Below are positions 1 to 64,000 of a stretch of 64,000 nucleotides of DNA, one piece after another. The first letter of the stretch is position 1; the number at the start of each line of letters is the position of its first letter. The notes beneath the pieces are model-generated. The model was not told the origin of the DNA, made no database searches, and saw only the letters and a list, made by a program, of their open reading frames with translations. The translations under genes were made by a program, and so were the position numbers. The stretch is from Escherichia typing phage 1. The stretch lies in the sequence record KP869100; one strand, 5' to 3'.

Positions 1-1023
1 CAGAAGTAATCCCTCTACGAACCACTGGAACACCACCATCAAGGTCAATAAAGTTACAGTGACGTGCATCTAAAGCTGACTTCTGAATACTTGTCAGAGG
101 TCTCTGATTAGATGGCTGTAGAGAAGCAGCTACGCCAGTTAACTGTACGTTACCCCAAGCAATTGAACCTGCATCATACGGAGCGCCATAAGCAATGTAT
201 GCCATTTCTGGATAGTCTTCTGCTGCTGTGTGATGCCACAAGCAAACGGTACGAGTGTACTGACTCTTAGCAAGCTGTGCTGGAACATCATTTGCACTGG
301 CTAATTCTGTACCTTGTAGGGCTGTTACATCAGAGTTAGCTGTAAAGAAAATCTTCTTACGAGCTTGAATCTCAGAAGCCATTGCTAAGACAAACTGTTG
401 AGTTCTATCTTCTGCTGCAATGAAATACCAGTCAGTTGAATAAGCCTCAATAGCTGCCAGAGCAGTCGATGCTGTGTCAGCAGTTGTACTTGCAATTGAC
501 ACTGTTTGTGCTGTAGTGGTAACCTTCACGAAGTCATTGTCACCCGCTTTGGTGATTACCATTGTTGCTGAACCACCAGCACCAGTTACATTGACGGTAA
601 CAAGGTCTTTTACAGAAGGCTCTGCTTCAATCTGAGTTTTAAGCTGCTGTAGCACCTTCTCAGCAGTATCTTCTGACTGTGAAGTGTACTGGAATGGCTG
701 AGAAACTCCACCGCTCACAGCTACAGTTAAAGAATAGTCGGTGCTCTCAGTAACCTCATCAGGAATTGATACAGTGTACTGCATAGCACGTCTACCAATA
801 TAAAGCTGAGTTACTTTAGGAGTCTGACTCCAAAGTTGTTTAGCAGCCTTATATGCAGCAGAGTTTTCATCGAAATCTTCAGCAACTTCAGTTAAGGAAG
901 TGTAACCACGGACTCTTTCTTCAAAGTTATCTGTTGAAGCTAAAAATAGTGGTAGCCCAAAACCTTCTCTTGTAGTTCCTGCGGTGTTCAATGTAATATC
1001 TACATTAACAATTGGATTCCACA
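1..1023 (-). CDS. virion structural protein, N-terminal part (tail sheath or major tail-like); continues beyond window start
   Basis: ATG at 1023-1021 on minus strand, then open frame to position 1; lies at the distal end of the head-neck gene string. Confidence 0.45.
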
Positions 1024-1024
1024 T

Positions 1025-1624
1025 TTATTTTACCCCTTTGGAGTCTACATCTAGATGGATAGTATATTCTGGTGGCTCTTGTCCTTCTTCGTAAACTAAT
1101 TCACCATCAACAATGACACGTTCAATAATTCCCCCACGTTCATCTTTCAGGACTGAATTTTTTACAAGAGTTACAACAAGAGGCGCAGAATTTTCGAAAT
1201 CTGTATTGAGATAGGTATAGTCATTCGGGATAGCTCCAGTGTCTAAAACTGTAGCTCCTGTCTCTTCAAGAATTAAATCTCTGACTGAACTCATCTCTAA
1301 TCGTTGTTTAAGCTCAAGCATAATACTGTGAGCACCTTTACCATTTACCGTAATTAATACTGGAATCTGAAAAGCAATTCTGTAGCAAACTACATCATCC
1401 TCAACAAACTTATCAAGAACCCAACCATAAGGTGTTGCAGCATCTTGACAATATACGGTAATAAATGGCTGGTCAGGTTTTAAACCTTTGTCATTTGAGT
1501 TATCAGAAGGGTAAGCTCTAATTACATTTGGTCTATTATTTTTATCACGAGCTAGTCTGTGACCAATAACATCCACTAAGGTTCTAACTAGACCTTTTTC
1601 AAGTTCTGCTGTTTCTAACTGCAT
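1025..1624 (-). CDS. hypothetical virion protein (neck/tail completion candidate)
   Basis: 199-aa ORF tightly packed in the head-neck operon. Confidence 0.5.
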   Translation of the reverse strand: MQLETAELEKGLVRTLVDVIGHRLARDKNNRPNVIRAYPSDNSNDKGLKPDQPFITVYCQDAATPYGWVLDKFVEDDVVCYRIAFQIPVLITVNGKGAHSIMLELKQRLEMSSVRDLILEETGATVLDTGAIPNDYTYLNTDFENSAPLVVTLVKNSVLKDERGGIIERVIVDGELVYEEGQEPPEYTIHLDVDSKGVK

Positions 1625-2000
1625 TCATTTTATCCCTTCTAATAATGATATATTCATAATGGGACGTATGGGCTAATTGCTGTGACCAATCCATAGTCAT
1701 AAATACTTCATACTCATGACCATCAATCATAACAATGTCAGACTCATTCCACTCTACATCATCTGAAGTTCTAAGTTTATATGTAGTATACAGGATTCTT
1801 GTATCGGTAAGCCTGATACCTTCCGGTAAAGCAATCTGTGTACCGTTCTTTACAGAACCTTTGATATATGGCTGGATATTACCTTTGCAGTTAACCTCTA
1901 CAATATCTTGTGAAGCTACCCAATCACCATCATCATTGTAATAACCGTCTTCAGAGACTTTACGCTTTACTACAAAGCTGTGTCTGTTTAAGAGTCTCAT
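1599..2000 (-). CDS. hypothetical virion protein (head-tail joining candidate)
   Basis: 133-aa ORF, overlapping start/stop with neighbours in the structural operon. Confidence 0.45.
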   Translation of the reverse strand: MRLLNRHSFVVKRKVSEDGYYNDDGDWVASQDIVEVNCKGNIQPYIKGSVKNGTQIALPEGIRLTDTRILYTTYKLRTSDDVEWNESDIVMIDGHEYEVFMTMDWSQQLAHTSHYEYIIIRRDKMNAVRNSRT

Positions 2001-2479
2001 TTCTTAATACCCTTCTTAGTAGAAATTTTATAAGCAAGGTTATCTCTTAAGTCACCTGTCTCAACAAGAGGTGCGTTAAAGCCTTTTTTCTTGACTGTGG
2101 AAGGTGCGTTAGGAGGGAGGATAGCAGAATTACCAAAACCCCTTTTAATTGCCTTCTGAGCATTCTTTGCAAATGCTTCTAAAGTATTTGAAGGGTCTGT
2201 GTTGAGACTGCTAAGTTGCTTATAGAGATTCTTCTTAGTCTGCTCTAACAAGGTCTGTCTGTTTAGCATCATAGTGATTTCAAACAACCTACGATATACT
2301 TTACCAGAAGCTGAAGGAACCCCAATAACTTCTTGTAAATACATTAAAGCAGGATAAGAAAAACCAGAGCTATGTTGACCTTGTTCTTGAAAATACCCAA
2401 CTTGAGCATTAGCCGTTTGCAAGTTCTTCATAGCCCCGACTAATTTTGCTCTAGCGGGGTGAATAACCCTTTTAACCAT
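1997..2479 (-). CDS. hypothetical virion protein
   Basis: 160-aa ORF in the structural operon. Confidence 0.45.
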   Translation of the reverse strand: MVKRVIHPARAKLVGAMKNLQTANAQVGYFQEQGQHSSGFSYPALMYLQEVIGVPSASGKVYRRLFEITMMLNRQTLLEQTKKNLYKQLSSLNTDPSNTLEAFAKNAQKAIKRGFGNSAILPPNAPSTVKKKGFNAPLVETGDLRDNLAYKISTKKGIKK

Positions 2480-2928
2480 TATTCATCTCGCTCGATAATA
2501 AATACGCCATTAACACGGTTGCAGTAATCTCTGCCTTCGTATCTGGCAGCATCACCATATTCTGTGTATTTCTTGACAGAGCAAGGATTTTGACGACGCA
2601 TATCAATGTCGCACTGATTAATACCACCTGCATAGGGTAGTCCTGAAACAGAGCTTTTAACAAGGTCGTCATAAACAGCTTTCAGAGATTTGAATCTGGA
2701 AGAGTTACGTAAATAAACACCACCAACCTTCTCATCTCCCATCTTGGCTACTTGAAAGAGTAAATATTTAAGAGCTTTGATGGCTGCTTTCTTTTCATCC
2801 TTTCCAGATTCTAGATAGAACCACTCTAGCACAGACTGCTCAATAAGAATTTCATCATTATTGGTGTCTGTGCAGAGGATTCTTACTCTATCAAGAGGGT
2901 TATTGGCTGGGTCGCCTGTATAGCACAT
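2479..2928 (-). CDS. hypothetical virion protein (head completion/adaptor candidate)
   Basis: 149-aa ORF immediately downstream of the capsid gene. Confidence 0.45.
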   Translation of the reverse strand: MCYTGDPANNPLDRVRILCTDTNNDEILIEQSVLEWFYLESGKDEKKAAIKALKYLLFQVAKMGDEKVGGVYLRNSSRFKSLKAVYDDLVKSSVSGLPYAGGINQCDIDMRRQNPCSVKKYTEYGDAARYEGRDYCNRVNGVFIIERDE

Positions 2929-2949
2929 TCATAACCCTCCTTAAGAATA

Positions 2950-4056
2950 TTAGTCTGGTTTAGCGTCAGAACGAACGTCTACCAGCAACTGAGGACGTGT
3001 GCAGTATGGCAGCATGTAAGAGTGAGCTTCAAAGTCAATACCTTCGTCACGGTCTTTTTCGTATTCGAATACGTACAGTTCCTGACCAAGTGTATTTGCA
3101 TAACCCATCTTAGGGCATGGACCATATGCCACTTCGAAGATGTTGTTAGCTTCACCCAGCATAGAAACGTTAGGGAAAGCATGACCTACACCAACAGTTG
3201 CTGCTACACTATCAATGCTCACCAGAGTGTGAACCTTACCACGCTTGTCTTTGAACTTACCGTTGTACTGGACAAACTTAACACCACCGTAGTAGAAAGT
3301 GTTCATGTGAGCCTGAACGCCGTCAGTACCACCAGTTCTCAGAGAACCAGTAATCTGTTGCCAAGCCAGCGGAGTCTGCTGTGCAAGATAAGCGTCACGA
3401 ATCTTAGGGTGTTTAACCAGTTTGCTGAAGAATAAGCGGTCAACAACTACGTGAATTTCTTCACCGTTGATTACAGTGCCAGTCTTAGCTTCGTCTTCCA
3501 TGTGCATACGCAGTTCTTCAATAGCAGCGTCAATGTCAGCATTAGGGTTGTCAAGGTCGAAGTAAACAGTCTTCTTCTCAACGTCGAACTGCTTGTACAG
3601 GTCAGCATACAGAGTACCACGAGCATCAACAACTTTACCCTTCAGAGCTTGCATAAACAGGAACTCACGAGTAATATCGAACTTGGTACGAATCTTCATC
3701 AGCTTCTTAGCACGTACTACAGCTTCAGTAGTCAGTTCGTTTGCAGTTCCTGGCTGACGTACACCCTGAATCTCATCAGGAGTAATGCTTTCAACTTCTT
3801 TGAAGTACATCATTGGGAAGCTGATTTGACGAACACGCTCAGGTGCGCTAGTCTCTGCTTTACGGCTATCGCGGTCTACCGCATCAAGCAAGCTAACATC
3901 CCAATCAGTCAAGTCCATAAGGAAAGTAGTTTGGGTGATTGGTGCTGAACGGAACAGACCTAAGTTGGAAATATACCCATAAGTATTTGGGATAGACTGG
4001 ACTTCACCAGTAAGGTCAGCAAGGAAAAATCTGCTTTTTTCAGAATTAGTCAACAT
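2950..4056 (-). CDS. major capsid protein (HK97-fold candidate)
   Basis: 368-aa ORF in the canonical position after protease/scaffold and decoration genes; size and gene order typical of a major capsid protein. Confidence 0.6.
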   Translation of the reverse strand: MLTNSEKSRFFLADLTGEVQSIPNTYGYISNLGLFRSAPITQTTFLMDLTDWDVSLLDAVDRDSRKAETSAPERVRQISFPMMYFKEVESITPDEIQGVRQPGTANELTTEAVVRAKKLMKIRTKFDITREFLFMQALKGKVVDARGTLYADLYKQFDVEKKTVYFDLDNPNADIDAAIEELRMHMEDEAKTGTVINGEEIHVVVDRLFFSKLVKHPKIRDAYLAQQTPLAWQQITGSLRTGGTDGVQAHMNTFYYGGVKFVQYNGKFKDKRGKVHTLVSIDSVAATVGVGHAFPNVSMLGEANNIFEVAYGPCPKMGYANTLGQELYVFEYEKDRDEGIDFEAHSYMLPYCTRPQLLVDVRSDAKPD

Positions 4057-4089
4057 TGTAAAATTCTCCAGAATGTCTTATTATTGTTA

Positions 4090-4467
4090 TTACAGGCCAG
4101 TTGGTACGAAATCAATACCTTTAGCAGCCAGAGCTGTCTTGACGGCAGCAGCATCAACGCTCGCTTCAAGAGTAAGCAGGTCTTTCAGTTCTGCATCACG
4201 GTGGATACCTACCACTTTCAACTGACCATGATAAGACAGTTGCAGGTCTGCGTAGAAATTAACGATACATACAGAGTCTGCTTGGGCTTCTTCTCCAGCT
4301 TGTACCTTAGTACCATCTGCTTTCATAACTTCACCTACACGGTATTCTGTTGAAGCAACTGGAGTGTACTCTTTACGAGAGTGGCCTGTTGGGGTAATCT
4401 GTTCCCAAAGAATGATATCATTCAGAGGTTCTCTGTTACCTAACTTAGTAAAACCTTGATATGCCAT
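4090..4467 (-). CDS. head decoration protein (candidate)
   Basis: 125-aa ORF between protease/scaffold and capsid genes. Confidence 0.45.
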   Translation of the reverse strand: MAYQGFTKLGNREPLNDIILWEQITPTGHSRKEYTPVASTEYRVGEVMKADGTKVQAGEEAQADSVCIVNFYADLQLSYHGQLKVVGIHRDAELKDLLTLEASVDAAAVKTALAAKGIDFVPTGL

Positions 4468-4478
4468 TATTGTGTTCC

Positions 4479-5825
4479 TTATTTGATAAGAGATTTTAGA
4501 GCATTCTGGAGAGCCAGTTTGCGTTGTTCAGCGGTGTCTTCGGAAGCATTCTTAGCTGGTTCTTTTTCTTCTTCAACCAAATCAGCTTCACCGTTATTAC
4601 CCATTTCTTCCATAGCATTAGAATGCTCAAGAACAGCACCAGCAGTTTCTTTCAGCTTGGTAATTTCTGATTCTTTTTCTTCCATTGCAGAAGCATGGGA
4701 CGCGATAGTTTCATTAAGTTTCTGGTTAGCACCTTCCATAGCATTCATAAACAGAACACTCAGAGGGTTATCAAGACCAGCACCTAAAATAGTCGTTGCA
4801 GCTTCTTTTGCATCAAATCCAAAAGCTTCAGCAGAAGCAGAAATCTTATTAGTCAAATCTGACAAAGCAGCTTCCTGTTCTTTGGCTTTCATTTGAGCAA
4901 CCTGAAGACGCAAAGCCTCTAGTTCTTGCTTTTCTTGTTCAGTCATTTCTTCACCTGAATTGTTAACGTTTAAACTTACAGGAGCCTCTTCAGAACCTTG
5001 TAAGTAATTTAAGAAATCATCTTGAGACATGATTGAGTTAATTAAACCAAGTTCAAGAGCTTCCTGAGCAGAATAAACATTCGCCTCAGTATTCTTTACA
5101 GCTTCTTCAGAGAGATTACGAGATTCGGCTACAAAACCTGTAAAGGTTGCGTAGGTATCATTAATTCTCTTTTGAAGTCTTTCTTTGCTTTCTTCTGAGA
5201 GTGCTTGGAATGGTGAACCCATACCTTTAAACTCACCAGCTTTGATGACGTTAATTGTTACGCCATTCTTTTCAAATGCCTTAGTTAATTCCTGATGAAC
5301 CATGATTACACCAATAGAACCAACATCTGCATCTGGTGATGCAATAATTTCTTCAGCAGAAGATGCAAGAGCGTATGCAGCGGAACAAGCGAACTCATCT
5401 ACATAAGCAATAATTTTCTTTTGGCCTCTTGAAGCCATAATGTGACGTGCTAATTCAAAGCAACCTGAAGCTTCACCACCACCAGAATCAATATGCAGAA
5501 CAATAGTCTTGATTGACTCATCTGCTAAAGCTTCGTCAAAGCCTCTACGTAAACCCTCATAAGAGCTTAATCCACCTGTACACATTGCATCAATGAACGT
5601 CATACGATGAGTTAAACCACCCATAATAGGGATAATAGCAATGTCATCTTTTACTTTTAAAAGACTTCTTGCGTCACCTTTGGGTTTATCAAAGTTTACT
5701 GCTGCTTGGACATCACCCAGCAATCTGTTATTCACATAAGTTGCTGCTGAGTGAGCTAATGATTCAGTGGCTAGTAAAGGTTGGTTGAATAATCTATCAG
5801 CAAGTCTGAAGATATTCGAACTCAT
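4479..5825 (-). CDS. prohead protease, S49 (SppA/ClpP-like) family, fused to a coiled-coil scaffold-like C-terminal region
   Basis: N-terminal S49-like peptidase region (IMGGL..., DSGGGEASG, DEFACSAAYALAS, SIGVIMV); C-terminal half is charged and helical. Confidence 0.7.
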   Translation of the reverse strand: MSSNIFRLADRLFNQPLLATESLAHSAATYVNNRLLGDVQAAVNFDKPKGDARSLLKVKDDIAIIPIMGGLTHRMTFIDAMCTGGLSSYEGLRRGFDEALADESIKTIVLHIDSGGGEASGCFELARHIMASRGQKKIIAYVDEFACSAAYALASSAEEIIASPDADVGSIGVIMVHQELTKAFEKNGVTINVIKAGEFKGMGSPFQALSEESKERLQKRINDTYATFTGFVAESRNLSEEAVKNTEANVYSAQEALELGLINSIMSQDDFLNYLQGSEEAPVSLNVNNSGEEMTEQEKQELEALRLQVAQMKAKEQEAALSDLTNKISASAEAFGFDAKEAATTILGAGLDNPLSVLFMNAMEGANQKLNETIASHASAMEEKESEITKLKETAGAVLEHSNAMEEMGNNGEADLVEEEKEPAKNASEDTAEQRKLALQNALKSLIK

Positions 5826-5836
5826 TTTTACTCACC

Positions 5837-6169
5837 CTATTTGTTTAAATCTACAGAGACTGAAGAGATAACATAAATACCTTCTTCAGCAAAGAATTGA
5901 GGTTTGCTAAGAGCACCAGTTGCCACGCATTTATCGTTAGCATCCCACAAGCTATAGTGTGAGACCGTTGCAGAAGCTGGAACAGTAATATTAACTGTGT
6001 CTTCTGAGGCAATTAAGCCGTTATCCGGTTCAGAAAAATAAATAGCCACTGGCTGAGTAACCTTATTTGCTGTAGGGTCTGCCGTTGGGTCTACATTGTG
6101 TAAAATAATAGTCGTTGGGGTTAGCGTGGCGAGGATTTTATTCTTACCATCAATAGTTAATGTTCCCAT
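5837..6169 (-). CDS. hypothetical protein (head module)
   Basis: 110-aa ORF. Confidence 0.4.
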   Translation of the reverse strand: MGTLTIDGKNKILATLTPTTIILHNVDPTADPTANKVTQPVAIYFSEPDNGLIASEDTVNITVPASATVSHYSLWDANDKCVATGALSKPQFFAEEGIYVISSVSVDLNK

Positions 6170-6669
6170 TAATTAAACCTTACTTTTTGTTTAAGGACTG
6201 TTGAATGGTTACCAGATTCATCTACCACATTTACAATCATATCATATACTTTACCTTTGACAAGTACTTTGTAATCATTTTGTGAAAAAATGTATTCAAG
6301 TCTGTTTGTTTCTTTATTAACTGTCATTGGAGATTGAAATGCAGTGTCGAGGGTAATGAAAGCGGCTTCAATGCTATTAACATTGATACGTTTATTCTCG
6401 CAGTTATATAACTTTACACCCAAAAGGCATGAACTGTCAAATGGAATTTTAACAATTTCACTACAATTTCCTGAAATAAACGGTTTCCCACTCATTGGAG
6501 CATCAAGTAACCTGCAAATAGTGAAAACGTCAGAGGTTTCACCATCACTTACATAACCTGAAAGGCTGACCCTTGAGCCAACCTCTACAGATAATTTGTC
6601 AGTGATAATAAGAACACCTCTATACGAATGCACTCGTGTAGCATTTGAAATAGAGATAACTTCAGCCAT
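6169..6669 (-). CDS. hypothetical protein (head module)
   Basis: 166-aa ORF between portal and protease genes. Confidence 0.4.
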   Translation of the reverse strand: MAEVISISNATRVHSYRGVLIITDKLSVEVGSRVSLSGYVSDGETSDVFTICRLLDAPMSGKPFISGNCSEIVKIPFDSSCLLGVKLYNCENKRINVNSIEAAFITLDTAFQSPMTVNKETNRLEYIFSQNDYKVLVKGKVYDMIVNVVDESGNHSTVLKQKVRFN

Positions 6670-8144
6670 TATTTATTTGCCTTATTTGCTGTGCTTGGGT
6701 CTTTCGCTGAAGGTGTCTTTGCAGTACCTTCTCCAGCGGTCTTATAACCATCTCCTGAACGGCTTTGGCTATTTGGAGAAAGCTTTTCAGATACTGGCTG
6801 AGACTCATCAGCAGGAGGAAGACCAATATGCTCTCTAAGCTTGTTAGATAGCTCTTTGTCAACTTCCAAAGCACCTACTGCAACAGTCTTCTGAATATAA
6901 GAACCAATTGCTTCAAGGTCTGGAGTTTCGATATCATCATATGTGATTTGTACATGTTCTTCATCATCCCACATATTAAGAGCATAAGTCTGTGCAACTA
7001 AGTCACGGTTAATTACGTTCTTAATTTGCTTCAGCAGAATATCTACTGACATCGCTAATAAGCTTGTCTTAGAATCTGCAAGAGAGAATGAACCGTATTT
7101 TGACTGACCCATAGCAAGAACATCTGACATAAATGCCATCATAATCTGCTTGGAGTATCTGTCAATAATAGAACCTGTATCGTATGCTTTAGCACCCTGT
7201 CTAGAAACTAATGAGAACTCGAAAATATCCTCTTTAGTATCTGGGTCGATATATCTAGGCCAGATTAAACCTGCTCTGTCATTAGCAATCATATCGTTGA
7301 CAACAGTTTTGCAGTATTGTACGAAAGCTTTCTTTTCAGGTTCTGCATTTTCATCCAGATAATCTGGTGGTAAACCAATCTTTGGCATACCTACCAAGTC
7401 TCTTGAAACACCAACAGCTTCATACTCTTCAATCTGTACTTTATACTTCCACGGTACATAAGCATTAAGTAATGGTGAACGACCTTCTGGATTTCCATAT
7501 TCATCGTCATACTTGAACAGCATGAATTTAGCTCGTGGAAGTTTTCTTGTTAGTGGTCTTTCTCCGAGATTAATTGCTCCAGCAATATGTGAAACATTTC
7601 TCAGATTCTGCCTAACACCTGTAACTTTTCTAAAGTCTTCGTCAAAATACCACTTATCAAGTGTTGATTGGTTTCTGATTGGTAATTTAGCCCATCCAAT
7701 TAGACCATCATCAAATTTAGACTGGTACTTTCCTTTTTTACCCTGACGCTTCTTATAAACTTTCTCGTTAACACAGAACCCATAAGTGCAGAATGACATT
7801 ACAGAATTAATAAAATCTGCCCAATCATGCTCCATGTCATCCATTAAAGAATTAAAGAAGTCTGCTCTTTCAAGCATTTTAGGGTCTTGCTCTTTTCCCT
7901 TTGGAGGTACGAATCTCCAGTTGACTTTTCTGACAAACATCTTAATAATATTTACAGATGCTGCTACAGCAGGGTCACGCATCATTAATTGGAAAGTTTT
8001 AATACTTTCAGGGAACCTTAGTGCCTGACGAGGTTCTTCATAGATTCTTCCATTCTTAACCTTCAGACCCAAAGAACCTACTTCACCCATTCTAAATGGT
8101 GGTAAGCTTTCTTGTGTTTCTGTAATATCTGCCATTCTTCTCAC
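6669..8144 (-). CDS. portal protein
   Basis: 491-aa ORF directly downstream of the large terminase; size and position typical of a portal; true start probably a few codons inside the ORF. Confidence 0.65.
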   Translation of the reverse strand: MRRMADITETQESLPPFRMGEVGSLGLKVKNGRIYEEPRQALRFPESIKTFQLMMRDPAVAASVNIIKMFVRKVNWRFVPPKGKEQDPKMLERADFFNSLMDDMEHDWADFINSVMSFCTYGFCVNEKVYKKRQGKKGKYQSKFDDGLIGWAKLPIRNQSTLDKWYFDEDFRKVTGVRQNLRNVSHIAGAINLGERPLTRKLPRAKFMLFKYDDEYGNPEGRSPLLNAYVPWKYKVQIEEYEAVGVSRDLVGMPKIGLPPDYLDENAEPEKKAFVQYCKTVVNDMIANDRAGLIWPRYIDPDTKEDIFEFSLVSRQGAKAYDTGSIIDRYSKQIMMAFMSDVLAMGQSKYGSFSLADSKTSLLAMSVDILLKQIKNVINRDLVAQTYALNMWDDEEHVQITYDDIETPDLEAIGSYIQKTVAVGALEVDKELSNKLREHIGLPPADESQPVSEKLSPNSQSRSGDGYKTAGEGTAKTPSAKDPSTANKANK

Positions 8145-8151
8145 CTAGCTA

Positions 8152-9768
8152 TCAACGTCTAAGCCCCTCATATGGGTTTCCTCTCACTAAATCTGTGTGA
8201 GCACCCATTGATGGTGGCTTGAATAATTTAACTTCGTTAAGACTGTTGAAAGCATCACTGGTAGCATCCACTTGGTCATCTTTAGTTTTACCATCACCAC
8301 AAAAGCCTTCAAGCTCTTGAAAGTAAGCTTCATTCCAACTACCTCTCAAGACTTTTACAAGTCCAGCTTCAGAAGCAGCAGAAAATCCCGCAAAGCGGGT
8401 AACTTTATCTTTATTTGTTGGTTTGGCTCTTGCACGATAACCTTTCTCGGCAAGTTTCCTGATGAGGGATGTTGCGTAGGATTTACCAGCAGCGCCTGGG
8501 TCTTGAGGGATAAAAATACCAGTTCGCTTACCGTCACTTTCAGCAGTCAAATTAATTTGTGTTTCGACTCCAGAGGGTCTATCTCTAAATCTTACTACAT
8601 CAATGATATAATAGCAACCGTCTTTTTTAGATTTACCCATCTTAACACCTGCTGTCCAGTCTGGATTAGGGTTAATCTCAGATGGTAAAGTTGCTGCTAA
8701 GTCCCATGCTCTAACATCAAATACATCTTCTGGTAGTGAATCAACAATTTCACACCATTGTCTTTGCCAATAGTTTGAACCTTCTGCACGAGCCTTCCAG
8801 TTACCGAAACGAAGTCTTGCAACGTTTACAGGGGTGTTGTTTTCCAACTTACCACGGTACTTAGGCTCTAAGAAGTCAAGGATTGGGTTATCATCAATCG
8901 TACCAGAGATAAAGGTGTATGTTTGAGGAATCTCAAGAGGGAACATTTCAAGAATCTTGTCTCTCTCCCAATCAGAAACCATCACACCATCGTTCATTAC
9001 ATACCAACGAATACGACCACACTTTTCAGGGTCTGGATAACCTTCTTCATCTAAGAATGGCTCTACCCAATCGTAAATAAAGTGGTCTCTGTCTGGGTTC
9101 ATAGAAATCTTCATGTATGAATCACCTTCAGCACCAGAACGTAGACGGGTTTGTAGGTATGAAATCTGTGAAGCAGAGAAGTGTGTACCTTCGTCAAAGT
9201 AAATAGCTGAGTATTCAATACCCTGATGACCTTCAGCGTGCTTTTCAAGTTCTAGGTAGGTAAACTTGATAGTTGCCCCAGAAGGGAATGTGATAGTCAT
9301 TTTCTGCTCGTGAGGAATCCCACCAAACTTACCAAATAGTTTCTTTGCAGCAGGCCATAAACCACCTTGTAGCTGTGTTGTATTTCGACGGAAATATACA
9401 GCATTATAGTTAGGGTCTTCAATAAATCTTAAAGAGTCCATTAACAATGCAGCAGTTTTACCAGCACCAGCAGCACCACCATAAAGAACCAAGTCAGCAT
9501 TAGTGTTTAAAAAGACCTCTTGAGAACCCGGCTGAGGGGCTACATAATTCTTATCAGTCATCAATTTAAAGATAAGGCGAACTTGGTCTGGTGTGTATCT
9601 TAATAAAGTCAGAATTTGAGTTGGAAGGAATTTAGAGGGGTCTTTACCGAATGATTTGATAATTTCTTTTACTTCATCAGAAAGCCCCAACTCTCCAGCT
9701 AGGACTTTCCTAACATCTTCCACTCGCTTCTGCTTAACAGCATTTAAGTCCATTAAGCACCTCCGCAA
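8152..9768 (-). CDS. terL: terminase large subunit
   Basis: Walker A-like LYGGAAGAGKTAAL near the N-terminus; 538 aa; first gene of the head operon. Confidence 0.75.
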   Translation of the reverse strand: MRRCLMDLNAVKQKRVEDVRKVLAGELGLSDEVKEIIKSFGKDPSKFLPTQILTLLRYTPDQVRLIFKLMTDKNYVAPQPGSQEVFLNTNADLVLYGGAAGAGKTAALLMDSLRFIEDPNYNAVYFRRNTTQLQGGLWPAAKKLFGKFGGIPHEQKMTITFPSGATIKFTYLELEKHAEGHQGIEYSAIYFDEGTHFSASQISYLQTRLRSGAEGDSYMKISMNPDRDHFIYDWVEPFLDEEGYPDPEKCGRIRWYVMNDGVMVSDWERDKILEMFPLEIPQTYTFISGTIDDNPILDFLEPKYRGKLENNTPVNVARLRFGNWKARAEGSNYWQRQWCEIVDSLPEDVFDVRAWDLAATLPSEINPNPDWTAGVKMGKSKKDGCYYIIDVVRFRDRPSGVETQINLTAESDGKRTGIFIPQDPGAAGKSYATSLIRKLAEKGYRARAKPTNKDKVTRFAGFSAASEAGLVKVLRGSWNEAYFQELEGFCGDGKTKDDQVDATSDAFNSLNEVKLFKPPSMGAHTDLVRGNPYEGLRR

Positions 9769-9774
9769 ATAGAA

Positions 9775-9975
9775 TTATTCAGAGTCTGTAGCAGTCTCTT
9801 CTTTCTTAACTTCGAACTTTGCATCAACAGCATCAAGAAGTGCATCCATAGATGCTTCTTTAATATCAATACCTGTTGCTACAGACAATCTGTCTGCAAT
9901 TGCCATGATAGTATTCTGCATAAATTCTAGCTTTTTATTAGCTTCATAAAGTTCTTTATAAACGGTCTCGCTCAT
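9775..9975 (-). CDS. hypothetical small protein (small terminase subunit not excluded)
   Basis: 66-aa ORF immediately upstream of terL. Confidence 0.3.
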   Translation of the reverse strand: MSETVYKELYEANKKLEFMQNTIMAIADRLSVATGIDIKEASMDALLDAVDAKFEVKKEETATDSE

Positions 9976-10106
9976 TATGTTTTCTCCAAATAGTTAACCA
10001 TGTTTCCCCTTAAAAAAGACGGCACAGAGACCGTCAAGGAGAAACCACAATGTACGTCAGAGACATACTGTATAAGTCTTCCTATAAAGTATAACTCTGT
10101 AAAAAA

Positions 10107-10160
10107 GCCCTGTCTAAAAATACTCTTCGGTAGCGAAAGGAAGAATACTTATAGCAGGGC
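10107..10160 (-). terminator. hairpin plus U-run downstream of the tRNA array
   Basis: GCCCTG...CAGGGC stem with long structured loop; on the minus strand it is followed by TTTTTT. Confidence 0.35.
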
Positions 10161-10197
10161 ATTATTATTATTTTAATTGAGAGAGAGTAAAATAACT

Positions 10198-10273
10198 TGG
10201 AGAATCCGAAGGGACTCGAACCCTTATAAACCTGTTTTGCAGACAGGCACATAGCCGTTTCTGTCACGGATTC
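10198..10273 (-). tRNA. tRNA-Cys (anticodon GCA)
   Basis: minus-strand cloverleaf: 7-bp acceptor GAATCCG/CGGATTC, anticodon loop CUGCAAA, T-loop TTCGAGT, discriminator U, encoded CCA. Confidence 0.7.
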
Positions 10274-10277
10274 AAAT

Positions 10278-10370
10278 TGGAGGAAGATACCAGACTTGAA
10301 CTGGTACACCGATTTCTCAGCTACTGGCAGTTTAGCAAACTGCTCCCTTACCTTTTAGGGTTAATCTTCC
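10278..10370 (-). tRNA. tRNA-Ser (anticodon GCU), type II
   Basis: acceptor GGAAGAT/ATCTTCC, anticodon loop UUGCUAA, long variable arm, T-loop TTCAAGT, encoded CCA. Confidence 0.65.
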
Positions 10371-10372
10371 AT

Positions 10373-17524: not shown

Positions 17525-17549
17525 CAACTTTTTTAACTTGCAATAGTTC

Positions 17550-17578
17550 TTGACTTGTTGTATGGATTACTGTACCAT
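17550..17578 (+). promoter_or_regulatory. sigma70-like promoter for the rightward gene block
   Basis: TTGACT, 17-nt spacer, TACCAT about 45 nt upstream of the AGGAG ribosome-binding site and ATG at 17624. Confidence 0.4.
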
Positions 17579-17623
17579 CTTACTTAAAGCTGTAGGTCTG
17601 CCTTGTTCTACAAAGGAGACTTA

Positions 17624-17785
17624 ATGAGAAAATCAAATAAACCGAAGAAAGGTAAGAATACCAATCACTGTAAGGAATCCAAAAGGGTAGAGTTAATCTA
17701 CTATTCATCCTCTGAAATTGGTCTGTACCTGTTCTTTCAAAATTACAGAAGACAAGAGGATTATCTATGTGTAGTTCCCAATTAG
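17624..17785 (+). CDS. hypothetical small basic protein
   Basis: ORF 17603-17785 trimmed to the ATG preceded by AAAGGAGA. Confidence 0.35.
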   Translation: MRKSNKPKKGKNTNHCKESKRVELIYYSSSEIGLYLFFQNYRRQEDYLCVVPN

Positions 17786-18000
17786 AAATCGCAGATATTA
17801 TAGATTTATATCAAACTGCAAAGAGTCATGGCTATATAACCTCAATTGGAAAGAATAGTCACTATGATGCTTTGACTGGAATGTATTTCAGGGCAATGGC
17901 TCAATCTAGTGAACAACACTTAATGGTTTCTTCCAGTGAGTTTACTTCGTTTCTCTATTGCAGCAAAATTATAAATCGCAGGAGAACTGAAAAATGCTAA
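17767..18000 (+). CDS. hypothetical protein
   Basis: 77-aa ORF. Confidence 0.3.
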   Translation: MCSSQLEIADIIDLYQTAKSHGYITSIGKNSHYDALTGMYFRAMAQSSEQHLMVSSSEFTSFLYCSKIINRRRTEKC

Positions 18001-18584
18001 CAGTAAGTTTTAATTACAATAGTGATGGCTCTGTATCAATTAATTCACCATATGCAAATGACCTACTTAAAGAGCTAGTCAATCAGTGTGATAGAGGTCT
18101 TCACTATGTTCAAAATTCTTTTAAACAGAAGACTATTGCTAATAACTTGATGCGTGTAACAGTAACGGCATCGAATCCAAATTATGACTTTGATAGTGAA
18201 AGTCCGTACTCATTAGTTGCGCTTGGAGAGAGCAGCCAATTCAAACTTGTTTGCCACGACTCAGAAACATTCCTTAAGGTCTTTTCCAACCTTATCCATA
18301 ATAATAAGTACAGCTACGTTGATGGTAGTGTAAATTTCTATCCAGCAAACTATACATGTTTGTTGGTTGATAATATGAGAAAAAGTAAGCAAGAGCCTAC
18401 GGAAATTTCATTTGATGTGAACTCTAGTCCAGACGCAGAAACAAGTAAGAACTTTGATATGAGTTACGCATTGTCACTTAGTAAGAAATCCGAGTTCATT
18501 GATTATGTCAATGGATTTGGTTTTAAGTTTGATGAGAGTATGAATCTTAAAAAACTTAAGAACCTACTTAAGACCAAAGCTTAA
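17994..18584 (+). CDS. hypothetical protein
   Basis: 196-aa ORF followed by hairpin GGGGCTGATGCCCC. Confidence 0.5.
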   Translation: MLTVSFNYNSDGSVSINSPYANDLLKELVNQCDRGLHYVQNSFKQKTIANNLMRVTVTASNPNYDFDSESPYSLVALGESSQFKLVCHDSETFLKVFSNLIHNNKYSYVDGSVNFYPANYTCLLVDNMRKSKQEPTEISFDVNSSPDAETSKNFDMSYALSLSKKSEFIDYVNGFGFKFDESMNLKKLKNLLKTKA

Positions 18585-18593
18585 GTGTGAATA

Positions 18594-18615
18594 GGGGCTG
18601 ATGCCCCTTTAACTA
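18594..18615 (+). terminator. candidate intrinsic terminator
   Basis: GGGGCTGATGCCCC hairpin followed by a T-rich tract. Confidence 0.35.
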
Positions 18616-18631
18616 TTTATAAGGATATTTA

Positions 18632-19003
18632 ATGAAAGCTAAGAGTGCAAAAGACTTTTATTGCTTCCTACAATCCTATATCAATTCCGTGCAAAATGGT
18701 GAAAGGTACAACCTTAATGATGTTATCCCAACACCTTTGACATGGAGACTCAGTAAATGGCCTGAAGAAGATATTACACCAACAATCGAACAATGCACCT
18801 ACAAACCCGAAATCAATATTCCAGACTCTGAGAATCTATTATATCCAATGTTCCATATTGTTGGTCTTGGAAGATTCCTTATGGATATCCAGTATATAAT
18901 TGGTAAAGGTTATAAGGTTAAAGGTATTGTTGTTGGTGATGTATCTCCGAATCACAAAGGTTATTTTAGGCTAAACGCACATTTAGAGGCTGAAAAGAAA
19001 TGA
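18632..19003 (+). CDS. hypothetical protein, paralog of the N-terminal domain of the next gene
   Basis: shares KxxSxKDFxxF...WPEEDI...MDIQY pattern with the N-terminus of the 19000-19881 product. Confidence 0.5.
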   Translation: MKAKSAKDFYCFLQSYINSVQNGERYNLNDVIPTPLTWRLSKWPEEDITPTIEQCTYKPEINIPDSENLLYPMFHIVGLGRFLMDIQYIIGKGYKVKGIVVGDVSPNHKGYFRLNAHLEAEKK

Positions 19004-19881
19004 TTAAAGCAAAGACTTACCCAGACTTCAAAGAGTTTGTGAAGGGCTTCATTGCAAACGTAAAGGCTGGTAAGAGGTATGATTTTAGAACATATCAAGA
19101 GGCTATTTTACCACTTACCTATAGCTCGTATTGGCCTGAAGCTGATATTGCAGAAGTTGAGAAGTTTGACTATAAACCAGACTATAAAGTCCCATTTAGT
19201 GATGAGTTGCTTTACAGTGTTGGTGCTCAAATGAGAACTTCTGACTTCTTCATGGACTTACAATATGCAATTATCAATGGTAAAGACGTTGATACAGTTT
19301 ATTGTGAATGGCTGGCAAGAGTTAAACCATTCTCAATGTTGAATGCTAAGTTGAAGGACGCTATCAAGCCACCATCAATCACTCAGCAACCAACCAATCA
19401 AACAGTAAATGAAGGTGGTACACTTACCCTAAGCGTTATTGCAACTAATGCCACTGGATATCAATGGAAAAAGGATGGTGAGGATATCACTAGCGCCACA
19501 TCTGCAACCTACACAAAACAGTCTGTAGAACCTTCTGATGCAGGTTCATACACTTGCGTTGTAACAGGTGCAGGTGGTTCTGTCACTTCTAGCCCTGCAA
19601 CGGTTACTGTTAACGCACTTCCGGTAATCACTCAACAGCCAACCAATCAAGAAATCAATGAAGGTGAGACCTTAACGCTGAATGTTGTGGCAACAGGTGC
19701 GACAGGTTACCAGTGGAAGAAAGGTGAGGAAGACATCCTTGATGCAACTACTGCAACTTACACCAAAGAAGGTGCGACCGCTGCTGATGCAGGAAGCTAC
19801 ACCTGTGTAGTTACTGGTGCAGGTGGCTCTGTAACATCCAATGCAGCAACAGTTACAGTTAACCCAGCAGGGGAGGCGTAA
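19000..19881 (+). CDS. protein with two tandem Ig-like repeats
   Basis: two about 80-aa repeats (ITQQPTNQ...GYQWKK...DAGSYTCVVTGAGGSVTS...ATVTVN) after a paralogous N-terminal domain. Confidence 0.55.
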   Translation: MIKAKTYPDFKEFVKGFIANVKAGKRYDFRTYQEAILPLTYSSYWPEADIAEVEKFDYKPDYKVPFSDELLYSVGAQMRTSDFFMDLQYAIINGKDVDTVYCEWLARVKPFSMLNAKLKDAIKPPSITQQPTNQTVNEGGTLTLSVIATNATGYQWKKDGEDITSATSATYTKQSVEPSDAGSYTCVVTGAGGSVTSSPATVTVNALPVITQQPTNQEINEGETLTLNVVATGATGYQWKKGEEDILDATTATYTKEGATAADAGSYTCVVTGAGGSVTSNAATVTVNPAGEA

Positions 19882-20345
19882 TGCAACTCTCAAGAAAAGG
19901 TTTAGATGCTATTAAGTTCTTCGAAGGTCTGGAGTTAGAGGCTTACGAAGATTCTGCCGGAATCCCAACAATCGGGTATGGGACAATCCGTATTGACGGA
20001 AAACCTGTTAAGATGGGTATGAAAATTACTGCTGAACAAGCTGAACAGTATCTTCTCGCGGATGTTGAGAAGTTTGTTGCAGCAGTGAACAAAGCTATCA
20101 AGGTTCCAACTACTCAGAATGAGTTCGATGCACTTGTAAGTGAAACATACAACATCGGTATCACAGCTATGCAGGATTCCACATTTATCAAGCGCCACAA
20201 TGCTGGTAATAAGGTAGGTTGTGCAGAAGCTATGCAGTGGTGGAACAAGGTTACAGTCAAAGGTAAGAAGGTCACTTCAAACGGTCTGAAAAACAGACGT
20301 AGAATGGAAGCTGACATTTATCTTGACAGTGTATACCCAAAGTAA
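19881..20345 (+). CDS. endolysin, GH24 (T4 lysozyme-like) family
   Basis: FEGLELEAYEDSAGIPTIGYGT catalytic motif typical of phage lysozymes; 154 aa. Confidence 0.8.
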   Translation: MQLSRKGLDAIKFFEGLELEAYEDSAGIPTIGYGTIRIDGKPVKMGMKITAEQAEQYLLADVEKFVAAVNKAIKVPTTQNEFDALVSETYNIGITAMQDSTFIKRHNAGNKVGCAEAMQWWNKVTVKGKKVTSNGLKNRRRMEADIYLDSVYPK

Positions 20346-20354
20346 TATCTTCAT

Positions 20355-20380
20355 AGGCTCCTTCGGGAGCCTTTTTTATT
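20355..20380 (+). terminator. intrinsic terminator
   Basis: GGCTCC-TTCG-GGAGCC hairpin followed by TTTTTT. Confidence 0.65.
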
Positions 20381-20396
20381 TTCTAAGGAGAAAGCT

Positions 20397-20795
20397 ATGA
20401 AACTTTGGGCTAGTGACTTTGGAACTTTTAAGTACACTCGTAATGGCTCGCTTGTACGCATTGTCGGGAACAATGTGGTTTCAAGAGGTGACAAGGTATA
20501 TACACGGTTTACTGTAGAGCTTGTTGAGCTGTCACCTATTGAGTCTGTGAACAATGGCCTGTTCAAGTTTGAGACTTACAATGTCAACGAACATGGACAA
20601 TTCAACCCTCTTGGTGAAAGTGGACTTGATATTATTTCAGAGCACCCATTGACAAAAGAGCAACTCGCAAGTTATTATAAAACTGTTCTGGAAAGGCAGT
20701 TAGCAACACATGAACAAGAAGCTAACTATCATTTACAACATTGCGAAGCTTTAAGAGCAAAAATAGAACAAGCAGAGAGAGGTTTTTATGAATAA
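20397..20795 (+). CDS. hypothetical protein
   Basis: 132-aa ORF with GGAG-type ribosome-binding site. Confidence 0.45.
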   Translation: MKLWASDFGTFKYTRNGSLVRIVGNNVVSRGDKVYTRFTVELVELSPIESVNNGLFKFETYNVNEHGQFNPLGESGLDIISEHPLTKEQLASYYKTVLERQLATHEQEANYHLQHCEALRAKIEQAERGFYE

Positions 20796-21177
20796 AGAGA
20801 TTCAAGTAAAAGTTGACACCTTTGGCCATGATGGTCGAGAAGATGCTGGACTTGCTGACGCAGTGATTTTTGAGTGTAATGGAAATATTAGTCTTCGCTT
20901 TACAGGCTCAGGTAGCACCCTTCGCAGAATGCGAGATGATGCAGATGGTTGCCCTGTATTTGGCTGGTATGACATGGAGTTTCCTCTTTACGCCATCCAT
21001 TATCCAGATGGTGGAGAAGACTGGACAACTCAATCAATCCGCGATGAGCTTAATGGCATTCCAGTTGAGCAAGAAGAGCAAGAGCCTGTTGAACTCACAT
21101 TCACTTTTATCAAAGAAGAGAAAGTTGGTGATTTGTCTGTAACTGAAGCAATTCAAGTCTCACAGGTTATTCGTTAA
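20788..21177 (+). CDS. hypothetical protein
   Basis: 129-aa ORF. Confidence 0.45.
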   Translation: MNKEIQVKVDTFGHDGREDAGLADAVIFECNGNISLRFTGSGSTLRRMRDDADGCPVFGWYDMEFPLYAIHYPDGGEDWTTQSIRDELNGIPVEQEEQEPVELTFTFIKEEKVGDLSVTEAIQVSQVIR

Positions 21178-21470
21178 TGAGTAAAGTACAGGTTGTTTTC
21201 CCTATTTGTGACTTCTCACTAGAGCGTGAACTTGACCTGTACGAAGAAATTACTGACGAAATTATCTGGTCTGTTGTAGAAGAGGCTATCAAGAAGCTGT
21301 ATGGTGGCCTCTTAAATCCATCAAGTAAGAAGTTAAGCACTAAGCAAGTAGCTGACCCATATGTTTCATACGATGCCTACAACAAGCCTTTTGAAAATAC
21401 CTGCTTTGACCTTATGGTAGGTAATAACAAAGTCAACTATTTCTTCGTCAGAGAGTTTAACGATGAGTAA
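21177..21470 (+). CDS. hypothetical protein
   Basis: 97-aa ORF. Confidence 0.4.
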   Translation: MSKVQVVFPICDFSLERELDLYEEITDEIIWSVVEEAIKKLYGGLLNPSSKKLSTKQVADPYVSYDAYNKPFENTCFDLMVGNNKVNYFFVREFNDE

Positions 21471-21807
21471 GCTCCATGTCACAGTTTACAAAAACTTCTC
21501 AGATATCAAAGAGTCTTTAACAAATAAGCTTGACTTACAACGTAAAAGACTCTTTTTAATGTATGACATAGACAACTACAACCATCCTAAAGAGTTTAAC
21601 TACAAAGATGGTACAAAGGTTGTTGAGTTTGAAGATTCTGTGACGGTGTATGTCAAGCATGACTTACCAGCAAAGTATATAGGGATGTTAGAGTACTACA
21701 TATTCAAACATACTGGTATGCGTGGTGAATCTGTTAAGATATCTTCTATAGAAGTTTTTGAGAAACCTAACACACAACTTAAAAAGTATTTAATGAGGAA
21801 ACTGTAA
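21463..21807 (+). CDS. hypothetical protein
   Basis: 114-aa ORF. Confidence 0.4.
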   Translation: MSKLHVTVYKNFSDIKESLTNKLDLQRKRLFLMYDIDNYNHPKEFNYKDGTKVVEFEDSVTVYVKHDLPAKYIGMLEYYIFKHTGMRGESVKISSIEVFEKPNTQLKKYLMRKL

Positions 21808-22388
21808 TGTCAGAAGAACATGAGCATATCCAACCAGAAGTTACATTAGTAAAACATTTCGGAAATGTAGAAGGCTGTGTAGCACTTTTTCAGACTAACA
21901 TCAATTCTCCAGTCAAACTGTGCAAATTGACGATAAACACTAACAACATCAGTGTATGCGTGAATGAAGAAGTACAATACTTCAAATTCAATGATAAAGA
22001 GGTTGATGCTGCACTACTGAAATACAGAGCAAATCTTGAAAAAGATATTGACCATAAAGAGGTTGTGAGTCTCTTTGCAGACCTACATAAGCTTCTTGAT
22101 AAGGTTGAAAAAAGAACATACTACATGAATAATGGCTCTATCATTACCACTATGATTTCACCATGTATCTCTGAGCCAATCTTCACAGATGATGGTGCTT
22201 ATTATATTGTAGCTTCGGCAGTGTCTGATTGGTGGTTAAAAAATAACGCCCTGAAAACAGTGATTGATGCTATCAGAGAACACATCCCTACATTTAGTCC
22301 GTGGAAGGGTAAAGGTGATGAATTTATCGCACTGTTGAGTGAAGAGAGTAACAAGCGCAGTGCATTACTGCCTAAAAAATACTCTTGA
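21807..22388 (+). CDS. hypothetical protein
   Basis: 193-aa ORF. Confidence 0.45.
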   Translation: MSEEHEHIQPEVTLVKHFGNVEGCVALFQTNINSPVKLCKLTINTNNISVCVNEEVQYFKFNDKEVDAALLKYRANLEKDIDHKEVVSLFADLHKLLDKVEKRTYYMNNGSIITTMISPCISEPIFTDDGAYYIVASAVSDWWLKNNALKTVIDAIREHIPTFSPWKGKGDEFIALLSEESNKRSALLPKKYS

Positions 22389-22460
22389 CCGAGTATACAA
22401 TATTGATTATGATGGGAGCTATCGAGAGGTAGTTCCCTTTTTAGTTTCTGGAGAATAGAT

Positions 22461-23006
22461 ATGGCTAAAGTGAAAGAACACGATAAAATTATTTTGTATG
22501 TTAAACAGAATCCTTCAAAGAGTGTTGAGGCTGTTGTAACACACATCTCACACAATGGAACAGTTTATTTTCAACCACTGAAGAACTTAGACTTTGACAC
22601 AACACCAAACCACACATTTAGTACTTCTGCAAGACTGTGTGCTGGAACTGTATACTCGACTGCTGAGATTGAGTCCTTATCTTTCACAGGTGCTTACAAA
22701 AACTTTATAGGGATTGCTTTAAAGGACTCTGAGGAATCTTTTAAATTCTTCATGGAGACCAATAAAGGCTGTTATGCACATGTTATGCCAGTCTATAAGA
22801 AAGTTGACACAGAACTTACAAGCAAGTGCGAAGAGATTAGCAGCGACCTGAAGGAGCGTAAAACAGCTATTCAGAATGCTATTTACATCATTGAGAGGGA
22901 CCACTTAGAAGTTCTTTTCAGAGATATGCTAAAAGCAGGGTTTACCCCAAACGAAATTACAAGAGAAACACAACGCCAGTTCAGAAACGCTATGGTGAAA
23001 GAATGA
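22461..23006 (+). CDS. hypothetical protein
   Basis: 181-aa ORF. Confidence 0.45.
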   Translation: MAKVKEHDKIILYVKQNPSKSVEAVVTHISHNGTVYFQPLKNLDFDTTPNHTFSTSARLCAGTVYSTAEIESLSFTGAYKNFIGIALKDSEESFKFFMETNKGCYAHVMPVYKKVDTELTSKCEEISSDLKERKTAIQNAIYIIERDHLEVLFRDMLKAGFTPNEITRETQRQFRNAMVKE

Positions 23007-23221
23007 AAAAACTAACTACAGTTGAAGATTACTACAAACTGTCCTTGTTAGAACAGTATCGCAGAAGCCAGAATATCAGAAAATGCTATGGTAAACACGC
23101 TGAAGGTGACTTTTACCATTGTTACGATGCAGATTTAAAAGGTGTAACACCTAGAGGAAAAGTTCTGCAAAGATTTGTTGACCTTGAATGGAACAAGAGA
23201 TTGAGAGGGGTTGGAAAATGA
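23003..23221 (+). CDS. hypothetical protein
   Basis: 72-aa ORF. Confidence 0.35.
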   Translation: MKKLTTVEDYYKLSLLEQYRRSQNIRKCYGKHAEGDFYHCYDADLKGVTPRGKVLQRFVDLEWNKRLRGVGK

Positions 23222-23721
23222 TTTACGAAGAAAGATATAAGATAGATTACCAGAAGACTGGTCATCATGTCTCTTTAAGAGTAACCAAACCAAATGGAGA
23301 TACCGGTATCATAGCACATTTTGGTGGTGATTATTGGTATGGTACAGGTTGCTTTGAAGGCTACACTCAAGAATACTTGAAAGCTTTCTACAGAGACTTT
23401 ACAAACGACTACAACAGGGTTGTTGACGAAAAGAATAAGTGCATTAAGCATGAATACCATGCCAGAGGTTGTCTGAATATTGTTATGATACTGGCTTTCT
23501 TCTTAGCAATGTTACTGGCAGTATCAGCAATTAGCTGCATAGCTCAAGATTTGACAATTACACAGATTACTGCAAAGCTACATGATATCTGGTACTTGTA
23601 TACTGTTCCTTTAGCTGGTATTATCATCTCACTAATAAGATTCAGAGTTCATAAGAAACGACTTAAGGATTCCGAGGTTAAACTTGAAGAGGTAAGTAAA
23701 GAATGCAACCTACAATTATAG
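23218..23721 (+). CDS. hypothetical membrane protein
   Basis: ORF 23188-23721 trimmed to the ATG at 23218; two hydrophobic helices in the C-terminal half. Confidence 0.4.
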   Translation: MIYEERYKIDYQKTGHHVSLRVTKPNGDTGIIAHFGGDYWYGTGCFEGYTQEYLKAFYRDFTNDYNRVVDEKNKCIKHEYHARGCLNIVMILAFFLAMLLAVSAISCIAQDLTITQITAKLHDIWYLYTVPLAGIIISLIRFRVHKKRLKDSEVKLEEVSKECNLQL

Positions 23722-23797
23722 CTGTATGTGTTCGTTTTGCAATCGCTGAAATGATTAACAAGGCAATCTTAAAAGATGCCTATGGAGAGACTAAGTA

Positions 23798-24022
23798 ATG
23801 ATTAAGACGCCTGTACCAATTTTTGGATTTCCTTCTATAGAAGAGTTCAAAGTTTACCTTGACAAAAACTTCTACAACGAGCAACCTGTTACTTTGCTGA
23901 AGAGTGACTTATCAGAGCTTCTTGATATGGTTATCAAGGCAACTTCTGAGAAGGAACCTGAACAGAAAGCTGAGAAGAAGACTAGTAAGAAATCCGATAA
24001 GAAGACTGAAAAGTCTGAGTAG
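23798..24022 (+). CDS. hypothetical protein with lysine-rich tail
   Basis: 74-aa ORF. Confidence 0.35.
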   Translation: MIKTPVPIFGFPSIEEFKVYLDKNFYNEQPVTLLKSDLSELLDMVIKATSEKEPEQKAEKKTSKKSDKKTEKSE

Positions 24023-24074
24023 TAGCTTGAGGGGTTACTTGATAGCCCCTTTGTAGAACTTAGAAGGTAGCGAA

Positions 24075-24497
24075 ATGAAAGAGCTTATTGGTAAAAGATT
24101 GACAGTTTACTGCTCTAAAACAAAGAAACCACTTACTTCTGTGAAGGTCTTTGATGTTGACACCACTGGTGTAGAGTACCCAATCCAATGCACAATAATT
24201 ACTCCATTCCATGCAGATGATATGGATTTTAAAGAGTGTGAAGTGATATCTTTTAATGCTGATGGGTATTGGAGAGGTAAGTTAAACAAGCAATCAGAAG
24301 ATTTTGATATGCAAATCATTATCAATGAAGGCTATATCGGTGTAAAAGATATCCTCGTAGAAGCCTATGAAGAAGGTATAATTGATATTGTGCATGATGT
24401 TGAAAAAGCTTTAAAGCTTGTTATGCCGCATTTAGAATCTGGAAAGCTGACTTTAGAGATGCTTAATAGGATTATTCGGAGAGCTTATGAAAATTAA
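24075..24497 (+). CDS. hypothetical protein
   Basis: 140-aa ORF. Confidence 0.45.
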   Translation: MKELIGKRLTVYCSKTKKPLTSVKVFDVDTTGVEYPIQCTIITPFHADDMDFKECEVISFNADGYWRGKLNKQSEDFDMQIIINEGYIGVKDILVEAYEEGIIDIVHDVEKALKLVMPHLESGKLTLEMLNRIIRRAYEN

Positions 24498-24951
24498 AGA
24501 AGTAGTGCAAAGAGCAATGCTTGATAATTCTACTAAAGATGAGATGTACACAGAAATTTGTGATAAGTTGAACTGCTCAAGACATGCTGCTAAGGTTCTT
24601 GTACATTGTTTTATTTGGGAATGCTCAGAAGCCTATATGAAACACGTAGCTTTTGAGAGTTCTCATTTACTCGGTGATGTAAAAATAGGTGTAGCACTAA
24701 AAGAGCCTGAGATGAAAACAGTACCTAAGGTCGGTAATGTGTATAAACTAAAAAATTTTATTACAGGCGAGATTGTTGCAGAAGGTGAAGTGCAACAGGT
24801 TTATCATGATGGTAAATATCTGTTTAAGATATTCGAGTATGATAGTCGTTACAGACACTTATGTGGTATTACATTTTTAGTTTCAGAGGATGACCTCATC
24901 AAGAACAATAGTAATAAATTCGCAGTACCAGAATATCAAGTTTTACGATAA
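24487..24951 (+). CDS. hypothetical protein
   Basis: 154-aa ORF. Confidence 0.45.
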   Translation: MKIKEVVQRAMLDNSTKDEMYTEICDKLNCSRHAAKVLVHCFIWECSEAYMKHVAFESSHLLGDVKIGVALKEPEMKTVPKVGNVYKLKNFITGEIVAEGEVQQVYHDGKYLFKIFEYDSRYRHLCGITFLVSEDDLIKNNSNKFAVPEYQVLR

Positions 24952-24964
24952 TGGTGTGATAGAT

Positions 24965-25513
24965 ATGGAAAAAGATAACTTAAAAGATGTTGAAGGTAAC
25001 TATCTAGTCCTTGACTGGAAGGATGTTCGGGAAGCACTCTCCGAAGAAAATCTTGACTGGTTCGAACAAATTATCTTTGCAGTACGGCATAACCGAGAAG
25101 TTGAAAATGGTAAAGAGCCACTTGAAGGAATCTTTGTAGATAGGTCTTATCCATTCTATGAAGACACTTTGCAGAAAGTTAAGATGTACTTTAGACAGAA
25201 GAACCGTAAAGTGGTCACTATGGTATCTCTTGGTGGACAGAATATGTCTGTGATGGAAGATATTAATCCTAAGAGACCGAGTAAAGGTATCTGTATAAAA
25301 ATCACAGGACATGAAGAGTATATCTCAGTGGATGACTTTAGTGCATTCTGTAATGGCTCTTGTGTCTTTAATGGTTTTCACTATGATATCCGAGTGTACC
25401 CAATCAAGGGAGATGATATCATGATGCAGGTATTCGATAATAACAACGGCTTTACTCATTTTTATCAGACAACCAAGTCATCACTAAAAACAGTTCTGGA
25501 AACACTGATTTAA
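24965..25513 (+). CDS. hypothetical protein
   Basis: ORF 24890-25513 trimmed to the ATG at 24965. Confidence 0.4.
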   Translation: MEKDNLKDVEGNYLVLDWKDVREALSEENLDWFEQIIFAVRHNREVENGKEPLEGIFVDRSYPFYEDTLQKVKMYFRQKNRKVVTMVSLGGQNMSVMEDINPKRPSKGICIKITGHEEYISVDDFSAFCNGSCVFNGFHYDIRVYPIKGDDIMMQVFDNNNGFTHFYQTTKSSLKTVLETLI

Positions 25514-25523
25514 AATATCTTAA

Positions 25524-25552
25524 GAGCCTCCTTAATTGGGGGCTTTTTTTAA
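25524..25552 (+). terminator. intrinsic terminator closing the plus-strand block
   Basis: AGCCTCC-ttaatt-GGGGGCT hairpin followed by TTTTTTT. Confidence 0.6.
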
Positions 25553-25560
25553 TTTTTATA

Positions 25561-27100
25561 AAAATTTTATCGGTTGTTCCAACCTCTGGGTCACCATCAT
25601 ATGTGAATAAAATATCTATCCTTCTTAACAACCTTCTTAATCTTACTCTCTATATATAGTTATATAGTACTATATAGTGTCTTAGTAACTATCTAGTGGT
25701 CTTAATAGCCCCTCTGTATAACCCTTCTAAATAGCCCTCTAAACACTCTTCTAACAAGCCTTCTTAACAACCTATACAATCACCTTAACCATCTCTCTAT
25801 ACGCTCTTAGAAGCCTCTATACACCCCTTAATCTCTATGTCAGCTATGATACTCTCTATAGGTGTTCACTAGGCACTACTAAGCCTCTATATAGACTGTT
25901 TTAACAAACTTAACAGGAATATCTTTACAGACCTTATCTCACAAGGTCTAACACGGTACTAACAAGGTATCTTATAAGCCTGTTTCTACCTGTATTTTTA
26001 AAAGACTGTATAAGTAATTATTCAGAATTTTAAAATTTTTATAAAATAAGACTGTCAAGTCATTTTTTAGGGTCTTTGAAGGAACTCAAAAATATCTGTA
26101 GAAGATGTATATCTGCTTGGTAGCCCTTAACAGCTCCCTTACAAGTACTTTGCAAAATTTTAAAATATCCTTAACAACATCTTAACAACTCTCTCAAGCT
26201 CTTAACATCTCTTCAAAGGTCTTAACAGTTTCTTAACAGAACTAACAAGAACTTAACAGTTTTCTAACAAGCTTTGGTAGGGCTTTACAGAATCTTAACA
26301 GATAACTAACAAGAGCTAACAAGTTAATTTTAAAGAGTTATTTTGTTAAGATAATTAACAAGTTCCTAACAAGTGTTTAATCTTTTTAACAAGCTATTAA
26401 CATGGTCACTATCTCTTTTCTTATCGTTCCCTTTCTCTCTTAGTGATTCTCTAAACATACCTTTTAAAAGCTCTCTATAGCTCCTTGTAAGCTCTTTTAA
26501 GCCTCTTCCTAGTATCTACCCCTCAACTGTATGGATAGCTCTTTATAGGGCTTTACAGGAGCTTTTAAGGCTATGTCAAAGGTTCTTACAAGGCTTTTAC
26601 GTGGTCTTAACAGAGATTTAACAAGGGGCTAACAAGTTGCTAACAAGTGCCTTAAAAGCATAACTATGTAGGGATTGTTAAGAAATTGTTAAGGGGGCTA
26701 GCATTTACGTAACTTTTAAGCTACTTCAAAGTAACTTTATAGCCCCTATAACATACTTTTAAGACACTAACAAGCCCTTTTTAGTAGTTCACAAGATAGC
26801 TAACGAGATGATAAAGCTCACACCCTTATAAGATTCTTTTAAGGCTCTAGAAAGCTCTATAAAGGGCTTTTTAGAGTGGGTTAATATGATTGCTTAAGTT
26901 AGGTTGATAAGGCTGTTATAGGGCTTTATAGAGCGTTTAAATGGTTGCCCTTCCCTTTCGGGTTATGGGCTTATATTTAAGTTGATTTGATAAGGGGTTA
27001 TAGAGTAAGCTATAGAGTTATTGCTTTTAAGGTACGGGATAGATTCTAGGAAGGAAAGGAAAGGGATTGTATAGAGTCTCTTTATAGACGTAAAAAAGCC
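25561..27100. repeat. 1.5-kb ORF-free, G-depleted region packed with short direct repeats
   Basis: no ORF of 60 aa or more on either strand; repeated words CTTAACA, CTAACAAG, CTCTATA, CTTTATAGGGC and CTTTTAAG; flanked by convergent operon ends. Confidence 0.6.
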
Positions 27101-27145
27101 CCTATGAGAAGGAGCTTTTCAGGTATCTGGGGCTATTTAGCCCCG
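27092..27145 (-). terminator. candidate terminator at the 3' end of the minus-strand early array
   Basis: GGGGCTATTTAGCCCC hairpin and a second GC stem followed on the minus strand by TTTTTT. Confidence 0.35.
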
Positions 27146-27154
27146 CTGCGTCGA

Positions 27155-27403
27155 TTAGTTGTAACCTTGTTTGCTGTAGTACAGAGAGACAATCAAGTCA
27201 CCCCAATAATGGTAGTGAGATTCCTCGTTTATGGCTTCTTTTACGGCATCTTTCCAGAAGTCATCAGTAGGGTTATAATCTGGTATCACCTGCTGAATCA
27301 GCATTTTGATAAGGTCAAAGGTGTTATCTGTTCCACCGATATCGAATTTTGCATCAAGTTGGTGGCAGCCATAAGCATTAACAGTTACGCGGATAGTTGA
27401 CAT
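27155..27403 (-). CDS. hypothetical small early protein
   Basis: 82-aa ORF preceded by a type A intergenic repeat. Confidence 0.5.
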   Translation of the reverse strand: MSTIRVTVNAYGCHQLDAKFDIGGTDNTFDLIKMLIQQVIPDYNPTDDFWKDAVKEAINEESHYHYWGDLIVSLYYSKQGYN

Positions 27404-27471
27404 AATTTAGAATCTCCAGTTTAGGACTTTATTTAGTGGGGAAGGTCATTCCCTCCCCGTTGTTTAGTAAT
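27404..27471 (-). repeat. type A intergenic repeat
   Basis: GGGGAGGGAATGACCTTCCCC hairpin then conserved AAACTGGAGATTCTAAATTATG leader (minus strand). Confidence 0.6.
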
Positions 27472-27735
27472 TTACTGCATATTGGCGTAGGTTGCAAGCC
27501 TTTTTTCGTTGTATTTTGTCAGAATTTCACAAGATAGAACATCGTACATTGTAACCGCTTTGCTTTTGTCGAGGTCAAAAAAGCCAAATGCTTTACCATC
27601 TTTGAATCCGACAACTTCGTAAGATTCTTTAATGATTTCACCATTGAACAAATCACTTTCGATACGGTGAAACAACGCTACGTCTTCTTTGTCAGTTGCA
27701 ATCTGCAATAGTGTGGTTAATTCTACGTGTTCCAT
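27472..27735 (-). CDS. hypothetical small early protein
   Basis: ORF 27472-27840 trimmed to the ATG at 27735 that directly follows the repeat leader. Confidence 0.5.
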   Translation of the reverse strand: MEHVELTTLLQIATDKEDVALFHRIESDLFNGEIIKESYEVVGFKDGKAFGFFDLDKSKAVTMYDVLSCEILTKYNEKRLATYANMQ

Positions 27736-27802
27736 TTTTGAATCTCCTAGTTTAAGGACTTTACTTAGTGGGAAGGTTAATCCCTCCCCGTTGATTGACA
27801 AT
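27736..27802 (-). repeat. type A intergenic repeat
   Basis: same hairpin and leader family. Confidence 0.6.
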
Positions 27803-28333
27803 TTACAGACTTTTGATTGTCTCGTCAATATCTTTTTCAATATCTTTTAAAGTTTTTTCTAAGTTCTTGATATTGAAGGATAAGCCTTCACCGAGAGTCT
27901 TAGAATAACCGCTAGGACGTAAATCATAAAGGCCAATTTGTTCTACATTGGAGAGGTTGACCATTTCACCGCTTACATCATAAGCTATTGATACGGTGTT
28001 TTCAGGGGCTTTATAGAACTTGTTAAGATTCTTGATAGAACGTTCATAAGCCATTTTATAACCATTTAAAAGGTCTTTAACGTGGTTGCGAACGTTTTTA
28101 CACTCATCTAAGTAAATACCTAAGAATAGCGGTAACAGTTCTGCTACAGCTTGCATAAAGTGAGATACTACAACAGTAGAAACATTACGACGATGTATAT
28201 AATAAGCCCCGTTTTCTGATTTAGTGATAGTTGCAAAGTGTACACCGTTGCAACGAAATTCGAAGGTATCTTTAACGGGTTTAGTCATAACGTTAGATGA
28301 GCGAATGTAGTTGATAGCTTGAAACTTGTTCAT
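27803..28333 (-). CDS. hypothetical early protein
   Basis: 176-aa ORF preceded by a type A repeat. Confidence 0.5.
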   Translation of the reverse strand: MNKFQAINYIRSSNVMTKPVKDTFEFRCNGVHFATITKSENGAYYIHRRNVSTVVVSHFMQAVAELLPLFLGIYLDECKNVRNHVKDLLNGYKMAYERSIKNLNKFYKAPENTVSIAYDVSGEMVNLSNVEQIGLYDLRPSGYSKTLGEGLSFNIKNLEKTLKDIEKDIDETIKSL

Positions 28334-28400
28334 TTTGAATCTCCTAGTTTAAGGACTTTACTTAGTGGGGAAGGTCATTCCCTCCCCGTTGTTTAGTACT
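28334..28400 (-). repeat. type A intergenic repeat
   Basis: GGGGAAGGTCATTCCCTCCCC core on the plus strand. Confidence 0.6.
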
Positions 28401-28493
28401 ATACTTGTTTTGATTTGCCTTTGCAAGCAATTTTTTAAGTTTATCTATAAAGAATCTATTAAGTGAATCCCTTTTAGATAACCCCCTCGAACA

Positions 28494-28522
28494 AAGTTAC
28501 CAATGTCAATGGGTATTGTCAA
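28494..28522 (-). promoter_or_regulatory. sigma70-like internal promoter of the early array
   Basis: minus strand reads TTGACA, 17-nt spacer, TAACTT, with a second TTGACA copy inside the spacer. Confidence 0.45.
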
Positions 28523-28554
28523 CACTTTTTTAAAAGTTTTTTGTAAGTTATTGA

Positions 28555-28896
28555 TTAACTTATGAAGATTTTTTCAGGCTTTACATAGCTGATACGCTGA
28601 CTTTTTAGCAGGTCATCCCAGATTAAAGCGGCAATATGTGCATAACCGGATTCACGTAAAAGCTTCATTGTTTTACTTCTCGTTTCAAAACGGCTTGCGT
28701 AGTATTCACTGTTCAAGGTCGTTTTATTCCCTTCGTTATCTGTATGGATGATTTGCATCACTTGAAAGGGGCTTACACCCTCGCCTTTGTTCCACTGTTC
28801 AAAGTATTTTAGGCACTGCATAGGTGACATCTTATCACTTACTTGAGTTGACCAAGATGAGCCAGCTTTATCGGTAATTACGGTTACATAAGCCAT
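28555..28896 (-). CDS. hypothetical small early protein
   Basis: 113-aa ORF preceded by a type B repeat. Confidence 0.5.
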   Translation of the reverse strand: MAYVTVITDKAGSSWSTQVSDKMSPMQCLKYFEQWNKGEGVSPFQVMQIIHTDNEGNKTTLNSEYYASRFETRSKTMKLLRESGYAHIAALIWDDLLKSQRISYVKPEKIFIS

Positions 28897-28981
28897 TTTA
28901 GAATCTCCAGTTTAGGATTGAGTGGTAAAGCTCTTTATCTGGGGCTTACTATACAGACTAATAAGCCCCATGTAAAGTACT
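28897..28981 (-). repeat. type B intergenic repeat
   Basis: perfect inverted repeat GGGGCTTA...TAAGCCCC plus conserved TTGTAAAGTACTTTA and the shared leader. Confidence 0.6.
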
Positions 28982-29230
28982 TTAAGCGTCTTTATATTCT
29001 ATCTCTGTGCACTCACCTTTTACTAGCTCAAAGGTCCAAATAATTCGTTTATACTCAATCACTACTACAGTAACAAGGTCAGTCCTCTTCTCATTGGTTT
29101 TAAAGTCTATTGTGTGGGTATACTCATAACTAGTCTTATCCTTAATTTCCCCGTAGCGTCTACACTCTTTATAGACTTCATCCATTAAGCCATTGCTAAC
29201 CATGTTTTTTAGTTGAGTTTTAGTATACAT
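28982..29230 (-). CDS. hypothetical small early protein
   Basis: 82-aa ORF preceded by a type A repeat. Confidence 0.5.
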   Translation of the reverse strand: MYTKTQLKNMVSNGLMDEVYKECRRYGEIKDKTSYEYTHTIDFKTNEKRTDLVTVVVIEYKRIIWTFELVKGECTEIEYKDA

Positions 29231-29323
29231 TTTTTGGAATCTCCTAGTTTAAGGACTTTACTTAGTGGGGAAGGTCATTCCCTCCCCGTTGATTGATAAT
29301 TTACAGACTTTTATCAGGCTTGT
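29231..29323 (-). repeat. type A intergenic repeat
   Basis: same hairpin and leader family. Confidence 0.6.
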
Positions 29324-29557
29324 CTAGTCTTTTTCAATGATAATTTCATATTGACCATCGACACTGTCGAAATAGATTCCTTCGTCATCTTCTGTCTTAA
29401 AGTAACATTGTATATCATCACTGGCGGGGTAGTCTTGTCTTGCTATCTGGCAAACTTGAATAGCATTTTCTTTACTTCCTGTAAACTCTTCAAGCCCTTT
29501 AAAGTCACATGAATGGCCGTTACAAATGGAAAGGATGAGATAAATGGTTGTAAGCAT
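29324..29557 (-). CDS. hypothetical small early protein
   Basis: 77-aa ORF; upstream spacer carries a different small hairpin CCCCTGTAAGGGG. Confidence 0.45.
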   Translation of the reverse strand: MLTTIYLILSICNGHSCDFKGLEEFTGSKENAIQVCQIARQDYPASDDIQCYFKTEDDEGIYFDSVDGQYEIIIEKD

Positions 29558-29623
29558 GATTTAAGCCCTCTAAAAGCCCCTGTAAGGGGTTAATCAGTGT
29601 TTATAAGGTGAATGTATAGGTTT

Positions 29624-30166
29624 TTAGAAAAAGACCTTTAAATCACTCTCTACAATGTTTTCTGTCAGTGTATCCATGATGTCACAAAAAACCTGAATAC
29701 TGTCGGATTGTTGGATACTTTTAGCAAGTAGCTCCAATGTTTCATCAAGATAATTTAAATTTGGGTTATCCAGTGAAGGGAGACAAAAAGGTGAATACAT
29801 AGCGTTGAACTCTGTTGTATAGACCTTTTTAATCCAATTTACATCAAAGTACTCTGTAAAGCTTGCTATATTTGACATGTTATCACAAGAATAATCATCA
29901 TTTAGCTCATCCTCTGGAATGTCAAGTTCTAAGATAACAATATTTTGAGTTTTCATCTGAAAAGCTGCCGTGATAGTGGCATTTCCTAGAGCTTGCTGGA
30001 TACCTTCCGATGCTATCTCTTCCTCATCATCACCATAGAGTTTATTTTCTGGGTACACGTAAAAATTGCCGTCCATATCCGAACAATTCCATACACCTGA
30101 TGGTTTATCACCGTTATTAATCAGGTTAATAAAGTTTTCTTGAGTAGTACCGTGAAAGCATTTCAT
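29624..30166 (-). CDS. hypothetical early protein with N-terminal H-G-T motif
   Basis: 180-aa acidic ORF starting MKCFHGTT; preceded by a type B repeat. Confidence 0.5.
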   Translation of the reverse strand: MKCFHGTTQENFINLINNGDKPSGVWNCSDMDGNFYVYPENKLYGDDEEEIASEGIQQALGNATITAAFQMKTQNIVILELDIPEDELNDDYSCDNMSNIASFTEYFDVNWIKKVYTTEFNAMYSPFCLPSLDNPNLNYLDETLELLAKSIQQSDSIQVFCDIMDTLTENIVESDLKVFF

Positions 30167-30259
30167 TTTGAATCTCCTAGTTTAAGGATTTAGTGGTAAA
30201 GCTCTTTATCTGGGGCTTACTTTATCGAACTATAAGCCCCTTGTAAAGTACTTTATCAG
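30167..30259 (-). repeat. type B intergenic repeat
   Basis: GGGGCTTA...TAAGCCCC inverted repeat plus shared leader. Confidence 0.6.
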
Positions 30260-30457
30260 TTAATTTTTGACAACTTTTAAAACTGCAAGATAACCTAAGC
30301 AATAAGAATCACCGAAGAGAGTTCTACCCATGAAAGAATCATCTTTGATATCCTTTGCAGTGACTGTTTTTTCTACGCCGTGGGAAAGAACTACATCACC
30401 AACTTTAATGTCTTTGATGTGCGTGGTTTCAATGGTTAAACCGTTGATAATAGCCAT
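30260..30457 (-). CDS. hypothetical small early protein
   Basis: 65-aa ORF preceded by a type A repeat. Confidence 0.45.
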   Translation of the reverse strand: MAIINGLTIETTHIKDIKVGDVVLSHGVEKTVTAKDIKDDSFMGRTLFGDSYCLGYLAVLKVVKN

Positions 30458-30558
30458 TTTGAATCTCCTAGTTTAAGGACTTTACTTAGTGGGGAAGGTC
30501 ATTCCCTCCCCGTTGATGTGTAATTTAATCTATCTAAAAATCAGTGTCAATAAAATTT
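30458..30558 (-). repeat. type A intergenic repeat
   Basis: same hairpin and leader family. Confidence 0.6.
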
Positions 30559-30963
30559 TTAGAGTTCTGCATAAATTGCGTCGCAGATGTCACGAAAGTC
30601 ATGATTTGCCAAATTACGTTGTAACCAAGTGGCAAAGAAATCAGCGATTGCAAAATTAGCATCATACTCAACAGATAGCCACACTTTCACGGCAAATCTA
30701 AACATTTTCAAGTCTAACTCTTTATTCATTACCTTAGATTTGCCTAACATGTCGACCATTTCATATTGTGCACCGTCTAGCGTGATACCTGCTGCAACGT
30801 CAGCCAATGAGTTTTTTACGTTTTCAACGTCTAAGATAACGCTTTGAATCTTTCCGATAATGTTGTGCAATGTTTCATCCGGTGCTGATGATGTAATAAC
30901 ATTGATTCGATTAACGGTTAAACGTGCTTTTAAGATTGACAACTCACGATTATTAATAGCCAT
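30559..30963 (-). CDS. hypothetical early protein
   Basis: 134-aa ORF preceded by a type B repeat. Confidence 0.5.
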   Translation of the reverse strand: MAINNRELSILKARLTVNRINVITSSAPDETLHNIIGKIQSVILDVENVKNSLADVAAGITLDGAQYEMVDMLGKSKVMNKELDLKMFRFAVKVWLSVEYDANFAIADFFATWLQRNLANHDFRDICDAIYAEL

Positions 30964-31048
30964 TTTAGAATCTCCAATTTAGGATTGAGTGGTAAAGCTC
31001 TTTATCTGGGGCTTACTGTACAGACTAATAAGCCCCCTGTAAAGTACT
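30964..31048 (-). repeat. type B intergenic repeat
   Basis: GGGGCTTA...TAAGCCCC inverted repeat plus shared leader. Confidence 0.6.
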
Positions 31049-31321
31049 TTATACTAAATGCAGTTTTTTACCTTTTACTATGATGTAACTTGATGTGCTA
31101 TTGCTACATACATCCTGATAAATTCTGCGCAAACGTCCTTCATAGTATACTTTCCAGCTAGTTGGAATCTTTTTGCCGTATCCGGTAGCAGTTTTTTGGA
31201 GTCCTGCGACTTGCCAATCTAAGATATGTTGCTCAGCCTGTAAATCCTCAAAGTGCATCACACCGTCTACATAGTGACGTAGAGTGACATTTAAAGTGCG
31301 ACCGTTGTTAGTAGTATACAT
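31049..31321 (-). CDS. hypothetical small early protein
   Basis: 90-aa ORF preceded by a variant type A repeat. Confidence 0.5.
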   Translation of the reverse strand: MYTTNNGRTLNVTLRHYVDGVMHFEDLQAEQHILDWQVAGLQKTATGYGKKIPTSWKVYYEGRLRRIYQDVCSNSTSSYIIVKGKKLHLV

Positions 31322-31410
31322 TTTAGAATCTCCTAGTTTAAGGACTTTATTTAGTGGGGTGTTTATTGCCTCCCCGTTGATGTGTAATTTAATCTATCTA
31401 AAAATCAGTG
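31322..31410 (-). repeat. type A intergenic repeat (variant hairpin)
   Basis: GGGGTGTTTATTGCCTCCCC variant of the hairpin; same leader. Confidence 0.5.
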
Positions 31411-31743
31411 TCAACAGTTTTGTTTTCGTTTGCTCAACTCTTGAACAATTACAGTATGATAGTCTTTTAAGTCACTAATATTTAAAGCATTTATCAGAGA
31501 ATTATAATCATCGACTAATTGAAAATCATCTTTGAAAATGTCGCTGATTTGATAAGTTCTCGCCCTGAATCTGAAGCTCATTTCTAACCGCTTTAATTGT
31601 TCATCGCTCAACCGCTCTAGAAAGCTCATTACAAGGCTATTGCTAACCTGTTGTGTGATTGCCTTATTTGCTAGATTATAGGCTTTATATGCCTTATAGA
31701 GCGCGAAAATGGCAATGATTGCAGTGATACCAGTCATTAACAT
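31411..31743 (-). CDS. hypothetical membrane-anchored early protein
   Basis: 110-aa ORF with N-terminal hydrophobic helix (GITAIIAIFALY). Confidence 0.45.
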   Translation of the reverse strand: MLMTGITAIIAIFALYKAYKAYNLANKAITQQVSNSLVMSFLERLSDEQLKRLEMSFRFRARTYQISDIFKDDFQLVDDYNSLINALNISDLKDYHTVIVQELSKRKQNC

Positions 31744-32033
31744 GGTGCTTCCTCTTTACGTGATACTTTGCCATTTACAGTTATCTCATAAGAATCTAGT
31801 AAATCGCTTTTAGATTTGACAGGACTTTTAAGAGTATCATCATAGATATTAACTTGCAATACAGGTTTTTTATACTCCCTGCAACTATTCCATAAGCAAA
31901 TCACTACACGACGACCTTTTATTTTGCCGTGTAACCATTCCATAACATCATGGCTATTTCTTGATGTTTCAATGAAATCAATTTTGTTGAGTAATTTGCT
32001 TAGATTTTCACGAACTTTATTTGATAATTTCAT
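31737..32033 (-). CDS. hypothetical small early protein
   Basis: 98-aa ORF preceded by a type B repeat. Confidence 0.5.
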   Translation of the reverse strand: MKLSNKVRENLSKLLNKIDFIETSRNSHDVMEWLHGKIKGRRVVICLWNSCREYKKPVLQVNIYDDTLKSPVKSKSDLLDSYEITVNGKVSRKEEAPC

Positions 32034-32121
32034 TTTTGAATCTCCAGTTTAGGATTGAGTGGTAAAGCTCTTTATCTGGGGCTTAAGATACCAACTTTTA
32101 AGCCCCTTGTAAAGTACTTTA
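32034..32121 (-). repeat. type B intergenic repeat
   Basis: GGGGCTTA...TAAGCCCC inverted repeat plus shared leader. Confidence 0.6.
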
Positions 32122-32412
32122 TCAGTTAATTTTCAGCTTTGCATAACCTCTCATTGTACGAATTGGAGATGTTAAGGCTACGCGTCTAATATATGCCTTT
32201 TTCGTGTATACATTTGTCTTTCCGATAGTGTTTACACATGTAAAAAGATTTATTGGTGAATTTTTTAACTTCAACTGTTTATCAGCCTTCACACCCCATC
32301 TTACAGCAGATTGTTTTCCGTTGTCAACCACTTTCCCGCCTAACTTTTTCGCCATGATGCGAGCGTCATCACGAGTTTTTACAGGAATTACAACGTTTTT
32401 GATAGTAGCCAT
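32122..32412 (-). CDS. hypothetical small early protein
   Basis: 96-aa basic ORF preceded by a type B repeat. Confidence 0.5.
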   Translation of the reverse strand: MATIKNVVIPVKTRDDARIMAKKLGGKVVDNGKQSAVRWGVKADKQLKLKNSPINLFTCVNTIGKTNVYTKKAYIRRVALTSPIRTMRGYAKLKIN

Positions 32413-32500
32413 TTTTGAATCTCCAATTTAGGATTTAGTGGTAAAGCTCTTTATCTGGGGCTTACTTTATCGAACTATAAGCCCCTTGTAAAGTACTTTA
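32413..32500 (-). repeat. type B intergenic repeat
   Basis: nearly identical to the copy at 30167-30259. Confidence 0.6.
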
Positions 32501-32881
32501 TCAGTTAATTTTGAAGATTGTTACATAACCATCACTACCGATTATTTGAGACACTCCAGCTTTTTCTACTTGATAGCCCATATTTTCAAGATGATAAACA
32601 GCATCATCGTAACCATATGCGCCACCCTGATAACGTCTCTTATCGCATCTTATCAGGTTTTTACCACGTCCAGCAAGTGCATGTAAAATGGCTTTTTCAC
32701 TTGAAAGAGTACCATCTAGCATTGTCGCCGTGTAATGGTTAATTTTATTCCCATTGATATCATACTTAAAATTAAACGAGTGAACAACAATAACGTTACC
32801 TTTAAAATTCTCATCAAGTGACTTCTCCAGTGCGTTGCGAAAGTTGTCTTTGTTGATGAATTTAGGTGCACGATATGCCAT
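32501..32881 (-). CDS. hypothetical early protein
   Basis: 126-aa ORF preceded by a type B repeat. Confidence 0.5.
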   Translation of the reverse strand: MAYRAPKFINKDNFRNALEKSLDENFKGNVIVVHSFNFKYDINGNKINHYTATMLDGTLSSEKAILHALAGRGKNLIRCDKRRYQGGAYGYDDAVYHLENMGYQVEKAGVSQIIGSDGYVTIFKIN

Positions 32882-32972
32882 TTTTGAATCTCCTAGTTTA
32901 AGGGTTGATTTGGTAAAGCTCTTTATCTGGGGCTTAAGATATCAGCTTTTAAGCCCCTTGTAAAGTACTTTA
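32882..32972 (-). repeat. type B intergenic repeat
   Basis: GGGGCTTA...TAAGCCCC inverted repeat plus shared leader. Confidence 0.6.
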
Positions 32973-33179
32973 TTAGGCATCGTAGTAATAAACTGCTGTC
33001 TGTCTTATGTACTTTCTTGTATTTCTTGTAAGGTAGCAATTAGAGTTTATAGCTGTTTCTACATAGTTGCAATAGTCAGCCTCTGATATTCTAGACCATG
33101 CGCCACATACTTGCATGTAAAAACGTTTTACCTTTGTGTTAACGTTAGTTGTAACCATCAATTCACGACTATAAAGCAT
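32973..33179 (-). CDS. hypothetical small early protein (first gene after the promoter)
   Basis: 68-aa ORF with GGAG ribosome-binding site. Confidence 0.45.
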   Translation of the reverse strand: MLYSRELMVTTNVNTKVKRFYMQVCGAWSRISEADYCNYVETAINSNCYLTRNTRKYIRQTAVYYYDA

Positions 33180-33228
33180 TTTCGATTCTCCAGTTTAGGA
33201 AGTGGGCTTGCTTGCCCGTCTGATGCAA

Positions 33229-33257
33229 ATAGTACGTAAACTTGTTTGGCGTGTCAA
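33229..33257 (-). promoter_or_regulatory. strong sigma70-like promoter driving the early array
   Basis: minus strand reads TTGACA, 17-nt spacer (cgccaaacaagtttacg), TACTAT, about 50 nt upstream of the first ATG. Confidence 0.6.
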
Positions 33258-33436
33258 CGGTTTTTATTAAATATTTTTTGTAAGGTTGGGAAATGAACGG
33301 GCGCGCACGACTACCACAAAACAGAACACAAATCAAGAATTATTTTTCAACCCGCTACAAATTTTTCTCTTGACTTTTGGGGAGAGGTGGAGTAAGAGGG
33401 GGAGAGGGGTTGGTCTGGCTCTCTATAAAAACCTAC

Positions 33437-33613
33437 CTGCACGATTCTAAAATGATTTTTCTTGCCCGACCTGAGCGGGGTCTGCACGTTTTGAAAATGA
33501 AAAAGCTCTTTGGAGATTACCTGCACAGTTTGAAAATGAATTTTCTCTTTGGAGTTCAAAATTCTCTCTACAGATTTCTCTACAGAACTCTACCTGCACA
33601 ATCCTGAAATGAA
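33437..33613. repeat. four direct repeats CCTGCAC-N-TTYTGAAAATGA in a non-coding spacer
   Basis: copies near 33437, 33482, 33530 and 33594, spaced 44-64 bp, plus duplicated CTCTACAGA. Confidence 0.55.
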
Positions 33614-33685
33614 AAAGCCCTCCTTACCTGAAAAATTTACCAGATAAAGAAGGCTTAGTCTATTGTGAATATTATACAGAGTTTC

Positions 33686-34471
33686 TTAGTTCTTTGCGTC
33701 TAAGAAGGTAACTTCTGGTGAAGAGAAGACCGTCTCGATATCCTCATCAGTTCTTGCATAAATATATGTATCTGCATCACTGCCAAATGTTACGGCTATC
33801 CTGTGATTGCTCTTCGACAGGTGGGTAACTAGAGCGTTACTTAGAGACATCTTCTCAACCGGAGGGTTACTTTGATGTATCTTACCTTTTCTTCGTCTGA
33901 AGAGGGTAACTGTATCATCTTTGAACGTTACTACACCTGCAAAGTATTCTGGTTCACAGTAGTTATTCCAACCTGAGCGTAACTTGTGGTACATCTCTCC
34001 TTCGTAGACATACAGATAAACATCTACACTCTTCATCACCTGATTAATGATAACTGTGACGGCTTGAGGGTCAAGTCCACCGATACCTGCACCAATCATA
34101 GGTAAACCAACCTTCTTCAACTGATTAACTTCACAGTATCTGTTAAGCTGTTTCAAAGATGACTCTAAAGCACTGTATCGGGCATCTTTACCAGTCTTAA
34201 GCTGAGTGTAAAGGTTAGCTATACGACCTTGTTTTAAACGTGCTACAGAGAAATTACCCAGTAAATTTTCACAGGGTTTGTGTCCTATACCACCTGCATA
34301 CAGATAAACTTCTGTATCGGTCTCATATGCTTTTGGGTAAAGTTTAGAAATCTTGTCAGCGATACCTGCACCCATTAAATTCATACAGTTGCAACCGTGA
34401 CCGATGATGTCAAACTTACCTTTATCAAATGCGGCAAAGATATCACCATTAATTATTTTTACAATACCCAT
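33686..34471 (-). CDS. macro-domain protein (ADP-ribose binding/processing) with unknown C-terminal extension
   Basis: N-terminal INGDIF...DIIGHGCNCMNLMGAGIA and later GLPMIGAGIGGL match the two glycine-rich macro-domain motifs. Confidence 0.65.
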   Translation of the reverse strand: MGIVKIINGDIFAAFDKGKFDIIGHGCNCMNLMGAGIADKISKLYPKAYETDTEVYLYAGGIGHKPCENLLGNFSVARLKQGRIANLYTQLKTGKDARYSALESSLKQLNRYCEVNQLKKVGLPMIGAGIGGLDPQAVTVIINQVMKSVDVYLYVYEGEMYHKLRSGWNNYCEPEYFAGVVTFKDDTVTLFRRRKGKIHQSNPPVEKMSLSNALVTHLSKSNHRIAVTFGSDADTYIYARTDEDIETVFSSPEVTFLDAKN

Positions 34472-34672
34472 TTAACATCTCTCCCAAGATTCTTTGTCTT
34501 CTGAAGGTTTTACACGTTGTCCTTCGTGGTCTACCCAGATGCACCCACAACCTTCACAGATTACTGGCATTGCATAACCAGCTTTAAAGTCATCTTCAGT
34601 GATAAGACCTTTTAAGTCACCTGTATCACGTCCGAACATTTCGATAGAACAGTCTTTGCAGAAGTCAGCCAT
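34472..34672 (-). CDS. small Cys-rich (zinc-ribbon-like) protein
   Basis: ORF 34472-34762 trimmed to the internal ATG (MADFCKDCS...CEGCGC). Confidence 0.4.
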   Translation of the reverse strand: MADFCKDCSIEMFGRDTGDLKGLITEDDFKAGYAMPVICEGCGCIWVDHEGQRVKPSEDKESWERC

Positions 34673-34892
34673 TGATAATTGCCTCTTGAATGATGATACC
34701 TTTACCACAACGGCTTTTAAAATCTTCCAACGGTTGGGAGATGAAGCCACGCAAGCAATCACTAAACACTAAGTTTTTCCTGTAGGCTATCACATCGTTT
34801 GCTGTAAACGGGATGACTTCATTTCTTCCAATGAATACTGCTGACCGGATGAGTTTCCGTGTCTTTTTATCTCTGGCTAGAATTACTCTCAT
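34665..34892 (-). CDS. hypothetical protein
   Basis: 75-aa ORF. Confidence 0.35.
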   Translation of the reverse strand: MRVILARDKKTRKLIRSAVFIGRNEVIPFTANDVIAYRKNLVFSDCLRGFISQPLEDFKSRCGKGIIIQEAIING

Positions 34893-35232
34893 AGTTTACC
34901 TTCTCAGTTAGCTCATATAAATCAACATGCTCAATACTATCAATGTTGATATCAATCTTTTTGAAGCGTTCTATCACTTCGTTGTCAGTCATCCATATCA
35001 GACACCAATGATTCTGAATGGATTCTTCAAGAAGGTCAACACAATCTTTAAAAGTTTTTGTATCACTTCTCGTTCCAACTACTGCGATTGTTCCATATAG
35101 CCACCCACCATTGCCATAAGATACTTGCGCTACGCCAACTTCTTTACCTTTCTCGTAGTAAACGGCTACAAAGTCTCTTCCATTAATCTGCATTTGTAAG
35201 TTCCTCTGTTGGTAATTCACCATTTTCAGCAA
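34867..35232 (-). CDS. hypothetical protein
   Basis: 121-aa ORF. Confidence 0.45.
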   Translation of the reverse strand: MLKMVNYQQRNLQMQINGRDFVAVYYEKGKEVGVAQVSYGNGGWLYGTIAVVGTRSDTKTFKDCVDLLEESIQNHWCLIWMTDNEVIERFKKIDINIDSIEHVDLYELTEKVNYESNSSQR

Positions 35233-35497
35233 AGTATTGAAGGTACGGCAACAACTCTTTTACCTGTTCTTGATTGAGCTTCATTCTTTGATTACCTATA
35301 AAATCTTTACCAACTAATGCTGGGATATCAAGTGTTTTCCAGCCATTATCTAGGTACTGAACAGAGACCTCTTTAGCACCTAACCAGATACATGGTTCGT
35401 ATGATGAACTCTCTTGTAAAGTACAAATTTCCCCTTTAGCATCTTTAAATTCTGCATAAGAAAATCCACGATTTGTTGGCTGGAATTGCATAATCAT
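35183..35497 (-). CDS. hypothetical protein
   Basis: 104-aa ORF. Confidence 0.4.
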   Translation of the reverse strand: MIMQFQPTNRGFSYAEFKDAKGEICTLQESSSYEPCIWLGAKEVSVQYLDNGWKTLDIPALVGKDFIGNQRMKLNQEQVKELLPYLQYFAENGELPTEELTNAD

Positions 35498-35766
35498 TTC
35501 CTCGTTTTAAGAACTGCTAAGATTTCTTTAGAGTCTGGTAGGAACCATGTGTAGTGATTCTCTTTGATTTCTGGATGAGTGTCAACCTTTATTTTGCACT
35601 CTTTACCAACATGCTTAAGCTGTGCTGTGATACCTTGCATAAAGATGTGACACATTACATTATCCATAATCGTAGGTAAGAAATCAATCCTCATGTAAGT
35701 ATCTTTCGGTCTCGGTAGAAGTAAGTAACCTTCTGTGTAGAAAGTTTCATCATTACTTTGTGTCAT
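35494..35766 (-). CDS. hypothetical protein
   Basis: 90-aa ORF. Confidence 0.4.
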   Translation of the reverse strand: MTQSNDETFYTEGYLLLPRPKDTYMRIDFLPTIMDNVMCHIFMQGITAQLKHVGKECKIKVDTHPEIKENHYTWFLPDSKEILAVLKTRK

Positions 35767-36032
35767 TACTGCTTATTCCCTAATAAAATCATATCAATCA
35801 AGTTGTTAGCTTTCATAGTACACTGATAGTACCCGTCACGATAAAACTCAAGGGCTTCTGATAAGTCTGCACCAGTGTTACCTTTGACAGCATATCTTAC
35901 ATCTTCCTGAGTGTACTTATCACTTTCACTTACTTGGGAGTTTTTGAATGTATTGCTCACTTTGTTCGTTGAACACCCTGACATAGTTATCAGTAACACA
36001 AACATTATAAAACTCTGGCTTAGTCTTTTCAT
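35766..36032 (-). CDS. lipoprotein (o-spanin/Rz1-like candidate)
   Basis: signal sequence with lipobox ITMSGC; start lies inside the 3' end of the upstream membrane/coiled-coil gene in another frame. Confidence 0.35.
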   Translation of the reverse strand: MKRLSQSFIMFVLLITMSGCSTNKVSNTFKNSQVSESDKYTQEDVRYAVKGNTGADLSEALEFYRDGYYQCTMKANNLIDMILLGNKQ

Positions 36033-36273
36033 ATGTCAGTACCTCTTTTGTGTGCTTATTCTTAGCAAGCACGTCTTTCAAATCATTTTTGTAATTGGTG
36101 CTCAGTGTAGCTAATCCTTCCTGATAAGCATCTTTAGCAACACTTATTAGCTTCTGGTTGTTTAGCTCAGTTTCAGCAACTTGGTAGTCTCTGTAAGAGT
36201 ATCCTCCCCAGACACCTGCCCCAACTAAGAAAACAATTATGAAAGTAGCTTGACAGAACTCTTTAAATGTCAT
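35926..36273 (-). CDS. membrane-anchored coiled-coil protein (i-spanin/Rz-like candidate)
   Basis: N-terminal transmembrane helix (ATFIIVFLVGAGVWGG) followed by a helical charged region. Confidence 0.35.
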   Translation of the reverse strand: MTFKEFCQATFIIVFLVGAGVWGGYSYRDYQVAETELNNQKLISVAKDAYQEGLATLSTNYKNDLKDVLAKNKHTKEVLTYEKTKPEFYNVCVTDNYVRVFNEQSEQYIQKLPSK

Positions 36274-36290
36274 TTAACAATCTCCTGAAA

Positions 36291-36314
36291 TGAAAAAGGC
36301 TCCCGAAGGAGCCT
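36291..36314 (-). terminator. intrinsic terminator
   Basis: minus strand GGCTCC-TTCG-GGAGCC hairpin followed by TTTTT. Confidence 0.6.
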
Positions 36315-36325
36315 GTATCTTAACC

Positions 36326-36805
36326 TTAACCGAGGACTTTAGCAAGGATATTTGCAGCCATCGAAGAAGCTTTTGCAGCAGCAACTACGCCAGCTTTGAC
36401 AGTGCTATCCTTAATAGCAGATACCGTTGCAGCATCAGTAAAGAGATAAGTGATTGTTTTGGAACCACTTGTAAAGGAAAGCATAAGAGTAGTTTCCAGA
36501 TTGAAAGAGCGATACGGAGCACCTTCTTTAACGATACCTTCAGCACCTAACTCTGAAGCCTTACCCATATCATAGATAGTCATCAGGTTTTCTTTGTGTG
36601 CAGTCGTTGAACCAACACCTTTTACGTGCTTCTTAACGTTCAACAATGCACGATATTCACGAATGCTACCATCAGCTTTTACATTAACAGCACGGAAAAT
36701 TTTACCTTCAAAGTTACCTTGAATCATTTTACGAACTACTTCAGATTTGTTTGCCGTATCGTCCAGTGCTACCGTAATAATATTGTTCATAAGTTCTTCT
36801 CTCAA
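36326..36805 (-). CDS. hypothetical protein
   Basis: 159-aa ORF. Confidence 0.45.
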   Translation of the reverse strand: MREELMNNIITVALDDTANKSEVVRKMIQGNFEGKIFRAVNVKADGSIREYRALLNVKKHVKGVGSTTAHKENLMTIYDMGKASELGAEGIVKEGAPYRSFNLETTLMLSFTSGSKTITYLFTDAATVSAIKDSTVKAGVVAAAKASSMAANILAKVLG

Positions 36806-37497
36806 TGTTTAACTAACATAGTTTTAATGTGTGGAAGGATTCTGTTTACCTTCTGAACATTATTCTCTGTATCTTCTATAAAGCATACTATATTAAAGTA
36901 AGGAAGAATGCAAGACTGAATCATCCTCACTTTCAAACTTTCTGCACTTATAGAGTTAGTTCCAAAACCACGCATAAAAAGCAAGTAATCATGCTCTATA
37001 TTGTGCCTTAAAAACATCTCAGTAGGTATTCTCTGAGATTCACCTCTTGCTGTCAAGAGTCCAACTGCTGCATGATTTGCAATTGCATCAATAATGTTGA
37101 AAACATATGTTGGCTTTGCTCTTACAGAATCAAGAAGATTAGTGTACTGTGAGAATGAACCATCAGTCAATTCCGTTGAGCAATCTTCGTGATTAAAATT
37201 TGTAAGAACACCATCAATATCTGCTAAGATGAGGTTACCTTTTTCTACAAGGTCTTTATTGACTATGACTAAACTATCGCGCCTTACACCTATAGTTTGT
37301 CCAGTCTCTTTGTCCACAACGTTCACAATTGGTTCTGATGTGTGGAACTCTTCCAGTGAACATACAACTTCTCTTGCAGTGTCTTCAAAATCCCTACACT
37401 GTTCTGGAGTCCATACACAGGAATCAAGACCTAACTCATGAGGATGTAAGTCATAAGCGTGGCACAGGACTTCATCAGACTTTTTTAATTTTTTCAT
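36802..37497 (-). CDS. HAD-superfamily phosphatase-like protein
   Basis: ILADIDGVLTNF matches the HAD motif I (DxDG) in the C-terminal half. Confidence 0.4.
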   Translation of the reverse strand: MKKLKKSDEVLCHAYDLHPHELGLDSCVWTPEQCRDFEDTAREVVCSLEEFHTSEPIVNVVDKETGQTIGVRRDSLVIVNKDLVEKGNLILADIDGVLTNFNHEDCSTELTDGSFSQYTNLLDSVRAKPTYVFNIIDAIANHAAVGLLTARGESQRIPTEMFLRHNIEHDYLLFMRGFGTNSISAESLKVRMIQSCILPYFNIVCFIEDTENNVQKVNRILPHIKTMLVKH

Positions 37498-38023
37498 GGT
37501 TTACCTTAGAAATGTTTGTTGCAAATTCACATTGAGCAATAACTTTCATGTTGTTATAGACATCTTGAGAATATTTCTTAGCTTTAGGGATTCTGTACGA
37601 ATACCCAGCATTATATGATGCTAAAACTTTTTGTAAAGTCTTCTTTGACTTTGGGTGACCATGCACCTTCGTCCAAAACTCAAGCTCTTTATGTGTTTCT
37701 TTTGCGGCATAGTCAAAATCTTTTAAGAGTTTCTTTTTAGCAACATTAGGACTAATTTTGTTACGCTTTACAACAGTCTTCAAGTGATTCTGGAAGATAC
37801 CATAGTCATGGGTCTTTTTATTTTCTACCTTCAGACCTAACTCTGACTCTTGTAAGGCTATAGCTGCTAGAGTGATACCCCAACCTTTACCCATGTTATT
37901 CTCACCATACTGGTAAGCTTTTAACATGTTCACTTTTTGGCTAATTGATAGTTCTGGGCAGTCAACTGCATAAGATAAGTGTGCTGTAAACATTAAGCAC
38001 AAACCTAGAATCAATTTCTTCAT
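37475..38023 (-). CDS. secreted lytic transglycosylase-like protein
   Basis: N-terminal signal peptide (MKKLILGLCLMFTAHLSYA); ESELG...DYGIFQ...SYNAGYS resemble SLT-domain motifs. Confidence 0.5.
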   Translation of the reverse strand: MKKLILGLCLMFTAHLSYAVDCPELSISQKVNMLKAYQYGENNMGKGWGITLAAIALQESELGLKVENKKTHDYGIFQNHLKTVVKRNKISPNVAKKKLLKDFDYAAKETHKELEFWTKVHGHPKSKKTLQKVLASYNAGYSYRIPKAKKYSQDVYNNMKVIAQCEFATNISKVNHEKIKKV

Positions 38024-38079
38024 TGGTTCTCCTGTTTAGTTTATCGTGACATCAATTATACAGCACTCTGCACAAAATA

Positions 38080-38107
38080 CAAATAAAAAAGGCCGCCGAA
38101 GCAGCCT
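38080..38107 (-). terminator. intrinsic terminator
   Basis: minus strand GGCTGC-TTCG-GCGGCC hairpin followed by TTTTTTATTT. Confidence 0.55.
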
Positions 38108-38123
38108 TTTAAGAAATTACTTA

Positions 38124-39233
38124 TTAGATTTCACGTTTACGTTGAGAGATGAGTTCACCAGCAGTGCCAACGATGACATGCAAAGCTTCAGTCTTACCGT
38201 CCCATGCTTCCAGCACTTTACGTTGATTATCAACGATTGCTGCAACTTCATAACGAGAGGAACGCATCTTCATATCATTGTAATCAGTTGGAACAGATAC
38301 AACATCTCGTGGATGTACGCGAACCTTCAGGATTGTATCACCTGAGAAGCAACGAACATAATCCCAAGCACCAACATGAAGACCTTGAGAGCAAGTTACG
38401 TTACGGTTATTATCAACCATCCAACGTGGCATTTCTACAATGTTACCCAAATCATTAGGCACTTTGTAGGTGTGAGAGTCAACCAGCTTGCCTTCACGAG
38501 TAGAGACTTTCTTCCAACCAATGATGTAGCCTTCTTCATCAATTTCAACATCAAGGTGAGATACAAATCCCCAAAGTTGTTCTACAGAATCTTTAGATGG
38601 GTTTTCCATCAGTTTTTCGAAGAACATTACAAGTCGTTCAAAACCTTTATCGCCAGTTTTCATCATGTGAAGAATACGGTCAACCAGAGTAGAACGCATC
38701 TCAACAGCACCGTAGAATAGCTTGTCGCCTTTGATTGTGATAGCACCCTGAGTGAAGTTTTCGATAGACTTACGAATGTTCATCAGTTCAAATGCTTTCT
38801 TGAACTGACCTTTCACAACATGAACTACAATCTCTTGATAGTTCGGATGAGTAGACTCAACAATTTCAGATTCTGAACCATAAGTCATAATTACAGAATC
38901 ACCAGTAATCATGTACTCAATCTTGTCATCTTTCTGCATAGCTTCGTGCAGTTTATTTACTGGAGCTTTCTGTACAGTGTCTTTAACGACCTTTTCAACT
39001 GGTTTGCCAGCTTTCTTTTTAAAAGTCTTAGCAAATTGTTTCAAAGTCTTCGTAGCTGGTGTAGAAGTTGCCTTCTTCTTGCCTTTTAAGGTTGCTTCAT
39101 GACGCTCTACAGCACGACCAACTGAACGGGTTGAAGTATTGAACTTCTGTGCAATAGCTGTTTTAGTCAGCTTACCTTCTTTAACCAGTTTGTAAATTTC
39201 TGCGTCAATCTGTGCTTTAGTTTTAGTAGTCAT
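38124..39233 (-). CDS. rIIB-like protein (candidate)
   Basis: 369-aa ORF directly downstream of the GHKL-ATPase rIIA-like gene; N-terminal helix-turn-helix-like segment. Confidence 0.4.
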   Translation of the reverse strand: MTTKTKAQIDAEIYKLVKEGKLTKTAIAQKFNTSTRSVGRAVERHEATLKGKKKATSTPATKTLKQFAKTFKKKAGKPVEKVVKDTVQKAPVNKLHEAMQKDDKIEYMITGDSVIMTYGSESEIVESTHPNYQEIVVHVVKGQFKKAFELMNIRKSIENFTQGAITIKGDKLFYGAVEMRSTLVDRILHMMKTGDKGFERLVMFFEKLMENPSKDSVEQLWGFVSHLDVEIDEEGYIIGWKKVSTREGKLVDSHTYKVPNDLGNIVEMPRWMVDNNRNVTCSQGLHVGAWDYVRCFSGDTILKVRVHPRDVVSVPTDYNDMKMRSSRYEVAAIVDNQRKVLEAWDGKTEALHVIVGTAGELISQRKREI

Positions 39234-39312
39234 CTTATTACTCTCTCTTGTTAGTTAATCAATCAATTTGTGAGGCTATTCTAAGGGGCTTCAAAGCCCC
39301 TTGTCAAACACT

Positions 39313-41679
39313 TTAATCGTAAATTGTTGTACCTTCTGGAACACATTTCACATTAAAGCCTAAAAACTTACTCACTTCGATAGGTGATACTTTATTCCAA
39401 TCTAAGTGTGAAAGCAAGAAGTTTTCTTGTTTTCTTTTTGAAAGATAGTTTGTCAGCTTGATAACCATGCGGTCACCTGCTTTTTTAATCTTTTTGTACA
39501 GTTTTGTGTCATTATCAAGGCATGACTTCAAATCCTGAAGAACACTGATAGTGTAAGTGTATGCAAACGGTGCAGCCACATACTGAATCTTACCGAACAT
39601 TGCCTCAACAGCATCTTCATTCCCTTCTAAGAAGATTGTCTTAATAGTATCCCTTGAATAACAATACCCGCGAGAAATCTTCCTGTTATTGAACGTAAAG
39701 TTTCTGGCAATAATCCAACTGCTTGTAAGGTCGAGGACACCATCCATGTAGATGCGTGTCATATACCTGTTATGGTTAATCCAATGAACATCAGTTAAGC
39801 TGTCGTTCAAGAGCTTCTCATCTACTTCAATCCAGTCTTCTGGTATCTTTTTCCAATTTGCTTTTCGGAAAACATAGACTGTCTTGCCTGTAACATTAGC
39901 AACTGACTTAGCTACATCCTCTGGAGATGAGCAAAAACATCTACCATCAACTGTGTCACCTACTGCCTTAATATAAAGCTGAGGCTCTTCAATTGTGTCT
40001 AAGTCTTCTGACACCTCTTTGTATGAAGCTTTAGTTTCTGCTGGAACAGCTTTCCAGAGTTTTACAACACCCCTTACAGCTTCTTTACGCTGATAGTGGT
40101 GTTCCTTATCAGACATCTTCACAATCTTTAACAAGCTTTTATCAAGTTTGTGTAGATTGATTAAATCATCTAACTCTTTTTCAGTCGAGAATACAAAGAC
40201 AATACCATTGTATCTGTGAAACAGATTTGACTCACTGGCGTAGTCTCGACATGCACCACGCAAAATTTGATTGCGTCCTACAGTCTTCTCAGTACCGTTT
40301 TTATTGCGACGGTCATTAATCACGAACAAAAACTGTTCAATTTGGCTTTTACGCATTGCACCAAAGATATTGAACATGCTTGCCTCTTGAGTGTAGGAAA
40401 GTGCTGTTGCACGAATCTTACTCTCTAAAGAGTTGAACTTGACATAAGCAACTGGGTCATAAAGATAATCTACTTTAGGGATATTGTTCCCGTTCCTATC
40501 AACCTTAATATTGCCTTTACCGTCACGTTCATAAATGACTGAGCCGTCTTCTGCGTAGATAATTCCACGACGAATGTTTAACAATTCTTCTTCCAGAGAA
40601 TCAAGCTTAATGCCTCCCCACTCTAGCTTTGGACACACAGCATTAAACATCTCTCGTGAGTTCAAACGTAGCTCTGCATAAGCCTGTGCAGCATCCATGA
40701 GTGTAGGTTGGCTATTAACTTTCTTGATAACATCCTTTGTAATTGCTTCAGTTATCTTTTTGGTAGCCTCGATGATAACATTTTTTGTCGTATCATTCAT
40801 CTGCAATGCTTCACGAGAAGCTGCTATAGCAACTGAACCAATAGGCATGTAGATGTTTACAAGGTCTACGCTCCTACGGAAAAACTCTGGCAAGACTTTG
40901 AAGAAATCATCACCAAGTAATGCTTCCATGTTCACTGGATAGGCAATATTACCCATCACCACATTAAACTCTGTCCTGTTACCACTAGAACGCCAGCTTT
41001 GCTTATGAATCATGGCATCATAAACACCTTCTTCACGGGCAATGACGTTCATATCTGCTAATACATCGTCGTACTCAATATTACTTTCTGGTTTTACAGT
41101 GAAGTATGAGTACACATTTCCAGCTTCTTCAAAGAACTTTGAGATACGGTGGTCAGCAACTGCCACACGTACAGCTAAACCATTAGGTTCTTTTGTTGGG
41201 TTAGTGGTCAGCTTAGTTACTTGAGGGATACCATTCTCAAGATAAACAGAGTACTTATTAACAACACCATCAACATAGCTAGATACTGTGAATGACTGAG
41301 CAATTGCAAATGGGGATTTTGAGCCGATACCCATTGCACCAATGTAGTCATTAGAGTCATTCTTCGTAGAAGCCCCGTAGTTTAGGTACAAACTCATAAC
41401 TTTATCATGAGTCAATCCAGTTCCAAAATCACGAACTTCAAAGTAAGGCTCAAAACGAGTAGGTAAATGCACATGGAACGGAATGTTCTCTTTTCCAGCT
41501 TCTTTCTGAGCATCTACTGCGTTACATGACAGTTCACGAATCACTGCCCTTTCTTTAAAGGTATATACACCAGAACTCAAAAGGCTGAACATCTCAGGTG
41601 TCATTGTAATCTGTGCTTGAGACGTCTCTAAAGAAGTTGAACTCTTAATCACTTCTGCGTGGTCATTTACCATGCGCAT
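39313..41679 (-). CDS. rIIA-like protein with N-terminal GHKL-type ATPase domain
   Basis: Bergerat-fold motifs ELSCNAVDA, DFGTGL and GAMGIGSKS in the N-terminal region; 788 aa. Confidence 0.5.
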   Translation of the reverse strand: MRMVNDHAEVIKSSTSLETSQAQITMTPEMFSLLSSGVYTFKERAVIRELSCNAVDAQKEAGKENIPFHVHLPTRFEPYFEVRDFGTGLTHDKVMSLYLNYGASTKNDSNDYIGAMGIGSKSPFAIAQSFTVSSYVDGVVNKYSVYLENGIPQVTKLTTNPTKEPNGLAVRVAVADHRISKFFEEAGNVYSYFTVKPESNIEYDDVLADMNVIAREEGVYDAMIHKQSWRSSGNRTEFNVVMGNIAYPVNMEALLGDDFFKVLPEFFRRSVDLVNIYMPIGSVAIAASREALQMNDTTKNVIIEATKKITEAITKDVIKKVNSQPTLMDAAQAYAELRLNSREMFNAVCPKLEWGGIKLDSLEEELLNIRRGIIYAEDGSVIYERDGKGNIKVDRNGNNIPKVDYLYDPVAYVKFNSLESKIRATALSYTQEASMFNIFGAMRKSQIEQFLFVINDRRNKNGTEKTVGRNQILRGACRDYASESNLFHRYNGIVFVFSTEKELDDLINLHKLDKSLLKIVKMSDKEHHYQRKEAVRGVVKLWKAVPAETKASYKEVSEDLDTIEEPQLYIKAVGDTVDGRCFCSSPEDVAKSVANVTGKTVYVFRKANWKKIPEDWIEVDEKLLNDSLTDVHWINHNRYMTRIYMDGVLDLTSSWIIARNFTFNNRKISRGYCYSRDTIKTIFLEGNEDAVEAMFGKIQYVAAPFAYTYTISVLQDLKSCLDNDTKLYKKIKKAGDRMVIKLTNYLSKRKQENFLLSHLDWNKVSPIEVSKFLGFNVKCVPEGTTIYD

Positions 41680-41708
41680 AATACTTTCCTCTTAGTTTAC
41701 TGTTAAAT

Positions 41709-41883
41709 TACTTATTAAACATTTTACCAGAACCACCACACATAGGGCAACAACCTGCTCTTGTATACCCTTCTCCGTTACAGTAGTCACACTTCTTGTG
41801 TTCTGCAAAGTACTTACAAAGAAGATAAACAAGGACTGCTACACTACCAAGTGACAGTAAAATTTCTACCCAATATGCTTGCA
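41709..41883 (-). CDS. small membrane-anchored protein with two CxxCxGxG (DnaJ-type zinc finger) motifs
   Basis: 58-aa ORF below the track threshold, translated by eye: hydrophobic N-terminus then CDYCNGEG and CPMCGGSG. Confidence 0.35.
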
Positions 41884-42213
41884 TGACTCACCCCTCATGT
41901 TTTTGTAAAGGATAAAGCTTCTGTCATGGACGATACTTGTAGATACTGCAAAGTTACTTTCAAGCATCTGTTTGTTTGGATTGTAGAAGCTTTTTTTAAA
42001 CTCGTCAAGTGCAAATTGGTGATGGTCTGGAAGACCTTTTACACAAACTTTTATTGTGATTGCTGCTGCAATCTTGCCAGTCAGTTCTTCTTTAGCTGCT
42101 ACTAAAATTTTGTTAAGGAACTTTTTACCATCTTCAGGTTTCTTAATGTTCTCCCAACGTTCTTCTAAGATAATGTTGATGTTCATCTCTTTGATTTTCA
42201 TAGTTTTCACCAA
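41866..42213 (-). CDS. hypothetical protein
   Basis: 115-aa ORF. Confidence 0.45.
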   Translation of the reverse strand: MVKTMKIKEMNINIILEERWENIKKPEDGKKFLNKILVAAKEELTGKIAAAITIKVCVKGLPDHHQFALDEFKKSFYNPNKQMLESNFAVSTSIVHDRSFILYKNMRGESCKHIG

Positions 42214-42551
42214 GTCCAGTTAATGAGTATGCCATCGAAACCTTTTGCTAAAGGTACACCCTCATGTTCATAAAATTCAGGATTAACTTCGAATCCACGA
42301 TTTTCAATATACTCTATCATGTATTTCATTACAAAGCTAATCTCTTCGTAGTCATCTGGGTCTCTGCCAAAGAACTGTTCTATGACAAACATACCTTCTT
42401 TTGTAGCAAATTGGCAGTGGTGATTGTAGATACCTTCACAAAACTTTTCAAACTTTTCTTTACCGAGAACTTTAAGGATGTCTGTATAGGCAACTTGTAA
42501 GTATTTCGGTTGTACAGGTTTATTGTTAAACCATATGGAAAGGTTGTCCAT
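42207..42551 (-). CDS. hypothetical protein
   Basis: 114-aa ORF. Confidence 0.45.
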   Translation of the reverse strand: MDNLSIWFNNKPVQPKYLQVAYTDILKVLGKEKFEKFCEGIYNHHCQFATKEGMFVIEQFFGRDPDDYEEISFVMKYMIEYIENRGFEVNPEFYEHEGVPLAKGFDGILINWTW

Positions 42552-42565
42552 AGCATTCTCCAGAA

Positions 42566-42590
42566 ATTAAAAAGGCTCCCGTAGGAGCCT
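42566..42590 (-). terminator. intrinsic terminator after the NAMPT-like gene
   Basis: minus strand GGCTCC-TACG-GGAGCC hairpin followed by TTTTTAA. Confidence 0.6.
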
Positions 42591-42604
42591 CTTATCATAT
42601 ACTT

Positions 42605-44386
42605 TTAAAGCTGCTTGTCAATATTATTTCGAATATCACCAAGAGTTGTGTAACCGTACTGCTCAGAGTCGCTAAAGACTAAACGTAAAGCACAAGCTGG
42701 ATGTTCAAGTGCATCTGCAAAGCTCTGGAATCCATAGCCATCTACAGCTTTCAAATTCTCACCATCCCACATAGGTGCTACACCACCAAAGGCAGATTTC
42801 TTAACACCACTATCTGTTTTAGGGTCTTTTGCAAGCATAATCTCTTTGCCACCAATGCTTGCAAGAGTTGCTTTGACAGCAAATGCAAAGGTGTCACGAG
42901 TCATGTACTGGTAAGTGTAAGAGCCTACACCAAACACCACGTTAGAGCTTGCAAACCCCATTTCATACAGACGCTTCAGGATTTCGTTTGCACGTTCCAA
43001 CGTGATAGAGTCGCCATAGATAAGTCCAATGTGCTCATCCAGTACCTTAAAACCTTTAGAGTTGATAGTTCCTCCAAAGATGTTATACAAGGTCTTAATA
43101 GCTCCATCAATCTCTGCTACAGGGCGTGTTACAACGTTTGCAGAACCAACCATATAAGCGTTCTTCAACATCACTGTATCAGCAACTTCAAAGTCTTCTC
43201 TGTCAACAACCATTTCGTAGCCTTCTGACAGTAGCCATCCAGCAATACCATAGTTGATGTTTTCAAGCTTCATGTTAAGAACAGCATTCAACATTGTGTC
43301 ACTGACTTCCAGCTTGCTTAGGTGCTCGTAATAAGCCTTCTTAGCACATTCTAAGTGGATTGCTTTATAACCTGTGACAATATGTACAGGGTCTCCAGAG
43401 TCAGGGCGAATTACCAGTTTGCCATCACGTTCCATAATTTCTTTACGAAGTGCTGGTAAGATTTCTGACACAGTTCTCCAGAAGTTATAAGTATCTGAAA
43501 CAATACTTGCAATACCTGTTGGGTAAGTTTCTGTTAAGAAACGACGGAAGGTTTGTAACTCACCTTTAAAGCGTCTTTCTTCTTCAATCAACTCATTACC
43601 ACCTTCCCAAGCAATGTTTGCACACATTACAGAGTGCTCAGTGGCTGGTACAGAGCTACCAATATCAGAGATTGGGTAGGACTGTCCATAGATTCGTTTA
43701 GCCGTGTATACAGCAGGGAAGCTATCAGTCCCTTTAAAGCTGGTTAAGTGACCTACAGCGTTAAATGCGTCATCAGTAAAGCCGGACATACCACGCATAG
43801 CAAAATCATGGCACTGATAAGGTAAATGTAAGTCATTGTCACAAGTAAGGTCAGCCCACTTCTTACAGATGCGTTTGTAATGCAATGCAATAGTTGCAAT
43901 GGTGCAAGCCTTCCAAATTTCAGCAGAGAAAGCATCTTCCAGATAACCTGCTACCCAATGAAAACCTGAAACAGTGTTCTGAAAGACAATCATCGGGACA
44001 CGCATTGGAACAACTGTGCCTTCTTCTACAGCGTATACTTCAACTGGTAGATAACCTAAGTCGTGAAGTGCTTCCCAATGCTCTCGACCGATAGCATCTT
44101 TACCCAGAACACCATTCATGACTTCTAAGATTTCATCAATGGCTTCTTTTTTATCACGTTCAAAGAAAGTGGCATTCCAGTGGTCTATCAAGTAATCTTT
44201 AACAAAACGTTGAATACCAAAAGCCACTACACCGTCAATTGCTAAAGGGCTGTTAAACCATTTATCACTACGTGGTGTCAGGTTGAACATCAAGTATTCT
44301 GTTGCACTAGGATACTGGTAAACATGACCAGATTTGTAAGCATCTGCATTTAAACCTGCTGGTACTGCATAAAGTGATTTAGTCAT
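42605..44386 (-). CDS. nicotinamide phosphoribosyltransferase (NAMPT) family protein; Namat-like candidate
   Basis: 593-aa ORF, N-terminus LNADAYKSGH typical of NAMPT/NadV-family enzymes; immediately downstream of a PRPP-synthetase-like gene. Confidence 0.6.
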   Translation of the reverse strand: MTKSLYAVPAGLNADAYKSGHVYQYPSATEYLMFNLTPRSDKWFNSPLAIDGVVAFGIQRFVKDYLIDHWNATFFERDKKEAIDEILEVMNGVLGKDAIGREHWEALHDLGYLPVEVYAVEEGTVVPMRVPMIVFQNTVSGFHWVAGYLEDAFSAEIWKACTIATIALHYKRICKKWADLTCDNDLHLPYQCHDFAMRGMSGFTDDAFNAVGHLTSFKGTDSFPAVYTAKRIYGQSYPISDIGSSVPATEHSVMCANIAWEGGNELIEEERRFKGELQTFRRFLTETYPTGIASIVSDTYNFWRTVSEILPALRKEIMERDGKLVIRPDSGDPVHIVTGYKAIHLECAKKAYYEHLSKLEVSDTMLNAVLNMKLENINYGIAGWLLSEGYEMVVDREDFEVADTVMLKNAYMVGSANVVTRPVAEIDGAIKTLYNIFGGTINSKGFKVLDEHIGLIYGDSITLERANEILKRLYEMGFASSNVVFGVGSYTYQYMTRDTFAFAVKATLASIGGKEIMLAKDPKTDSGVKKSAFGGVAPMWDGENLKAVDGYGFQSFADALEHPACALRLVFSDSEQYGYTTLGDIRNNIDKQL

Positions 44387-44431
44387 CTTTTAATCTCTCT
44401 CAAAATGGGGCTTTTAAGCCCCTATAAAGTT

Positions 44432-45328
44432 TCAATCAAGGTTTGCTACAGTAACTTGACCATAATGTGTTAAGCCACGGTCTTTAGCTTCCCCTAAAGA
44501 GTTTGTAGTGTAGATATGGTCAATACCATTGTCAAGAAGGTTTTCAACATCTTTAGAGAAGATACCATGTGTTACATAGAGTTCCACACGTTTTGTACCT
44601 GCTTCACGGAGATGCTTAGCTGCTTCTATGAAGGTTCGACCACCATCACAGATATCATCCAGAATCATGACGGTTTTATCTGTCAAATCAACATCATCAA
44701 GGATTCGCATACCAGTAATTTCACCAGTCTTAAGGTTACGCACCTTAGACATTGTGATATATGGTTTATCCACCTCTTTAGCGGTCTCTGCAACCTTCTT
44801 AGCAGCACCTGCATCTGGGGCTACTAAGTAATCAACCAGTGGGTCATTTGCATAGTGGACTGCAATCTCCTTTTGAGGAATACTCTGGAAGCAGTTAAAC
44901 AGGTTATCTGGTACATAGCTGTGAGGGTCAACTGCACAGACTGCGCCAAATCCCATTGCATTAATCTGTTTAGCAAAAACCTTTAAAGCTGCTGCGTCAC
45001 CTTTAAACATGTGACGGTCATATCGTGCATTTGGTAAGTAGTAAAAGATGACAGTCTTTAAAGCATAATCATGAGGAATTAAATCATCAATTGCTTCTTT
45101 AGCAAGTGCCACAGCAAACAATGTGTCCTTGTCATAACCTTTTACAATCATAATCACATTGTTGATGGATGATGCTGCATAAGCAGTAAAATCAACAAAC
45201 TCTGGCGAAAAGTGTCCACCAATCTCACCAGAAGGGAATTGGACGATGTTAAACTCTTCTTCATGAGTCCCTTTAGTTGGTGAATGAACTGTAACACGGA
45301 TAGATGTTTTCATAGTTTTCTCTCTCAA
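44432..45328 (-). CDS. ribose-phosphate pyrophosphokinase (PRPP synthetase) family protein; Adps-like candidate
   Basis: VMILDDICDGGRT phosphoribosyl-binding motif and DPHS segment of Prs-family enzymes; 298 aa. Confidence 0.6.
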   Translation of the reverse strand: MREKTMKTSIRVTVHSPTKGTHEEEFNIVQFPSGEIGGHFSPEFVDFTAYAASSINNVIMIVKGYDKDTLFAVALAKEAIDDLIPHDYALKTVIFYYLPNARYDRHMFKGDAAALKVFAKQINAMGFGAVCAVDPHSYVPDNLFNCFQSIPQKEIAVHYANDPLVDYLVAPDAGAAKKVAETAKEVDKPYITMSKVRNLKTGEITGMRILDDVDLTDKTVMILDDICDGGRTFIEAAKHLREAGTKRVELYVTHGIFSKDVENLLDNGIDHIYTTNSLGEAKDRGLTHYGQVTVANLD

Positions 45329-45603
45329 TCAAAAGTTACGTTTGTTACTGCCATTGCAGATTTGCATTTTGCAGGGTCTACAACGTGATAAAGTACACTA
45401 CAGTTACCTGTGCTGTCTGGTACAGGTTTAACCCATTGTTGCTTGACAGTTGGTTCGCCTAAGTCTTTGTAAGAACCATCTGTAAAGTTGTTTACCATCT
45501 CAAGTGCAATTGGCTCTGGAACATGACCACGTATCATGTACATTTCACAACCATTACCTCCTTCACTGACTAATGGTAAAATCTCCCACTTTTCTTTAGT
45601 CAT
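45325..45603 (-). CDS. hypothetical protein co-transcribed with the Prs-like gene
   Basis: 92-aa ORF, stop/start overlap with 44432-45328. Confidence 0.4.
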   Translation of the reverse strand: MTKEKWEILPLVSEGGNGCEMYMIRGHVPEPIALEMVNNFTDGSYKDLGEPTVKQQWVKPVPDSTGNCSVLYHVVDPAKCKSAMAVTNVTFD

Positions 45604-46111
45604 TATAAGTTGCCCTATAAACTGTCTCGAACTTCAACAGGAGAGATATTGCCAAATCTGTATAGTTGTTGTCAAGCACATCTGGCATATTATTTTTGAT
45701 ATATTTCTCTTGCTCTTCATAGGTCATCTTAGGGATACTTAGGAGGCTATCTCCTTGCTTCTGGTTATCAGCTTTAGTTTGGATAAACCAGTTTGCACAG
45801 TGATGTTCACCACCTTTTGTAACAGGTTTGTGATGACCTAATGTAAATATTTGCTTACCCGTATACCTGCAAAGATTGTTCAGTGTTGCAATGGTGTTCT
45901 TCACAACACACCATTCATACAGGTTATCTATTGTGTAGTGTGGGTAATAACGGACAAGTGCTCTTTCACGTAAGTTACCACGATTCCAAAGAACCATGTG
46001 ATTAGAATTTGAAGGGTCATATTTGTGGGAGTCTATAAACTCTTGACGCTCATCAAAGCTGAGTCTTAGAACTGACATTGCAACCGAACGTTTCAGGTTT
46101 GACAGATACAT
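45596..46111 (-). CDS. HNH endonuclease
   Basis: GHHKPVTKGGEHHCANW...KADNQKQG resembles an HNH nuclease core. Confidence 0.5.
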   Translation of the reverse strand: MYLSNLKRSVAMSVLRLSFDERQEFIDSHKYDPSNSNHMVLWNRGNLRERALVRYYPHYTIDNLYEWCVVKNTIATLNNLCRYTGKQIFTLGHHKPVTKGGEHHCANWFIQTKADNQKQGDSLLSIPKMTYEEQEKYIKNNMPDVLDNNYTDLAISLLLKFETVYRATYND

Positions 46112-46162
46112 TTTACCTCCAAAATAAAAAGGGAACCTTTACAGTCCCCTTATAGTATCTGT

Positions 46163-46483
46163 TTACTGAGCTACTTTCAAGATTCTTGTGAATGGAATTT
46201 CACTTTCTTCCATTAACTCTTTAGTTTCTTTGGTAACTTTCACAAAGTTATCTAGGCAGATAATCTTCTTATCTTTCTTACTATAGGTTAATTTAACCTT
46301 TTCAATATCTTTCTCAGAGCTTTTCTCTTCATTGAAGAGTTTTACAGCCTCTTTGAATGGGAGATATGAGCCATCATTATCACTAATGAATCCTGTACCA
46401 CAATAGTAGGAGTTATGTTCTCTAGCCATAAACTGGCACAGTAAGAAAATCTGTAATTTACGAGTGTTATAAACTTTGCTCAT
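46163..46483 (-). CDS. hypothetical protein
   Basis: 106-aa ORF. Confidence 0.4.
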   Translation of the reverse strand: MSKVYNTRKLQIFLLCQFMAREHNSYYCGTGFISDNDGSYLPFKEAVKLFNEEKSSEKDIEKVKLTYSKKDKKIICLDNFVKVTKETKELMEESEIPFTRILKVAQ

Positions 46484-46485
46484 GA

Positions 46486-46749
46486 TTATTTAGCCTTCTT
46501 ATTACGTTTACGGTTACGGTTACGAGCTTTCTTAGCTGCGCGTTTAATTGCTGCTGCACCAGTCGGACGATGGGCTTGCTTCTTACCACCTTTGCCACGG
46601 CCTACATAGATGCTTTTCATAATCTCATTAGCCAGTTTCTCATCCATCTTGAAGTTCTGCATAAGATGAGTCACATCAACACCAGTGAGCATACCTAATG
46701 AAGCTAGTGCTGCTTTCACTTTTGATTTAAAACTATTCCAGAGTCCCAT
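46486..46749 (-). CDS. hypothetical protein with highly basic C-terminal tail
   Basis: 87-aa ORF ending KKARNRNRKRNKKAK. Confidence 0.4.
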   Translation of the reverse strand: MGLWNSFKSKVKAALASLGMLTGVDVTHLMQNFKMDEKLANEIMKSIYVGRGKGGKKQAHRPTGAAAIKRAAKKARNRNRKRNKKAK

Positions 46750-46873
46750 TTCATATCTCTCTCAATCTTTTCACAAAATGTTTTAAGTTCTTCTTCAGTG
46801 ATACCAACGGTTAAGTTTGTTCTGTAGAACATTGTAAAGTGGCTTTTACCGATAACCTACTTTATAACGAGAT

Positions 46874-47359
46874 TTACTCTGCTCTCCACTGACAATCACC
46901 TTGCCATCCGTACTCTTTTCTCCAGAGGTTTTGGTTATCTGAACCACGATACGGTTTAACTGTTGGTTTAGATGAATCATACTTACCATCAATCACCACG
47001 TCAACATATTTCATCACATCAAGGTGAATTTTTTCATGTAACTGAAAACCTGTCCAGAGCCAGATAGATTTTTCTGGGTAAACGGTTTTAATACGTTTGC
47101 ATATGTTGGTAACCTCTTGAATATTTCTATCATCTAGAGGTTCTCCACCAAGTATTGACAGCCCACTGATGGCATTATCATCCATTAACTTAATGATGCC
47201 ATAAAGGTTTGCATAAGTGAACTCTTTACCAGCATTAAACTTCCAAGATTCCTTATTAAAGCAACCTTCACAGTGATGCTTACAACCAGCTACGAAGAGG
47301 CTTACACGAACCCCTTCACCATTAGCTGTGTCAAATGGTCGAATCTCCATGTAATTCAT
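46874..47359 (-). CDS. nrdG: anaerobic ribonucleotide reductase activating protein (radical SAM)
   Basis: CKHHCEGC cysteine cluster near the N-terminus; 161 aa; adjacent to nrdD. Confidence 0.7.
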   Translation of the reverse strand: MNYMEIRPFDTANGEGVRVSLFVAGCKHHCEGCFNKESWKFNAGKEFTYANLYGIIKLMDDNAISGLSILGGEPLDDRNIQEVTNICKRIKTVYPEKSIWLWTGFQLHEKIHLDVMKYVDVVIDGKYDSSKPTVKPYRGSDNQNLWRKEYGWQGDCQWRAE

Positions 47360-47368
47360 CTAGTTACC

Positions 47369-47668
47369 TCACCAATACATATAAGTGTTCTTAGCGGCTT
47401 TCTTTGGAGACTTGCTATCAATATCAAAATCTTCATCTAAGAAGGATGTCTTAGAAAGCTGCCTTATTTGTGTTCTTGTAAGACGTTTAGTGGCCTTCTT
47501 AATCTCTCTACAAGGCTGGCTTGTGAAGTCGTAAGAGCCACCTTTTCTGGACATCATATCAGAATGGAAGTAGACATCTGAAGCATTTTCTCTGTTACGT
47601 ACCTCATTTCTCCACTCATAGAGTCCATGAACGTTCTTTAAACCTTTTCTTCGAATTGTTTTACTCAT
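47369..47668 (-). CDS. hypothetical protein
   Basis: 99-aa ORF. Confidence 0.4.
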   Translation of the reverse strand: MSKTIRRKGLKNVHGLYEWRNEVRNRENASDVYFHSDMMSRKGGSYDFTSQPCREIKKATKRLTRTQIRQLSKTSFLDEDFDIDSKSPKKAAKNTYMYW

Positions 47669-48060
47669 TCAAACACCACCTGACAAGGAACCTGTTTAGT
47701 AATAAATTCTTCGCAGTGTTCTTTAATGAAGTTTTGTAATGGCACACAATCTTGTGCACAAGTCATTAGTATAATGTACTCTGGATTCATAATGTTTTCA
47801 AGAGTGTAGAAGACAACATCGTTAGATAATTCATGACCGTCTTCTTCAGACCAAGTTCCAGAGACTACAGCTAATTTGTCAAGCAATTCATTAGGTAACG
47901 CTACGCCATCTTCTACGGAATCACTTAGAACGTTGTCGCTGATGTACAATGTGAAGGTCGTATGGAATGTTGAATATCTTACGTGATTCTTTTCGCAAGA
48001 GCCACACTCTGAGGCATAATCTTTAATCCACTCTAACTGTTTTTTGTTCAACTTAATCAT
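47665..48060 (-). CDS. hypothetical protein
   Basis: 131-aa ORF. Confidence 0.4.
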   Translation of the reverse strand: MIKLNKKQLEWIKDYASECGSCEKNHVRYSTFHTTFTLYISDNVLSDSVEDGVALPNELLDKLAVVSGTWSEEDGHELSNDVVFYTLENIMNPEYIILMTCAQDCVPLQNFIKEHCEEFITKQVPCQVVFE

Positions 48061-48257
48061 AATTTCACCTTAGTTGGCAATGCACTGAATGCTATGACTA
48101 ACCCTAAAAATGGTTTGAAGCATGACCATAAATCCATCTGACCCTGATATGCGAAACTCCATTGTGGGTCTGAAAAACCCCATACCATAACACTAACCCC
48201 AAAGAAGAAGATTAGAATGTGGAGAATGTATATCAACGCTTTTGATATTTTAAACAT
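48057..48257 (-). CDS. hypothetical small membrane protein
   Basis: 66-aa hydrophobic ORF. Confidence 0.35.
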   Translation of the reverse strand: MFKISKALIYILHILIFFFGVSVMVWGFSDPQWSFAYQGQMDLWSCFKPFLGLVIAFSALPTKVKL

Positions 48258-48411
48258 TTTAACTTGCCTCTTAATTCACAATAAGAGAGTCCTAAAAAGA
48301 ACCCTAGTAAGACAGAACCTATGAACAACCCAATAATACTCTCTGCCATATCTAACATCCAATAAAAAAGGTGATGTAAGCCTATCAAGACTCACACCAC
48401 CATGTCAAGTT

Positions 48412-50556
48412 TTACATAGAAACTCTGTCACGAATCTCAGCGATTTTTGCATCGTTCATTCGGGATTCACCTTTAATCTTAGTCCATCCAAGATACCCAC
48501 ACACCCTGTTAATCACAGAGATATCATGTGAGTGACAAACTTCACATTCTTCAACATCAGCCTTTGGCCTGTTACCACAATGTTCACAGATTGCTAAGTC
48601 AAAGTTAAGTCCCTGATAGAAACCTTTCAACATCCCTCTTGTAATACAGCTCTTAAGTGCTGATAAGTTTTCTGGGTTAGCTACTCTTACATACTGGATT
48701 CTACCGCCTCTACAGATATGGAAGAATGGCTCTTCTAAGTCCTGCTTCTCAAATGGTGAGATGTCTGCTGCAACATTCATATGGAAACTGTTTGTAAAGT
48801 ATTCCTTATCGGAAACACCTTTGATAACCCCAAACATATCTCTGAACTGTTTTAGCTGAGTCCCACATAGTGATTCTGCTGGAGTACCATAGACGGCATA
48901 TAAGAAGCCATCTTCATTTTTAAACTCTTCGGTTTTCATGTTAATGTATGCCAGAACATCATATGCAAAACTATAGCTTCCAACTTCATGAAGTCGTTTA
49001 CCTTCAGCAAGAACAGACAACTCATCAAGCGCAGTAACACCAAAAGAAGCTGTGAAGGACTTCACAATATCCCAACCAACCTTGTCAGTAGGTTTCTTAG
49101 TTCCTTTGTACAGACCACCTTGTGTGAACGCAAGAGGGTTAGAACTTGCTGGCATATTAGCAATCATTTCGTAGCGTTTCTTGTGGAAGTTGCGAATCAT
49201 CTCTAGGTACTTATCAAGCTCTTTCCAGAAATCTAAACCATTCTCTTTAGAGTACTGGTAAATCATTGGCAAGTTCAAAGATACAGCACCAATGTTAGCA
49301 CGACCAACGTAAAACTCTTCCCCATCCTCATTAAAATATGGAGATAAGAAGGCTCTGCAACCCATCGGTGAAATTACCTTACCAGAACGCTCAAAAGCCT
49401 CTGCTACAGCACCATGACCAGACACACTTAAGAAATCTGGGTACATTGCTTTAGAGCAACACTCAATAGCTTTACTGTACAGGTGACCTTGACAGATATT
49501 CTCATCATGTCTCTTCTGGTCATAAATATAAACCAGTTTAGGGAATACAACAGGTTTTTTACTCTTGCCTTGTCCATTCATACGAACATCTAGGAGAGTA
49601 CTTGCAATCATGTATTGTAGTCGATTATCCTCATTAGACATATCTGAGTCAAGTAAACCAAATGTTAAAGTTGTGAATGCAAAATCACCACGGCTACAAG
49701 GTACGGTATTTAGTTTCATCTCAAGTGACTGAAAACCTTGAGTCAGTTCAATTTGTAACTGCTCCATTACATAATTGTGGTAATGCTCTTTAGGAATACC
49801 ATAAGATGATGCTTTCTCAGCATGATAGCGTAGAGACTTCTTAGCATACGGTACAAGTACCTTATCAATCTCTGCTAAAGTAAAACCACCAAATTGCTGT
49901 GCAGTTGCTGAAAGTACTACGTCACCAATAACCTGCAACGCTGACAGTACAGATTTAGGTTCACAGTACTCAATGCCGGACATTTCAAAGCCACCTTTTA
50001 GTACTTTACCAATGTCAAACAGGCAACAGTTAATACCACCAAAAATCAGGTCTCTCAAATCGTGGATATAGATAAAGCCTTTCTCAATGGCTTCAAGTTC
50101 CTCTGGTGTTAGATGATACTGTTTAAAGATTTCTTTAGTCAGGTAACCACGGATAATTGAACCTTTCGTAGAAATTAAACTGCTGTCAAAGTTAGCATTT
50201 TCACGGTCACCTAAGAAGAGTGTATCTTTAGTCTTCTGGTAGAGTTCGTCCCAATTTTGAGCAACCTCTTTACGGTAATTTCTGTATGTTGAGTAAGACT
50301 CATAAATCTCGTGATTGACCTCTGCCAAAGCACCTTCAACAATACTGTGAATATCATTTACCGAGATAAGCAAATTATTCTGCTTAGTGGACTTTACCAA
50401 AATCCTCATAAATGCTGACTCAAGAGCTTGGGTAACATCTGGTGGAAGTTCTTTATATCCAACCCTGTTAGCTGACTTAGCTACTGCTGCTAAAACTTTT
50501 TTGATATCGGGTTCTTCAAGTGAGCCGTTCTTTTTAATAATCTGTACTTTGTTCAT
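48412..50556 (-). CDS. nrdD: anaerobic (class III) ribonucleoside-triphosphate reductase
   Basis: 714 aa; C-terminal Cys cluster CEHCG...CEVCHSHD and glycyl-radical motif RVCGYLG. Confidence 0.8.
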   Translation of the reverse strand: MNKVQIIKKNGSLEEPDIKKVLAAVAKSANRVGYKELPPDVTQALESAFMRILVKSTKQNNLLISVNDIHSIVEGALAEVNHEIYESYSTYRNYRKEVAQNWDELYQKTKDTLFLGDRENANFDSSLISTKGSIIRGYLTKEIFKQYHLTPEELEAIEKGFIYIHDLRDLIFGGINCCLFDIGKVLKGGFEMSGIEYCEPKSVLSALQVIGDVVLSATAQQFGGFTLAEIDKVLVPYAKKSLRYHAEKASSYGIPKEHYHNYVMEQLQIELTQGFQSLEMKLNTVPCSRGDFAFTTLTFGLLDSDMSNEDNRLQYMIASTLLDVRMNGQGKSKKPVVFPKLVYIYDQKRHDENICQGHLYSKAIECCSKAMYPDFLSVSGHGAVAEAFERSGKVISPMGCRAFLSPYFNEDGEEFYVGRANIGAVSLNLPMIYQYSKENGLDFWKELDKYLEMIRNFHKKRYEMIANMPASSNPLAFTQGGLYKGTKKPTDKVGWDIVKSFTASFGVTALDELSVLAEGKRLHEVGSYSFAYDVLAYINMKTEEFKNEDGFLYAVYGTPAESLCGTQLKQFRDMFGVIKGVSDKEYFTNSFHMNVAADISPFEKQDLEEPFFHICRGGRIQYVRVANPENLSALKSCITRGMLKGFYQGLNFDLAICEHCGNRPKADVEECEVCHSHDISVINRVCGYLGWTKIKGESRMNDAKIAEIRDRVSM

Positions 50557-50574
50557 TATTGCCCCTTTACATGC

Positions 50575-50597
50575 TAAAAAGGTCTCCGAAGAGACCC
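50575..50597 (-). terminator. intrinsic terminator
   Basis: minus strand GGTCTC-TTCG-GAGACC hairpin followed by TTTTT. Confidence 0.55.
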
Positions 50598-50604
50598 TTT
50601 CATT

Positions 50605-50811
50605 TTAAATCTTTTTAGAAAACTTAGAAACGAGTTTTCTAAGTTTTTCAGTGATGCCTAACTGTATCTCTAATATTTCAAAGATAACCCATAGTAACAT
50701 GGCCCCAAACAATGAACCTTGTTCAAAATCAGTAAATAGGTTAACAATCAGCATACCAATCACAATAGCTGGTGCATCAACAACCAAACCTTCCCAAATG
50801 CGTTTAAGCAT
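50605..50811 (-). CDS. hypothetical small membrane protein
   Basis: 68-aa hydrophobic ORF. Confidence 0.35.
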   Translation of the reverse strand: MLKRIWEGLVVDAPAIVIGMLIVNLFTDFEQGSLFGAMLLWVIFEILEIQLGITEKLRKLVSKFSKKI

Positions 50812-51046
50812 TATTCACCTCTGCCATAAAATTCTGTAGCGTCCCAACAGGCTTTAGGTTTTGTCCATCAGTTTTCATGATGAATGGCATCTGACGAACT
50901 GGCATCTGTGCAATATCCATCAGGTCTGACAGTTCATAATCCTGCCCTAACATTCTCACAACATGGTCAATACCACGAGTTTTTGCAAAATTCTTTGCAG
51001 TCTCACACTGAGGGCATCCAGTTTTGGAGTAAATCACATAAGTCAT
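50804..51046 (-). CDS. glutaredoxin-like protein (NrdC/NrdH-type)
   Basis: CPQC active-site motif at residues 11-14; 80 aa; next to the RNR genes. Confidence 0.7.
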   Translation of the reverse strand: MTYVIYSKTGCPQCETAKNFAKTRGIDHVVRMLGQDYELSDLMDIAQMPVRQMPFIMKTDGQNLKPVGTLQNFMAEVNNA

Positions 51047-52119
51047 TAAGGAACCTCTAAAAATCCACTATTCAAATCATCTACAACAGTATTCAACAGG
51101 TACGCACCGTTCTGTTGCTCCTGATTAGCATTCTGCTCTTTATCAATTTCCATCTTCTTAATCATATACTTCAAAGGTGGTTCTTTAGGAGCTACAAAAT
51201 CTCTGGGAATACCAAACATATCATACAGTGGGGCAGCATTATAGTAAACCCACTCATGAAGAAGTTTTGTATTTAACCCAACTACAGCACGTCCTTCAGA
51301 GAAGATATAATACGACCATTTCTCTTCACTTTCAACTACTTCATCTAAGATTACTTTAATCTCTGGAAGAATTTGTTGAAAAGCTTTCTGCCACTCATCA
51401 TCTCTTAAAGTTTCTTTTAAAACTTCAATATCAATTTTAGTGTGAAGGATTTCGTCAAGCATAATTTTCTGGACAGCTTGAGCAATACCCTGAAATTTAT
51501 CTTGAGCATCAAGTGCAAAAGTACATGCAAAGGATGCCATAAAAGATATACCTTCAAGTGCAGTCACTGCAAACAGCCCTTTCAGAATCACTTTATGGAA
51601 GTGTAAAGGGTCTTTGTCAAGAAGTGAATCACGGACATAACTCAGGCGATAGTTTATACCTTCATCCAGTAATTCTTCAAGAACACGATTCACAGTTTTT
51701 AATCGGTCTTGTACAGCAACATTCTGGTTAATCTCATCTAAGATTGTTTCAGGGTTTTTAATACATTGCCTTACAATCTCTGAGTAAGTAAGAGCATGTA
51801 GGTTTTCAATCTCAGACTGCTTCATAATTGCAGTTGCATAGATGTCATCAGAGATGAATGGTGCAAAGGCGAATGCCAAGCTCTTAGCAACTTGGGTATC
51901 TGCTTCCCACTGCCACTTAAGAATCTCAAGCATTACACCTGACATTGATGCTGGCACACTCTCAAAATCAAGACGTGATTGTTCAAAAGGAAACTCATCT
52001 TCTGACCAGTCTTGCGCTTTTTGTTGTTTATATAGCTCAAAGATTTTTGGGTAGTGCTTATTAAGTGAGTCAAATGTCTTTCTCTCACCACCTAAAAAGA
52101 TTGGGTGTTGGTTAATCAT
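51046..52119 (-). CDS. nrdB: ribonucleotide reductase class I small subunit
   Basis: ferritin-like di-iron ligand segments (ENLHALTYSEI, DEILHTKID); ORF trimmed to the internal ATG (MINQHPIF). Confidence 0.75.
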   Translation of the reverse strand: MINQHPIFLGGERKTFDSLNKHYPKIFELYKQQKAQDWSEDEFPFEQSRLDFESVPASMSGVMLEILKWQWEADTQVAKSLAFAFAPFISDDIYATAIMKQSEIENLHALTYSEIVRQCIKNPETILDEINQNVAVQDRLKTVNRVLEELLDEGINYRLSYVRDSLLDKDPLHFHKVILKGLFAVTALEGISFMASFACTFALDAQDKFQGIAQAVQKIMLDEILHTKIDIEVLKETLRDDEWQKAFQQILPEIKVILDEVVESEEKWSYYIFSEGRAVVGLNTKLLHEWVYYNAAPLYDMFGIPRDFVAPKEPPLKYMIKKMEIDKEQNANQEQQNGAYLLNTVVDDLNSGFLEVP

Positions 52120-52373
52120 AGTGTGATTTCTCCTTTCTTTATCATTTCTAAGGCTTGTTTTCGGTCTAGAACTTCCCAATTTTCTTCATTGAACATTTCA
52201 TATGGTCTTGCATAGATTTTACCATCTGCTGTAGAGATGTATGACACACCATCAACCCATGAGTCATCATTTTGTTTTATCATCATATCTGTGCTACTTA
52301 CATAGTACAACGTTTTCCGAGGTTTGTAGAGCAGATAAATTGGCCACTCATGATTTGCTATTAAGTCCTTCAT
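52116..52373 (-). CDS. hypothetical protein between nrdA and nrdB
   Basis: ORF 52116-52457 trimmed to the internal ATG to avoid overlap with the nrdA stop. Confidence 0.35.
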   Translation of the reverse strand: MKDLIANHEWPIYLLYKPRKTLYYVSSTDMMIKQNDDSWVDGVSYISTADGKIYARPYEMFNEENWEVLDRKQALEMIKKGEITL

Positions 52374-52428
52374 ACTCTCTCCAAAGTTATTTTTAGAGGG
52401 TCTTTTACGACCCTCATAGTTGTTAAAA

Positions 52429-54663
52429 CTAAACACCGCAGCCCTCGCAATAAGCATCTTGCAGTGCAGATTTACCTACACCAATGCGACTGTTAAGGTA
52501 GTACATGGTTTTCATACCTACCGAGTTGGCATAAATCATGTACTTCAGAGCTTGAGCCAATGATACCTTCTTAGACTTTGCATAGTCAACATAGAAGTCT
52601 GAAGAGATAGCTTGACCAGTGAACTTTTGAACAATTGCATAACAATCAATCATATCAAAGGTGTCAATATCCCAAGCAATTTCATAGACATACTTCAACT
52701 CTTCATAATCTGGAACAATAAACAGTACGTTACCAGTTGCAGACTTTTTAGTTAAAATAAAGTCACGAATTGGGTACAAGCCATTTGTCGTATTAGTTGC
52801 TAGTGAAGAACTCTCATTAGGCATGTAAGCTTCTAATACAGAGTTTCGGATTCCACCATTCTCTTTGATACGTTGTGCTAAGTCATCCCAATCATATCGT
52901 AGTTTCGCATCATGCTTTTCATCAATCTTCTTGTTAGCTGTCTTTGGAGGAACCCACCCTTCAGGATACTTAGTGAACTTCATATACTCAGGTACACCAC
53001 GTTCTTTAGCAAGTCTCAAAGAAGCTTCGTGTAAGTAGTAAGAGTGCATTTCAGCAAGCTCATGAAGCTTCGTCTTACCTGCTCTTGAAGAATAGTTCAC
53101 GTAGTTCTTCGCAAGGTAATGAGCCACATTTGTAAGGCCAATCCCAACAGAACGACGCTTCTGAACATGGTTACGCATCGACGGATACGGATAATCCATA
53201 AGGTCAATAACGGAGTCAACCATTGCAAGAGCATAATAAGCAACGTCAGCGTATTCATCTTCTGAAATTCTCCCTGCAACCAAACTAGCTAGGAAGCAAA
53301 GAGCTACCTCACCATCCTCTTTCACAGCATCGTCTCTGTAAAGGTCTGTCTCTTTCTCAAAACCATACACTGGCAATACAATTTCCATACAAAGATTTGA
53401 CATCTTCAATGGTTCTTTAAATGGTGTATGTGTGTTTGCATTGTTAGTGAAGAATGGATACACACGACCTGTAGCATAACGCTGTTGAATAAACAGCTTA
53501 GCAATTTCACGAGCCTTGACTCGTCTGTGTTTAACACCTGAATGTACTGCATGACCAACTGCCATAGCAAACTCATCAGCAGATGCTGTGTAGAACATGT
53601 CATAGAGTTTTGGTGCATCTTTGTAAGAGAATAGCAACCAATCTGTATCATACTGAACACACTGCCAGAAATAATCGTTTGTACCGAATGAGTAGTCCAT
53701 CTCATTAATACGTTTAGAAGGAACCGTTGTAGGGTGCTTCAAACGCAGTAAATCTTCAATCTGCGGGTCTAGAGCAGTGTAGAAGTTATTAGCTGAACCA
53801 CCACGACTCTTCTGTTTGTTTGCCTCTACAGATGAACGTACAAGCTTGTAATAAGGTAGCTTACCCATGTGCTCAATCGTATTTTGACGGATACCATCAC
53901 CAATAGTGCGAGTCTCCATCAGCATACCAATACCAGCTTGCTTTGTAGTCATATCATAAGCAACCTTTGCAGCAATACCAAGTGATTCAGCAGTATCATT
54001 TGCCTTAATCAAACAGCATGACGCATAGCCTGATTTAGTTGCTCTTAAACCGTTTAAATAAGGCGTAGGAGCGTTAATCTTCAGGTCAGATAGGTAAGTG
54101 TACAGCTTGATAACATCTTGTAGTCTACGGTGCTTTGGTTGCTTCTCAAAGGCTTTCATAGCCATGCCCATAAACATAAATTGTGGTGACTCAAAAAGTC
54201 TTCCAGTTTTAATATCACGGATACCATACTTGTCTCTGAACTGTTTCAATACTGCATAGCCGTAAGAGATATCTTTTGAGTGTACGATGTAACCTTGCAG
54301 ATATTCAAGCTCTTCCTGTGAATAATCCATCTTCTCCCAAAGTCCTGCTCTCTCCATATTTTTAACGAAGGTAATCAGCGTAGGAACCTTAGTAAAGCCT
54401 CCAAAGGCTTCTTTGTAGATAATACCCAGAAGTAGCCGTCCAGCCATATCTGAGTACTCTTGAGTTTGTTTATCAACACAAACATCAATCATGGCTTGGT
54501 GCATCTCTTTTGTGGTGCAACCTTCATAGACACGTTTCATAGCTTCCATAGTGACTTCTGACCAGATAATTCCACGCTTGTCTGCCCATGATGCCCACTT
54601 ATTCAGTCTTTCTGGGTCAAAGCTTACTACTGTGCCGTTTGATTTTTTAATTGTCTTAATCAT
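52429..54663 (-). CDS. nrdA: ribonucleotide reductase class I large subunit
   Basis: 744 aa, N-terminal ATP-cone-like region, C-terminal Cys pair (CEGCGV); adjacent to nrdB. Confidence 0.8.
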   Translation of the reverse strand: MIKTIKKSNGTVVSFDPERLNKWASWADKRGIIWSEVTMEAMKRVYEGCTTKEMHQAMIDVCVDKQTQEYSDMAGRLLLGIIYKEAFGGFTKVPTLITFVKNMERAGLWEKMDYSQEELEYLQGYIVHSKDISYGYAVLKQFRDKYGIRDIKTGRLFESPQFMFMGMAMKAFEKQPKHRRLQDVIKLYTYLSDLKINAPTPYLNGLRATKSGYASCCLIKANDTAESLGIAAKVAYDMTTKQAGIGMLMETRTIGDGIRQNTIEHMGKLPYYKLVRSSVEANKQKSRGGSANNFYTALDPQIEDLLRLKHPTTVPSKRINEMDYSFGTNDYFWQCVQYDTDWLLFSYKDAPKLYDMFYTASADEFAMAVGHAVHSGVKHRRVKAREIAKLFIQQRYATGRVYPFFTNNANTHTPFKEPLKMSNLCMEIVLPVYGFEKETDLYRDDAVKEDGEVALCFLASLVAGRISEDEYADVAYYALAMVDSVIDLMDYPYPSMRNHVQKRRSVGIGLTNVAHYLAKNYVNYSSRAGKTKLHELAEMHSYYLHEASLRLAKERGVPEYMKFTKYPEGWVPPKTANKKIDEKHDAKLRYDWDDLAQRIKENGGIRNSVLEAYMPNESSSLATNTTNGLYPIRDFILTKKSATGNVLFIVPDYEELKYVYEIAWDIDTFDMIDCYAIVQKFTGQAISSDFYVDYAKSKKVSLAQALKYMIYANSVGMKTMYYLNSRIGVGKSALQDAYCEGCGV

Positions 54664-54679
54664 TTTTAAATCCTACAGA

Positions 54680-54704
54680 TGAAAAGAGCCTCCGAAGAGG
54701 CTCC
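54680..54704 (-). terminator. intrinsic terminator
   Basis: minus strand GAGCCTC-TTCG-GAGGCTC hairpin followed by TTTTC. Confidence 0.5.
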
Positions 54705-54709
54705 CTAGT

Positions 54710-55045
54710 TTAAATCTTGAAAATTTGCTCATTCTGCCACATATCGTAAAACTTATCACTTACCTTTGTGACTGAAGAGGTGTGCATACAATTCAGGAAC
54801 CATGATGGTGTACTATCATCCATAATTGTTTCAAGTTTTTGTGTGACATTCACATCCATGTCTGCAACAACGTAATTGCCTCGCATTTTGCAAACAATTC
54901 TTCCAAACAAGATTGCGCTTCTGCCTCTTCGGTCGTCACAGTACATAACTGTGTCACCGTGCTTAACATCTTGTCCGATACTATCAACACCTAATTTAGC
55001 ACCTGAGATAATGTCATCATAAGATAGCTTTTTTGCTTTAGACAC
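54710..55045 (-). CDS. hypothetical protein
   Basis: 111-aa ORF. Confidence 0.4.
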   Translation of the reverse strand: MSKAKKLSYDDIISGAKLGVDSIGQDVKHGDTVMYCDDRRGRSAILFGRIVCKMRGNYVVADMDVNVTQKLETIMDDSTPSWFLNCMHTSSVTKVSDKFYDMWQNEQIFKI

Positions 55046-55370
55046 GGTATTTCTCCAAGTTTCTTTTTAGATATAACCAACCATAGTCAGTTCTTTCTAC
55101 ACCCATGAATAGTGGAGCCATTACAACTTTACCAAAAGTATTCCTGTGTTGGCAGATTTCAAAAGAATATTCTTTCTCAATATCAATCCCGTATTTGTAC
55201 AGGACTGCTTTTAAAACTTGTTCATTGTCCAGAAGTGTATCTGGAGTCTCACCATATTTTTCTAGTAACGGGTCATTCATAAACACCGTCATAGAAATAT
55301 TGTAGTTTGAGAAGTGGCTCTTCTGAGCCACACCTTCTTTATTAATGTTCTGTGAATCCATTATAACCAA
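55038..55370 (-). CDS. hypothetical protein
   Basis: 110-aa ORF. Confidence 0.4.
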   Translation of the reverse strand: MVIMDSQNINKEGVAQKSHFSNYNISMTVFMNDPLLEKYGETPDTLLDNEQVLKAVLYKYGIDIEKEYSFEICQHRNTFGKVVMAPLFMGVERTDYGWLYLKRNLEKYRV

Positions 55371-56097
55371 CCCCTTTTAACCAGCACTTCAGGTTATTAG
55401 CATCATAATTCAGTTTCGGGTATGAGGTTACATGGAACTGCTCACCATCATAGTAGACAATATCTGCAATCCATAGTCCGTTCTCTTTACAGAAATCTTT
55501 ATCTGCTTTAGAGGTAATTGGATTAACTTCTACAAAACCATCTACACCCAAATCCTTTAAGCTACCTACAATACCTTTGCAGATAACGCATGTCTCAGAT
55601 ACTACCACAAAAAGTTCTTGGCTTTCAAGTTCTACAATGTATTCACCAAGCTGTACTTTTGGGAGATTCGATTGCTTCATAATCTTCCCATCGGCTACAC
55701 GAACAATTGCGTACCACTCTTTACCATCAACTACTGACATTCTGACAATACAATCTTGACCAGTACGCTTCTCAATATCTGCAAGACGTTTTAAAGCTTC
55801 TTCATAATCGTCTGTGTATTTCAGGTCATTATTATGGCAAACAGCTTTCATAGCACCGTTATGGTCATGTTGTGACAGGTAAATCAAACCGTCAAGAACA
55901 TATTGCAAATCTGCCTGAGCATCCAGTGTCTCAATGGGGTCTTTCTCTTCAATCGCTTTTACAAGCTCTTTTGCTTCTTCAAGCATACACAGAGATTGAG
56001 ATTTCAAAGACTCCCAATACTCATTACTGTATGGTTGTTTTTGAGTTTTTCCGCAACGAAGATTCCAGTTTTTTACTGATTCTCTTGAGTTAAACAT
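55342..56097 (-). CDS. MazG-like nucleotide pyrophosphohydrolase domain protein
   Basis: N-terminal LEEAKELVKAIEEKDPIETLDAQADLQYVLDGL resembles the MazG EExxE...D motif; C-terminal domain unknown. Confidence 0.45.
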   Translation of the reverse strand: MFNSRESVKNWNLRCGKTQKQPYSNEYWESLKSQSLCMLEEAKELVKAIEEKDPIETLDAQADLQYVLDGLIYLSQHDHNGAMKAVCHNNDLKYTDDYEEALKRLADIEKRTGQDCIVRMSVVDGKEWYAIVRVADGKIMKQSNLPKVQLGEYIVELESQELFVVVSETCVICKGIVGSLKDLGVDGFVEVNPITSKADKDFCKENGLWIADIVYYDGEQFHVTSYPKLNYDANNLKCWLKGVGYNGFTEH

Positions 56098-56336
56098 TTG
56101 GACTCCTTAAAATATCTGTTAACCTTTAGCTCTCGTGTTTCAATATATTCCAGATGTTCACGTAGCTCTTGGCGTTTAAGCATTAGGTGCTGCATTTGAG
56201 ATTCAACAGCTTCAACTTCTTTAATTATCGACTCTCTAGCATTTGCAAGAATGCGCTCAAGTTCTTCAATCTTACTGTCAACTTTTGCTACATGACTCAC
56301 AGCTTTGCTTTTATTAAACATTTTATTCTCTCTCAA
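56073..56336 (-). CDS. hypothetical coiled-coil protein
   Basis: 87-aa ORF. Confidence 0.35.
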   Translation of the reverse strand: MRENKMFNKSKAVSHVAKVDSKIEELERILANARESIIKEVEAVESQMQHLMLKRQELREHLEYIETRELKVNRYFKESKCLTQENQ

Positions 56337-56342
56337 TAGTTA

Positions 56343-56840
56343 TCAAGCACAGTTTGCTTTCATTACCTTATGGATTCTTTTTTCAGCATCTTCATAAGTT
56401 TCTTTAGTAATAAACTTAATTGCTGCAATATTGGCATTGTAGAAGAGTCTGAGCTTAGAGTCAATCCTTTTTGTCATTACATCGAATTTATGTTGAAGAT
56501 TTGCTTCACCATAGACTAGGCCACCTTTTGTGTAGTAGGTCTGAATAATGTAAAAGTCAAAAAATTCTTTTCCAAAGCTCTCAATATCTTTTTTAATATA
56601 CTCAGAAGAAGTTTCATAAGTCATCCAATCACTCTCCTTAGTGACTACCTTCTTCCGAGTCTTGCCAGCAACTTTTCTTTTAGTCACACTATTAAGCTGT
56701 TTCTTTCCGATATAATATTGTCCGGTTTTCTTACAGTGTACTAAATAGACAAAACCAAAATGTTTAGTGGGGTCAACTTCCCCACATAAAGACACCCAAT
56801 GACCATAGGTGGGGCAATTGCCAAATCCTTTAATCTTCAT
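56343..56840 (-). CDS. GIY-YIG endonuclease (homing endonuclease-like)
   Basis: FGFVYLVHCKKTGQYYIGKK matches the GIY...YIG motif near the N-terminus. Confidence 0.55.
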   Translation of the reverse strand: MKIKGFGNCPTYGHWVSLCGEVDPTKHFGFVYLVHCKKTGQYYIGKKQLNSVTKRKVAGKTRKKVVTKESDWMTYETSSEYIKKDIESFGKEFFDFYIIQTYYTKGGLVYGEANLQHKFDVMTKRIDSKLRLFYNANIAAIKFITKETYEDAEKRIHKVMKANCA

Positions 56841-57870
56841 TCATACACGGCTCCCAATTATATTTCTTAAAAGAGAAATTATCTTTTGGATTTCTTTCTT
56901 GATAAGCTATCCAGAAATGCTGTTCCATTAGCTCTAACGGTGTCTTTGTAACTGTCTGTCCATCCCATGATACATAGGTGTAAGAGTCTTTTTTAGCATA
57001 GAGTTCATAGATAGCATCAAGACACTCTTTGTAGGTCTCTTTACCATCTAAAGCATTCATCACAGCCACTTTACCAGCACCTTTAAGTCCGAAGTAGTTG
57101 TCTGCATTATCTCCAGCAACAGCCTGATAGCACAAGAATTTAAAACCTACACCAACTGTTTTTGCAGCTTTTGGTTTTGATTTGATAGGACAATCCCAGA
57201 TATCACCAACATTATTATCAGCAATAAAGATTAGTGGTGATTTTTCATAAGTCATATCAATACAATAAGTTCCTTCAGCTTGTCGAAGGTCTTTGTCAAT
57301 ACTCATAAGAGCAGCCTTCTTACCCATCTTTTCAGCTTTAGCAATTACGATTGAATCGGCTTCGAAGCCCCCCTTTAAGAGCTTGAACTCTGGTCTGGAT
57401 AAAAGGTATTCACGACAAGCGACTAAGTGTGTTGGTGTGACAGCATCTTTACGATTACCTTGATATTGGTGCTCAAGACCTTTAATGTCTTTATGTTTAT
57501 GCACACCCTTCTCTGTTAAATAACCTACCCAAGTTCTTTCTTTACCAACAATCTTAAGCCATTCCTGAAGCACCTGTTGAGTAGCCATGATAGCTTCTTT
57601 TTCACTCTTAGCTTCTTTCCAAGTTTGTCTTTCCCATTCATCTTCCTCAAATGTCAGGCCAAGCTCTTCCACAAGGATTCTCTGGTCTGCTAACCATCTT
57701 GCAGCATCTTTCGCATTATCAAATGGTTCAGACTCTTCTGCTGTGAGTTTATTAACGTATTTATACTTTGCTTTCTCAACTACACAAGCACCTTTATAGG
57801 CAATACTGTCAGAGTCAATAAAGACATGTGTAACTGAATCGGGAAGCTTTGTTAATGTGTACTTCTCCAT
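56830..57870 (-). CDS. 5'-3' exonuclease / flap endonuclease-like protein
   Basis: 346 aa; N-terminal acidic cluster VFIDSDSIAYK as in phage FEN/RNase H-type nucleases; located in the replication module. Confidence 0.45.
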   Translation of the reverse strand: MEKYTLTKLPDSVTHVFIDSDSIAYKGACVVEKAKYKYVNKLTAEESEPFDNAKDAARWLADQRILVEELGLTFEEDEWERQTWKEAKSEKEAIMATQQVLQEWLKIVGKERTWVGYLTEKGVHKHKDIKGLEHQYQGNRKDAVTPTHLVACREYLLSRPEFKLLKGGFEADSIVIAKAEKMGKKAALMSIDKDLRQAEGTYCIDMTYEKSPLIFIADNNVGDIWDCPIKSKPKAAKTVGVGFKFLCYQAVAGDNADNYFGLKGAGKVAVMNALDGKETYKECLDAIYELYAKKDSYTYVSWDGQTVTKTPLELMEQHFWIAYQERNPKDNFSFKKYNWEPCMNED

Positions 57871-57932
57871 TATGGCTCTCCATATGAAAAAGCCCCATAC
57901 TAAGTACAGGGCTTTAAAGTAACTTTTAGAGA

Positions 57933-58790
57933 TTAGTCTTCTGTATCGAAGTCTTCATCTTCTTCGTCATCTGGGTCTGGCAAATCTTCGTCATCGCCAT
58001 CATCAGAATCATTCGAAGATTTATGGTCTGTTGCGTCTTCTTCAGTGATTTCACCGTTATCTTCGACACCATCAAGACCAAGCATAGCCAGTTCGTCTTC
58101 ATCCAGTTCAGGTTCACCGTTAGCACCGTTACCACCAGTGTAAGGTACAAGAGTATCAATGATAAACTGTTCCTGAATAGGTTTTGTCAGAACATTGTTC
58201 TCAAAAGTGTAGAAGTGAGTAGAAAGAATCACGCTACCAAAAGAACCGTTACCAACTGCAATATCTGGATGAATTACATCATAGTTCTTATCATCTTCAT
58301 GTTTGTCAGATGCTTGAGCTTTGATTTTCTTCATCGGCTGCTTAACAGCTACACGCTTACCATTTACTTCTTCAATCAGCATTACAGGGAATGACTGTTT
58401 AGCTGTCCATACAGCACCATCTTTATAAGCTGCTGCACGACTTACTTTCAAGATGTAGTAAGTGTCTGCTTCAAATGGTGGTTTGCAACCAAACTTCTCT
58501 TCGAAGTCATCTGCATCAACTGCTTCAGTAGTAACTTTATCCCAACCTTCTGGGTTTTTCTTAGACTTAGTAAACTCTTTAAACAGCTTGTTACCATCTT
58601 CTGCCAGAATTGAAACGCTGTAGTTACAGTCTTTGCCTGGGAATTTCTTATCAATAGACTTACCTTTTCCCGGACGTGGTGAAGTATTCAGGTAATAAAA
58701 CCATACATCTTTCAGCAGGTAACGCAGAGTTTGACGTTCAGTACCGTTGTACTTCTCTACCGGAGCTTTCATTTTAACAACTTTAGACAT
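57933..58790 (-). CDS. single-stranded DNA-binding protein-like (T7 gp2.5-like, acidic C-terminal tail)
   Basis: 285 aa with strongly acidic C-terminus (DDGDDEDLPDPDDEEDEDFDTED). Confidence 0.45.
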   Translation of the reverse strand: MSKVVKMKAPVEKYNGTERQTLRYLLKDVWFYYLNTSPRPGKGKSIDKKFPGKDCNYSVSILAEDGNKLFKEFTKSKKNPEGWDKVTTEAVDADDFEEKFGCKPPFEADTYYILKVSRAAAYKDGAVWTAKQSFPVMLIEEVNGKRVAVKQPMKKIKAQASDKHEDDKNYDVIHPDIAVGNGSFGSVILSTHFYTFENNVLTKPIQEQFIIDTLVPYTGGNGANGEPELDEDELAMLGLDGVEDNGEITEEDATDHKSSNDSDDGDDEDLPDPDDEEDEDFDTED

Positions 58791-59008
58791 TATTTAAACC
58801 TCTATCTCAATTTATGAAGAGTACCAATTCTAGTTTGTTGATACTCTATTGTCAAACACTAATTACTGGAAGTTGTGCTTATCTTTAGAAGCTGCTTTAC
58901 GTGCAGTTTTTCCAGTTCTTACACGTTTTTCTTCATAGTATTTTGCTGGTTTTCCAGCAGTGGCTTTTAAGGAATCCCCAAAAACTTTTTCAAATGCTTT
59001 AGAGTGTT

Positions 59009-59302
59009 TCATGATATTCTCCGATATACTTGATATTCAAACACATTTTCTTTCATTATAAACAGCCAACCAATATTATGCTGAGGTATAGTAATAGTGA
59101 CTGTGATAATACTGTGATGGAACTTTTCTTCTACCTCAACACCTCCATCACATTTCATGTAGAGCATTCTATAGAACCTATCAACCTTTGTCAAACACTC
59201 TTCCTGAAATTTATTTAAACTTTTTTCTTCAAAGAAGGGTGTGAACCCCTCTCTTTTATAACTATCACTCAGTTTCGAATGGGCAGTCATCTGCATCCTC
59301 AC
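59009..59302 (-). CDS. hypothetical protein
   Basis: 97-aa ORF. Confidence 0.35.
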   Translation of the reverse strand: MRMQMTAHSKLSDSYKREGFTPFFEEKSLNKFQEECLTKVDRFYRMLYMKCDGGVEVEEKFHHSIITVTITIPQHNIGWLFIMKENVFEYQVYRRIS

Positions 59303-61256
59303 TTAATACAGGTGGAATCGTTGAGCTTTGACGCTGCTCTTCAGTATAGACTTCACCAGTCTCACGGTCAAACACTTCATCCTCATAATGTGGCAAAGAG
59401 TCATCGTAATGGTCTTCAGCTTCACCAATACCAAACTGTTGGCGAATATTTTCTGCTGCACCATCAATGTCAACTCCGCAACCAGATGCTTTGATGAGGC
59501 GTCCTGTATCTGGATTGTACCAAGTATGACCAGCAATACCCGTTGACTTACCATGACGACGACATTTAGTTAGCTTGATTTTTGTCAAGTTTTTCTTAAC
59601 AGGGTCTGGGTCAACCTTGTTACGCATTAACAGAATGTTGTTCATAGAAATCTGGAAATACGCACCAGAGCCTTTAATATCCTCTTCAGAGATATCCCCA
59701 CCTTCAGAGTTAGCCTTCTGACCACCTGCACTCTTACGAACGTGACAGACGTTCACTTGTGCATACTGGTAGCGTTTGCAACGACGCAATAGCTCAGATA
59801 AAACTTCCTCTTCATCCGTATCTGAACGTGACAGAGCCAACGTAATAGGGTCAAGAATAATAATCTTGCAGTCTAAACTGTTAACCAGATAATCAACAAA
59901 TTCCAGCAAGTTATCTTGGTCAATTGCCCCTTGATGGTCAACGATGTGGATACGACGACCTTTAGACAGTTCTGCGTGTGCCTCCTTCAATTCATCCCAA
60001 TCACGTTCGTCATAAGGAATCTCAGAAATCTGCTTGCTCAGGTGGATTGCACAGAGCATCTCCATCAACTCTTCATAGGTATCTTCAACCGGAATTACAC
60101 CAATATTGTAATCAGTATCTTTCCAAGCTGAATAAATCATCTCACGAGTGTAAGCTGACTTACCTACTGAAGATGGTGCTGCAATAGTTGTAATCTCACC
60201 CAAACCATAACCACCGTAAGTCAGTCTGTTCAAATCCCCGAAAGATTCTGGGAAAGGAATCAATGGAATCTGACCACGATTCTTCATTGCCTCAAAACCA
60301 TCTGCAAAGTTCTTGATACCAGCAGGACAGTAACGAGGTGCGTTGTAGATACGCTGCTTAAATCCTTCCAGAACTGTGTCTTTCTCTTTATAGAACTTTG
60401 TCCACCATTCGTTAAGGTCTTTTACACCCTCTGGATACTGGAATAAACGAACCTTCTCAATAGGTAAGATACCAGCAGCCTCTTTGGTAGCTTTAGCACC
60501 TGCTTCATCGTTATCAAAGCACAAGTAAATTTCATCAAATGATGTGATGTACTGATAGTTATCTTTGATAGACTTGATGTTTGCACCTGACGGAACAGAT
60601 ACATGACAGTAATTCTTACGACGAGACTTGTCTTTAATCGCAAGAGAGGTCATATAGATTGCTGTCGCACATTCCATCTCACCTTCCCAGATGAATAGAC
60701 GGTTACCACCTTCTGGAGCAATCCATGAACCGAACATTGCCAGTTCACCTTTAATGTCTCCAACACCACCAGAAAAGTCTTTTAGCTTACCACGTAGGTG
60801 CTCTTTTGGATGGTCTTCTGGGTAACGGTGACGAACACGGTAGCCAACATGTTCTAGCTTACCATCTTCATTACGTTTGTAAGTTGGATAGAAGTGCGCA
60901 TCAATTTCACCGTCACTGTCAATGTCAACCTTGATACCTAAGCGTTCAAGGACTTTTGCAGGAATCTTCCTATCTTTCAAGTCCATTGCTTCTAGGTTTT
61001 CTTTTACATCGTCTAAATCCATTCCACGGAAAGTACGGTTTTTATTGTCTGAACCAGTAGAATAAGTGCTCACGATTTGTCCTTTATCAAAATCCCACTC
61101 TGGGAAACCTTTGTTACAACTAAAGCAAGTCATTGAATAAGAATCATCGTCATGATGATAGATTGAACCAGCATCTGATGAACCACAACGTGGACATGCG
61201 CAATGACCAACAAACTGACCAGCCTCTTTCAATTTACGACCTTTAGACATTAGCAC
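59265..61256 (-). CDS. DNA primase-helicase (T7 gp4-like)
   Basis: N-terminal zinc ribbon (CACPRCG...CFSCNKG), central primase-like region, C-terminal Walker A (APSSVGKSAYT). Confidence 0.7.
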   Translation of the reverse strand: MLMSKGRKLKEAGQFVGHCACPRCGSSDAGSIYHHDDDSYSMTCFSCNKGFPEWDFDKGQIVSTYSTGSDNKNRTFRGMDLDDVKENLEAMDLKDRKIPAKVLERLGIKVDIDSDGEIDAHFYPTYKRNEDGKLEHVGYRVRHRYPEDHPKEHLRGKLKDFSGGVGDIKGELAMFGSWIAPEGGNRLFIWEGEMECATAIYMTSLAIKDKSRRKNYCHVSVPSGANIKSIKDNYQYITSFDEIYLCFDNDEAGAKATKEAAGILPIEKVRLFQYPEGVKDLNEWWTKFYKEKDTVLEGFKQRIYNAPRYCPAGIKNFADGFEAMKNRGQIPLIPFPESFGDLNRLTYGGYGLGEITTIAAPSSVGKSAYTREMIYSAWKDTDYNIGVIPVEDTYEELMEMLCAIHLSKQISEIPYDERDWDELKEAHAELSKGRRIHIVDHQGAIDQDNLLEFVDYLVNSLDCKIIILDPITLALSRSDTDEEEVLSELLRRCKRYQYAQVNVCHVRKSAGGQKANSEGGDISEEDIKGSGAYFQISMNNILLMRNKVDPDPVKKNLTKIKLTKCRRHGKSTGIAGHTWYNPDTGRLIKASGCGVDIDGAAENIRQQFGIGEAEDHYDDSLPHYEDEVFDRETGEVYTEEQRQSSTIPPVLSEDADDCPFETE

Positions 61257-61443
61257 CTCTTCGTTGTAGTTCTGCCTTCAATCCATTTTCAATCTTGTCC
61301 AGTTCATGAATTTCATCTGCAATCTCTTTCCTTCGTGATTCAACTCTCTTAAGACGTTCAATCATTACCTCATTGGAAAGAGATGAGAGTTCCACTAAAC
61401 GGTGGTCAATAACTTTAAAATTGTCTTTTACTCTCATCTTCAT
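61243..61443 (-). CDS. hypothetical coiled-coil protein
   Basis: 66-aa ORF. Confidence 0.35.
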   Translation of the reverse strand: MKMRVKDNFKVIDHRLVELSSLSNEVMIERLKRVESRRKEIADEIHELDKIENGLKAELQRRGANV

Positions 61444-61451
61444 TATCTCTT

Positions 61452-62195
61452 TTAAACTTTAATGATGGCTCTTAGCTTGTTCTCAAGGTCTGCAAGAGTA
61501 CCATTATTATGAATAATGTCACGCTCATATTTTGTAGAAATCCCATTTTCTGAAACATGTGATGAAACCTTGTCCACATTGTCTCTTTTTACTTCAATAG
61601 TTTGGTGTGCAAATCTACTCAGCCATTCAGCTTCAGAGTCAAATCTTAAATCACTGATTAAGACAAAACCATATTGATTTCTAAGTGAGCACATTTCATG
61701 GAATCTAACCATTCTTTTTTCAAGGTCTTTAGACCAGAACTTGTCGCCCATTACTTTACGGACAACTTCAGTACCCCAAATCTGTTGAATTTGTCTTGAT
61801 GAGAATTTATACTTTTTACTAAATCCCAGACGTGTTAATAGGGTAGGTTTAGCAACCTTCTTAAGCTCCATGATTAATCGTCCGGTTAACTCTGACATAA
61901 GCTTGAAGTCCATATGGTAACGTTCATCTCTGAAGGTGAACTCCATAGCTTCCGTAACTTTAAACATCAGTTCAGGATATGATAAGTCAAATACTTGTGG
62001 AGTCTCTTTAGTTTCACCATACAGGTCATTCCAAGTCAGGTCAAATATCTTTGATGCAGACAGTTTAAGGTTGTCTGCAAAGGCCATTACAGCAACATTG
62101 TAGCCGTACTCATCCTCTAAGATGTTCTTCACAATAGAACATGAGGTGTCTTTTCCAGAACGTGCCTTTCCAGTAAATGCGATAATATTACTCAT
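61452..62195 (-). CDS. deoxynucleoside monophosphate kinase
   Basis: IIAFTGKARSGKDT P-loop at the N-terminus plus GTEVV and ISDLRFDSE segments resembling T4 gene 1 dNMP kinase. Confidence 0.6.
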   Translation of the reverse strand: MSNIIAFTGKARSGKDTSCSIVKNILEDEYGYNVAVMAFADNLKLSASKIFDLTWNDLYGETKETPQVFDLSYPELMFKVTEAMEFTFRDERYHMDFKLMSELTGRLIMELKKVAKPTLLTRLGFSKKYKFSSRQIQQIWGTEVVRKVMGDKFWSKDLEKRMVRFHEMCSLRNQYGFVLISDLRFDSEAEWLSRFAHQTIEVKRDNVDKVSSHVSENGISTKYERDIIHNNGTLADLENKLRAIIKV

Positions 62196-62256
62196 TTTAT
62201 CTCCCTTAATTACTAAAAAGCCCCCAACTAAGGAGGCTTGTAAGATTTATAAAGAC

Positions 62257-63057
62257 TTAGTGCAGTTGCTCAGCAGACTCTTTTTCAGCCATAGCTGAGA
62301 TTTGCTTCACAAAATCATCACCGAAGTTAATGCGTAGTTTCTCTTCAATGATTGAAGCACCGATGTTCACCAAAACATCATTGATTGCTTGCATACTAAC
62401 GCCACCAGTCATCTCTTCAATGAACTCAATACTTACACCCATCATCTGTGAAAGTTGGATTAGTGCAACGATATTCATCATCGTAGAGATAGCTGGAATC
62501 ATCAGTGCAACTTTCACCTGAAGAGGTTCTATATCAGCTACAGAGTCATCTTCAACAGCTTCTTCCAAAGACTCTTTAGTTTGCTGGATAATTTCTTTGA
62601 TTCGTGGGCTTAACTCTTCTACGCCCCAATCAAGTTTTTCATATCGTGAAAGTTTCTCTTCCATGCGCTTCTCAAGAACTGCCATAACAGCACTTGTTGA
62701 TGAGATTAGTGTGTCAATAAGGAAATCAGTATCCTTAGTCAGCAATAGTTCCTTTTCTTCATCTGACATCCTGATATAGTCATTCTTTTGCATTTCATAA
62801 AAAATGAACTCTGCAAGCGCATCAACACCGACTGCAATAGATGCAAGGGCAAGTGTAGTATCTGACAACATCATATTAACCTGCTCTGCAAAAGCACCGT
62901 TATCAGTTTTATCTTCAGGCAAGTTATAGCTTTTTGGCATAAACTGTTCTGTATAGTTATTTCCACGAAGAATCATAGCCATGCTTTCTACATCATTGAT
63001 TAAAAATGCTTCATCAATACCTTTTTCTTTAAGCATTTGGTCTACAGTAGTATTCAT
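62257..63057 (-). CDS. hypothetical acidic protein
   Basis: 266-aa ORF. Confidence 0.45.
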   Translation of the reverse strand: MNTTVDQMLKEKGIDEAFLINDVESMAMILRGNNYTEQFMPKSYNLPEDKTDNGAFAEQVNMMLSDTTLALASIAVGVDALAEFIFYEMQKNDYIRMSDEEKELLLTKDTDFLIDTLISSTSAVMAVLEKRMEEKLSRYEKLDWGVEELSPRIKEIIQQTKESLEEAVEDDSVADIEPLQVKVALMIPAISTMMNIVALIQLSQMMGVSIEFIEEMTGGVSMQAINDVLVNIGASIIEEKLRINFGDDFVKQISAMAEKESAEQLH

Positions 63058-63058
63058 A

Positions 63059-63481
63059 TTATTTCTCTCTCAGTTGGTTAAGTTTCTTTCTAGAGCATTT
63101 TAAGTTTTCAGATGAAGAAAAGTCAAGTGTCTTTTCAGAACGTGGATAGTAATGCCTGTCCCAAGAAGTTTCAACATCGTTAATCAGTGATGCTAGATTA
63201 CACAGGTCTGTACCACTTTGCAACCTCTTTTTAAGAGAATCTAGTAAAGCAACTGTATCTTTAGCTTTACGTCTAGCTATAGCAACGTCTTTCATATGCT
63301 CGAACACAGAGCATTTTAAGTCATCTTCATAGTCTTCTGATAACTCTATTTCATGTTGTATATCAACCATTCTCCTGTGATGGTGAGCATATTCCCGTTG
63401 AGCAGCAATGTCAAGTTCTTCCAACTTCTGCAAAGCTCTAACAAAGTCAGCTATGTCTGGGTGAACAAACATTTTCTGCAT
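63059..63481 (-). CDS. hypothetical protein (first gene of the leftward replication operon)
   Basis: 140-aa ORF. Confidence 0.45.
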   Translation of the reverse strand: MQKMFVHPDIADFVRALQKLEELDIAAQREYAHHHRRMVDIQHEIELSEDYEDDLKCSVFEHMKDVAIARRKAKDTVALLDSLKKRLQSGTDLCNLASLINDVETSWDRHYYPRSEKTLDFSSSENLKCSRKKLNQLREK

Positions 63482-63657
63482 GTAAGCCTCTTTTAAGTAA
63501 CTATTAAGTTTTAATCTTTTATCTTAACGTATTCTATACGTTATACTTTAAAGCTTTTTAAAAGCTATTAAATAATCTTTTAAGAGTTTTAAAGTATCTG
63601 TATAGTTAAACTGTTAAGTAACCTTTTAAGTAAAAACCCACTTCGCAAAGATTAACA

Positions 63658-63679
63658 CCTTGTCAAGTACATTGTCAAC
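63658..63679. promoter_or_regulatory. tandem TTGACA element, second copy of the motif at 17504-17525
   Basis: CCTTGTCAAGTACATTGTCAAC, 21 of 22 nt identical to 17504-17525; lies in a divergent intergenic region. Confidence 0.45.
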
Positions 63680-63738
63680 TTGCTTTTTATAATTTTTTGC
63701 AGTAATGTATGAGGTTAATGATTTTAGAGGGAGTAAAA

Positions 63739-64000
63739 ATGGAAAACGTAGATTTTAAAAACTTACATTTAGTTGGTGATACAGAAACTGATGGTTTACT
63801 CCTTGAGTTCACTAAAGTTCACGTAATGGCTTTCGCAGACTACAAATCTGACGACGAAGAACCACCAGTATGGGTCTTTACTGATGAGCCTATTCTCGGT
63901 CACAAGTACACTAAGTACATCAAGGGTGGATTACGTGAAGGTATTGAGTTTGCGTTGAAGGCAAAACGACTTTGTATCCATAATGGTCTCGGTTATGACT
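63739..64000 (+). CDS. DNA polymerase, family A (T7 gp5-like), N-terminal 3'-5' exonuclease part; continues beyond window end
   Basis: VGDTETDGL Exo I-like motif and LCIHNGLGYD, similar in arrangement to the T7 DNA polymerase N-terminus. Confidence 0.6.
   Translation, partial: MENVDFKNLHLVGDTETDGLLLEFTKVHVMAFADYKSDDEEPPVWVFTDEPILGHKYTKYIKGGLREGIEFALKAKRLCIHNGLGYD

Follow-up and report, generated by a model that had tools for sequence, protein, structure and literature searches.

An Adps-Namat gene pair in the Felixounavirus TP15 very probably constitutes the published NARP1 pathway of NAD+ reconstitution

Introduction

NAD+-depleting defence, e.g., by SIR2-HerA/Nezha, Thoeris, DSR1/2, or SEFIR, splits NAD+ into ADP-ribose (ADPR) and nicotinamide, from which the two enzymes of the NARP1 pathway rebuild it. 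At the expense of ATP, Adps attaches a pyrophosphate to the terminal ribose of ADPR, so that ADPR-pyrophosphate (ADPR-PP) is formed, and Namat then lets nicotinamide displace the pyrophosphate, yielding NAD+ directly and without the NMN-salvage enzymes of the host. NARP1 has been characterised in genes 79-80 of phage Bas63 (Osterman et al., bioRxiv 10.1101/2024.02.11.579819). ADPR-PP was detected in SIR2-HerA cells infected by Bas63, and deletion of genes 79-80 sensitised the phage to SIR2-HerA. The Bas63 operon gave rise to ADPR-PP in vivo independently of the host genes pncC and nadR, and its counter-defence worked in a pncC/nadR double-deletion host. Counter-defence phenotypes were also obtained against DSR2 by deletion in phage FADO and against Thoeris by knock-in into SBSphiJ. 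The Bas63 Adps could not be purified, and the enzymology therefore rests on the homologue from SPbetaL1, whose proteins convert ADPR and ATP into ADPR-PP, and ADPR-PP and nicotinamide into NAD+, in vitro. Namat keeps a PRPP-to-NMN activity in vitro, so that some NMN synthesis is possible.

Extended versions of the operon have been described as well, namely, NARP1-AP, to which the Macro-domain phosphatase Adpp is added (bioRxiv 10.64898/2026.01.28.702374), and NARP1 with the RyR-domain glycosidase RyDEP (bioRxiv 10.64898/2026.05.28.727677). Below, a locus with a Prs-like and a NAMPT-like gene is compared with these systems.

Results

Locus and operon anatomy

The window, i.e., the whole 64-kb stretch of DNA that was analysed, is 100% identical to KP869113, E. 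coli O157 typing phage 15 (TP15), a Felixounavirus. All open reading frames listed in the preliminary description were found at the same coordinates on the minus strand, with families as assigned by Pfam, PHROG, and NCBIfam. The two genes of interest, adps (44432-45313, 293 aa, assigned as ADP-ribose pyrophosphokinase, i.e., ADPR-PP synthetase) and namat (42605-44386, 593 aa, assigned as nicotinamide ADP-ribose transferase), are neighbours on that strand with a 45-nt spacer between them; the pair is syntenic with bas63_0079/0080 and flanked by rIIA and nrdG. A Namat gene lies within 10 genes in 97% of Adps-clade genes, and here namat directly adjoins adps.

The operon is closed by an intrinsic terminator on the minus strand (42570-42593), found by pattern scan, whose 10-bp stem with a 4-nt loop begins 12 nt past the namat stop codon and is followed by the T-run UUUUUAAUUU. 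Its folding energy (dG -16.6 kcal/mol, z = -3.4) was equalled by 0 of 200 shuffles, which bears out the strong terminator reported earlier at this position. Within the adps-namat spacer, a GC-rich hairpin on the same strand (44407-44422; GGGGCU-UAAA-AGCCCC, then AUUUUG) was found to fold in its 53-nt context with dG -12.6 and z -2.8. It is kept in Bas63 with one loop substitution and absent in the divergent relatives L004 and L005, and it may possibly act as a leaky terminator or RNA-stability element.

Upstream of adps lie, on the same strand, a 92-aa gene (45325-45603) and a 171-aa gene (45596-46111) that overlaps the start of the former by 8 nt. The transcription unit probably also takes in the 171-aa gene, as its first gene, and a terminator-like hairpin found by pattern scan upstream of it (46129-46151, minus strand) is likely to be the upstream boundary. 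The 92-aa gene had been described as fused to the 5' side of the operon; instead, it is tightly packed, 11 nt from the adps start, and does not overlap adps, since TTG 45328 merely marks where the mechanical ORF begins. That ORF (44432-45328) contains VMILDDICDGGRT. The ATG at 45313, preceded by GAGAGAGA, is annotated as the start in both KP869113 and Bas63 and is most likely the adps start rather than TTG 45328.

The 92-aa protein is a lineage-restricted ORFan (phrog_4726), of which 43 of the 92 positions are invariant in the family; its structural model gave no informative fold and no RyR-like structural match. Relatives whose 92-aa protein is only 55% identical still show the gene order 177aa-92aa-Adps-Namat. 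The 171-aa protein matches phrog_3500 (1.7e-92) and, weakly, the HNH-endonuclease family phrog_2214 (7.5e-6), and the gene is annotated as an HNH endonuclease in relatives. No Macro domain (PF01661, PF14519, PF20016) was found in the two upstream (92- and 171-aa) and three downstream (114-, 115-, and 58-aa) neighbours by hmmscan against Pfam at E<=10, a search less sensitive than the HHpred of the original study; the same five genes gave no Pfam match to the RyR domain (PF02026). An Nmnat or Nudix domain was not found in the nine neighbouring proteins scanned.

The Prs-like protein belongs to the Adps clade

In GenBank, the adps product is named 'prs, ribose-phosphate pyrophosphokinase' (AKE47295.1), and its families (PF00156, PF14572, and TIGR01251) are likewise those of Prs. 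TIGR01251, a broad subfamily model, was the sole Prs model passed (120.5 bits against a cut-off of 113); the protein fell below every Prs equivalog cut-off of NCBIfam, with the best full-length models scoring 102.9 against 296 and 89.5 against 297 bits. A neighbour-joining tree was built from 17 sequences of the Adps clade and 6 of Prs; the split between Prs and Adps was recovered in 200 of 200 bootstraps, and the window protein was placed within Adps, beside FelixO1 and Bas63, in a clade that includes the biochemically verified Adps of SPbetaL1 and FADO. The motifs DLHAxQIQGFF and DDxIDT[AG]GT of the ribose-5-phosphate site of Prs were not found in the window protein, where they are replaced; it carries the Adps-type motifs DPHS and DDICDGGRTF. 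The catalytic lysine is kept, K190 corresponding to K162 of SPbetaL1 Adps, which was identified as catalytic by mutagenesis. Identity is ~22% to E. coli Prs (b1207), 31% to SPbetaL1 Adps, and 77% to Bas63 gp79.

The last value is this low because Adps carries a different N-terminal allele over ~150-185 codons. DNA identity to Bas63 drops to 58-75% in a block at 44850-45299 and amounts to 90-98% in the flanks, so that the N-terminal ~150-185 residues belong to another allele class. Felixounavirus Adps matches are of two separate kinds, with identities of either >=90% or 60-80%, and the allele comparison gave 54 codons with synonymous and 60 with non-synonymous differences, similar numbers that fit an old exchanged allele rather than recent adaptive change. 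Because of this divergence, the direct in vivo evidence obtained with Bas63 stems from a protein whose N-terminal domain clearly differs.

The NAMPT-like protein carries the Namat selectivity clamp

The namat product (N-terminus ...GLNADAYKSGH) is named 'putative nicotinate phosphoribosyltransferase' in GenBank (AKE47294.1), belongs to PF04095 and PF18127, and is 98% identical to Bas63 gp80. Among PDB entries, SPbetaL1 Namat matches it best (9W5W/9W5X, E 6e-128, against about 1e-40 to 1e-52 for canonical Nampts), which places Namat ahead of Nampt by ~75 orders of magnitude in E-value. The SCH motif GSYTYQYMTRD (aa 488-498), with the aromatic residues Y490 and Y494, fits the published signature GS-X-Phi-X-Phi-X-Phi-TRD, whereas one Table S2 homologue has GMGGGLLQEVTRD at the equivalent site; the third Phi position of the motif is taken by Met instead of the usual Asn or Val, and Bas63 is identical there. 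In the selectivity-clamp loop (SCL), K42 stands where SPbetaL1 has R40, and W43 comes next. By the published rule, the third SCL residue is R, K, or Y, with stacking provided by the fourth residue if the third is K or Y; the combination seen here, K42-W43, has been described for Bas63. Together, K42/W43 and Y490/Y494 would form the adenine clamp that confers a preference for ADPR-PP over PRPP. The NAD+-contacting residues are identical at 16 of 20 positions, and R327, D221, F195, and the catalytic H251 are conserved, in line with R306, D215, F189, and the catalytic His identified in SPbetaL1 Namat by mutagenesis. Two insertions, of 77 aa (aa 351-427) and ~15 aa (aa ~258-272), are missing from the crystallised SPbetaL1 enzyme.

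Namat nevertheless passed the NCBIfam equivalog NF006629 (469 against 405 bits), so that generic HMMs do not tell the two activities apart.

Discussion

The orthology, the place in the Adps clade, the conserved motifs and residues, and the anatomy of the operon found here assign the locus, with little doubt, to the NARP1 NAD+ reconstitution pathway (Adps plus Namat) of a Felixounavirus, and we infer that the TP15 enzymes have the same enzymology and counter-defence function as their orthologues. The earlier NARP1-type reading, in which the pair could not be told from a housekeeping-type Prs and NAMPT, is thereby upheld, as all discriminating tests made here point to NARP1: Bas63 synteny, the tables of the original paper, the Adps clade and motifs, the Namat clamp, and the best PDB match are in agreement. 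The novelty it implied does not hold, since pathway and phage genes already stand in Tables S1 and S2 of that paper: KP869113_00113 is an Adps homologue with 'Namat within 10 genes: Yes' in Supplementary Table 1, and KP869113_00112 an 'Adps-associated' Namat in Supplementary Table 2 (Osterman et al., bioRxiv 10.1101/2024.02.11.579819). NARP1 at this locus is therefore published and not a new finding, and the locus answers no open question. The preprint reportedly appeared later in Nature, in 2024.

A conventional Prs and Nampt would make PRPP from ribose-5-phosphate and, with nicotinamide, NMN, to be turned into NAD+ via host NadR/PncC as in a NARP2-like or NAD-boosting salvage. The protein names in Pfam, PHROG, NCBIfam, and GenBank, the scores above cut-off for TIGR01251 and NF006629, and the NMN that Namat makes from PRPP in vitro all speak for such a reading. 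It is nevertheless highly improbable: the Prs-like protein lies far under every Prs equivalog cut-off, lacks both Prs motifs, and groups with Adps in all bootstraps; SPbetaL1 Adps yielded no PRPP-synthetase product; the counter-defence of Bas63 was intact in the pncC/nadR double-deletion host; no Nmnat or Nudix partner stands beside the pair; and Namat has the adenine clamp.

Two further rival readings were considered. The sharp block of low DNA identity between well-conserved flanks and the two discrete identity classes would fit a TP15/wV8-type N-terminal allele that differs from the Bas63/FelixO1 allele in regulation, oligomerisation, or host-factor escape; with the codon differences showing the pattern of an old exchanged allele, and with the catalytic lysine and all clade motifs kept, a difference in property appears very unlikely. 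An extended, lineage-specific NARP1, in which the 92-aa protein, and perhaps the HNH-like 171-aa protein, serves as accessory counter-defence in the manner of Adpp or RyDEP, can point to four genes packed between two terminator-like hairpins (8-nt overlap, 11-nt spacing), to the conserved gene order, to the invariant positions of the 92-aa family, and to the extra genes known in other NARP1 operons; we regard it as very unlikely. The same holds for the broader proposal that the 171-aa gene, the 92-aa gene, and adps-namat form a Felixounavirus-specific extended NARP1 whose 92-aa accessory feeds in a non-canonical NAD+ breakdown product or inhibits an NADase, or else that the Adps alleles represent escape from an Adps-targeting host factor.

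The value of the NARP1 assignment is chiefly one of annotation, as ~250 Felixounavirus genomes label Adps and Namat as 'ribose-phosphate pyrophosphokinase' and 'nicotinate/nicotinamide phosphoribosyltransferase' (GenBank, PHROGs). Where Felix O1-like phages serve for typing or therapy, NARP1 would lead one to expect resistance to NAD+ depletion of the SIR2-HerA, Thoeris, DSR, and SEFIR type. As no Macro-domain Adpp was found beside the pair, this phage is predicted to be sensitive to aRES, which should block it; it would also be unable to recycle cADPR signals by way of a RyDEP.

Comparison with known systems

The extended operons of the NARP1-AP and RyDEP type share with the locus the core of Adps and Namat and the packed small genes, and differ in their Macro or RyR domains, which were not found in the two upstream and three downstream genes here. 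Housekeeping Prs (E. coli b1207) and canonical Nampt/NadV (human, Xanthomonas, and KVP40 NARP2) have the same folds, Pfam families, and chemistry, in which a pyrophosphoryl group is transferred from ATP and nicotinamide attacks a ribosyl-1-pyrophosphate. The window Adps differs from them by its separate clade and other substrate-loop motifs, and Namat by its aromatic adenine clamp; in NARP2, moreover, Nampt is paired with Nmnat, whereas the partner here is Adps. The same two-enzyme pathway is found in the Bacillus phage SPbetaL1 (Adps WIT26982.1; NAR 2026, PMC12774641), with which the window proteins share the catalytic lysine (K162 = K190) and arginine (R306 = R327), the SCH motif, and most NAD+ contacts, and from which they differ by the two Namat insertions and by K42/W43 in place of R40. 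Closest is Bas63 (JohannRWettstein, MZ501086): except for the N-terminal allele of Adps, it agrees with the window in genus, genomic position, gene order, strand, Namat length (593 aa), terminator, and intercistronic hairpin, and its 92-aa neighbour is 98% identical.

Identity of the locus

The adjacent Prs-like and NAMPT-like genes of the window, put forward in the preliminary description as a candidate NARP1-type pathway, are NARP1, as is apparent from orthology with Bas63, the published tables, Adps clade membership and the Namat clamp motif. The names Adps, Namat and NARP1 were coined by Osterman et al. (bioRxiv 10.1101/2024.02.11.579819), whose supplementary tables include this very phage: Table S1 lists KP869113_00113 as an Adps homologue that has a Namat gene within 10 genes, and Table S2 ("Namat homologs") classes KP869113_00112 as "Adps-associated" by genomic environment. 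The phage is already in the published catalogue, and nothing in the main finding is new. Escherichia phage JohannRWettstein is BASEL phage Bas63 (MZ501086.1, an accession that matches Table S3 of Osterman et al.), and in its record bas63_0079 and bas63_0080 occupy the position of the window genes, with the same flanking genes.

Genes 79-80 of Bas63 bear precisely the Pfam domains found here, and their deletion raised sensitivity to SIR2-HerA ~20-fold and deepened NAD+ depletion, with host pncC and nadR being dispensable for protection (bioRxiv 10.1101/2024.02.11.579819). [quoted passage not shown]

Distinction of Adps from Prs

Since Table S1 of Osterman et al. holds cellular Prs besides Adps, clade membership was tested separately. 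The window protein was aligned with six cellular Prs (E. coli b1207 and five flagged "No" in Table S1) and 16 members of the Adps clade, among them the SPbetaL1, FADO and Bas63 enzymes verified by biochemistry or genetics, and a neighbor-joining tree was built from 274 columns (BLOSUM62 distances, 200 bootstrap replicates). The window protein was placed inside the Adps clade, beside FelixO1 and Bas63, and the bipartition between Prs and Adps was recovered in 200/200 replicates; identity to E. coli Prs is 22%. Every Adps of the set has D/E-x-H-S (DPHS in the window) where Prs shows DLHAxQIQGFF, and in the ribose-5-phosphate loop the Adps pattern DD[IL][CAST][DS][GYF]G..F, seen in the window as DDICDGGRTF, contrasts with DDxIDT[AG]GT in Prs. 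Window K190 aligns with SPbetaL1 K162. Judged by its sequence, the protein is not a standard Prs, in agreement with NCBIfam, where it clears only the cut-off of the broad TIGR01251 subfamily model (120.5 vs 113 bits) and stays far below that of every full-length Prs model (e.g., 89.5 vs 297 bits).

Distinction of Namat from Nampt

Namat is set apart by a selectivity clamp helix with the consensus GS-X-Phi1-X-Phi2-X-Phi3-TRD, in which aromatic X residues stack on the adenine of ADPR-PP or NAD+, and by a variable clamp loop with R, K or Y as third residue, the fourth residue stacking in the case of K or Y, as in Bas63 (PMC12774641). Residues 488-498 of the window Namat read GSYTYQYMTRD, and its clamp loop reads ...SDKW... 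(K42-W43); a homologue elsewhere in Table S2 has GMGGGLLQEVTRD at the position equivalent to GSYTYQYMTRD. The 20 NAD+-contacting residues of the SPbetaL1 crystal structure were mapped via a phmmer alignment, whose numbering offset was checked at F189, S190 and R192. Of the 20, sixteen are unchanged, among them R327 (equivalent to the essential R306), D221, F195, Y17 and R497, and four differ (K42, A196, S460 and Y490), among which Y490 retains an aromatic side chain (F392 in SPbetaL1) and K42 belongs to the K/W arrangement described for Bas63. Among PDB sequences, 9W5W and 9W5X ranked first (E about 6e-128); these entries are structures of SPbetaL1 Namat bound to NAD+ and to nicotinamide (PMC12774641). 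Xanthomonas and mammalian Nampts reached 1e-52 to 1e-40.

Gene organization

All on the minus strand, the ORF listing holds a NAMPT-like ORF (593 aa, 42605-44386), a Prs-like ORF (298 aa from a TTG start, 44432-45328), a 92-aa ORF (45325-45603) and a 171-aa ORF (45596-46111); neighboring genes include rIIA, nrdG and nrdD. The window matches E. coli O157 typing phage 15 (TP15; KP869113) at 100% identity and ~200 other Felixounaviruses at 91-97%. The translations contain the previously quoted motifs LNADAYKSGH and VMILDDICDGGRT, and the family assignments were confirmed by Pfam (PF04095, NAPRTase, 7.5e-35, and PF18127, NAMPT_N; PF00156 and PF14572, Pribosyl_synth) and PHROGs (phrog_448, "nicotinamide phosphoribosyl transferase", 1.7e-202; phrog_619, "ribose-phosphate pyrophosphokinase", 2.4e-96) for the 593-aa and Prs-like ORFs, respectively. 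The strong terminator reported after namat was recovered 12 nt past its stop codon (42593-42570, minus strand; 10-bp stem, dG -16.6 kcal/mol, z = -3.4, equally stable shuffles 0/200). The 92-aa gene, however, is not fused at the 5' side as had been stated. The region reads ...TTT GAT TGA GAGAGAAAACT ATG AAA ACA, and the ATG at 45313, with a purine-rich stretch just 5', is taken as the start of adps (293 aa) in the annotations of both this phage and Bas63 and is most likely correct, so that the 92-aa gene stops 11 nt upstream of adps, without overlap.

The adps-namat spacer carries a GC-rich hairpin followed by AUUUUG (44407-44422, minus strand), a candidate leaky terminator or RNA-stability element; it is kept in Bas63, where a single loop position is substituted, and divergent relatives lack it, their spacer being just 11 nt. 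The 171-aa protein (phrog_3500) has weak HNH-endonuclease similarity, and its gene shares 8 nt with the 92-aa gene; a 261-aa protein of phage VpaE1_ev78 (UniProt A0A653G1G4) appears to be a fusion of both, and several relatives contain in the 45596-46111 region an extra ~470 bp annotated as HNH endonuclease (two-piece matches). A 58-aa protein encoded at 41708-41884 (minus strand), with rIIA on one side and genes downstream of NARP1 on the other, and annotated in Bas63 as a putative membrane protein, has a predicted N-terminal hydrophobic segment, CxxCxGxG-like Cys motifs and weak DnaJ zinc-finger-like matches (E 0.002-0.007). Elsewhere, 26 tRNA genes are clustered at 10198-15340 (minus strand), as is typical of Felix O1-like phages, and GC and AT skew switch sign, being positive from ~18 to 26 kb and otherwise negative, which suggests a plus-strand-transcribed gene block at about 18000-27000 in an otherwise minus-strand window.

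Predicted function and annotation

By analogy with the orthologues, in TP15 a host NADase effector would yield ADPR and nicotinamide, Adps would move pyrophosphate from ATP onto ADPR, and Namat would join ADPR-PP to nicotinamide, restoring NAD+. Published NARP1 targets are Thoeris, DSR1, DSR2, SIR2-HerA and SEFIR. Because NARP1 cannot use ADPR-1''-phosphate, aRES wins unless the operon holds the Macro-domain phosphatase Adpp (bioRxiv 10.64898/2026.01.28.702374). A Pfam search of two upstream and three downstream genes found no Macro or RyR domain; TP15 is therefore predicted to be aRES-sensitive and to lack the cADPR-recycling extension by RyDEP, an RyR-domain glycosidase.

KP869113 and about 250 related records still read "prs / ribose-phosphate pyrophosphokinase" and "nicotinate or nicotinamide phosphoribosyltransferase", and adps is labelled nadR in one record. 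Namat scores above the cut-off of the NCBIfam equivalog NF006629, so automated pipelines will go on spreading the wrong function. The value of the locus lies in corrected database annotation and in some minor features particular to the lineage. In Table S1, entry FJ373894_00125 (Shigella phage Ag3) appears to join Adps N-terminal and Namat C-terminal parts in a single polypeptide, which could be a natural fusion or an assembly/frameshift artefact; the phrog_12872 profile (547 positions) matches both window proteins.

Comparison with SPbetaL1 and Bas63

The crystallized SPbetaL1 Namat lacks two insertions of the window Namat, one of ~15 aa (aa ~258-272, about 43571-43615) and one of 77 aa (aa 351-427, 43106-43336). 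The latter is flanked by the RPDSGDP strand and the FGG motif, is confined in sequence to Felixounavirus/Mooglevirus-type phages (252 records), and is not discussed in the structural paper (PMC12774641).

Relative to Bas63, Namat is 98% identical (583/593), as is the 92-aa protein (98%), whereas Adps is only 77% identical (227/293). DNA identity falls to 58-75% over the 5' ~450 nt of adps (44850-45299), with 90-98% in both flanks, and this segment looks like an old allele exchanged through recombination. Among the codons that differ, 54 are synonymous and 60 non-synonymous in codons 1-185, as against 23 and 6 in codons 186-293. Measured against the window, Felixounavirus Adps fall into two discrete classes, at 90% identity or more and at 60-80%; Bas63, the phage used in the experiments, has the other adps allele.
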